From contig OX597833.1 in assembly GCA_951406725.2 (NCBI GenBank), forward strand, positions 4,526,001 through 4,590,000: DNA of 64,000 nt. Reading direction: 5' to 3'. Position numbers and translations under genes: made by a program. The stretch's first letter is position 1. Each line of letters begins with the position of its first letter. The stretch is from Octopus vulgaris (Eukaryota). This document shows positions 1-64,000 of this stretch, piece after piece. The notes below the pieces were generated by a model, which saw nothing but the letters and a program-made list of their open reading frames with translations, was not told the DNA's origin and did not search any database.

Positions 1-133
1 AACATCTCATCAAGGTTATGAAGCTGGTGTTATCTGTTCCCTATACTAAATCCAGCCCAAGAATCACTCTGCAGTGAAAAATGTATTAGCATTGTGACAA
101 GGTTAGAAACCATCATAGTTATTATTATTACTG

Positions 134-500
134 TTGAACCAATCCTATGACTGGCACCCGGCAGATGCCTGGACCCCTGGACTGGTGGTATGTAAAAAGC
201 ACCATCCGAATCGTGGACGATGCCAGTGCCGCCTCAACTGGCTTCCGTGCCGGTGGCACATAAAATGCACCAATCCGACCGTGGCCGTTGCCAGCCTTGC
301 CTGGCACCTGTGCAGGTGGCACGTAAAAAGCACCCACAACACTCGCGGAGTGGTTGGCGTCAGGAAGGGCATCCAGCCGTAGAAACACTGCCAGGTCAGA
401 CTGGAGCTTGGTGCAGCCTTCTGGCTTCCCAGATCCCCAGTCGAACCGTCCAACCTATGCCAGCATGGAGAACGGACGTTAAACGATGATGATGATGATG
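134..500 (+). mobile_element. RTE-derived non-autonomous repeat (family D) with internal ~60-bp modules and (GAT)n tail
   Basis: GTGCCGGTGGCACGTAAAAAGCACC modules, GGTTGGCGTTAGGAAGGGCATCCAGC core and CATGCCAGCATGGA..CGGACGTTAAACGATGATG tail; more than 20 full or partial copies, e.g. 13440-13990, 15330-15718, 41695-41955, 45479-45780, 51606-51975, 54060-54481, 55162-55640, 56428-56760, 60000-60372. Confidence 0.8.
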
Positions 501-730
501 ATTATTATTATTATTATTAAGGTGGCAAGCTGGGAGAATTGTTAGCATGCTGGGCAAAATATTTAGCAACATTTCATCCTTCTTTATGTTCTGAGTTCAA
601 ATTGTGCCAAAGTCAACTTTGCCATGCATCCCTTTAGGGTCAATAAAATAAATACCAGTTGTGTACTGGGGTCAATGTAATTGACTCATCCCCTCCCCCA
701 AAACTGCTGCCCTTGTGGCAAAATTTGAAA

Positions 731-761
<31 letters not shown>

Positions 762-1129
762 GTTTGACTTTTGCTTTATATTTGTACAAGTTGGCTCCAA
801 GTCTCACCCAGAGACCTCAAGAGACAACAGGTTGGAAGTTTATGTTGTTGTTATGCCTAGTGTGCCATATATTTGGGGGGGAGTTTTTGGTGTTGTACTA
901 ATGAATGTCTAAAAAGAAAAATTTTTTTTTTTTTTAAACCGAAAATTATGTTTGTTTTAAAACTTGAGATTACATAGAAAGTATTTTGCGTAGGATATGA
1001 GCAGTTCCCATGAGCACTATCTTTTGAGATTTTTGAATTTATTATTATTATTATTATTATTATTGTTGTTATTATTGTTATTATTGTATACACATGCACA
1101 CACCCTGTGACAAAATAAGGAATACCCAC

Positions 1130-1213
1130 CGTATAGAGACTGGACTTTGGTGCTGATCTTTCCAAATGGTTATTCTCAACTTTCTTCAACTGAATCTTAT
1201 ACGTGACATTTGG
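1130..1213 (-). CDS. NOMO1: NOMO exon 26 (last in window)
   Basis: gcttag|PNVTYKIQLKKVENNHLERSAPKSSLYT|gtgggt. Confidence 0.9.
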
Positions 1214-3578
1214 CTAAGCAAAGAGACAGACAGACAGATAGATAAACGGTCTGTTAATTAGCAAGGTGAAACAATTCCCCACTGAATTCAGTGGTACAAT
1301 TAAATAAGCAATTCGTTTTTAACTCTCCCTAATTAGAGGAGAGTTAATGAGATGTCAGATTATAACAGTTTCTTGTCAGACTGGAAGATTTCAATAAAAA
1401 CATGAACCAGCAGCTAAGATTGGTTTTTGTGCAGATAAAAAAGCAGATGAAAAAAAAGGGAAAAATAGAAACGAAACAAAAAGATTATACTCTCTCTCTC
1501 TTTTACTCTTTTACTTGTTTCAGTCATTTGACTGCGGTCATGCTGGAGCACCGCCTTTAGTCGAGCAAATCGACCCCGAGACTTATTCTTTGTAAGCCCA
1601 GTACTTATTCTATCGGTCTCTTTTGCCAAACTGCTAAGTAACGGGGACGTAAACACACCAGCATCGGTTGTCAAGCAATGCTAGGGGGGACAAACACAGA
1701 CACACAAACATATATATATATATACGACAGGCTTCTTTCAGTTTCTGTCTACCAAATCCACTCACAAGGCATTGGTCGGCCCGGGGCTATAGCGGAAGAC
1801 ACTTGCCCAAGATGCCACACAGTGGGACTGAACCCGGAACCATGTGGTTGGTAAGCAAGCTACTTACCACACAGCCATTTTTAAATGTTTTTTTCAACCC
1901 TTTGGCATTCAGATTTCTCTGTTAAACAATAATGTTTATTTATTCAAACCTGTTTGAATTAATCCTGCATTATCTCATAGCTTTGAGATTTCAAAGATGT
2001 GGTTGTTTAGTTTTAGAATGACATTGTATGCTAAGTGTGAAAGGCCTGATCTGGCTGGTTTAAACATAAAATGTATCGAATATTTGGGCTGGACATGGTC
2101 AGTTTAAATACTTGGGGGTTAAATGGCTGGAATGGTTCTTCTGGAATGTAACTGCTTCAGTTCCAACACAAGTTCTCACACCAAATTACTTGCAGGACAG
2201 GAAGGAAGCACTCCGTCGGTTACGACGATGAGGGTTCCAGTTGATCCGAATCAACGGAACAGCCTGCTCGTGAAATTAACGTGTAAGTGGCTGAGCACTC
2301 CACAGACACGTGTACCCTTAACGAAGTTCTCGGATATTCAGCGTGACACAGAGAATGACAAGGCTGGCCCTTTGAAATACAGGTACAACAGAAACAGGAA
2401 GTAAGAGTGAGAGAAAGTTGTGGTGAAAGAGTACAGCAGGGATGCCACCACCCCCTGCCGGAGCCTCGTGGAGCTTTTAGGTGTTTTCACTCAATAAACA
2501 CTCACAACGCCCGGTCTGGGAATCGAAACCGTGATCCTATGACTGCGAGTCCGCTGCCCTAACCACTGGGCCATTGCGCCTCCACACTTGCAGGACAAGT
2601 ACATCGCTGAAAATAGTATAAGAACAAAAGAACTACTCACTGAAAGACCTCGAATCCGGTAGGTTCCATCTTGTTCGGTTTTACTTTCTTCTTGATATTG
2701 GACAGAACCAGACACACTGACAGCTTCAACAAGAACTCCCGGTTCTGGTTCCCCGTTCAGCGAACTCACACGTCCATAGCAACTGTAACACAAGGAAGGA
2801 CAAGACATCATCATTATCCTAATAACCATTATAATAACTAAACGAGCACAATTCACCTGTGGACACTCAATCTCGCTCCTCCAAACTCGCCAGGTGAGTC
2901 ACCTCACTTGTCCCTGGCATTTACAGGTTTTAACACTCAGCACTTTTGAGAGAATATTCTCCACCACACCAGATCGCAACCGACCAGCAAATACATTAAG
3001 TATATGCAATTGATAATGCGCGCATGCATGCATGCTGTGCGTGTGTGTGTGTATATATATTCTTTTACTTGTTTCAGTCATTTGACTGTGGCCATGCTGG
3101 AGCACTGCCATTAGTCGAAAAAAATCGACCCCAGGACTTATTCTTTGTAAGCCTAGTACTTACTCTATCAGTTTCTTTTGCTGAACCACTAAGTTACAGG
3201 GATGTGAACACACCAACATTGGTTGTCAAGCAATGGTGGGAGGGACAAACACACACACATACACTCTCGGAGTGGTTGGTGTTAAGAAGGGCATCTAGCT
3301 GTAGAAACTCTGCCAGATCAGATTGGAGTCTGGTGCAGCCATCTGGTTCGCCAGTCCTCAGTCAAATCATCCAACCCATGCTAGCATGGAAAGTGGACGT
3401 TAAACGATGATGATGACGACGGGCTTCTTTCAGTTTCCGTCTAGCAAATCCACTCACAAGGCATTGGTCAGCACGAGGCTATAGTAGAAGACACTTGCCC
3501 AAGGTGCTACACAGTGGGACCAAACCCAGAACCATGTTGTTGGTAAGCAAGCCACTTACCACACAGCCACTCCTACGC

Positions 3579-3628
<50 letters not shown>

Positions 3629-4875
3629 TCACACACAGTAGGCTTCTACACAGTTTCTGATGATAAAGTCAATGGTGAAGATGATGATGACGATGACATT
3701 ATTATTAGTATTGTTGCTGTTGCCATAGTTACCTGTAAGCCTCACGAAATCCCTTGATGTTCACGTTGATCCTGGTCCCTTCCTCCACACTAATCATCTG
3801 ACTGGCAGGTTCAAAACGATACTCCTTCATCATGGGTCGGAGGAAATAACGTCCAGGACTCTGCAGAATAAAAACAACAAAAATAAATACATCATCACCA
3901 TCTCACGATTAGGGGGCAGAGCAGGAGACAAAAGGGGGTAAACTGTAAACATACTGGCAGAAAGCAAGAGGAAATCATTGCTGTATTTTTCTCACAAGAA
4001 AAGTCCTGAATCTTCAGACACGGATACAGAAGTCCCCAGATTGCTAATGCCAGGAGGCATGGCAACTGATGTGAAAGAAGAAGTTGTGCTTTGTCTGAAC
4101 AAAACAAGAGAGCAAAAAACAAAAACAACACACTACAAGAGAACATTGATGGTGACTTACCAATGAGGAGAAGACCATGATACCATTTTCTTTGATTAGG
4201 TTATTACTGCGATACTGGTTGTCACCACTGAGGGACAGCAGAACAGATGACAAATAGTTGTTGTTCTCATCAACAACCTGTAAAGAAAAGAAATTATTAT
4301 TATTATTATCATTATTATTATTATTGAGTGAGAGAGCAGTGGATGCAATCAAAGTGACGCTGGGGTAAAATATATGAAGCCCAGTATACCCATCATGACT
4401 ACCCGTCTGATAAGGGTACACTAGGCACATGCATCACAACCATATGTGTGCGACATTGTGATTTCATATGAAGATAAACAGCACATGACCTTGTAGGTGG
4501 GGCCCAGTTAGAATTTTCTTCTGGTCGAGTAACCCATCCCACTCAAAAGGTCCCTGAATAAGGATTAAGGATGTTGAACGAAACACCCATGTTTCCAGAG
4601 GTGAATTATCCAAACCCCAAAGAATCCCTCTCAACACATAGCTATGTTGCTCCCCCACTACTTCTGCTCGTGATCAGAGATGCACATATCGTCAGCCAAT
4701 AAGGGACATGCTCAACTGGTTAAGGTCAAACAACTGACAAGCAAATCTGTGGTATTGAGCAGAATATTTGCTGTAACCCATCTTTTATACCAAGACAAAA
4801 CGATGTACATGACAACACTTCCAATCAATTAAGATCAGAAGCCATGGGAGCCACTGCCTGGTACTGCATCAGGGC

Positions 4876-4929
<54 letters not shown>

Positions 4930-6322
4930 ACTAGTGCAAGCTGATTAAGTTAGCAAGTACCTTTATCTTGAGGCTTGGCAACTAGTCTCCTGAAATCTCA
5001 AGAAGCTTTCTTAAGATACTTGAACAATATAGGATGGCATTCTTTTGCTGCCGGTCGACAATGCAAGAATCAATTCCAATTCTTTTCAAGTCTTTTTGGA
5101 AGCATTTTGGGTGTTGTACCAAATGCACCAATTAATACAGGAATAATTATTGCCTTGGTCTTCCGCAGTTTCCTAACCCCTGCAACCACCATTACCTACA
5201 CTGCAAAGACCCCCACACTACTTCAACGCTCACCAATTCTTACAAAGAGAGGACAAAACTGTTGTCGCCTTACCGTGACGGATATTTCTCCAAGCTGAAG
5301 AGCTTTAAAGTTGTTGGGGTTTTGTGGGTCTTTGGTCAAAACATACCCAGTCTTTGACGCTTCCACACTGTATTTCTTGTCTCCGTGAAGAGGTCCCAAG
5401 CTGCAGGAGAGAAGCAGAAGAGGATTACTGATGCAATGCCTCAATGTCATGCATGAATAAACACATTTATGAGTGGATGTAAATGAATTAAGGGTTTTAC
5501 ATATTATATAGGAGAACTCCGTCAGTTACGACGATGAGGGTCCCAGCTGATAAGATCAACAGACCAGCTTGCTCGTGAAATTAATATGCAAGTGGCTGAG
5601 CGCTCCACAGACATGTGTACCTTTAACATAGTTCTCAGGGAGAATCAGTGTCACAGAGTGTGACAAGGCTGGCCCTTTCAAATACAGGTACAACTCATTT
5701 TTGCCAGCTGAGTGAACAGGAGCAACGTGAAATAAAGTGTCTTGCTCAAGGACACACGGTGTCCCTGGGAATTGAACTCATGACCTTACAATCATGAGCC
5801 GAACACCCTAACCACTCAGCCAACGTGCCTTCACACATATTATATATAGATCATTATATAATAACTATTAATGATTACTGAGAATTAGGTTAGACAACTC
5901 GTTATTACTAATTATGTAATTTATTACTAATAGAGCGAAACAGCTAAATAACTTTTAAATTAGGTTTTAATATATCAATCATATTATTTGTCTGTTTCTT
6001 CTAACACATAAAAAGGGGCTACTGAAAAATTCCTGGCATCAAGGGTATCAAGAAGGGTGGGATTAGAAGCCCAATTTTCCGAATTCTTTTACAGGGCTCA
6101 GAAAAACTAAAGGACCGTTGCAATAAATGAACCTGAGAGGGGGATATGTTGAATAAAATCATAATTAACTGGTCCTCCTGTATTTTCTTTTACCCAAAGG
6201 CAGGGACTTTTCAGCAACCCTCGTGTATATGTATATATATATATATATAATAATATTAAGGAGTAAATCCAAACTTACAGGGAAAAATTAGATTTAGGAT
6301 TAAATCTAATTTTATAGTATAA

Positions 6323-6366
<44 letters not shown>

Positions 6367-6700
6367 CGGAGATGTACTTGCATAGCAAGTGATTTGATCT
6401 GAGATCGTGTGCTGAAACGAAAGCAATTGCAGCGTGGAAGGTGTCTGTAAGCCATTTAAGAAACACACAAAAGCCGTTCGATTCACTTCAACATTTAAGT
6501 TTAATTTGTCAAAATATTTTCGTCGCTAAAATCCGCGACCTGTTCACTGACAAAAATCCGTGCTGCACGCATTTTTGTCAGTGAACAGGTCGCGGTCTTG
6601 AAGTGACGAAATGATTTTGACAAATTAAACTTAAATGTTGAAGTGAATCGAACGGCTTTTGTGTGTTTCTTAAATGGCTTACAAACACCTTCCACGCTGC

Positions 6701-6751
<51 letters not shown>

Positions 6752-6885
6752 GAGATAAAAACCACTGTTCGGCAAATCAAACAGTGAAAATCATAAGCCA
6801 ATACATAGAAATAAAATTAATAAAAAAAATATATTGGCTTATGATTTTCACTGTTTGATTTGCCGAACAGTGGTTTTTCTCTCTA

Positions 6886-6923
<38 letters not shown>

Positions 6924-7024
6924 AATAATGAGGGAGATAAATTGAATATTAATTTAATTAATATCAATTTTAAAACCAGTAGCCTAGCATATAAAAAATC
7001 TGAAAAATCAGTTGCCTAGCATTG

Positions 7025-7073
<49 letters not shown>

Positions 7074-8088
7074 TTTTTCAATGTGTACAAATAAACACAC
7101 ACACAGAGTCAAGAGACTTGAATGGTGCAAGTGAACTGGCAAAGTCCTTAGTACATCAGACACAACATTCCACGGTATTTGTTGACTACAAGGCATCTCG
7201 TTTGATGCTCTACTGACTCTGCTAAAGTCATTGCCCTAGACTGCTATTTTATCATCTGAATCTGAAATCCCTAGCTAGTGATTGGAGGGGGTGGTCGTCC
7301 TCTCAACCAATACGCTGACGTCAATGCCACTGAAGGATGGACTCTGATGACGATGTGATTATGCGATTCCACGCTTTCTGATTCAAAGCCAGCACCATGA
7401 ATCAGAAAGCATGGAATAGGGTTAGGGTTAGGGTTAGGCTTGAACCCATACAACACAAAGCCACTCATCTAACATTTTAGCCCTTCTGCCAACACACTGA
7501 CTCCTACACCGACCCTTGCACTGGAATTTCATTTTATTAAACCACCCCAGACCCCTAAAAAAAATGAAAGGCAAAGCTTGACCACTGCAGAATTTGAACT
7601 CAGAATGCAGGCAATCAGAACAAACACCACAAGGCATTTTGTCTCGTGCCCTTCCGATCCTGCCAATTCTCCACCAATGGAATCTTCGTACTGAAATATG
7701 AGCAGCACGGAAGTTTATAGCAAACGATAACAATGATAGGAATGGTAGGGGAGTCAGTGTGGTTGTCGTTTAGCCCCAGGTCAGCCATGATCAAACAGGC
7801 GTAAGGCTGAAGACATTCCAGACTTCACCACTAACTCATTTATTCAGTCACAGTGTATCTAGGACTACGTTGTTGAAAAGTGTCTTTTAGTAAAAAAAAC
7901 AAAGCAAAACAGAAAAGAGTACTGTAGGGTGTGATTGAAGGGAGATTTAGCTGCTGTTTATAGTGTGTCAAGCAATTAGATGGCAGAGAGTTAGGAGTTG
8001 GTGAATGAGGATTTATCTATCAATCAGATTTTAAGAGAAGGCGAGATAGGAACATAAAATGTGTGTGTGTGTGTGAGAGAGAGAGTGT

Positions 8089-8125
<37 letters not shown>

Positions 8126-8229
8126 TGAGAGAGAGAGTACTTTCTGAGTATTTGTGCTTTTTAAATGTCTGTGTGTAGGTGTGTGTGTGTAGGTTCACTC
8201 TGTGTATGTGCCTGTGCATTGGTACAAAG

Positions 8230-8281
<52 letters not shown>

Positions 8282-11200
8282 ACTTTCTGAGTATTTGTAC
8301 TTTTTAAATGCCTGTATATAATGGGGGTGTGTCTTTGTATGTGTGTGTGTGTGTGTGTAGGTTCACTGTGTGTATGTGTACGTGTGTCTGTGCATTTGTA
8401 CAAAGGCACACGTGTGTGTGTGTGTGTGAGTGTGCATAGTGAATATGTGTGTATGCCTTCGCTTCTGCTCATGGAATCATGTCTTGTTTATCTACGGACG
8501 AGATCATATGTTATGCGTGTGTGTGTGCGCACGCACCTGTCTGCGCACGTTTGTGTGCACGCGTGCCAGCCATGTGTGACATTTGTCCTAGTTTAGTGAC
8601 GCAGGCAGGAGAACAAATGTAGGTCACACAACCACAGCCACAACAATACCTGGCAACACCTCCAACAACCTTCCCTAAACCATGCTGCCACTACAGTTCA
8701 GAGATTCCATTCTAAAAATAGCTCTCTTCACGCTTCAGTAGGCAACACAAGTGAAGAAAAGTACATATCTACCATTGTACCATCGTCACACTTGAATAAT
8801 CACCAGAAAAACAGGGACAAACATCAGAAGCCAAAATAACAAGATCCTGTTTTGGACCCAACTAGGAAGTCTGAAGGGGTTTTTGGACCTACAAGAAATA
8901 ACAGCTGAATCTCCTTTAAGTTGAATTCTGCATTTATATAAAAGAAGGACATCAGATAACGAATCCCTAGATCAGGAGTTCTCAACCATTTCTTATCTAT
9001 GGACCCCTTTGATTACTCTTTTATTTTGGTGGGCTCCCAGAGCCATGCAATGTTTAAAAACTTCTTTCTAAATCCCTATTTTGTTTTCCACCCATGAACT
9101 TGTGTCGGTTGAACCGTGTAAAATGTTAGAGAAAGGAACCCGGCTCTTTCTTGCAATATATAACCAATACATACATCTAAAGCTTACATCAAGGACCCTT
9201 AAAATACTATAGTGGCTCCCCAATTTACTATTTTGTTACATGGACCCCTAAAATTCTTATATGGACTCTCAAGGGCCATGTGGTCTCAGGTTGAGAACCA
9301 CAGCCCAAGGAATATTATCAATGGAAAGATAACAAGATCACGACTGACAGATCTTGAGTTTGTTAGATTAATTCTCAACTCAAACTAAATAACATCTCTC
9401 TCTCTCTCCCACCCTCTCCCCCTCTCTCTTTCTCCCACTCCTCTCCCTTCCTCCCTCTCTTCCCTCCTTCCCTCCCACCATCTCCCCTCTCTTTCTCCCT
9501 CACTCCCTCTCGCTCGCTCTCTCTCTCCCTCCCTCTCCCACTCTTCTCTCCTTCCCTCCCTCTCTCCCTCCCATCTCCCTCACTCTCTCTTCTTCCCTCC
9601 CCCATCTCTCTCCCTCTCTTCCTTCCTCCCCCTCTCTCCCTCTCTCTACCTCCCACCATCTCCCCCTCTCCCTCCCCCCTCTCCCTCTATTCTCTCCTTC
9701 CCTCCCTCTCTCCCTCCCACCATCTCCCCCTCTCTCTTTCTCCCTCACTCTCCCCCTCTCCCTCTATTCTCTCCTTCCCTCCCTCCCACCATCTCCCCCC
9801 TCCCTCTCGTGATGTAGAGAAGTGGACTAAAATGATGTGAATTAAAAGCCATTTTACCGATAGACTCCATCCTGGTCTGTTAGCAATGTGGTCGGCGCCA
9901 TAGTAACAGGATCGTCACAAGACACTACGACAGTGACCCCTTGCAGAGCTGGTTCTATCTTGCCAGTGATGAAGATACCGACCTTGCCGACAAAGTGGGC
10001 CACTTCTCCAGGACAGCTTTCTGCGAAAGAGAGAGAGAGAGACAAGGAAGAAGACATTTGAGCAGAGACAGGTGGAAGATGGAGACGTGCATGGATGGGT
10101 GGGGGTGGGGGGGACACAGGTGCATAAACAACATCAATTTCTGGATCGAAGATTTAACGAATTAGCCATTAGCAATGGCAGCAGAATTTGTAATTGTAAA
10201 ACATCAACAGTCGCAGGTGTGATTTTGTGGTAAGAAATTTGTCTCCAAACCACATGGTTCTGGGTTCAGTCCCACTGCGTGACACCTGGAGTAAGTGTCT
10301 TCTACTATAGTCTCAGGCCAACCAAAGCTTTCTGAGCGGATTTAGTACATGGAAACTGAAAGAAGCCCATAGTATATATATGTGTGTGTGTGGCACGTAA
10401 AAGCACCCACTATACTCTCGGAGTGGTTGGTGTTAGGAAGGGCATCCAGATGTAGAAACTGCCAGATCAGATTGGAGTCTGGTGCAGCCTTCTGGTTTGC
10501 CAGTCCTCAGTCAAATCGTCCAACCCATGCTAGCATGGAAAGCGGACGTTAAACAATGATGATGATGATGTGTGTGTGATGTCAATGGCACCCATGCCAG
10601 TGGCATGTTAAAAGCACCCCCCTACACTCTCGGAGTGGTTGGCATTAGGAAGGGCATCCAGCTGTAGAAACTCAGCCAGATCAAGATTGGAGCCTGGTGC
10701 AGTCTACTGGCTTGCTAGTCCTCAGTCAAACCATCCAACCCATGCCAGCATAGAAAACGGACATTAAACAATGATGTATGTATACCTATTTGTGCCGTTC
10801 TGTCTGTGTTTGTCCTCAGCACCACTGCTTGACAACCGGTGTTGGTGTGTTTGCATCCCCATAACTTAGCGGTTCAGCAAAAAAGACCGATAGAATAAGT
10901 ACTAGGCTCAAAAAAGAAGTACTGAGGTCGATTCATTCGACTAAAAATTCTAGGAGGTGCCCCAGCATGGCTGCAGTCTAATGACTGAAACAAGTAAATG
11001 ATAAAAGATAAACGGAATGGCTAAATGAAAAGGCCATAAAGTTTGGATCAATGCAAGGAGAATCAAACTGAAACGGAAAAAGGTTATCAGGGATCAAAAA
11101 TAATAAAGTGTGAAGATGAAAAGGGTCAATGACGAAAGAAAAAGGTGTCAGACTCACCTCCCTGGATAGTGACTTCCATGTGATTAGGGGAGAATAACAA

Positions 11201-13390
11201 CACATCAGATGCCACTTGGATCTCCAGATGTTCATTGTTCCTGGAATGGAGGAAGGTTTAGTGAGATACAATGAGCTGCTACCCTCAGACAACCATGTCA
11301 CAGTGAACTGATCTGTTCAATCAACCATGTCACAACGAACAGTAGCTTTCAGTCAACTGTGTCACAGTAAAGTTGCTTTTAGTTAACCATGATGCAGTGA
11401 AAGGTCAACTTCAGTCAACCATGATGCAGTGAAAGGTCGCCTTCAGTCAGCTGTGTGTTACAGTGAACTGTTGTGCTCAGTTGAGTTGCAGAAATTCATG
11501 TGATGGTGAACTGTTACCATAGTAACAGTGAACACTTTTTACAGATACATGTACTTACAAACATAAATACAAGCTCTCACATGCATGTACACTCACACAC
11601 AATAATCAGACCCACACTTAGAGACACATTCATTCACTTTACACACAAACACACAGAAACAAAAAAAACAGACATACTTGGCCCAGTAAGAGAAATGGTA
11701 TTGAAAACTGGTCTGGGCAGGTTCTGACTGGGTGTCCGAGTCTGTTGCCTCACTGTCCGAGGACTCTGTCTTTGGTGGGTTGTCACACTCAAGGGGACCA
11801 ATGACTATCGGACTTTTCAAGAGCGAAGACCTGAAAAGACAAGACACAGGTTTAGATCACTTTCAACAGATTAATAATAACCCACACTCACACTCCACTC
11901 AAAAACACTAAAAGCCTAAACTTACTGCCCCCCCCCCCCTCGCCCCGCAAGACTCTCTTAACCCTTTAGTGTTCAGATTATTCTGTCAAATGTGATGTTT
12001 GGTTATTTAAAATGGTTTGAATTAATCCTGGATTATCTTGTAGTTTAGAGATTACAGTGATGTGATTTTTTAGTTTTAGAATGACATGGTAGGGCAGGTG
12101 TGAGAGGCCAGATCTGGTCAGTTTCAATATAAAACAGGTTAAATATTTTGGCCAGATATGGCCAGTTTGAATGCTAAAGGGTTAAAGCCCTACCCTACTC
12201 AGGAGTCCTTGACCACTTCACTGTTATACTCCACACTCCATTCTTGAGTGCAAGAAATCTACATTTGTAAAACCCCCTGCCCTGTTGACCCAACACATGA
12301 AAACTCCCACTTCACTGACGAAACCCTGCAACTTCCCACTTCGTATCCATCTTAACCCTTTAGCAATCAGATTATTCTGCCAAATGTAAAGCTTATCCAT
12401 TCCTTGTTTTGGATTAATCGTGTGTTATTTCGTAGCTCTGGGATTTCAATGATGTCTTTGTTGTACTTTAAGAATGACATTGTAGGGTAGGTGCAAGAGG
12501 CTGGATATGGCCAGTTTGAACATAAATCAGTTGGAATATTTGGCTTAAAAGAAGACAGCAAATTAGCAGAATTGTTAGAGCATCAGGTAAAATACCTAGT
12601 GGTATTTGTTCCAGCTCACTGCACTCTGAGTTCAAATCCCAGCAGGGTTGACATTGTCTTTCACCCTCTTGAAATCAATAGAATAACACGGGTTGGACAG
12701 AATCTGAAAGAATCTGATGACAGCATTGAATTCCAGTGTCAGCTTTGACATGGTTTCTACGGCTGGATGCCATTCCTCAGAGAACCAAATGCTAAACCCT
12801 TTATCGATGCATTTCAAGAACACAAACAAAAACTTCATCTAAATCTTACTTCAATGTCACAACAATGGTTTTGTCCAGTTTTTCAGTTGTAATAATGCCG
12901 ACCATTTTATGCTTCACAGCAGTCAGGCTGAGAACCACCGGGTGGGACCTGGAAAAGAATTAATGACAAAATAATGAAAACAAAAAAAATAAAAACAGAT
13001 AATAAAACAATATCAAAATGATTGGATGAGATCTTTAACAGAAGGAATGAAAGAATAATGGACTGACAGAGCTGTGTGGTTAAGAAGCTCACTTTGTGAC
13101 CATGTGGTTTTAGGTTCAAACCCACTGCATGGCACTGGATAAGGGTTTCCTACAATATACCTTTGCCTTGTGAGGGAATTTGGTAGATGGAAACTGTGTG
13201 GAAGCCCAGCTCCTACACGCATTTTTTTCTCTCCTTGTTTTTTTTTTTCTGTGTATCTTTCTGTCGAAGAGCCTAGGCTCGAAACATAAAAGACTTTTTC
13301 TATTTCTATTCCTGAGCGCCATACTAATACAATTGTTAGTTTGTACTCCATCTGCCTTCATCTTTTGTTTATTTTCATAAACTTTCCTGT

Positions 13391-13448
<58 letters not shown>

Positions 13449-16400
13449 ATATATATATACATACACAATGCCAATGTCACGTAATTGGCACCTGTGCTGG
13501 TGGCATGTAAAAAGTATGTTTTGAGTGTTGGGCCTCATGGAGGCCATCATGCCGATATCAGTGCCGTGAACTTGGCACCCATGCCAGTGGCATATAAAAA
13601 GCACCTGTTGAGCATTGGGCCTCATGGAAGCAATGTGGCTGAAGCCAGGGTCACATAACTGGCACCTGAGCTGGTGGCATGTAAAAGGGCATCTTTCGAG
13701 AGTTGGGCCTCAAGGAGGCAATGACAAATGACCAAGGCCCTTGGCATTATGCCGGGCTTGAGAAGAAGACCCATCAAGCCAAATGAAATCATAGTCATGG
13801 TGTCGCACAACTGGCACATAAAAGCACTCATTGCAGTCTCAGAGTGGTTGGCATGTTAGGAAGGGCATCCAGCCATAGAAACAATGTCAAATGAGATTGA
13901 AATCTGGTGCAGCCTTTCAGCTTACCAGCCCTGGTCAAACCATCCAATCCATGCCAGCATGGACAACGGACATTAAAAGACGATGATGATGATATATATA
14001 TATACACATACATATGTATGCATGTCTGTATGTATGTATGTACGTATGTGTGTGTGTCTTTGACACAGGATTTATGAACCTACACCAAGACAATGGAGAC
14101 AGAAAAAAAATAGAGAAAAATTTATAAAATCTATAAACATCTGCAGTACTTACGTGTCATAGGTGTATATGTCTTTCTCAAATCTATGGCAGGAATCTGT
14201 AGTGAGACGGTAGACACCAGGCTGAGAAAGACAGAATCTGTTTGTGCCTTTCTTCAAAGCAAAAGAACCTACACTTCCTTCTTTGTTCTCGTGAGCAAAA
14301 TTCTACAAAAGACAAAAGAAAAAAGGAAAAAAAAAAATCAGTAAGGTTTGTTTATTAAAATATGACCTCCAAATTGTAACAACATAAACCAGTGGTTCCC
14401 ACCCTGGGGTCCGCAAAGGTAGTACCGGGGCTCTGTGAACTAAATTAAAAATTTCATATATCATCATCGTTTAATGTCTGTTTTTCATGCTGGCATGGGT
14501 TGGATGGTTTGACTGAGGTCTGGAGAGCCAGCGGCTGTACCAGACTCCAATCTGATCAGACAATGTTTCTATAGCTGGATACCCTTCCTAACGCCAACCT
14601 CAGTCAAACCATCCAACCCATGCCAGCATGGAAAACAGACGTTAAACGATGATGATGATGATGTACTTGTTTAAAAAAGGGAAATAAAATCCTTATATAG
14701 ACTTGAGACCCAAGAGACTTGGAAGCAGCTGGCTTGTGCAAGTCTGGTCGGCAAAATGGATGCCAGAAGGTTTCAGGGCCTTCCTCTTGACGGCTTTTAC
14801 AGAACCCTAACCCTCCTCCCCTCACTGATGTGAGGCCCTAGCTACTGGTTCAACTGACTAGTATTTGATCTCAAGTCCATTTTGGGATCATCACCTCTCC
14901 AGCCAGGTTTTATCATTCCCTTTCAGCCACAGCCAATGGCTGGTTCTCTCTGCTGTCCACTGGATCCCTTTCAGCATGGCCAGTGGTTCTCGGAGAACTG
15001 CTTCCCAGTAATGCAGACACATAAACTGATTCTGGATGGAAAAGCTTGGAAACAAAACTCTTTCAATTGATATGAGAATCTCTTTGCTGAAGTCCTCCTC
15101 CTTGGCTCAGAAGCATCATGGATTCAGTGGAAGACATTCAAGTGTCTGAGAATGAGAATGGGATGACCAAAAGTTACTTTCATCAGATGAAACTACAAGA
15201 CCAGCCCAATCACCTGCCAATGTGGAGGAGCAGACCATACTGGAGCACTGCTTGGTCTACCCTCTGTAACTCAAAAGACCTCAAAAAGGTCTATAAGAAT
15301 GCCAAAAAGTGTAAAGAAATGGGAAACTGTGCTTGAGGAGACTGATTGAGTCAAGTACATCAACATCAAAATAAATATCAAATGGAAATTGTAGTCGTGA
15401 TACCTGTGCCGATGGCACGTAAAAAGCACCATCTGAACATGGCCGATGCCAGCGCCACCTTGACTGGCTTCTGTGCTGGTGGCACGTAAAAAGCACCAAC
15501 TGATCGTGGCTGATGCCAGCCTCCCCTGGCACCTGTGCCGGTGGCACGTAAAAAGCACCCACTACACTCTCGGAGTGGTTGGCGTTAGGAAGGGCATCCA
15601 GCTGTAGAAACACTGCCAGATCAGACTGGAGCCTGTTGCAGCCTCCTGGCTTCCCAGACCCCGGTCAAACCATCCAACTCGTGCTAGTACGGAAAACGGA
15701 CGTTAAATGATGATGATGAATTTGAAGAATGGAAAGAAGACTTAGGTACAAAGACTCTGTTGCTAAGACCAGACACTGGACAACACAAAACAAACCACAA
15801 AAATAAACCCAAAACAAAGTGAGAAAATGGTACTGACCAAAGTAATTTCATGGGAAAGTCCACATTTCAATATGAATCCTGTCTGGGAGAATTCCAGTCC
15901 TGTCACATCTTTGTTGGTGATTTCAATCTCTTGTGACTTTTCCTTCCAACACCAGTTATCTTGTAAAGGAGCCACTAAGGATCAGAAAATAGTAAAATAT
16001 TAATTAACAACAACAATTTTCTAATAGATAGGCATGTATGGTCAAGGTTCCTGGTTCAAATCCAGTCTAGCGCACTATTGTTATCATCATTCTCATTTTA
16101 ATGTCTGTTGTTCCATCCTAGAATTGGTCAAATCAGATTTACTGAAACAGATTTTCTGTAACCAAATACTCTTCTTGTTCCCAAAACCTCAACTGCTTTC
16201 AAAAAAGGCAATGTTTACCCCCCAAGTCCTTTTGGACATGAACACCCTAATGGGTAGACATGTTTTCGGGGTAGATTATTGCAAACAAATGGCACAGCTT
16301 GTACAATAATGACATTCGTTTTAAGGTTAGTACTTAACGTCAGGACAAGGAAACACACACACACACACACACACAACAGCCTCTTTTCAGTGTCTGTCTA

Positions 16401-19400
16401 CCAATTTCTCTCACAAGGCTTTGGTTAGCCCAGGGTAACAGTAGAAGACAATTGCTCAAGGTGCCATTCAGTGGGGCTGGAAACGAACTTCATCACAGAG
16501 CTAAACTTCAGAAGCATATGGTGTAGTCTGTGGTACATAACTCAAATGCATGTGCATTCTCCATATTACACACCAAAAATCTAACGACAGATCTTTGTCC
16601 ATGAATCTATCTACAATATGGAGGGGTACCAACGTCTATGGGCTGATCCCTGTCTTATCACAAACACCTCAGAATAGTCTAAGACTGCACTCCAAATAAA
16701 TATGAACGATTTCTAAGTGAAAATTCCCAGTGAAGTCAATTTAGTCTTTCAGCCTTCCAGAGTCAACAAAGTACCGATCTAGCAGAGTTTACCAAAGACG
16801 ACGACAACAACAACAACAACAACAACAACAACACACAATATGCTCTTACCTTTATATTTGCCAGGCAAGATGTTCTCAAATTCAAAACTGGCTTTTTTGG
16901 GTGAGTCTTTTAGCTAGAAATAGGAAGAAAGAGATAATGCTATGTTAAAAAATACTTTTGAAGCAGATATGTCACATACACACACACACACACACACACA
17001 CATTGTCATCATTCATTTAATGAACACTTTTCCCGGCTTGTATGGAGCAGACAGAATCCGCTGAGGCAGATTTCCTATGGCTGAATGCCCTTCCTGTCAC
17101 CAACCTTCATTTGTTTCCAAACAAGACATCTTTTACATCGAAGACTGGAAACAAACAACACCACTTATATGCCAGTGATGCTCGTTTACAGTGATCAAGT
17201 GATGTCAAGACAAGGGTACACACACACACTCATGGTAGGCTTCTTTGAGTTTCCATCTACTAAATCCATTCAGAAAACTTCAGTTGGCCAGGGGCTATCA
17301 TAGAAGACATTAGCCCTAGGTGCTGCACAATGGGATTGAACCCAAAACCGCATAATTGGGAAACCATGCCTGCACCTCCATACTAAGCAACAAAGCAAAG
17401 AAGAACAAGCAAATGGAATTGGTAACAGATTGAGGCCCTAAATGGGGAGGGTCATGATTTTGAGAAACAAAAGAATGGTTGTACCAAAGATTGAAACCCT
17501 CACCCTCCTCTTCACACTGGACCAACAAGATTACACAAAAAAAAAATTAAGAAACAGAAAATAAAATTTTCTACAATTTCTAAGGCCAATGATATCCTTA
17601 CTTACCATTATGACTTTCTTATCTTCTCCAACCATACCAATAGGATCCAGAGATAATCCTATTGTGCCACAGTTTTCTGAAATAAAGATCAGCTGAGTCA
17701 AAGAATGCTCAACAGGAATCTACAAGAGATGATCTCTGTCAAAACTTAGATGAGCAGTGTCAAAAAAGTGTTAGCATGGACAAATAATGACTAGCTACTG
17801 TCAAATATGGACAAGCAGTGTCAAAAAATGTGTCAAACACCAGCTCCTGTTTAGGCATTGTCAATCATGAATGTGTAGTGTCAAAAACATGTCAATGTCA
17901 GATGAGGATTAACCATGTCAAATATGGATTAGGAGTGTCAAAACATGTCAATATGATCAAATTAATAAGTGTCAACAAGGTCAAATTAACTAATTAAAAA
18001 AACATATGGATAGAGTATTTATTTTATAAGTAATATAGTCAAAACTGGGATGCTGGTTATGTTCAGTTGGTTCACAGAGTTTTGTAAGTTCGTAGAGCTA
18101 ATGTCTTCTGTGTCGCCATCTGGTGGTCTACCAGAAAACAACAACAACAGTGGAAAATATATAAAACCAAAGGCACTCACCAATACAAGTAATAACTCCA
18201 GATACTTTGGCACGGAACTGGGAGAAGTCAACATCTTTCACGGGTTTATTGGTGACCACAACAAGCTTCTCGCTAGGATACAAATGTAATCCTGCTTTTA
18301 TTTCTTGAGTGCTGAGGAAAGCCTGGAAAAATAAATAAATTAACACCGTTGGGTCATTTGGCAGAATCATCGGAGCATCCAATAAAACTTTGTTCCTCTC
18401 AATATTGCTGAACTTGTATCTAAGTTACGGAGGTGGTCAGCGACCAGATTCCCCATTTGGCTGTCTTCTAACGGTAAAGCCTGTTATATTGGAAACAGAT
18501 GATGACAGGGGAAAGTGAGAACAATAAATTACTACGAGTAAACGAACAAACAACAAAGATACAATCAATGGAGACCAGTTAAGTCCTCTTCTCCTTTCCA
18601 CCTCCTCCAATGATTCAGGTAAGGAGACATTATGTCTTCTTCAAAAAAATGAAGCAACATCAAGGGAGTGGTGAAAATAAAGGACCAGTCTTTGGAGGAG
18701 GAGGAGACTGAAAAGAAGGAGAAGGAGGAGATGGAGGAAGAGAGGAGGAGGAGGAAGGAGAGGAAGGAGCAAGAGGAGGAGAAAGAGGGGGAGGAGAAAG
18801 AGGGGGAGAAAGAGAGGGAGAAGCAAGGGGGAAGGAGCAAGAGAGGGAGGTTCAAGAGAGGGAGGTTCAAGAGAGGGAAGAGGAAGTGCTGGAGGAGCAA
18901 GAGGAAGGGCAGGAGGAAGAGAGGGAGAAAGAGAGGAAGGAACGAGGGAGGGAGGAGCGAGAGAGGGAGGATGAAGGGAAGGAGACAAGAGAGGAAGGAG
19001 AGGGAGGAGCAAAAGAGGGAGAAAGAGAGGGAGGCAGAAGAGAGGAAGGCGCAAGAGAAGGAGTAGTGAGAGAAGGGAGGAGCAAGAGAGGGAGGAGATA
19101 GAGGAGAAAGAAGGAGGAGGAAAAGAAAAAGAAGAGAAAGGATAAAAGAAAAAGGATAACAAAAGCAGCAGAAATACCTTGAAAATATATTTCCCTGGTT
19201 TAAACATGGCACAGAAATGTCCCTGCATATCCGTGTCCACAGCAAGGAGCTTCACTGCTTTGTCCTCGGTGTAGGCAATTACCTTACGCTGATAGACCAT
19301 GTGGTCCAGGCCCTTAGGGATCTCATCTATGTTCACTTTGCCACATACACTGAACCTGCGACAAGAGGAAGAAAAACAAAGATTTTTTTTTTAGGGATTT

Positions 19401-22400
19401 GATTATTTTTTGTAGGGGCAGATTTCTGCTGTTTACTTCAGCCCTGTGGCCGTGTGGTTAAGGAACTCGATTCCCAACCACAGAGTTTTGGGTTCAGTTC
19501 CACTGTGTGTAGCATCTTGAGTAAGTGTCTTTTGCTACAGCCTGAAGCTGGTCAAAGCCTTGAGACTGGACCAAGTATATGGAAACTGAAAGAAGCCCAT
19601 TGTGTGTGTGCATGTGTTTATGAGAGAGAGTGTGTGTGTGTGTGTGTACCCTTGTCTTAACATTATGTAATCGTTATAAAGGCAGCAAGCTGGCAGACAC
19701 GTTAGCACACCGGGTGAAATGCTTAGCGGTATTTCATCTGCCGCTACGTTCTGAGTTCAAATTCCGCCGAGGTCGACTTTGCCTTTCATCCTTTCATGAT
19801 CAATTAAATAAGTACCAGTTGCACACTGGGGTCGATATAATCGACTTAATCCGTCTGTCTGTCCTTGTTTGTCCTCTGTGTTTAGCCCCTTGTGCATAGT
19901 AAAGAAATAGGTATTTCGTCTGCAGCTACGTTCTGAGTTCAAATTTGCCTTCCATCCTTTCAGGGTCAATAAATTAAGTACCAGTTGCATACTGGGGTCG
20001 ATCTAATCAATTGCCCCCCTCCCTGCAAATTTCAGGCCTTGTGCCGATAGTAGAAAGGATAATGTGACCGTTATAAATGAGCATCACACAATTTGTTGTT
20101 TGTTTCCTGTCTGGCCATAGGGAAATATTATCTTTCTTGGAAACAGGTGAAGGTTGGTGATAGAAAGAGCACCCAGTCACAGAAAAGCTGCCTCAACAAA
20201 TTCTGTTTGACCCATGCAAAGACGTGTCCTCCTTTCCATGCTTGCATGGGTCACATGGAGTTTAGAGAGGCAGATTTTCTACAGGTGGATGCTTTTCCTG
20301 TCACCAACAATTATGCAGTGTCAAGACAAATACAATAGGCTTCTTTCAGTTTCCATCAACCAAATCCATCTACAAATCTTTAGTTGCTCAGGATTATAGT
20401 AGACACTTGCCAAGGGTGCCACACAGTGGGACAGAACCCAAAACCACATGGTTGGGGAGCAGACTTAACCACACAACCACACCTTCACCTATAATAATTC
20501 TAATCAACAAACACCTGTAAAACAGCATCCATCCAAATTTAAACAACAACAAAATTCAACTCACCTTGATGCGATGATGTCATGGAGATGGGGTGTGTTA
20601 GGGGTGATCTTCAACATAATCTCATCAAAGAAAATATCCTCACTCATTACTTGAATGGTGTATTTACCAGCTTTCATGTTCTCCAAGTGGTAGGAACCAT
20701 CTTCATTTGTTACAGCCATCTGTTTGCCGCTAACCGATACTTTGGCACCTCCAATACCAGCACCCTTTTGAAGGAAGAATAACAGAGTTTAGCAGTCAAG
20801 ATGCAAAAGAGATTCAGAATACAGTGGTGTTTAACATGTCCAGTAACGACCCCACCCAGAGAGCTTAGCAGAATTTTGTCCGTCTTTATGTTCTGAGTTC
20901 AAATTCCACTGAGGTCGACTTTGCCTTTTACCTTTTCATAGTCGATTAAATAAATACCTATTTCTTTACTACCCACAAGGGGCTAAACACAGAGAGGACA
21001 AACAAGGACAGACAAATGGATTAATTCGATTGTATCGACCCCAGTGCGTAACTGGTACTTATTTTATCGACCCCGAAAGGATGAAAGGCAAAGTGGACCT
21101 CGGCGAAATTTGAACTTAGAACGTAACAGCAGACGAAATACGGCTACGAATTTCATCCGGCATGCTAACATTTCTGCCAGCCCGCTGAGCATTGGGGTCA
21201 ATGTAATCGATTTAACCCCTTACCCCAAAATTTTAGGCCATTGCCTAAAGAATAAAGAATTCTGTTTTCATCATCTTTGGTGATTTCCATAAAAAATTAC
21301 TATAGGAGACATTAGTCCACATAAGAAGACACGGACGATAACCCACTCACGGAGTTACCTTCTCTTGGATTACAATAATCTGATGGCTTTTAAATTCTTC
21401 TTTGCAAAACATTTTATGTGAAAGTGGGAGTAGTTTTGTGAAATACCATTCCTTAAAAAGGAAACTGAGTTGCAAAAAGTTGAGGGCTACTCATCAACAT
21501 CATCATCATCATCATCATTTAACGTCTGTTTTCCATGCTGGCATGGGTTGGACGATTTGACAGGAGATGTCAAAACTGGGAGCTACATCAGGCGCCAGTT
21601 GCTTATTTTGGCTCAGTTTCTACTGCTGGATGCCCTTCCTAATGCCAATCACTTTACAGAGTGTAATGGATGCTTTTTAGGTAGCACCAGCACAGTTCTT
21701 GAATGTTCTGAAATGACTATTCAAACTGTTTAAAAAAAAACAAAAATGAAAAGTGTTTAATTCTTACCTTAACAGAATCCAAAATTCGACCACTCACAGA
21801 GAATCCAGCAACTTGGAATTCTTTCTGGAAAAGAAGTGAGGAAAGAAAATTTCAATAAATTAATGTTTATACTGTTGATGGTCAGGGTAAAACTCTGAGT
21901 AATGTTGTAATGTGATTCTCCCCTTGCAGCAGTAGCAGTGGAGGTGCAATGGCCCAATGGTTAGGGCAGCGGACTAGTGGTCGGAGAATTGCAGTTTCGA
22001 TTCCCAGACCAGGCATTGTGTGTTTATTGAGCGAAAACACCTAAACTTCCATGAGGCTCCAGCAGAGGGTGGTGGTGACCCCTGTTGTACTCTTTCGCCC
22101 CAACTTTCTCTCACTCTTTCTTCCTGTTTCTTGTCCTCCCCGACTTCCTATGCAACCGCTGAGCCTGGATGCACATTCATCCATCCGTTGATGGTCTCGG
22201 TGTCGGGGGTTGACCTGCTTTTTCTTCTGCGGGTCTTACGAATAGCAAAGGACCACGTTTCAGACTTCTCTCACTACAGAAGACTGCTTTGCTCAACATC
22301 AACATCAGTAGCAGCAGCAGCTAAAAGTTAGTTGACCATGTGGGTGAATGGAGGGACAGTGTGTATAAAGAATACTGGAGCAGCAATATTGACAGGACCC

Positions 22401-23883
22401 ACTCTAGATTGTGCATCATCATCATCATGTTAGCTTCCATGTTTGCATAAGTCAGGTAGAGTTTACTGGAACAGATTTTCTACAGCTGGATGCTCTTCCT
22501 CCACCCAACACTTACTCATTTCCAAGCAAAGGAATATTTCTCCATGGCCAGACATGGTTTTTGGCAGAATATTGGAAACGAATGACACATTCATGTCTGT
22601 GAGATTAAACAGTCATGTATGAATATATATATCATCATCATCATTGTTTAATGTCCGTTTTCCATGCTAGCACGGGTTGGATGGTTCGACCGGGGTCTGG
22701 GAAGCCAGGAGGCTGCACCAGGCTCCAGTCTGATCTGGCAGTGTTTCTACAGCTAGATGCCCTTCCTAATATTTTATATAGCAAACTTACTCAGATTACA
22801 TAGACTCAAAGAATTAAAGGAGAGAAGGTGTTACAAGTCCGACAGCTGTTTCTGGGGGCTCAGAGTTACTTCATAATGTTGGCAGATGTAGTTGAACAAA
22901 AATTTGCAGCCAGTAATGGAATCAAACAAACATTGGTAAAATCCAGAGAGTCCTTCATCAGGGTGGATAAACAAAATCCTATCATCCACCCTGATGAAGG
23001 ACACCTCTGGTTTCTACCAATGTTTGTTTGATTCCATTACTGGCTGCAAATTTTGATTAACTACATCTGCCAACATTATGAATATAATGAATGGTCGTCA
23101 TAGAAACTAAAGAGAGAGAGAAAGAGAGAATAAAAGTTACTTACGGGTAATATCACAGAATTATGTTTCACTTGGAAGACCATTTTCTCTGGAACAACAT
23201 CAAAAGTGATGTGTTCTCCTTTATAGAATGGAATCTGGAGAGGAGAGAGAAATAGAGGAATGCAAATATAAGACAAAAGACTGCATGTCACTCTGGTGGC
23301 AATTATTGTAAGGGAGATAATCATTCCCAATAAATCTTGCTAGTGTTAAAAGTTTGAATTTTCAAAGACTAACAAACACAGTGCACAGAAAATACGTATT
23401 CAATATTCTTCTTTAGTAATAGGTAGCCATTTACAGTGCCATTTCATCCTTATTTGAAACAACTCAGCATATACATACATATATATATTGTTTCAGTCAT
23501 TTGACTGCGGCCATGCTGGAGCACCGCCTTTAGTCGAGCAAATCGACCCCGGGACTTATTCTTTGTAAGCCCAGTACTTATTCTATCGGTCTCTTTTGCC
23601 AAACCGCTAAGTGACGGGGACGTAAACACACCAGCATCGGTTGTCAAGCAATGCTAGGGGGACAAACACAGACACACAAACATATACACACACACTTATA
23701 TATATACACATATATACGACAGGCTTCTTTCAGTTTCCGTCTACCAAATCCACTCACAAGACATTGGTCGGCCCGGGGCTATAGCAGAAGACACTTGCCC
23801 AAGATGCCATGCAGTGGGACTGAACCCGGAACCATGTGGCTGGTTAGCAAGCTACTTACCACACAGCCACTCCTGCGCCCTAT

Positions 23884-23925
<42 letters not shown>

Positions 23926-24446
23926 AAATTTCGGAATGGTCATTTTGCCAGTTTAGCCAATAAAAACACACGCACTATATATTTGGTGTTATTTTGCTTC
24001 AGTGTTATTTATTTTTTACATTAATCTTAATCTTATTTCAGCTAAACTGGCAAAATAACCATTCCAAAATACAACAATATCTGTTTCAACACACGACTTC
24101 ACATAAAAAATCTTGCACAACAAATATTTAAACGTATATATATATATATATATATTACAATAAAAGTAAACAAACAAATGAAGTTTGCTTTAGAAGCGTT
24201 GAGATATCTTAGAACATTAAAGAAATTATTTTTTAAATTCTCAAACGCAGGATATTGCTAATAATATAGCCTGAACAGGATAAACTACCCCTATTTTGCA
24301 GAAAAAAGTGTTGGCAGCCGGCTATGAGACTTGAACTCACACCTCTGTGATTATGCGATGCGTAATCACGGGGGTGTGAGTTTGAGTCTCATAACTGGCC
24401 GCCAACACATTTTTCTGCAAATTAGGGCTAGTTTATCCTGTTCAGG

Positions 24447-24478
<32 letters not shown>

Positions 24479-27400
24479 ACATTTTAATGTCTGCTTTTCC
24501 AACCTAGTAAAGCTCAGACAAAAGATATTGAGATAATGCCTTTCCTGTTGCTAACTCTCACTTGTTTCCAAGTAAGGTACTATTTCACCTGGTCTTTCAA
24601 ACAAAGAACAGTTCAAAAGTGGTTGGACAAGTTGTCGAGGCAGATGTAAACAAATAACACAGAACACAAACAATGTCAAGATAAAGCCAAAACACAAAAC
24701 ACACAACAGACTTCCTACAGTTTCCATCAACCAGTTTAACTCCTAAGGCACTGGTCAGCCTGAAGTTATGTCAACAGTGCCATGCAGAAGGAACAAACAC
24801 AAAGTTATGTGCTTGCTTCCAATGCAAACATCGTGAACCCCATAACCATGCCTCAGCCATATATATCGACATCATTGTTTTAATGTCCACTGTTTCAGAC
24901 TTGAATGGGTCAGATGAAATTCACTAAGGCAGATTTTCTACAGCTGGAAGCCCTCCCTGTTATCAACCATCACCTGCTTCCAATGAAGGTAATATTTCTC
25001 CATAGCCAAATATATTTTCATGGAAGATTTGCGAAGAAAGGACACCGCTTGTATGACTGGGACATTTGTTTACAACTATTACATGATGTCAACACAAACA
25101 CATACACACACAGGTTTCTTTTGGTTTTCACCAACCAAATCTACTCACAAGTTATTGTTCGACTGGGGACTATAGTAGACAATGCTTGCCCAAGCTGCCA
25201 CACAGAGGGACTGAACCCGGAACCATTTGGTTAGAAAGCAATCTTCTTAACCACACAACTATGCCTGCACACACACATGCAAATACATATGAAAACGAGT
25301 CAAAGATCCTCACCAAATAATACTGTCCAGTTGGAAGAGAGGCAAAGCTGAAGGTGCCGTCTTCTTTCGAGGACATATGGCAGATGGAATTGTCCCCATT
25401 CTTCAAACTTTTCACTGGGGTCTTCTCACAATCAGTGACTAACTGAGAATAGAAAAACAAGAAACCAAAGATGGTTATTTCTGGAGAGCAAAATATTGGG
25501 GTTTGTAATCTGGGGCTGGGCAAGAACCCAATTCTAGCCAGAGAGGATTTATAATTAATTGATGATAGGGGGAGAGGGGGAGTGGGGATGGTGGAGAAGG
25601 GAGAGAGAGGGTGGGAGAGAGAGGGTGGGAGAGATGGGGATGGATTCGGGGAAGGAGGATGAGGAAGAGGCAAGGGAGGGCGGGGGAGGAGAGGGATGGA
25701 GGGGGAGATGGAGACAGAGAGAGAAGGGAGAGGGAGAGAGAGGAAGGGAGAGAGAGAGGGAGGAGAGAGAGAGGGGAGGGAGGGTGGAGAGGGAGGGTGA
25801 GGAAGAGGCAAGGGAGGGCAGGGGAGGAGAGTGATGGAGGGGGGAAGAGAGAGACAGAGAGAAGGGAGAGGGAGGGGAAGGGAGAAAAAGAGGGAGGAGA
25901 GAGAGGGAGGGATGGGGAGAGGGAGAGAGAGTGAAAGAGAGAGGGGGAGTGAGAGAGAGAGGGGGAGTGAGAGAGAGAGGGGGAGTGAGAGAGAGAGAGA
26001 GAGAGACAATGACTTACCTGTGGGTCTACTGTATCAGAATAGAGCAAGAAATTCACACCTTTAATAGGTTCCCCTTCACTAAATACGTGGCCCTGTTGGG
26101 GAAAAAGAAGGAATTGGTATTTGTAATAAACCTCAAAGAAAAAAAAACAAAAAGAATTACTGAAAACTGCTAGACTCAGTCAGTTGGTCATGGCTGGAGG
26201 CTTGACAATGTGCAGTTCGTGTGTGTACACACACATATATACAAACACATATACACAATAAGAGCATTGTAGTTCACTCGCACCATTGAAGTAAAATAAC
26301 CCCTTGAGTATCACAGGTGTTATATTCCAACACCCCACCCTACCCGGCGATAGGTGAAAATCCGCAAAATAGAAACAGTACTGTACTGTATATATTATTT
26401 TTATAATTTTTATATATTTTTTTTTTATATTTATCTCTCTATATATAAAGCTGAAGTTGTCTTCAGTGTATGGCAGGTTTGGTAGCCTTCAACTAACACT
26501 ATCTCCTCCGAGACCCTGCGATGCAAGTTGACCAAAATTGGGAGTATGATAGAAGAAGGCTTGCTCTTCCTTCCATAGAAGAAAACAATTCAAATTGGAC
26601 CATGTTAACACCAAAAATTATTTACATCAAAAAGGTGCTTTTTTTTCTATGAAAATCCCTATTTTTTACAATTTTTTGACTGCTGTGTCAACACTTTTCG
26701 GTGTATTTCAACCAGAAAAATGTTCATTTAAAGAGAATAACAAGCTACATAATGCAAAATTTTTACTTTTCAAAAATTCCAATTCTAAAGGGTCAAAACA
26801 AACCCAAACAACGCCAAGCGATACTGCTAGTTTATTATAAATGCAAAACGACACCACAGAGGAATCGACAAAACCTTAAATAATAAACTGCAATATGGCG
26901 AGGGATTACAGTATTGAAGGTGGAGGCGCAATGGCCCAGTGGTTAGGGCAGCGGACTCGCGATCATAGGATCGCGGTTTCGATTCCCAGACCGGGCGTTG
27001 TGAGTGTTTATTGAGCGAAAACACCTAAAAGCTCCACGAGGCTCCGGCAGGGGATGGTGGTGATCCCTGCTGTACTCTTTCACCACAACTTTCTCTCACT
27101 CTTCCTTCCTGTTTCTGTTGTACCTGTATTTCAAGGGGCCGGCCTTGTCACTCTCTGTGTCACACTGAATATCCCCGAGAACGACGTTAAGGGTACACGT
27201 GTCTGTGGAGTGCTCAGCCACTTACACATTAATTTCATGAGCAGGCTGTTCCGTTGATTCGGATCAATCGGAACCACGTCGTCGTAACCAATGGGGTGCT
27301 TCCATCCACAGTATTGAAGATGTATTCCCTGATATTAGCCATGGTGGTGAAAGCATGCTTCTAAGGTTAGCAATTATAAGACGCTATAATAAAAATGGTG

Positions 27401-30167
27401 ATGTGACTTACCACTACCGCCAGTATTAGACGAGCACTTGGTGGTAGCGATGGTATCGGGTGGTGGTAAGAAACTAATAGGAATGCTAAAGCATGAAGTT
27501 TAAAAGACAAAAGTTCTGACTTACGTTGACATCATAACCAGCTACGACCAAGTCCTCACTGATGAAGACATTATCGGAACCAACGGTCACCTTAATCTCA
27601 GACTGCAATTAAAGAACAAACAACAAAAGCAATTAGAATCAGAACTTCAATATGGCATCGGATGTAACACTTTCATTTAATATGTGTGTGTGTGTGTGTG
27701 TGTATGTGACTGCGTGTGTGACCGCATGTGTACCGTTGCCGATTTTTTCCCTCTGTCGGGCGTTGGGAGATTTTATTGAGCAAAAATACCAAAAGCCCCA
27801 CAAGGCTCCAGCAGGAGGTGGTGGCGAACCCTGCTGTACTCTCTCACCACAACTTTCTCTCACTCTTACTTCCTGTTGTACCTGTATTTTAAAGGGGCCA
27901 CCCTTGTCACAATCTGTGTCACACTGAATCTCCCCGAGAACTATGTTAAGGGTACACGTGTCTATGGAGTACTCAGCCCACCTGCACGTTAATTTCACGA
28001 GCAAGCTGTTCCGTTGATTGGATCAACTGGAACCCTCGTCATCGTAACCAACAGAGTGCCATGATATATACATATATCATCATCATCATCGTTTTAATGG
28101 TCACTTTGACATGCTTCCATGAGTCAAGTGAAATTTGTTGAGGCAGAGTTTTTCTAGGGCCAGATTCCCTTCATGCTACTGACCCTTAGTTGTTTCCCAG
28201 CAAAGTAATGTTTTTCCTTCATCCGGACAGGTTTTCACACACACACACACACACGTGTGTGATGGTGAAGTCTGTCTACAATTAGCAAGTGACATGAAGG
28301 ACAAGGGAGACAACCACAACCATCATCATCGTCGTCGTCACCACCACTGCTGCCATGTAAAAAGCACCCCGTACACTCTGTAAAGTGGTTGGCATCAGGA
28401 AGGGCATCCAACCATAGAAACCATGCCAAAACAGACAACTGAAGCCTGGTGCAGCTCCCTGGCCTCCTCGCTCCTGTCAAACCATCCATCTCATGTTAAC
28501 ATGGAAAACAGACCTTAAATGATGATGATGTTTTCATCCATGTGGTTCCAATACATGCAACATGTCCCATAGATATCCCTTGGGTAACGGGCTGAATAGC
28601 TGTTAGGCTGATGATGGCTATTGAGCCAGAAACATGCCCCTGACTGTCGTCACCTTGTCCCCCGACAGTCAGCCTGTCCTCTCCCTTAACAGCGTATCAA
28701 CTTTAGAGGAGTCTTGAGATTATCTCTCCTTCTCGTGGAGCCGTTCTCGGTTGTCAGCTGGGAATTGTGACATCCTCTAAAGCAGTGTTTCTTAACCATT
28801 TTCACTTATGGACCCCTTCGATTCCTATTTCACTCAAATGCAAACCCCACAATCATTCAATGTTTAAAAAAATCACGTTATATTTTTATACTTAAATGTG
28901 ATTAGGCATAGGAGTGGCTGTGTGGTAAGTAGCTTGCTTATGAACCACATGGTTCTGGGTTCAGTCCCACTGTGTGGCACCTTGGGCAAGTGTCTTCTAC
29001 TATAGCCTTGGACTGACCAAAGCCTTGTGAGTGGATTTGGTAGGCGGAAACTGAAAGAAGCCCATCGTATATATATATGTATATATATATATGTGTGTGT
29101 GCGTGTATGTTTGTGTGTCTGTGTTTGTCCCCCTAGCATTGCTTGACAACCGATGCTGATGTGTTTACATCCCCGTAACTTGAAATAGATATCTTTATGT
29201 CTCTGTCCTGTTTGCAGTCAGCTAAAAGACATACCTTCATCTCATTCCAACCCTGGTACTTTCTAGACAAACAGTACTGACTTTCTTCGCAGCGTCAAAA
29301 TCCTAAGGACTCTAAAAGAAAAAGTTGCCCAGTAAAATGTGTTTATCCAGGTCCTTTTTTTTTTGTCCTTTCCATTGTCATAAATGCCCCCAAGCTGGTC
29401 TGGTTCAGTTATGTTTTGTTTCAGATTGGATTGGATTAGATTTAGATATATTTGAAGGAGAGATTACAAAAGAAAGGAAGGAAGGAAAGAAAGAAAGGAA
29501 GGAAGGAAGAAAGGAAGGAAGGAAGAAGGGAAGAAAGAAAGAAAGAGACAAAGAAAGAAAGAAAGAGATAAAGAGAGAAAGAGAGAAAGAAAGAAAGAGA
29601 GAAAGAGAGAAGGAAAGGAAGGAAGAAAGAAAGAGGGAAAGAAAGTGATAAAGAGAGAAAGAAAGAGAGAAGGAAAGGAAGGATGGAGAGAGGGGAGAGA
29701 GAGAGAGAGAGAGAGAATGGAAAGAAGGAAGGAAGGAAAGAAAGAAAGAATGCTAGACAGACAGACAGACAAATATACATATATATATATATATATGAAA
29801 ACTTTTGTTTTTTCTCTTTTACCTTCTCAAACTTCCAGATGGGATGTTGGCCCTTTATAATATAATCCCCTGGTAGAACTTTCCGGAAATAATAACTGTG
29901 AAGAAATGAAGAGGAAGAGGATTTCAATTACATTTAAAAAAACTGGCAGAAAAGACAAACATTGTCACAAGAGGTTGGACAAACACTCTGGACAAGGAAG
30001 TTCTTGGTTATACTGTAGGACATGTTGGTCACAGATGGACTGTTTTTAATCACAGGCCTATTCAAAGCTGATCTGGGATTAAACAACAATAATTAGTTGG
30101 ACCATGATTGTTATAGATTTAAACACCACAGAAATCACATTATTTCTATTATTAAAGTTACTTTTAA

Positions 30168-30219
<52 letters not shown>

Positions 30220-30911
30220 GAGTGAGAGAGCAGTGAATGCTATCAAAGTGACACTGGGGTAAAATATACGAAGCCCAGTATACCCATCATGAAAACTTCC
30301 ATCTGATAAGGGTACACCAGGCATTACAGCCATATGTGCGCGACATGGTGATCTCATATCAAGATAAACAGCACATGACCTTGCAGGTGGGGCCCAGTTA
30401 TAATTTTCTTCTGGTCGAGTAACCCATCCCACTCAAAAGGTCCCTGAATAAGGATTGTTTAAGGATGTTGAATGAAACACCCATGTTTCCAGAGGTGAAT
30501 TATTCAAACCCCAAAGAATCCCTCTCAACCAACACATGGCTATGATGCTCCCCACTACTTCTGCACATGATCAGAGATGCACATATCGTCAGCCACAAAG
30601 GGACATGCTCAACTGGTTAAGGTCAAGCAACTGGCAAGCAAATCTGTGGTATTAAGCAGATTATTATTATTATTATTATTATTACCAGTGGTCCACATGT
30701 ATAACAAAAGTCATAGGACGTAAAATATTTGTTTATCAGTGTATAAATACACGAAGGGAAGACCACCAATAGGACTTCTTACATGCCAGAAAGAGCAGTC
30801 ACAAACCAAACCATGAAAAAAAATTCCTAAGGCACGCTGCATGTGAACACTAGAATGAATAAAAATTCAGTAAACCTTACACTCATGAGTTTCACTGTTA
30901 ATGACTTAAAA

Positions 30912-30942
<31 letters not shown>

Positions 30943-33900
30943 TAAATCAATCAATATTTTCGTGGTTTGTGTTGTGACTGCTCTTTCTAACATGTAAGAA
31001 GTCCTATCGGTGGTCTTCTCTTAATGTATTTATACACTCTGATAAACAAATATATATATATAACTATGAGAGAGAATCCACTATGTGGACGCTCTTACGC
31101 TAGATATAGATCCGCAAAGGGACTCAACCACTAAGAATTGTTCTCAAGAAATAACTCATCACACCAAGTGTTGAATTATTTCTTGAGAACAAGTGGTTGA
31201 GTCCCTTTGTGGATCTATATCTAGCGTAAGAGCGTCCACATAGTGGATTCTCTCTCATAGTCGTGTATTAATAATATTTACTGAATCTCAGTCTTTTATA
31301 CGCTAGGCCACTTGGTGTTTAAATTGATGTTATTAAATTAATATTCAATTTTTTCCCCCTCATTTTGACTTTAATTATATATATATATATATATCACCTC
31401 CTCCAAAAGAGTTTTTTTTTTGCCTTGCAAGTACTTGGTGACCCTGTCAGTGAAAGTGTCACTTAAGAACACCCAGTCCACACTGTAAAGTGGTTAGCAT
31501 TTGGAAGGGCATCCAGCTGTAAAAACTTTGCCAAAACCGACCTCGCCTGTGCTTTTGCCACATAAAAAGCACTGTGCCCATTCTGCTGAGTGGCAGGTGT
31601 TAAGAAGGACATCCTGCCAAAACAGTCACAGAAGTCTAGTGCAGGCTTCTACCTGGCCAGATCTTGTGAAACCATCCCACCCATGCTAGCATGGGAGGCG
31701 GATTTTAAACAATGATAATGAACCTTCAACACAGTTTCCGTCTACCAAATTCACTCACAAAGCATTGGTCAGCCTGAGTCTACAGCCCAAGGTACTCCAC
31801 AGTGAGACTGAACCTGAAACCACATGGTTGCAAAGTGAGCTTCTTAATACTACAGTCATGCTTGCACCTGTAACAGGTGAACAATCTAATTTAACAACAG
31901 AAATTACAAAATGCAAAAAAAAAGAAATTGCATGGAAACACTTACAAATCCCCTTCTTTTGACACTGTGGTCTGTAATACTTCAGAGCCATCAGAAGTCA
32001 TCAGGCTCAGTTTCACATTTCCAGGACCAGTCTTCTCACCTTTACTCAACACCTGTGTAGATAAAAGCAGATAAATGTCTGATTAAAATATTTTAAACAA
32101 TTACAACATAGTGAAAAAATGAAAGACACAAACAAACAAACAGAGGTTTATTTGATGGAGCAAATCAGTTGTTTGCTGATTCCGGTTAACAAAAGATCAT
32201 GTTCTTGGGAGTTTTCTCCATCTGGCAAGGGTAATTTCAACTGATGAGACACACAATGAGGTCGAAACACCACAGTATCTCAAAGACACCTTTCATTAGT
32301 GAATCACGTATGTTATGAACAAACGTCACTTTAAGGCAGGAGGTATTCTCTGGAGGTGAAAAGCAACAACGATCAGCATGGTGGTAGTGGTGTTGGCGGT
32401 GGTGTTAGTGATGGCAGTGGGTCTTTGAAGTATATAGCCAGTCATTCTTCATGCCTCTGAAGGCATAAGATTATCAGTTTTATTCTTCTGGCAGAAACGT
32501 TGGCACGTCGGGCGAAATGCGAGGCCGTATTTTGTCTGCCGTTACATTCTGGGTTCAAATTCCGCCGAGGTCGACTTTGCCTTTCATCCTTTCAGGGTCG
32601 ATAAATAAAGTACCAGATTCGCACTGGGATCGATGTAAGCGACTTAATCCGTTTGTCTGTCCTTGTTTGTCCCCTCTATGTTTAACCCCTTGTGGGTAGT
32701 AAAGAAATAGATTCTTCTTGGATCCTAAAGTGAATTATTAGACCAATATTGGCATAAAATCCATGGTTAAAGTGGAAGGTGTGTGATAGCAGAATCAGGA
32801 CCCAATGGGAATCTTGCTTTCCATACAATCATCATCACCACCACCACAACAACAACAATCACCACCATCATCATTATCATCATCATCATTTCTGATCCTG
32901 AGTGCTGTACTCCAGAGTACACAGAACTCGTTATGCCAATGTGAATGATCTTGAACAAGATGTCCCCAAGAAGACTGCTCCAAGTTACTCTTTTTGAAGT
33001 AAGGTGCCCCATGAAGATAATCAACTGGCAATGTTGTTCAAACAAGAGATAGACTGCTTTGGGGGATTTGTCTTGAAACTCTGCACTGCGAGTTCAAGTC
33101 CTGATCAAATCAACTTTAACCTTTCATTGAGTAAATAGAAAGGAAGTCAATAATAAATGTGGCCACCCAGGGTGTTGCATTGGATTGGATTGGCTGTTGG
33201 ACAAGAGATGTCTTGCAGTACCTGCCCCAGATCTTTATGTTATGACCAAAAGGACATCATCATCATCGTTTAACATCCGCCTTTTATGCTGGTATGGGTG
33301 GGTCACTGGTTCCAAACCATATCCGACCTAAATCAGTGCCCTTTCCTTTTGACAACATTGGTAGCATGAAGAGAGGGGAGACTCAGTCACACCATTCCAA
33401 ACATGTCACACTATGCCAAATCGAGCAACGCTATTCTACAAAGAAGAAACACAAGACTTACCATTCCACGGATGGAGAAACCCTTGAATTGGAAGTTTAT
33501 GTCTTCTCCTAAACTGCATTTGTCTGTGCTGCCGTCTACATGTAAACGGACAGATTCTGGTTCTGAAAAAGACAGAATTCTAATGTTAGTTGCCCTTTTC
33601 ATGAATATACTTCATATTTATTTCTTATTGTTACTAGGGGTTAATAGATCAGTGTAGTTGCTTCAGGTCCGTTGATCAGTGGGGTTGTTAGGGTCAGTAG
33701 ATCATTGGAGTTGATAGAGGTCAGTTGACTAATGATGGAGTAGCCAGGGGTTGCTAGATCAATGGATTAGATGAATATATTAAGATTTTATTTTATAGTT
33801 GGGTGTCCTTCCTGCCACTAGTTCAAACCTATATTACAAGGGATCTCTTATTTCAGAGATCTTTGAAGGCCCAAAGCCAGTGAAAGATCTGCAGATGGAA

Positions 33901-34139
33901 GAAATGACAATATCCCTGGTTGTAGCTCACAATTTTTAGAGAAGCCACAAATGGAAACACACACACACACAACAGGTCAAAACTGGTTTTCTCTACCACA
34001 TCAACTCCCAAGGATTTGGTTGACCCAGAGGTATAGCAAAAGACACTTGCCCAAGACAGTATAACCAGGATGGCAAACAGAAGGACTGAACCCAAACCAT
34101 GTGGTTGAGAAGCAAACTCCTTAACCACACAGCCAGCCT

Positions 34140-34170
<31 letters not shown>

Positions 34171-37100
34171 TATGTAGAATTAATAATAAAATTTAAAAAA
34201 GTCAGAAGTTGGTGAAATACTATTGAGTGCTTGTGTTCTTCATAGATATTTTCGAAAAGTATGACTCTGCACATTCCAAAAATCTCTATTAAGAACAAAA
34301 ACATTAAAACCACGACAAATAATAAACATTATGTCACCAACCTCTGACTTCTTTCTTTTTTACTGATATATAAAACCTATACAATACTACAGACACAATA
34401 CATATATATATATATAAAGTTAATCCAAACAAGAAAGCACAAAAAAACACAACAACGCAAGGACGTGGAACAAATATAGTATTATTGGACACTCAGGAAA
34501 AAAGGAGGGTTTAATGTTTCGAGCAGAGCTCTTCGTCGGAAACATAGGAAAAGGAAAGATACAGAGAAGGGAAAACAGAGGAAAAAAAAATCCCCAACGG
34601 TACACACGGGGTCACATTTTGAATATATATATACATACACATACAATCCTCTTTTCATGCTTGCATGGGTTGGATGGTTTCACAGGAGCTGGCAAGTCTG
34701 AAAGCTGCACCAGGCTTCAATTGTTTGTATTGACATGGTTTCTACGGCTGGATGCTCTTCCTGATGCCAACCACTTTACAGAGTGTACTGGGTGCATTTT
34801 GCATGGCACCAGCACCAGCCAGGTCATGGAATACCTTGCAGGACAAAAGACTCTTTGACTGATGGGTGAGCAATATTAAAGGAGGTGGCTTTGTGCCATG
34901 CGATGAGAGGTAGGGGGAGAGTAGAGGAAGAGAAGGGGATGTCTTGCAGTAGGAGATACATGGCTTCCTCAATTGGGAGAGAGAGGAGAGGGGAGTAGAG
35001 AGAAAAGAGAGAAAGAAAAGAGAGGGTTTAGTGAAAACTTTTAAAATATAAAGGGCCAATTTCTATTGGATGTTTACAAACTTGCAGTTCAGTTACTCCA
35101 AGAATTCTCAGCAAAATTCCATCACACAATTTCAACTTGTAAGAGATGTCTCCTTTATTCTAGAAAGAAAAAGTAAAGGAAGGCAAGGACTAGTTTTAGG
35201 GATCAGACAATCTTTAATGATACTTACCAAAACTCCAACCTGGTGGTGGTTCAACTTGCAAGATGAAGTCCCCTTTATCATAGAGTGGAACAAGATAGTA
35301 GCCATTGTTGGGGGCACAGTCTGTTTGGTATTTTATGCTTCCTTGTAATGTGTAGAGTTTCATCTGAAGAAGGAACAAGGCAAGAATTGATGTGAAGGGG
35401 ACAAACTTTTGTTGTAAATGTTCAGGGATTAGAAAACTAACAGACAAGTCAACTAGTTAACCCATATCCTCGAGGGAATAATAGTAAATTAAGGGGCAGC
35501 TGGGTTCTACTAAAATGTCTTAAACAAACAGGATAATATATCTCATCTACAGACACAAAATCATTTGAATCTACAATGTTGCGACCAGAATTTCGGAACC
35601 ATAACCTTAGAGACACTTAGCTTCATTTTTCAGAGAATTTTTTTTCAAAATCTTTAGCCATTTCATACCAATCTACCAAAGATTGCTTTGATTCTATGAT
35701 AATAACTTCAGGTTTGAAGTGACTTTAATTAAGACCATCCATCGAATTTTCAAGCCAGTTTACTAAATTCTTCATTTTGTTCAAAATTAATTGAAACAAG
35801 AGCAGAGTAATTAACTGAAACAGAAATATAGTAACAAAAGATTTAACATCACCTAATTTAAAATATTCCATCAAAATTTTATGTTAATTATGTCCTAAAT
35901 ACTAGATTAATAATTTTAAAGTTATTTTATAAATTCCTTCATTATTTTCAAAATTAACTGAAACAAAAGTGTTAATGAAGAAAATTAGTAAAGATTTCAT
36001 TCGTTGAAATATTGAAAAAATTAAAAATTCAAAAATGAGGAAGAGATTCATAATCTCAAAATTATAGTAATTATCTTTTATGACTGCAGGTGTGGCTGTG
36101 TGGTTAAGAGGTTTGCTTCCAAACCACATGGTTTTGGGTTCAGTCCAACTGTGTGGCACCATGGGCAAGACTGACCAAAGCCTTGTGAGCAAATTTGGTA
36201 GACAGAAACTGAAAGAAGCTCGTGCATGTCTCCTTGTCTTGGTATTGTGGGATGAGTGACCCCGTCATACAAGCTGTGTCCTTCATTTCCAATAGTCTGT
36301 GAGAACAAGTCTAGTTATGGAGCAATATTACTTCGCTTCGGGAGCAGGTGATAGTTAACAACAGGAAGGGCATCTGGCCATACAAATCTGGTTCAATAAA
36401 CTCAGTCCAACCCATGCAAGCACAGGTAGTGGACATTAAAACAAAAACAATGACTATATGTAATTGACTGTATTCTGTAATCAGCTTTTATAAGAAATAG
36501 GGTCCTACCTGCTAACAAGATTATGATAAGGAAACATTTTCATTTTGAATAAAAAACTCATTTGATCTAATCCACAGGTTCTATCGCCCAAAACTATGTC
36601 ACAAAAAGTCCAGTGGGTGACAGGAGACTATGTCAAACCTAGACATACCTTTGACATAACTCGACAGAGGCTGCAGGCTCAAAGAACCAGTTTAATCCAG
36701 ATTAGCTTTAACCAAACAGATTATACAATCTGCTCGGTTAAAGCTAATCTCAAGGATTATAACAAGTGAATAATATGTACAATGGGATGGAGGTGAGACA
36801 GATTTCAATGACTGTGTAAAATAAGTGAATGACGACATGTTATTAAAAAGGGTGGAGAAAATATTGGCAGTATTTAAAAATATTTTAATCAGATTTAATA
36901 ATATTTAGATTTGGTAATTTTTTTATTTTTTGACACAAAAACTTAACAAGCAAATATGAGTTAATAAGTTTAGATTTGAACAATTAGAAAATATTTATTT
37001 CTTAATTCAAGTTCTGTCCTGATTGAATAGAACTATAGAGAAAAGATCTTCCAGCTGTGACCACCCCGATTTTTTTTTAGACATAGTATATATCTTTCTT

Positions 37101-40100
37101 TTATCTTTTACTTCATTCAGTCATTGCCCTGCGGCCATGCTGGAGCTCCATCTTGACAGGTTTAATCGAATCAAATCTACCCTAGCACCTTTTTCCCCCC
37201 TAAAGTCTGGTCCTTATTTTATTGATTTCTTATGCCAAACCACTAAGTTATGGGGACGTAAACAAACCAACACTTGTCAACTGGTAGGGGAGGGACAAAC
37301 ACATACACTTTGGAGGGAATATTCATATTAAATTAATAGAAAGTGGCGAACTGGCAGAATCGTTAGCATGCCGGACAAACTGTTTAGCAGCATTTCGTCC
37401 GTCTTTACGTTCTGAGTTCAAATTCCACTGAAGTCGACTTTGCCTTTCATCCTTTCAAGGGCAATAAAATAGGTACTAGTTGAGCACTAGGGTTGATTTG
37501 ATTGACTTAGCCCTGTCCCCAGGAAATTGCTGGCCTTGTACCAAAATTTGAAACCAATATCAAAATATCATATTTCCATTTAATAACATTTAAGCGTTTA
37601 CATATTCGTTTCGCTCATTCGGAATACACACGTCCATTTTTGTATATTCCCCCCCGGATCATTTTCGTTTCAGCATTAGTCCCAACGATATATGTACCCA
37701 AAACCAAAAACCACCACACATTATATACGTATTTGCATATATATATATATATACACATACATTACATGTATACACACGTGCGCATTTGCCCATGTAAATA
37801 TTTATACATACATACAATGTGGGTGAAGGTAAAAACACACACACTTGATGTTTAGGGTTAGGGTTACGCCGAAAACGGGTGGTGTGCGTGTTGTTTACCT
37901 CCACCCTATACACAAATATTATTTACGGAGTCTCTATTCCAAATCATGCTTCATCACAACAATATCTTATCTTTTTAATTATCATCTGTGATTACTCAAC
38001 AGTTTTCGTCGTAAATAGGGGATGTATAAAAATATCATGGCTTATAGGGAATACCGAAACGAAAACATAATGTTGTTTACCAGAGAGATATGTTAATGCT
38101 GCGATTCCAAACACAGAAAGTCTATACTTTCTGCCAATCATTATACATCGTTACATCTCTTATATATAATTTATTACTGCTGTTTTTTAATGTTATCAAC
38201 AAAACCGTAATCTACACCCTCCCAAACATGTAAGCGAACTTACTATTACCTAGAACATTCCAAAGAATATTCTAGATTAAAGGTAAATATCGTTAAAACC
38301 CAAATAATGCCCCAGGGAAGGGGCACTGGGCTGGCTAAACAACACAGCAGATATTCTGTGCTTTCGTGGGATTATACAGATAACTGGTTCTCCATAAAGT
38401 AAAAATGAGAATGAAAAGTTGTTTTTGGTAAGATATTAAAAATATCAAGAAAAAGCCAGTGTTTTAGGATCAGTTCAAAAAGCCTATGGATAAGTTTAAT
38501 AATTTTCTATGATGAGACCCTAACTCAGCCCCAAATTCGTAAAGCAAAATCGAGATTAGGGTCATTGACAGTATTCAACTAAAGTATCGGTGACCTAAGT
38601 TAAGTGATATCACCACAGACTTGAGCTCACCCACCCCCACGGCTTGTTTTACCTATAAATTGCCTTTAAAATGCATAATTTTTAATGAAATTTTCTGGTG
38701 ATATATTTTAGACATTGTAGATTATGATTATGTCGGGAAAAGTTGTAAAAATGTTTGGGTATGACATTAAACTGCATCCGATGATGAGGATCCAGTTTGG
38801 TTGTTCTGGAGTCGTAGGAACGAGGGGTCACCCCTTTCATTATCATTATTCCCAGGTCCTTTCTGACCCGGAACAGTGGTAGACAGACAGGTAGATAGAC
38901 AGACAGACAGATAGATAGAGGGGGGACCGGTGCTTTACCATCTTCATAAGAAAAAAAGCAAAAAACCTTATGGAAACGTTTCATAATTCTTTAACAGTTC
39001 TCTTTGAGTTGGCTCTGAGCCAAGTCCAAAGCTGCTGCTATAACAAGCTTTTTTATATAATAATATACTTCGCTGACAAGAGACGGGCCACGAGGCTCCC
39101 GATTTCGAGGTTTGCAGAACCTAAAATAACATCTTAGATTGCTTGAGGGCCAGAAATTAATACAAGGAGAATATAATCGATTGAAGGGACCTCAATACAT
39201 GAAATGCAATTTTTTATTATCTCCGTCCCAAGGTGGAAAGAAAAATAAAGTTGACGTCAACAGGATGTGAACGTAGAACAAGGTGCGACAGAAAACGTGT
39301 TACAGGATTTCGTCCTTTGAATCTCCATTAAAAGCAAACCATAGTTTTTTTTATATTTTATATTTTTGCCAGTTTTTTACGAAATTACTTGGATATTCTT
39401 CACATTTACCAAATTGATATTTCGTCCGCTGTCCTGGCATTTCTGACATACAACTGTTATAATCGGTGGAGCAACAATGGTAATTGTATCTAACATGGAC
39501 ACAAAGGTACGAAATTTGGAGGGAAGACACATGATATATATATCCCAGTACTAGTCTGGTATTTTACTTATTATCATCGACCCTGGATAGTTAAAAAAGA
39601 AAAATTGGCGACAGCCGAATTTGAACACAGAACATAAAGATATTTCTTTACTACCCACAAGGGGCTAAACATAAAGGGGACAAACAGGGATAGATAAAGG
39701 GATAAAGTCGATTACATCCACCCCAGTGCTTGACTGGTATTTAATTAATCGACCCCGAAAGGATGAAAGGCAAAGTTGACCTCGGCGGAATTTGAACTCA
39801 GAACGTAAAAACAGACGAAATACAGAACATAAAGAGCCAAAAGGAATACAGCAAAGCATTTCGTGATCTTACCATTCTTTCAGTCCACCACCTTTGAATA
39901 ATGGGTTTTAATTTAGGCACAAACCCAGTACTTTTGAGGGGAGGGGTAGTCGATACCATCGATCCAAGTATTTGGCCGATATATTGTATTCTGAAAGGAT
40001 GAAAGGCAAGGCTGACTTCGGCGTGGTTTGAACCTCAGAACATAAAGAACCAGCAAAGCATTTCGTGATCTTACCATTCTTTGAACCCACCACCTTTGAA

Positions 40101-40512
40101 TAATGGGTTTTAATTTAGCCACAAACGGAGTACTTTTGAGGGGAGGGGCTAATCGATCCAAGTATTTGACCGATATATTGTATTATGAACGGATGAAAAG
40201 CAAGGCCGACTTCGGCGTGGTTTGAACCTCGGAACTTGAGAGTCAAAAGAAATACAGAGAGGCAGGATTCTGACCATTAAAGGGCCTGACAATACACTGC
40301 AATTAATAATGATAATAGTAATGATATTATTGCGATGATGATGTTTTGATAAAAGAAGAAAGAAAGGTGGTGGGACTCACCTCAACGAGAGAGAAATTGA
40401 TCTCGACGTCGGACTTAACGAAACCTCCGCACCCCAAGACACTGTCACAGAGGGACCTTGTGGGAATGTAAATAAATAAGAAGAGAAAACAGGTCAGCAT
40501 TTCCCCCACCAT
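1130..40512 (-). CDS. NOMO1: Nodal modulator (NOMO1/2/3 orthologue; BOS complex subunit), 26 coding exons in window, 3' end beyond left edge
   Basis: Manually spliced 26 GT-AG exons with consistent phases (3015 nt = 1005 codons, no stops). Signal peptide followed by the NOMO signature GCGGFVKSDVEINFSLVE-MKLYTLQGSIKYQTDCAPNNGYYLVPLYDKGDFILQVEPPPGWSFEP; later IPFYKGEHITFDV and SPGRYFLRPMMKEYRFEP motifs. Confidence 0.96.
1500..1878 (-). mobile_element. tRNA-derived SINE family A (CORE-like domain, central TA/TG microsatellite)
   Basis: Head GGAGTGGCTGTGTGGTAAG (A box) ... GGTTCAGTCCC (B box), CTTGGGCAAGT motif, tail GACTGAAACAAGTAAAAGAGTAAAAG; near-identical copies at 23489-23878, 42262-42668, 47389-47769, 49099-49498. 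Confidence 0.85.
1894..2122. mobile_element. Old piggyBac-type MITE
   Basis: (T)CAA-CCCTTT...GGG-TTAA termini; homologous to 11958-12185 (TTAACCCTTTAG...CTAAAGGGTTAA) and truncated 12352-12546. Confidence 0.6.
2200..2585 (-). mobile_element. tRNA-derived SINE family B with 12-bp TSD
   Basis: Head GGAGGCGCAATGGCCCAGTGGTTAGGGCAGCGGACTCGC...GGTTTCGATTCCC; TSD ACTTGCAGGACA at 2188-2199 and 2586-2597; other copies at 26921-27307, 58152-58536, partial 21939-22130 and 27770-28060. Confidence 0.88.
2641..2782 (-). CDS. NOMO1: NOMO exon 25
   Basis: ttacag|CYGRVSSLNGEPEPGVLVEAVSVSGSVQYQEESKTEQDGTYRIRGLS|gtgagt. Confidence 0.95.
3061..3581 (-). mobile_element. SINE family A with family D fragment nested in its central microsatellite
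   Basis: A tail 3061-3250, D fragment (+) 3262-3420, A head 3418-3581; same arrangement with two D copies at 10212-11005. Confidence 0.7.
3733..3860 (-). CDS. NOMO1: NOMO exon 24
   Basis: ctgcag|SPGRYFLRPMMKEYRFEPASQMISVEEGTRINVNIKGFREAY|gtaact. Confidence 0.95.
4161..4277 (-). CDS. NOMO1: NOMO exon 23
   Basis: ttacag|VVDENNNYLSSVLLSLSGDNQYRSNNLIKENGIMVFSSL|gtaagt. Confidence 0.94.
4325..4878 (-). mobile_element. Non-coding retroelement (family E) embedded in (TAA)n
   Basis: Flanked on both sides by (ATT)n; second, truncated copy at 30217-30660 also (ATT)n-flanked and sharing the same terminus (TGAGTGAGAGAGCAGTG). Confidence 0.7.
4930..5175 (-). mobile_element. 3' fragment of R4/Dong-clade (restriction-like endonuclease) non-LTR retrotransposon
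   Basis: Minus-strand translation KTKAIIIPVLIGAFGTTPKMLPKRLE, frameshift, RIGIDSCIVDRQQKNAILYCSSILRKLLEI*, matching the RLE C-terminal IPVVIGALG...LQK...ILRKVL pattern; followed by (AAT)n. Confidence 0.7.
5274..5400 (-). CDS. NOMO1: NOMO exon 22
   Basis: ctgcag|LGPLHGDKKYSVEASKTGYVLTKDPQNPNNFKALQLGEISVT|gtaagg. Confidence 0.94.
5513..5833 (-). mobile_element. tRNA/CORE SINE sharing 3' tail with family B
   Basis: TGTGTCCTTGAGCAAGACACTTTATTTCAC domain; copies at 43214-43535 and 52425-53220 (the latter split by a piggyBac MITE); related head at 49555-49880. Confidence 0.75.
6011..6223 (+). mobile_element. Mariner internal-deletion derivative
   Basis: Degenerate TIRs (AGGGGCTACTGAAAAATTCCTGGC / GGCAGGGACTTTTCAGCAACCCTCG); remnant of transposase C-terminus EKLKDRCNK..NLRGGYVE*. 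Confidence 0.65.
6425..6704. repeat. ~140-bp-arm palindrome carrying two hammerhead-like motifs (Penelope-like inverted terminal remnant)
   Basis: Arms centred at 6564, flanked by (TA)n; each arm contains stem I TTTGTCA/TGACAAA, core GTGAACA, stem II GTCGC/GYGAC and GAAA. Confidence 0.8.
6748..6887. repeat. Inverted repeat, ~56-bp arms, TA-flanked
   Basis: 6748-6803 is the reverse complement of 6832-6887. Confidence 0.85.
8060..8530. repeat. Compound (TG)n/(GA)n microsatellite with a local duplication
   Basis: TG/GA runs; ACTTTCTGAGTATTTGT..GTAGGTTCACT unit occurs twice. Confidence 0.85.
8973..9303. mobile_element. hAT (Charlie-like) MITE
   Basis: TIRs CAGGAGTTCTCAACC / GGTTGAGAACCACAG next to a CCCTAGAT-type site; related left end at 28783. 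Confidence 0.6.
9395..9808. repeat. Polypyrimidine/polypurine low-complexity tract
   Basis: Over 400 bp of almost only C/T on +; opposite-polarity tracts at 18690-19150, 25565-26006 and 29470-29750. Confidence 0.9.
9858..10020 (-). CDS. NOMO1: NOMO exon 21
   Basis: tcgcag|ESCPGEVAHFVGKVGIFITGKIEPALQGVTVVVSCDDPVTMAPTTLLTDQDGVY|gtaaaa. Confidence 0.93.
11158..11240 (-). CDS. NOMO1: NOMO exon 20
   Basis: ttccag|NNEHLEIQVASDVLLFSPNHMEVTIQG|gtgagt. Confidence 0.91.
11291..11480. repeat. ~31-bp minisatellite, about 6 degenerate copies
   Basis: AACCATG(TCA/ATG)CAGTGAA......TTCAGTC repeated. Confidence 0.75.
11678..11830 (-). CDS. NOMO1: NOMO exon 19
   Basis: tttcag|SSLLKSPIVIGPLECDNPPKTESSDSEATDSDTQSEPAQTSFQYHFSYWA|gtatgt. 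Confidence 0.91.
12850..12948 (-). CDS. NOMO1: NOMO exon 18
   Basis: ttccag|SHPVVLSLTAVKHKMVGIITTEKLDKTIVVTL|gtaaga. Confidence 0.92.
13215..13395 (+). mobile_element. Penelope-like terminal fragment with degenerate hammerhead motif
   Basis: TCTTT-CTGTCGA-A-GAGC-CTAG-GCTC-GAAA-CATA-AAAGA, followed by TA microsatellite; related element at 34420-34620 (-). Confidence 0.55.
14154..14302 (-). CDS. NOMO1: NOMO exon 17
   Basis: ttgtag|NFAHENKEGSVGSFALKKGTNRFCLSQPGVYRLTTDSCHRFEKDIYTYD|gtaagt. Confidence 0.94.
14900..15335 (+). mobile_element. Degenerate 3' fragment of RTE-X-like LINE
   Basis: Translation LLGSEASWIQWKTFKCLRMRMG*PKVTFIR*NYKTSPITCQCGGADH, frameshift, LEHCLVYPL; resembles the C-terminal W..LNRLR.G...TC.CG....EH...CP region. 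Confidence 0.5.
15838..15974 (-). CDS. NOMO1: NOMO exon 16
   Basis: ccttag|VAPLQDNWCWKEKSQEIEITNKDVTGLEFSQTGFILKCGLSHEITL|gtcagt. Confidence 0.93.
16850..16913 (-). CDS. NOMO1: NOMO exon 15
   Basis: ttctag|LKDSPKKASFEFENILPGKYK|gtaaga. Confidence 0.91.
17606..17676 (-). CDS. NOMO1: NOMO exon 14
   Basis: tttcag|ENCGTIGLSLDPIGIGGEDKKVIM|gtaagt. Confidence 0.9.
18181..18322 (-). CDS. NOMO1: NOMO exon 13
   Basis: ttccag|AFLSTQEIKAGLHLYPSEKLVVVTNKPVKDVDFSQFRAKVSGVITCI|gtgagt. Confidence 0.93.
19178..19355 (-). CDS. NOMO1: NOMO exon 12
   Basis: tcgcag|FSVCGKVNIDEIPKGLDHMVYQRKVIAYTEDKAVKLLAVDTDMQGHFCAMFKPGKYIFK|gtattt. Confidence 0.92.
19680..20060 (+). mobile_element. Meta-domain SINE (family C), dimeric body
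   Basis: tRNA-like head (GAGTTCAAATTCC B box) and GCCTTTCATCCTTTCGGGGTCGATAAATTAAGTACCAG domain; copies at 520-730, 20860-21190, 32490-32710, 37340-37560, 39641-39821, 40742-41320, 59760-59960, 62485-62880, 62900-63130. Confidence 0.75.
20565..20764 (-). CDS. NOMO1: NOMO exon 11
   Basis: caaaag|GAGIGGAKVSVSGKQMAVTNEDGSYHLENMKAGKYTIQVMSEDIFFDEIMLKITPNTPHLHDIIAS|gtgagt. Confidence 0.93.
21768..21824 (-). CDS. NOMO1: NOMO exon 10
   Basis: ttccag|KEFQVAGFSVSGRILDSVK|gtaaga. Confidence 0.92.
22870..23082. repeat. ~99-bp-arm palindrome containing CTGATGA hammerhead half-core
   Basis: 22870-22968 is the reverse complement of 22984-23082. Confidence 0.85.
23145..23234 (-). CDS. NOMO1: NOMO exon 9
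   Basis: ctccag|IPFYKGEHITFDVVPEKMVFQVKHNSVILP|gtaagt. Confidence 0.94.
24264..24452. repeat. ~94-bp-arm palindrome with degenerate tRNA-like segment
   Basis: Arms centred at 24358; TA microsatellite on the right; further 40-bp inverted repeat at 23918-24080. Confidence 0.85.
25314..25442 (-). CDS. NOMO1: NOMO exon 8
   Basis: tctcag|LVTDCEKTPVKSLKNGDNSICHMSSKEDGTFSFASLPTGQYYL|gtgagg. Confidence 0.93.
26018..26092 (-). CDS. NOMO1: NOMO exon 7
   Basis: caacag|GHVFSEGEPIKGVNFLLYSDTVDPQ|gtaagt. Confidence 0.93.
26291..26912. mobile_element. pogo/Tigger-like MITE interrupted by a Helitron
   Basis: Right TIR ...ATATGGCGAGGGATTACAG-TA; degenerate left TIR near 26291; internal GCGATAGGTGAAAATCCGC. 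Confidence 0.5.
26434..26830 (+). mobile_element. Non-autonomous Helitron
   Basis: 5' TCTCTCTATATATAAA, 3' degenerate subterminal hairpin (CCCAAACAACGCCAAG) then CTAG, inserted between A and T with no TSD. Confidence 0.7.
27525..27602 (-). CDS. NOMO1: NOMO exon 6
   Basis: ttgcag|SEIKVTVGSDNVFISEDLVVAGYDVN|gtaagt. Confidence 0.92.
28602..28644 (+). ncRNA. Minimal type I hammerhead ribozyme motif (one core substitution)
   Basis: GTTAGG-CTGATGA-TGGCT-ATTG-AGCCA-GAAA-CATG-CC-CCTGAC; stems I and II pair; U16.1 is C. Confidence 0.6.
29823..29895 (-). CDS. NOMO1: NOMO exon 5
   Basis: tcacag|YYFRKVLPGDYIIKGQHPIWKFEK|gtaaaa. Confidence 0.93.
30725..31261. repeat. Two adjacent ~95-bp-arm inverted repeats
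   Basis: 30725-30819 vs 30957-31053, and 31063 to ~31160 vs ~31168-31261, separated by a TA run. Confidence 0.85.
31946..32052 (-). CDS. NOMO1: NOMO exon 4
   Basis: acacag|VLSKGEKTGPGNVKLSLMTSDGSEVLQTTVSKEGD|gtaagt. Confidence 0.93.
33462..33562 (-). CDS. NOMO1: NOMO exon 3
   Basis: tttcag|EPESVRLHVDGSTDKCSLGEDINFQFKGFSIRGM|gtaagt. Confidence 0.95.
35228..35363 (-). CDS. NOMO1: NOMO exon 2
   Basis: cttcag|MKLYTLQGSIKYQTDCAPNNGYYLVPLYDKGDFILQVEPPPGWSF|gtaagt. Confidence 0.95.
40381..40512 (-). CDS. NOMO1: NOMO exon 1 (signal peptide + GCGGFVK)
   Basis: MVGEMLTCFLFLFIYIPTRSLCDSVLGCGGFVKSDVEINFSLVE|gtgagt; the second Met (MLTC) is an alternative start. Confidence 0.92.
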
Positions 40513-40519
40513 TGTTTAA

Positions 40520-40700
40520 AAGAGGTATTTTCTGGTGGAAGCGGCGAGAGAGAGAAAAAAAGGGAGTCGACACAAAGGAGCCGAGACGAAGCAAAGACGG
40601 AGAGGAACTTCGGTCTGGAGGAGAGGAAAATCAGAGAAAGAAACCAGGGAAGCGCACTTCCGCCGCTTAAGTAGTCGCACTAGAGTTGTGTCCCCTTGGC
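40520..40700 (-). promoter_or_regulatory. Putative NOMO 5'UTR / TATA-less core promoter with ETS-like motif
   Basis: CpG-richer unique stretch directly upstream of the ATG; GCGGAAGTG (ETS/GABP-like) on the minus strand at about 40655-40663; typical of housekeeping promoters. TSS not determinable. Confidence 0.5.
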
Positions 40701-40741
40701 TAATTAGAAAAAACTTTCTACAATTACAGGCATTTCTATAT

Positions 40742-41320
40742 CGAGCTGGCAGAGACGTTAGCACGCCGGGCGAAATGCGTAGCCGTATGTCATCTGTCGT
40801 TACGTTCTGAGTTCAAATTCCGCCGAGGTCGACTTTGCCTTTTATTTTTTTCGGCGGTCGATAAATTAAGTACCAGTTACGCACTGGGGTCGATGTAATC
40901 GACTTAATCCGTCTGTCTGTCCTTGTTTGTCCCCTCTATGTTTAGCCCCTTGTGGGTAGTAAAGAAATAGGTATTTCGTCTGCCGCTACGTTCTGAGTTC
41001 AAATTCCGCCGAGGTCGACTGTGCCTTTCATCCTTTCGGGGGTCGATAAATTAAGTACCAGTTACGCACTGAGGTCGATATAATCGACTTAATCCGTTTG
41101 TCCCCTCTGTGTTTAGCCCCTTGTGGGTAGTAAAGAAATAGTATTTCGTCTGTCATTACGTCCTGAGTTCAAATTCCGCCGAGGTCGACTTTGCTTTTCA
41201 TCCTTTCGGGGGTCGATAAATAAAGTACCAGTTACGCACTGGAGTCGATTTAATCGACTTAATACTTTGTCCTTGTTTGTCCCCTCTATGTTTAGCCCCT
41301 TGTGGGTAGCAAAGAAATAT
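40742..41320 (+). mobile_element. Tandem trimer of Meta-domain SINE body upstream of NOMO promoter
   Basis: One head plus three ~170-185-bp units joined at AAGAAATA(G)|GTATTTCGTC; CpGs largely intact. Confidence 0.85.
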
Positions 41321-43725
41321 ATATTCTCACATTGAGAACAGCCTAGGAGGAAAAAGGAGGAGGTGGTGGTGGTGGTGGTGATGATGATGATGATGATGAT
41401 TGCTTCTGATTTAGGCACACGGCCAGCAATGTTGAGAGAAGCCGGTGGTCGATACCATCGACTCCAGTACTTGATTGGTAACTTAGATAGGTTTTGGCCA
41501 GTATTGGCCCCCAGGCCATGTCTACTTTATTTTATCAACCCCTACGGGATGAAAAGCAAATTTGATTTATTGACCCCAAAAGGATGAACGGCAAAGTTGA
41601 CTTCGGCGGAATTTGAACTCAGAACGTAGTGATGGACGAAATACTGCTAAGCATATCGTCCAGGGTGCTAACGTTTCTGCCAGCTCACCACCTTCATCAT
41701 CATCATCATCATCAGCGTTTAACGTCCGTTTTCCATGCTGGCATGGGTTGGACGGTTTGACTGAGGTCTGGAGAGCCAGTGGCTGCACCAGGCTCCAATC
41801 TGATCTGGCAATGTTTCTACAGCTGGATGCCCTTCCTAACGCCAACCACTCCGAGAGTGTAGTGGGTGCTTTTTATGTGTCACCGGCACAGGAGCCAGTC
41901 AGACGGCACTGGCATCAACATGTTTGGCCAGTGCTTTTCACATGCCACCGTGACCGTTAACCACCAATTTAGGCAGTTTATTCCATTCACTGAAATACTT
42001 CAAACTAAATATATATGACCAGGTTTGAATGGTCACTTTAACAAGTTTATTTTGTAAATGTGTGTTTTTGAGTTCAAATCTTATGTGAATTTAATCAAAT
42101 AGTGTTAAGAAAATATTGGGGTGAATTGGTAGTCGTTAGAGCATCAGATAAGAAAGCTTAGTGTTGTTAGTTTTGCTCTCTGTGTTCTGAGTTCTAATCC
42201 TACTGAGGTATCAATTTAGCTTTTCATTCTTATGGGACCAATAAATAAAGTACCACTTATATAGGCGCAGGAGTGGCTGTGTGGTGAGTAGCTTGCTAAC
42301 CAACCACATGGTTCCAGGTTCAGTCCCACTGCGTGGCATCTTGGGCAAGTGTCTTCTACTATAGCCTCGGGCCGACCAAAGCCTTGTGAGTGGATTTGGT
42401 AGACAGAAACTGAAAGAAGCCTGTCGTATATATGTATATATATATATGTATGTGTGTGTGTGTTTGTGTGTCTGTGTTTGTCACCCTAGCATTGCTTGAC
42501 AACCGATGCTGGTGTGTTTACGTCCCCGTCACTTAGCGGTTTGGCAAAAGAGACCGATAGAATAAGTACTGGGCTTACAAAGAATAAGTTCCAGGGTCGA
42601 TTTGCTCGACTAAAGGCGGTGCTCCAGCATGGTCACAGTCAAATGACTGAAACAAGTAAGAGAGTAAAGTTATGTATGGTGGAGCTAACCACTTCTTTCT
42701 CTGCATCACTTACATTGCAATGTGACGGGTCAACAAGGACTGCTTAAAGCCAATGCCATCTAAGGTCATGGGCACACAGGGCACTTGCCCTGGGACCCAA
42801 TTCTAATTTATGTATGCTGTGGCACACTCGTATATTGTGTATGCAGTGGGGTCTGGTGCATAGCATTGCCAGGTGTGGTGGTGTGTGTGGGGAGGCTATG
42901 ATACTACTTAGATGGTTCGGTTCATAAGGTCCCTTCTCCGTTCCCTCTGAAGAAAAGGGGAGGAAGAGAGCAGCATCCTCTTCACAAGAAAATTTCACAT
43001 AGAAAATTTAAAACAAAACGGGTTTCATGACTAAAATACTCAAAGGAAAGACTACCAGAACATACGGGATGCAGTCGTCTTCTACAGACCTTGCCTTAGG
43101 ACCATACGAAGAATTTCTTGGTGCAGCTGTTTTATTCAAAATTTCTATTTCCGTTGAGTATGCAAATTTATAAGTTAAACATATTAAATTGGCAACCCTT
43201 GTCTGGCCATATAGGAGCACTCTGTCAGTTACGACGACAAGGGTTCCAGCTGATACGATCAACAGAACAGCCTGCTCGTAAAATTAACGTGCAAGTGGCT
43301 GAGCACTCCACAGACATGTGTAACCCTAACGTAGTTCTCAGGGGGATTCAGCATGACACAGAGTGTGACAAGGCTGGCCCTTTGAAATACAGGTACAACT
43401 CATTTTTGCCAGCTGAGTGGACTGGAGCAACGTGAAATAAAGTGTCTTGCTCAAGGACATAAGGTGTCACTGGGAATTGAACTCACGACCTTACAATCGT
43501 GAGCCGAATGCCTTAACCACTAAGCTATGTGCCTTCTGGCCATATATATTTAGGTTGAAACACAGAACAAACTACCTGCATCAGTTGTCAGGACAGAGCA
43601 TCCTCCAAAAATTCCATGCTTTCCAAAATTCACCAACGTTCCTCCTGCAATTCTTTCCTTTTCACAATTCTTTTACTGTTCACTTTCCTGCCTTTTTTGT
43701 ATTTCATTGTTTACTGTGCATGTAT

Positions 43726-44209
43726 TTAACCCTTTCGTTACCAACCCGACTGAAACTGCCTCAGGCTCTGTAGTACAAATGTCTTGTTTTCAAAAGTTCT
43801 GAATCAAAATCTTCCACCAAACCTTAAGTCACAATTTATGTTCCTAACACTAGCTTAATGATAACTAAGTTATTTTACTAAATTCTTTGTTATATTTAAA
43901 GTGAATTGAAAGAAACACAGAGCATCTCAACAGAAATATGGTAACAAAAGGATTAAAATATATAATAGAGAAACGATTCTTAATCTTTTTGATACCAACC
44001 TGGCTGAAACCACAACTGGCTCTGTAGTATTGTAGTCTTGTTTTCATAAGTTCTGAATTAAAATCTTCCACCAAACCTTAGTCTCAATTTATGTTCCTAA
44101 CACTAGCTTAATGATAACTAAGTTATTTTACTAAATTCTTTGTTATATTTAAGATTAATTGAAAGAAACACAGAGCACCTCAAAATAAATACAGTAACGA
44201 AAGGGTTAA
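43726..44209. mobile_element. Dimeric piggyBac-type MITE
   Basis: TTAA-CCCTTTCGTTAC...GTAACGAAAGGG-TTAA; two ~225-bp units with a fixed spacer. Confidence 0.85.
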
Positions 44210-44915
44210 GGTATTCATTGCTGTCTCTCCCTACTTGACTTATAGCAGCTTTCTGTCCCTCTTTTAACCTTTTCCAGCAAGCTGTAGTGCCCCAGAACAC
44301 TGTACACAATAAACCCATTATTAGTATTCCTATTATGGTTGCATTATCATCATCGTTTAAAGACCACTTTCCATGCTGGCATGGGTTGGACAGTTTGACT
44401 GAAAACTCGTAAGCCAGGGATGGCAGGGGGACTGTTACACTGGGTCCCAACCTGATTTGGTGAGGTTTCTACGGTTGGATGCCCTTCCAAATGCCAACAA
44501 CTCCAAGAGTGTAGTGGGTGCATTTTATGTGCAACTGACCTGACACCAGCATCAGCCATGACTATGGAAACACTTGGCTTGACAGAGCAACACAAGCAAA
44601 GTGTATGCAGTCCAAGAATTTGGACCTGGAGATCTCCATTTCCAGTGACTTCGAGGGCCACCTCTCAGTGGTGTTGGGCATCAACAAAGAACCCTCGATT
44701 ACAAGACAACCAAAGTTTTTATTTTTCCCAAGGTCTGGGGTCTCCCGCCCCTAAGCCCTAGACCATCACCTAACCACCCTTACCTGTCTTGTTGCTTAGC
44801 AACAACAAAGTGTATCGCCAAGGGTCTTGGTCACTTGTCACTACCTTCATGAGGCCCAATGCTCAAATGGTACCTTTTTACGTTCTGCCAGTCAGACGGC
44901 ACTAGCATCGGCCAC

Positions 44916-45146
44916 TAGCATTTACCATGCTACGCCAGACTTCACAGTCCATCATGGCATTATGGAGGTCCTGTTGCTGGATGCCTGTATCCCTAGAGAT
45001 TACATCACACTCTCCTACCCTGATGTAATCTCCAGGGATACAGGCATCCAGCAACAGGACCTCCGTAATGCCATGATGGACCGTGAAGTCTGGCGTAGCA
45101 TGATAAATTCCATTGTCTCGACCATGGTCGAACAATGATGATGATG
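44916..45146 (+). mobile_element. RTE-like LINE 3' end with fold-back inversion and 9-bp TSD
   Basis: TLSYPDVISRDTGIQQQDLRNAMMDREVWRSMINSIVSTMVEQ* plus (TGA)n tail; 44926-45007 is an inverted copy of 45021-45102; TSD ATCGGCCAC. Confidence 0.75.
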
Positions 45147-46019
45147 ATCGGCCACGACTACAATTTTACTGTTTGACTGGTCTAGTGTTAGGAAGGGCGT
45201 CCAGCTGTAGAAACATTGCAGATCAGATTGGAGCCTGGTGCAGCCACTGGCTCTCCAGACCTTAGTCAAACCGTACAACCCATTCCAGCATGGAAAACAG
45301 ACATTAAATGATGATGCTGTTTCATTCAGGCACTGCTTCTACAGCTGGATGCCCTCCCTAACACCAACAAGTCAACAGAGTGTACTCAGTGCATTTTACC
45401 ATGATATCAGCACCAAAGCCCTCAACAACTAGAAAGCAATCCAAAGCAGGCGCTGGCGTCGGGTACAGTCCTCTGGTTCATCATCATCATCATCGTTTAA
45501 CGTCCGTTCTCCATGCTAGCATGGGTTGGACAGTTCGACCGGGGATCTGGGAAGCCAGAAGGCTGCACCAGGCTCCAGTCTTATCTGGCAATGTTTCCAC
45601 AGCTGGATACCCTTCCTAATGCCAACCACTCCGTGAGTGTAGTGGGTGCTTTTTACGTGCCACCGGCACAGGTGCCAGGCGAGGCTGGCAACGGCCACGG
45701 TCGGATTGGTGCATTTTACTTGCCACCGGCACGGAAGCCAATCGAGGAGGCACTGGCTTCGGCCACGATTCGGATGCTCGTCAGTTCATATTAAACCCTC
45801 CAACAGATGCCAGCATGGAACAGGGTCATTGAATGAGTATGATGTCTGAAACTGGTTCCATTAAAACAATCAACACTTTTATGCATTACAATGAGGTTGA
45901 AATAAAAATCAAGACAAAACAGTTTTAGATAAAAATTTTGATTTTCTTTTATATATAAAGGAAGTTTACAATAGCTTTCTGCATAAAATCAAAATCCTGT
46001 ACATTGCTTCAAAGATGTT

Positions 46020-46025
46020 TTTATT
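46020..46025 (-). terminator. Candidate TMEM209 polyadenylation signal AATAAA
   Basis: AATAAA on the minus strand about 1.2 kb after the stop, followed by a U/GU-rich stretch; alternative sites possible. Confidence 0.3.
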
Positions 46026-46154
46026 ACACACACAGACACACACACATTTCCATGAGATTAATTCTAAACAACCTCAAAGAAAAGTTGTGTACAAAAATAC
46101 ATTTTCTTCTGTAGCAATACTGTCTCCCACTAACAACACTTTGTACCTCCCTTA

Positions 46155-46578
46155 TATATATATATATATATACATACATACATACACATATACACACAAA
46201 CATATATGCATACATACATATATGCATACATATATACACACATACATATATGCATACATACATACATACATATATATATACATACATACATATACATACA
46301 TACATACATATATATACATACATACATATATGCATACATATAAATACATACATACACATACATACATACATATATACATACATATAAATACATACACATA
46401 CATACATACATATATACATACATATATACATATACATACATACACACAAACACACATACATACATATATGCATACATACATACATATGCACATACATATA
46501 TACATACATATATATAGATACATATATACATACATATATACATACATACATACATACACAAACACACATACACACATA
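46155..46578. repeat. Compound (TA)/(TACA)n microsatellite in TMEM209 3' region
   Basis: About 420 bp of TA/CA repeats; source of the spurious YI/MC-rich ORFs. Confidence 0.9.
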
Positions 46579-47211
46579 GATATTTATAAGGGAGGCACAA
46601 TAAAGTGTGACACCAAATTTGGGCTCTTTAGTGGCATCCACAATCCACTCTGGCATCTTGTATAGAAATGCATGAAGCACCAAACTCAGTTTTCACACTT
46701 CATTGCAGATGAAATAGAAGCTACTGGGGATTGGCTGAGAAATTTTGTCACTCCCTCCACATTCGCCCACCCTTGGGCCTTCAGATCTCCACCCACCTCC
46801 GTTTCACCCTCTTTGAAATTCCCTGAAGAAGGTGTAAGAATTTTTGCCAGTAAAGACAGGAAATTCTTTGAGCAAGAAATAATGGATCAGCCCACCAGAT
46901 GGCAGCAGGATTCTGGAACGAAATGGTAATTATATCATTTGTAGAGTATAACACACTGTCTTTAAAATTTGTGTCTGATTTTTGCTTTAAAAACCCCCAA
47001 AATAGACGTTTTAGCCAACCCAATATATAAATGAAGAGAGAGCGAGGAAGAAAGTCAAAAAATTGATATTGGTTCTTTGGAAGACAGAAGCAGTGAGAAG
47101 TATTTCTTGTACACAGGTGTGCAACATTGTGATGATGTAAATGCACCTGAGTCGTGAGTTCAGTCCCAGGTAGGAACATCCAGCAAGGAAGGTGATGGGT
47201 GATACGGTGCT

Positions 47212-63685
<16,474 letters not shown>

Positions 63686-64000
63686 CTGTGGAAAGAAGCA
63701 AGATGTTTAGTGAGAAATATCTCAACATAATAGAAACACGTGGAGATTTTTTTAAAGAATATTTTATCAACAGAACAGGTAATTAAAACAGATTGAACTT
63801 TACCAAACTCATCTTTTGTGTTACAATTAATTCCTGATAGGAAGGTTTGTAGAAGAGTTTGACATTTTTGGTATTTGCTTTGCCAGAGAAAACATTTCTT
63901 CTCTTCCTTACTCCCAGATAAAAAGGTACAGTTTAATAACTGAAAATATAAAATTTTTCTCTCCACACAGTAGTTGGCATTAGGAAGGGCATCCAGCCGT

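What the first reader, a model, noticed from the sequence alone, without database searches (positions are those of the whole stretch)
6425..6704. Palindrome with two hammerheads showing a compensatory G3:C8 core swap
Seen on + (6574-6624): TTTGTCA|GTGAACA|G|GTCGC-GGTCTTGAA-GTGAC|GAAA|TGATTT|TGACAAA. Seen on - (6554-6504): TTTGTCA|GTGAACA|G|GTCGC-GGATTTTA-GCGAC|GAAA|ATATTT|TGACAAA. Stem I (7 bp) and stem II (5 bp) pair in both copies while the stem II loops differ. The core reads G3-U4-G5-A6-A7-C8-A9 instead of C3-U4-G5-A6-N7-G8-A9. Established: positions 3 and 8 form a Watson-Crick pair in the active hammerhead, and the C3G/G8C double change retains activity whereas single changes do not. Inference: a natural G3:C8 variant that CUGANGA-based searches would miss. 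The predicted triplet is UUU (weak) with palindromic stem III AAUAUU, so dimeric cleavage is likely needed. The minus-strand copy is transcribed within NOMO intron 21, where the 140-bp hairpin would probably sequester it.
Basis: partly seen in the sequence, partly recalled or inferred. Interest (0 to 1): 0.85.

Follow-up and report, generated by a model that had tools for sequence, protein, structure and literature searches.

The report
Hammerhead with swapped core pair
This palindrome is one of thousands of copies of a small jumping element in this animal genome that carries a hammerhead-shaped RNA motif whose key core base pair is flipped (G-C instead of C-G), and related elements in the same genome use all four possible pairs there, so it is likely a natural self-cutting RNA variant that standard searches miss.

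Summary
Confirmed and extended. The palindrome is an insertion (6363-6704) of a ~205-nt non-coding Penelope-like element: a full arm with a ~60-nt tail plus an inverted tail-less arm, in (TA)n within a NOMO intron. At least 4,600 motif copies exist (control 0). Sampled copies show 5' truncation, 9-14-bp target duplications and 43 of 56 inverted pairs with the tail/no-tail layout. The motif matches Penelope-type minimal hammerheads in every feature except G3:C8 (0 of 40,000 shuffles as good). Protein-coding Neptune-type elements in this genome also carry G3:C8 about 200 nt behind the endonuclease. Other families carry A3:U8, U3:A8 or C3:G8: 20 of 20 hand-picked representatives are Watson-Crick. 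Natural U3:A8 is published. I found no natural G3:C8 or A3:U8 in the searched library, but Lünse 2017 was unavailable. Cleavage is untested. Within-family stem covariation is absent, most copies keep the uncut motif, and this copy would be locked in a 140-bp hairpin. The scan noted a G3:C8-like core behind a Penelope RT in another genome (e1-7353390, unsettled).

The parts
6363..6564 (-). Full arm of a ~205-nt non-coding Penelope-like element (unit positions 1-202): hammerhead motif, pLTR body and tail
   Evidence: family 5' end GAGATGCAGCACGG is fixed, with no shared upstream sequence among the 100 of 218 matches listed (read by eye)
6363..6423 (-). ~60-nt tail present on one arm only; ends at CCGTAA
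   Evidence: (43 of 56 inverted pairs: one arm with tail, the other ending near unit position 141)
6565..6704 (+). Inverted tail-less arm (unit positions 2-140) with a different loop-II subfamily type than the other arm
   Evidence: 5 of 36 two-motif pairs mix loop types a and b, this copy among them
6505..6554 (-). Minimal type I hammerhead motif: stem I 6554-6548/6511-6505, core GUGAACA 6547-6541, extra G 6540, stem II 6539-6535/6526-6522, GAAA 6521-6518, palindromic AAUAUU, U17 at 6512; predicted cut 6512/6511
6574..6624 (+). Second hammerhead motif: core GUGAACA 6581-6587, stem II with one G.U, stem III no longer palindromic (AUGAUU); predicted cut 6617/6618
6325..6362 (.). (TA)n target tract, left flank
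   Evidence: 55 of 94 sampled units have (TA)4 in a flank
6705..6745 (.). (TA)n target tract, right flank
9857..10003 (-). NOMO coding stretch upstream of the host intron (approximate bounds)
   Evidence: Pfam PF22902 profile 2-41, E 7.8e-10
5241..5402 (-). NOMO coding stretch downstream of the host intron (approximate bounds)
   Evidence: Pfam PF22902 profile 42-75, E 5.2e-11

Best explanation
The palindrome is one insertion of a high-copy, ~205-nt non-coding Penelope-like element, likely copied in trans by an autonomous Penelope-like (Neptune-type) reverse transcriptase-endonuclease, and it carries a minimal type I hammerhead motif whose 3:8 core pair is G:C instead of C:G and which is predicted to cleave only weakly. 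Shown: the copy number, the inverted arm plus tail layout, 5' truncation, variable target duplications, (TA)n targeting, the motif anatomy, and Watson-Crick covariation at 3:8 across families of this genome. Inferred mechanism of insertion: a staggered double-strand cut at an AT-rich site leaves two 3' ends. Each primes reverse transcription on an element RNA, one at the tail end (position ~202) and one at position ~141, and the two cDNAs join head to head. This gives the palindrome, here from two different source RNAs. Inferred role of the motif: in single-arm source transcripts G3:C8 keeps the core pair that positions the 2'-OH of residue 8. Cleavage after U17 would need a second copy (AAUAUU duplex, very weak) or help from the element protein, so it would be slow and is probably not required for copying. 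In this particular copy, transcribed inside the NOMO intron, the motif would be locked in a 140-bp hairpin and is probably inert.
For: Family size: 4,600 exact matches to a strict motif pattern vs 0 control; 95 of the 100 listed are G:C, none C:G (by eye). Layout: 99 units in 92 loci gave 56 inverted pairs, 40 singles, 3 other; 43 of 56 pairs are tail + ~141; target duplications of 9-14 bp in 19 of 39 non-TA units. A 5'-truncated copy (positions 87-200) sits inside a TIR element whose other copies lack it. An intact 781-aa RT + GIY-YIG element has the same inverted/tail layout. These are the Penelope hallmarks described in PMC8557442 (passages) and PMC11167929 (parts 1-2 of 4). The motif has the features listed for Penelope minimal hammerheads in PMC4209133 (parts 1-2 of 4): extra nucleotide between 9 and 10.1, G10.1-C11.1, palindromic 15.2-16.2. 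A UUU triplet occurs in that paper's Crassostrea example (supplement passage). G3:C8 motifs with different stems lie about 190-220 nt after the GIY-YIG end in L254, L260 and L262 (L262: RT 40% identical over 364 aa, E 4.7e-83). In the search with 3 and 8 left free (18,193 matches vs 2,256 control) the 100 listed rows were, by eye, 70 U:A, 14 A:U, 3 C:G, 1 G:C and 12 unpaired; 8 of those 12 are one repeat lacking stem I (L213). Of 20 hand-picked family representatives, 20 are Watson-Crick (8 U:A, 6 C:G, 4 G:C, 2 A:U; 0 of 200,000 shuffles). In 80 tail-selected loci, shared non-CpG variants fall on 6 of 8 loop II sites and on 1 of 42 core/stem sites, a U.G wobble (p 1e-5).
Against: No cleavage data. 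No double-sided covariation inside the family: of 100 listed copies with a changed 10.2, 2 restore the pair (by eye). Core and stems are only marginally more conserved than the rest of the element (0 of 42 vs 12 of 139 disruptive shared variants, p 0.037; 1 of 42 vs 12 of 139 counting the wobble, p 0.15). In 80 tail-selected copies, 61 reach position 21 or further 5' and none starts unambiguously at the predicted cut, position 54, so the copied RNA is mostly uncut. The AAUAUU dimer helix is only -0.2 kcal/mol against -4.6 to -8.3 for the palindromes of the coding families. The double mutant is only a partial rescue in the papers read. No autonomous element sharing sequence with the unit outside the motif was found among 30 + 20 GIY-YIG loci or 17 G3:C8 Neptune stretches; 6,136 GIY-YIG candidates exist and only 150 were scored. 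The 20 representatives were chosen by me, are related by descent, and six rest on a single locus.
Confidence: 0.8

Rival explanations
1. The motif descends from a hammerhead but no longer cleaves; it is kept as a folded RNA element (protein-binding, promoter or template signal) of the short element, or simply hitchhikes.
For: Copies keep the uncut motif; dimer helix is very weak; in the anole element ribozyme mutants did not affect insertion in vitro (PMC11167929); conservation over the rest of the element is marginal.
Against: A dead motif would not be expected to keep a Watson-Crick 3:8 pair, GAAA, U16.1 and H17 in 20 of 20 representatives while stems turn over. Subfamily changes concentrate in loop II.
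Confidence: 0.15
2. It is a palindromic DNA transposon (MITE or foldback) whose internal TTTGTCA/TGACAAA repeats mimic a hammerhead by chance.
For: Nearly perfect inverted arms between TA tracts; no within-family covariation.
Against: 40 of 99 units are single arms; the centre is variably truncated; one arm has a tail; target duplications vary from 9 to 14 bp; arms can come from different subfamilies; shuffle test 0 of 40,000; the same core sits behind RT/GIY-YIG ORFs.
Confidence: 0.03
3. It is a circular-RNA retrozyme-type element in which the hammerhead cuts and ligates monomers for rolling-circle copying.
For: Small, non-coding, hammerhead-bearing, high copy.
Against: Head-to-tail arrays are rare (at most 3 of 99 units). 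No tail-to-head junction was seen among the 96 tail ends or the 100 listed 5' ends, both read by eye. Unit ends do not coincide with the cut site.
Confidence: 0.05

Closest known systems
Minimal type I hammerheads in pLTRs of metazoan Penelope-like elements (Cervera & de la Peña 2014, PMC4209133; parts 1-2 of 4 and supplement part 1 read)
   Same: Type I, extra nucleotide after A9, G10.1-C11.1, palindromic short stem III, opposite-strand pairs 100-700 bp apart, mostly truncated copies, predicted dimer dependence.
   Different: Core is G3:C8; that paper reports C3:G8 and one U3:A8 variant. Here the carrier is a 205-nt non-coding element with a fixed 5' end.
Natural U3:A8 core variants (Perreault et al. 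2011, PMC3088659, section 8 read; PMC4209133)
   Same: Natural covariation at the 3:8 pair.
   Different: Purine and pyrimidine are swapped (G:C, and A:U in neighbouring families); all four pairs occur in one genome.
Poseidon element of the green anole, PAc (Frangieh et al. 2024, PMC11167929; parts 1-2 of 4 read)
   Same: Two RT start sites giving a tail, AT-rich targets, both strands cut and extended, hammerhead in the pLTR, uncut RNA used as template; engineered C3G/G8C partly active with protein.
   Different: PAc is autonomous with a C3:G8 core; G3:C8 there is a laboratory mutant.
Non-autonomous Penelope-like elements such as MRC1 of Chlamydomonas (Craig et al. 2021, PMC8557442; passages read)
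   Same: Short non-coding derivative with pLTR structure and microsatellite targeting.
   Different: Those share 3' sequence with an autonomous family, often form head-to-tail arrays and mostly lack hammerheads; no sequence-matched parent was found here.

Membership tests
Type I hammerhead (Penelope minimal form) | Core N3-U-G-A-N-N8-A and G-A-A-A with U16.1 and H17 in type I order | tested here: met
Type I hammerhead (Penelope minimal form) | Canonical C3:G8 identity | tested here: not met
   G3:C8 in 95 of 100 listed copies, C3:G8 in none (by eye)
Type I hammerhead (Penelope minimal form) | Watson-Crick pair between 3 and 8, covarying across families | tested here: met
   20 of 20 representatives, four pair types; listing
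Type I hammerhead (Penelope minimal form) | Stems I and II adjacent to the core, G10.1-C11.1, extra nucleotide after A9, palindromic stem III | tested here: met
   palindrome intact in the minus copy and the family majority, not in the plus copy
Type I hammerhead (Penelope minimal form) | Compensatory changes in stems within the family | tested here: inconclusive
   none beyond chance at 10.2/11.2; one shared U.G wobble in stem I; the family is young (85-98% identical)
Type I hammerhead (Penelope minimal form) | Site-specific self-cleavage | not testable with these tools
   no raw RNA reads were available
Penelope-like element, non-autonomous | Inverted 5'-truncated partner and optional tail on one end | tested here: met
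   the tail is ~60 nt against 30-40 nt in the papers read
Penelope-like element, non-autonomous | AT-rich or (TA)n targets, variable-length target duplication, 5' truncation | tested here: met
Penelope-like element, non-autonomous | Sequence-matched autonomous RT + GIY-YIG partner | tested here: inconclusive
   none among the loci examined; only 150 of 6,136 candidates were scored
Neptune clade (for the coding G3:C8 elements L253, L254, L260, L262) | RT followed by CxxC linker and C-terminal GIY-YIG, hammerhead in the 3' pLTR | tested here: met
   copies are broken; the clade name rests on the linker motif described in PMC8557442, not on a tree with reference sequences
MITE / foldback DNA transposon | Two symmetric termini and fixed-length target duplication (recalled definition) | tested here: not met
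Animal retrozyme | Head-to-tail monomers and circular RNA (recalled; only the search listing of PMC7229834 seen) | tested here: not met
   tandems rare; circular RNA itself not testable

The most novel reading that the evidence does not exclude
G3:C8 and A3:U8 are unreported, working natural hammerhead cores. In this genome's Penelope-like elements the 3:8 pair has passed through all four Watson-Crick states, so this lineage holds tens of thousands of hammerheads invisible to CUGANGA searches, and families scored as lacking a hammerhead may carry one.
Probability: 0.45. Interest if true: 0.78.

Novelty: new variant of a known kind. Interest (0 to 1): 0.63.

Why it matters
The 3:8 pair of the hammerhead core was deduced from a crystal structure and from rescue mutants (recalled), and the papers I could read report natural covariation only to U3:A8. 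Here evolution supplies the full set, C:G, U:A, A:U and G:C, in one genome, with G:C fixed in a family of at least 4,600 motif copies. Pattern searches for CUGANGA and Rfam models miss these, so censuses of hammerheads, and statements that some Penelope-like clades lack them, may be undercounts. The natural series, plus A13C and U4C families, is a ready test set for the open question of what these weak ribozymes do for Penelope-like elements. The mixed-subfamily palindromes also give genomic support for two-template, two-ended insertion.

Tried and rejected
Rfam scan: only hairpin-type microRNA look-alikes, no hammerhead. A second GTGAACAG family (GTGAACAGCCATG...) was read in context; it lacks adjacent stems I and II and looks like coding repeat sequence, so it was rejected, and the excess (17,702 vs 5,482) overstates the family. 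A search for other G3:C8 families without the palindrome constraint gave no excess (962 vs 1,015 control). Search for a longer parent: no shared 3' continuation among 96 tail ends and no shared 5' extension among 100 listed 5' ends. A 25-nt 5' extension with a microsatellite in 8 loci leads to no shared sequence beyond it. The match of unit positions 87-200 to a TIR element turned out to be an insertion into it. One search used the wrong strand and returned Neptune 3' UTRs instead. Enrichment of 5' ends at the predicted cut: not seen; starts at 50-54 (8 hits in the 92-locus set lie in 46-61; 3 of 80 main copies at 50-52) are confounded by T-run microhomology, and starts at 38 are alignment breaks at the loop indel. 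Sequencing runs: no RNA holder listed, contigs only. Metagenome scan: 3 hits, none similar to the unit or to the Neptune ORF, taken as chance. The GIY-YIG tree (17 rows, 136 columns) leaves G:C, A:U and one U:A family unresolved, so the order of swaps is not shown. An opposite-strand tRNA-like A/B box reading was considered by eye and dropped because truncation runs from the hammerhead end. Literature: searches found no natural G3:C8 or A3:U8. Lünse et al. 2017, Hammann et al. 2012 and Przybilski & Hammann 2007 were not held, and one supplement file of PMC4209133 could not be searched; any of these may already report such cores.

Full report
Observation. The minus copy (6554-6505) is the family-type sequence; the plus copy (6574-6624) has a different loop II, a G.U in stem II and a non-palindromic stem III. 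Stems I and II fold as proposed. In 40,000 dinucleotide shuffles of the unit, allowing any Watson-Crick 3:8 pair on either strand, none reached 5-bp stems I and II; the real motif has 7 and 5. Rfam returns no hammerhead. The flanking coding stretches at 9857-10003 and 5241-5402 (minus) match consecutive halves of Pfam NOMO1-like_9th, so the feature is intronic in NOMO. The host is a 2.8-Gb animal genome; it looks like an octopus-type cephalopod from recalled repeat motifs, which I did not test.

What it is. A search with one arm returned 465 candidates, 40 scored, at 93-98% identity over the full arm. A strict motif pattern with positions 3, 7 and 8 free gives 4,600 matches against 0 for the control. 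The unit is about 205 nt, with a fixed 5' end (GAGATGCAGCACGG) and a fixed 3' end (CCGTAA). In 92 loci, chosen by similarity or by the motif and so not a random sample, there were 99 insertion units: 56 inverted pairs, 40 single arms and 3 others. In 43 of the 56 pairs one arm carries the ~60-nt tail and the other stops near position 141. Of 94 units with flanks, 55 border (TA)n, and 19 of the 39 others have a 9-14-bp target duplication. A copy cut at position 87 sits inside a TIR element whose other copies lack it. In this window the element split another repeat at its TA tract. Inverted 5'-truncated partners, an optional tail and (TA)n targeting are the marks of Penelope-like elements (PMC8557442, passages). 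The tail arises from two RT start sites (PMC11167929, parts 1-2 of 4). An intact 781-aa RT + GIY-YIG element in this genome shows the same layout. No such element shares sequence with the short unit outside the motif among the loci examined, so the partner is inferred, not found.

The core. The motif has the features that PMC4209133 lists for Penelope minimal hammerheads, except that 3 and 8 are G and C. Three lines support this as a real variant. First, broken coding elements of Neptune type carry GUGAACA, GUGAUCA or GUGACCA cores with other stems (AAGUCA/UGACUU, palindrome ACCGGU, triplet GUA) about 190-220 nt after the endonuclease (L254, L260, L262). Second, a genome search anchored on the ACCGGU palindrome with 3 and 8 free gave 18,193 matches against 2,256. 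The 100 listed were, by eye, 70 U:A, 14 A:U, 3 C:G, 1 G:C and 12 unpaired, 8 of the 12 from one repeat without stem I. Third, 20 of 20 hand-picked family representatives are Watson-Crick at 3:8, in all four forms (0 of 200,000 shuffles); they are related and six rest on one locus, so this is not 20 independent events. One inverted pair (L201) has A3:U8 on one arm and U3:A8 on the other. C:G to U:A and A:U to G:C each need only two transitions through a wobble (inference); the tree does not resolve the order.

Within the family the evidence is weaker. Shared non-CpG variants fall on 6 of 8 loop II sites and on 1 of 42 core and stem sites, the one being a U.G wobble in stem I. Pooled contigs from four public runs show the same variable sites plus CpG decay at C11.1. 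Against the rest of the element the contrast is marginal (p 0.037 or 0.15). There is no double-sided covariation at 10.2/11.2: 2 of 100 listed.

How it likely works. Inferred: source copies are transcribed and an autonomous protein makes a staggered cut in AT-rich DNA. It primes two cDNAs, at the tail end and at position ~141, which join head to head. In 5 of 36 pairs with two motifs, including this one, the arms belong to different loop subfamilies, which fits two separate templates. The motif would cleave after U17 only as a dimer or with protein help. Its AAUAUU helix is worth -0.2 kcal/mol against -4.6 to -8.3 for the coding families, and the engineered C3G/G8C change is a partial rescue. 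The copied RNA is mostly uncut: 61 of 80 tail-selected copies reach position 21 or further 5', and none starts clearly at the cut. This matches the anole element, where uncut RNA is the main template. In the NOMO pre-mRNA this copy folds into a 140-bp hairpin (-229 kcal/mol) and is probably inert. I put cleavage activity of the free arm under some condition at about 55% (judgement).

Novelty. Hammerheads in Penelope-like elements, their opposite-strand pairs and natural U3:A8 are known. Searches found no natural G3:C8 or A3:U8. The most relevant paper (Lünse 2017) and two others were not held, so prior report is not excluded. Verdict: a new variant of a known kind, well supported as sequence and structure, untested as an enzyme. 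Interest 0.63.

Noticed in passing
L187, L204, L205 (G000 C4:867700-872300 and C1): Neptune-type family with an A3:U8 core (AUGAAUA), 2-bp stem II, palindrome ACCGGU and GUC triplet; 14 of 100 listed rows are A:U.
   Followed up: partly
L185, L218: Neptune-type family with U3:A8 and GCAA in place of GAAA (A13C), many copies.
   Followed up: partly
L188, L190, L193: Neptune-type subfamily with CCGAAGA (U4C) core and a U.U pair at 10.1/11.1; sister copies have CUGAAGA.
   Followed up: partly
L201 (G000 C1:7828097-7828239): Inverted pair with A3:U8 on one arm and U3:A8 on the other, otherwise the same motif.
   Followed up: no
L075 minus strand, about 2277-2336: Canonical CUGAUGA motif with the same GUCA/UGAC stem I, an extra nucleotide and a GUCG/UGAC stem II as this family; possible C3:G8 relative, one locus only.
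   Followed up: partly
window 6246-6325 and 6745-6892: Two halves of another short repeat, contiguous in L075, L196 and L054, split here by the TA tract into which the element inserted; the right half is itself palindromic.
   Followed up: partly
L007, L010, L013, L014, L018, L019, L131, L139: Subset of copies with a shared 25-nt 5' extension, in most preceded by a degenerate CATA microsatellite; origin unexplained.
   Followed up: partly
L061, L062 and other places: Recently active Neptune-type family with many intact 781-aa ORFs and a U3:A8 hammerhead; candidate helper for the short element.
   Followed up: partly
window 6425-6704: The 140-bp intronic hairpin, repeated at many loci, would be a substrate for A-to-I editing (recalled biology; not tested).
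   Followed up: no
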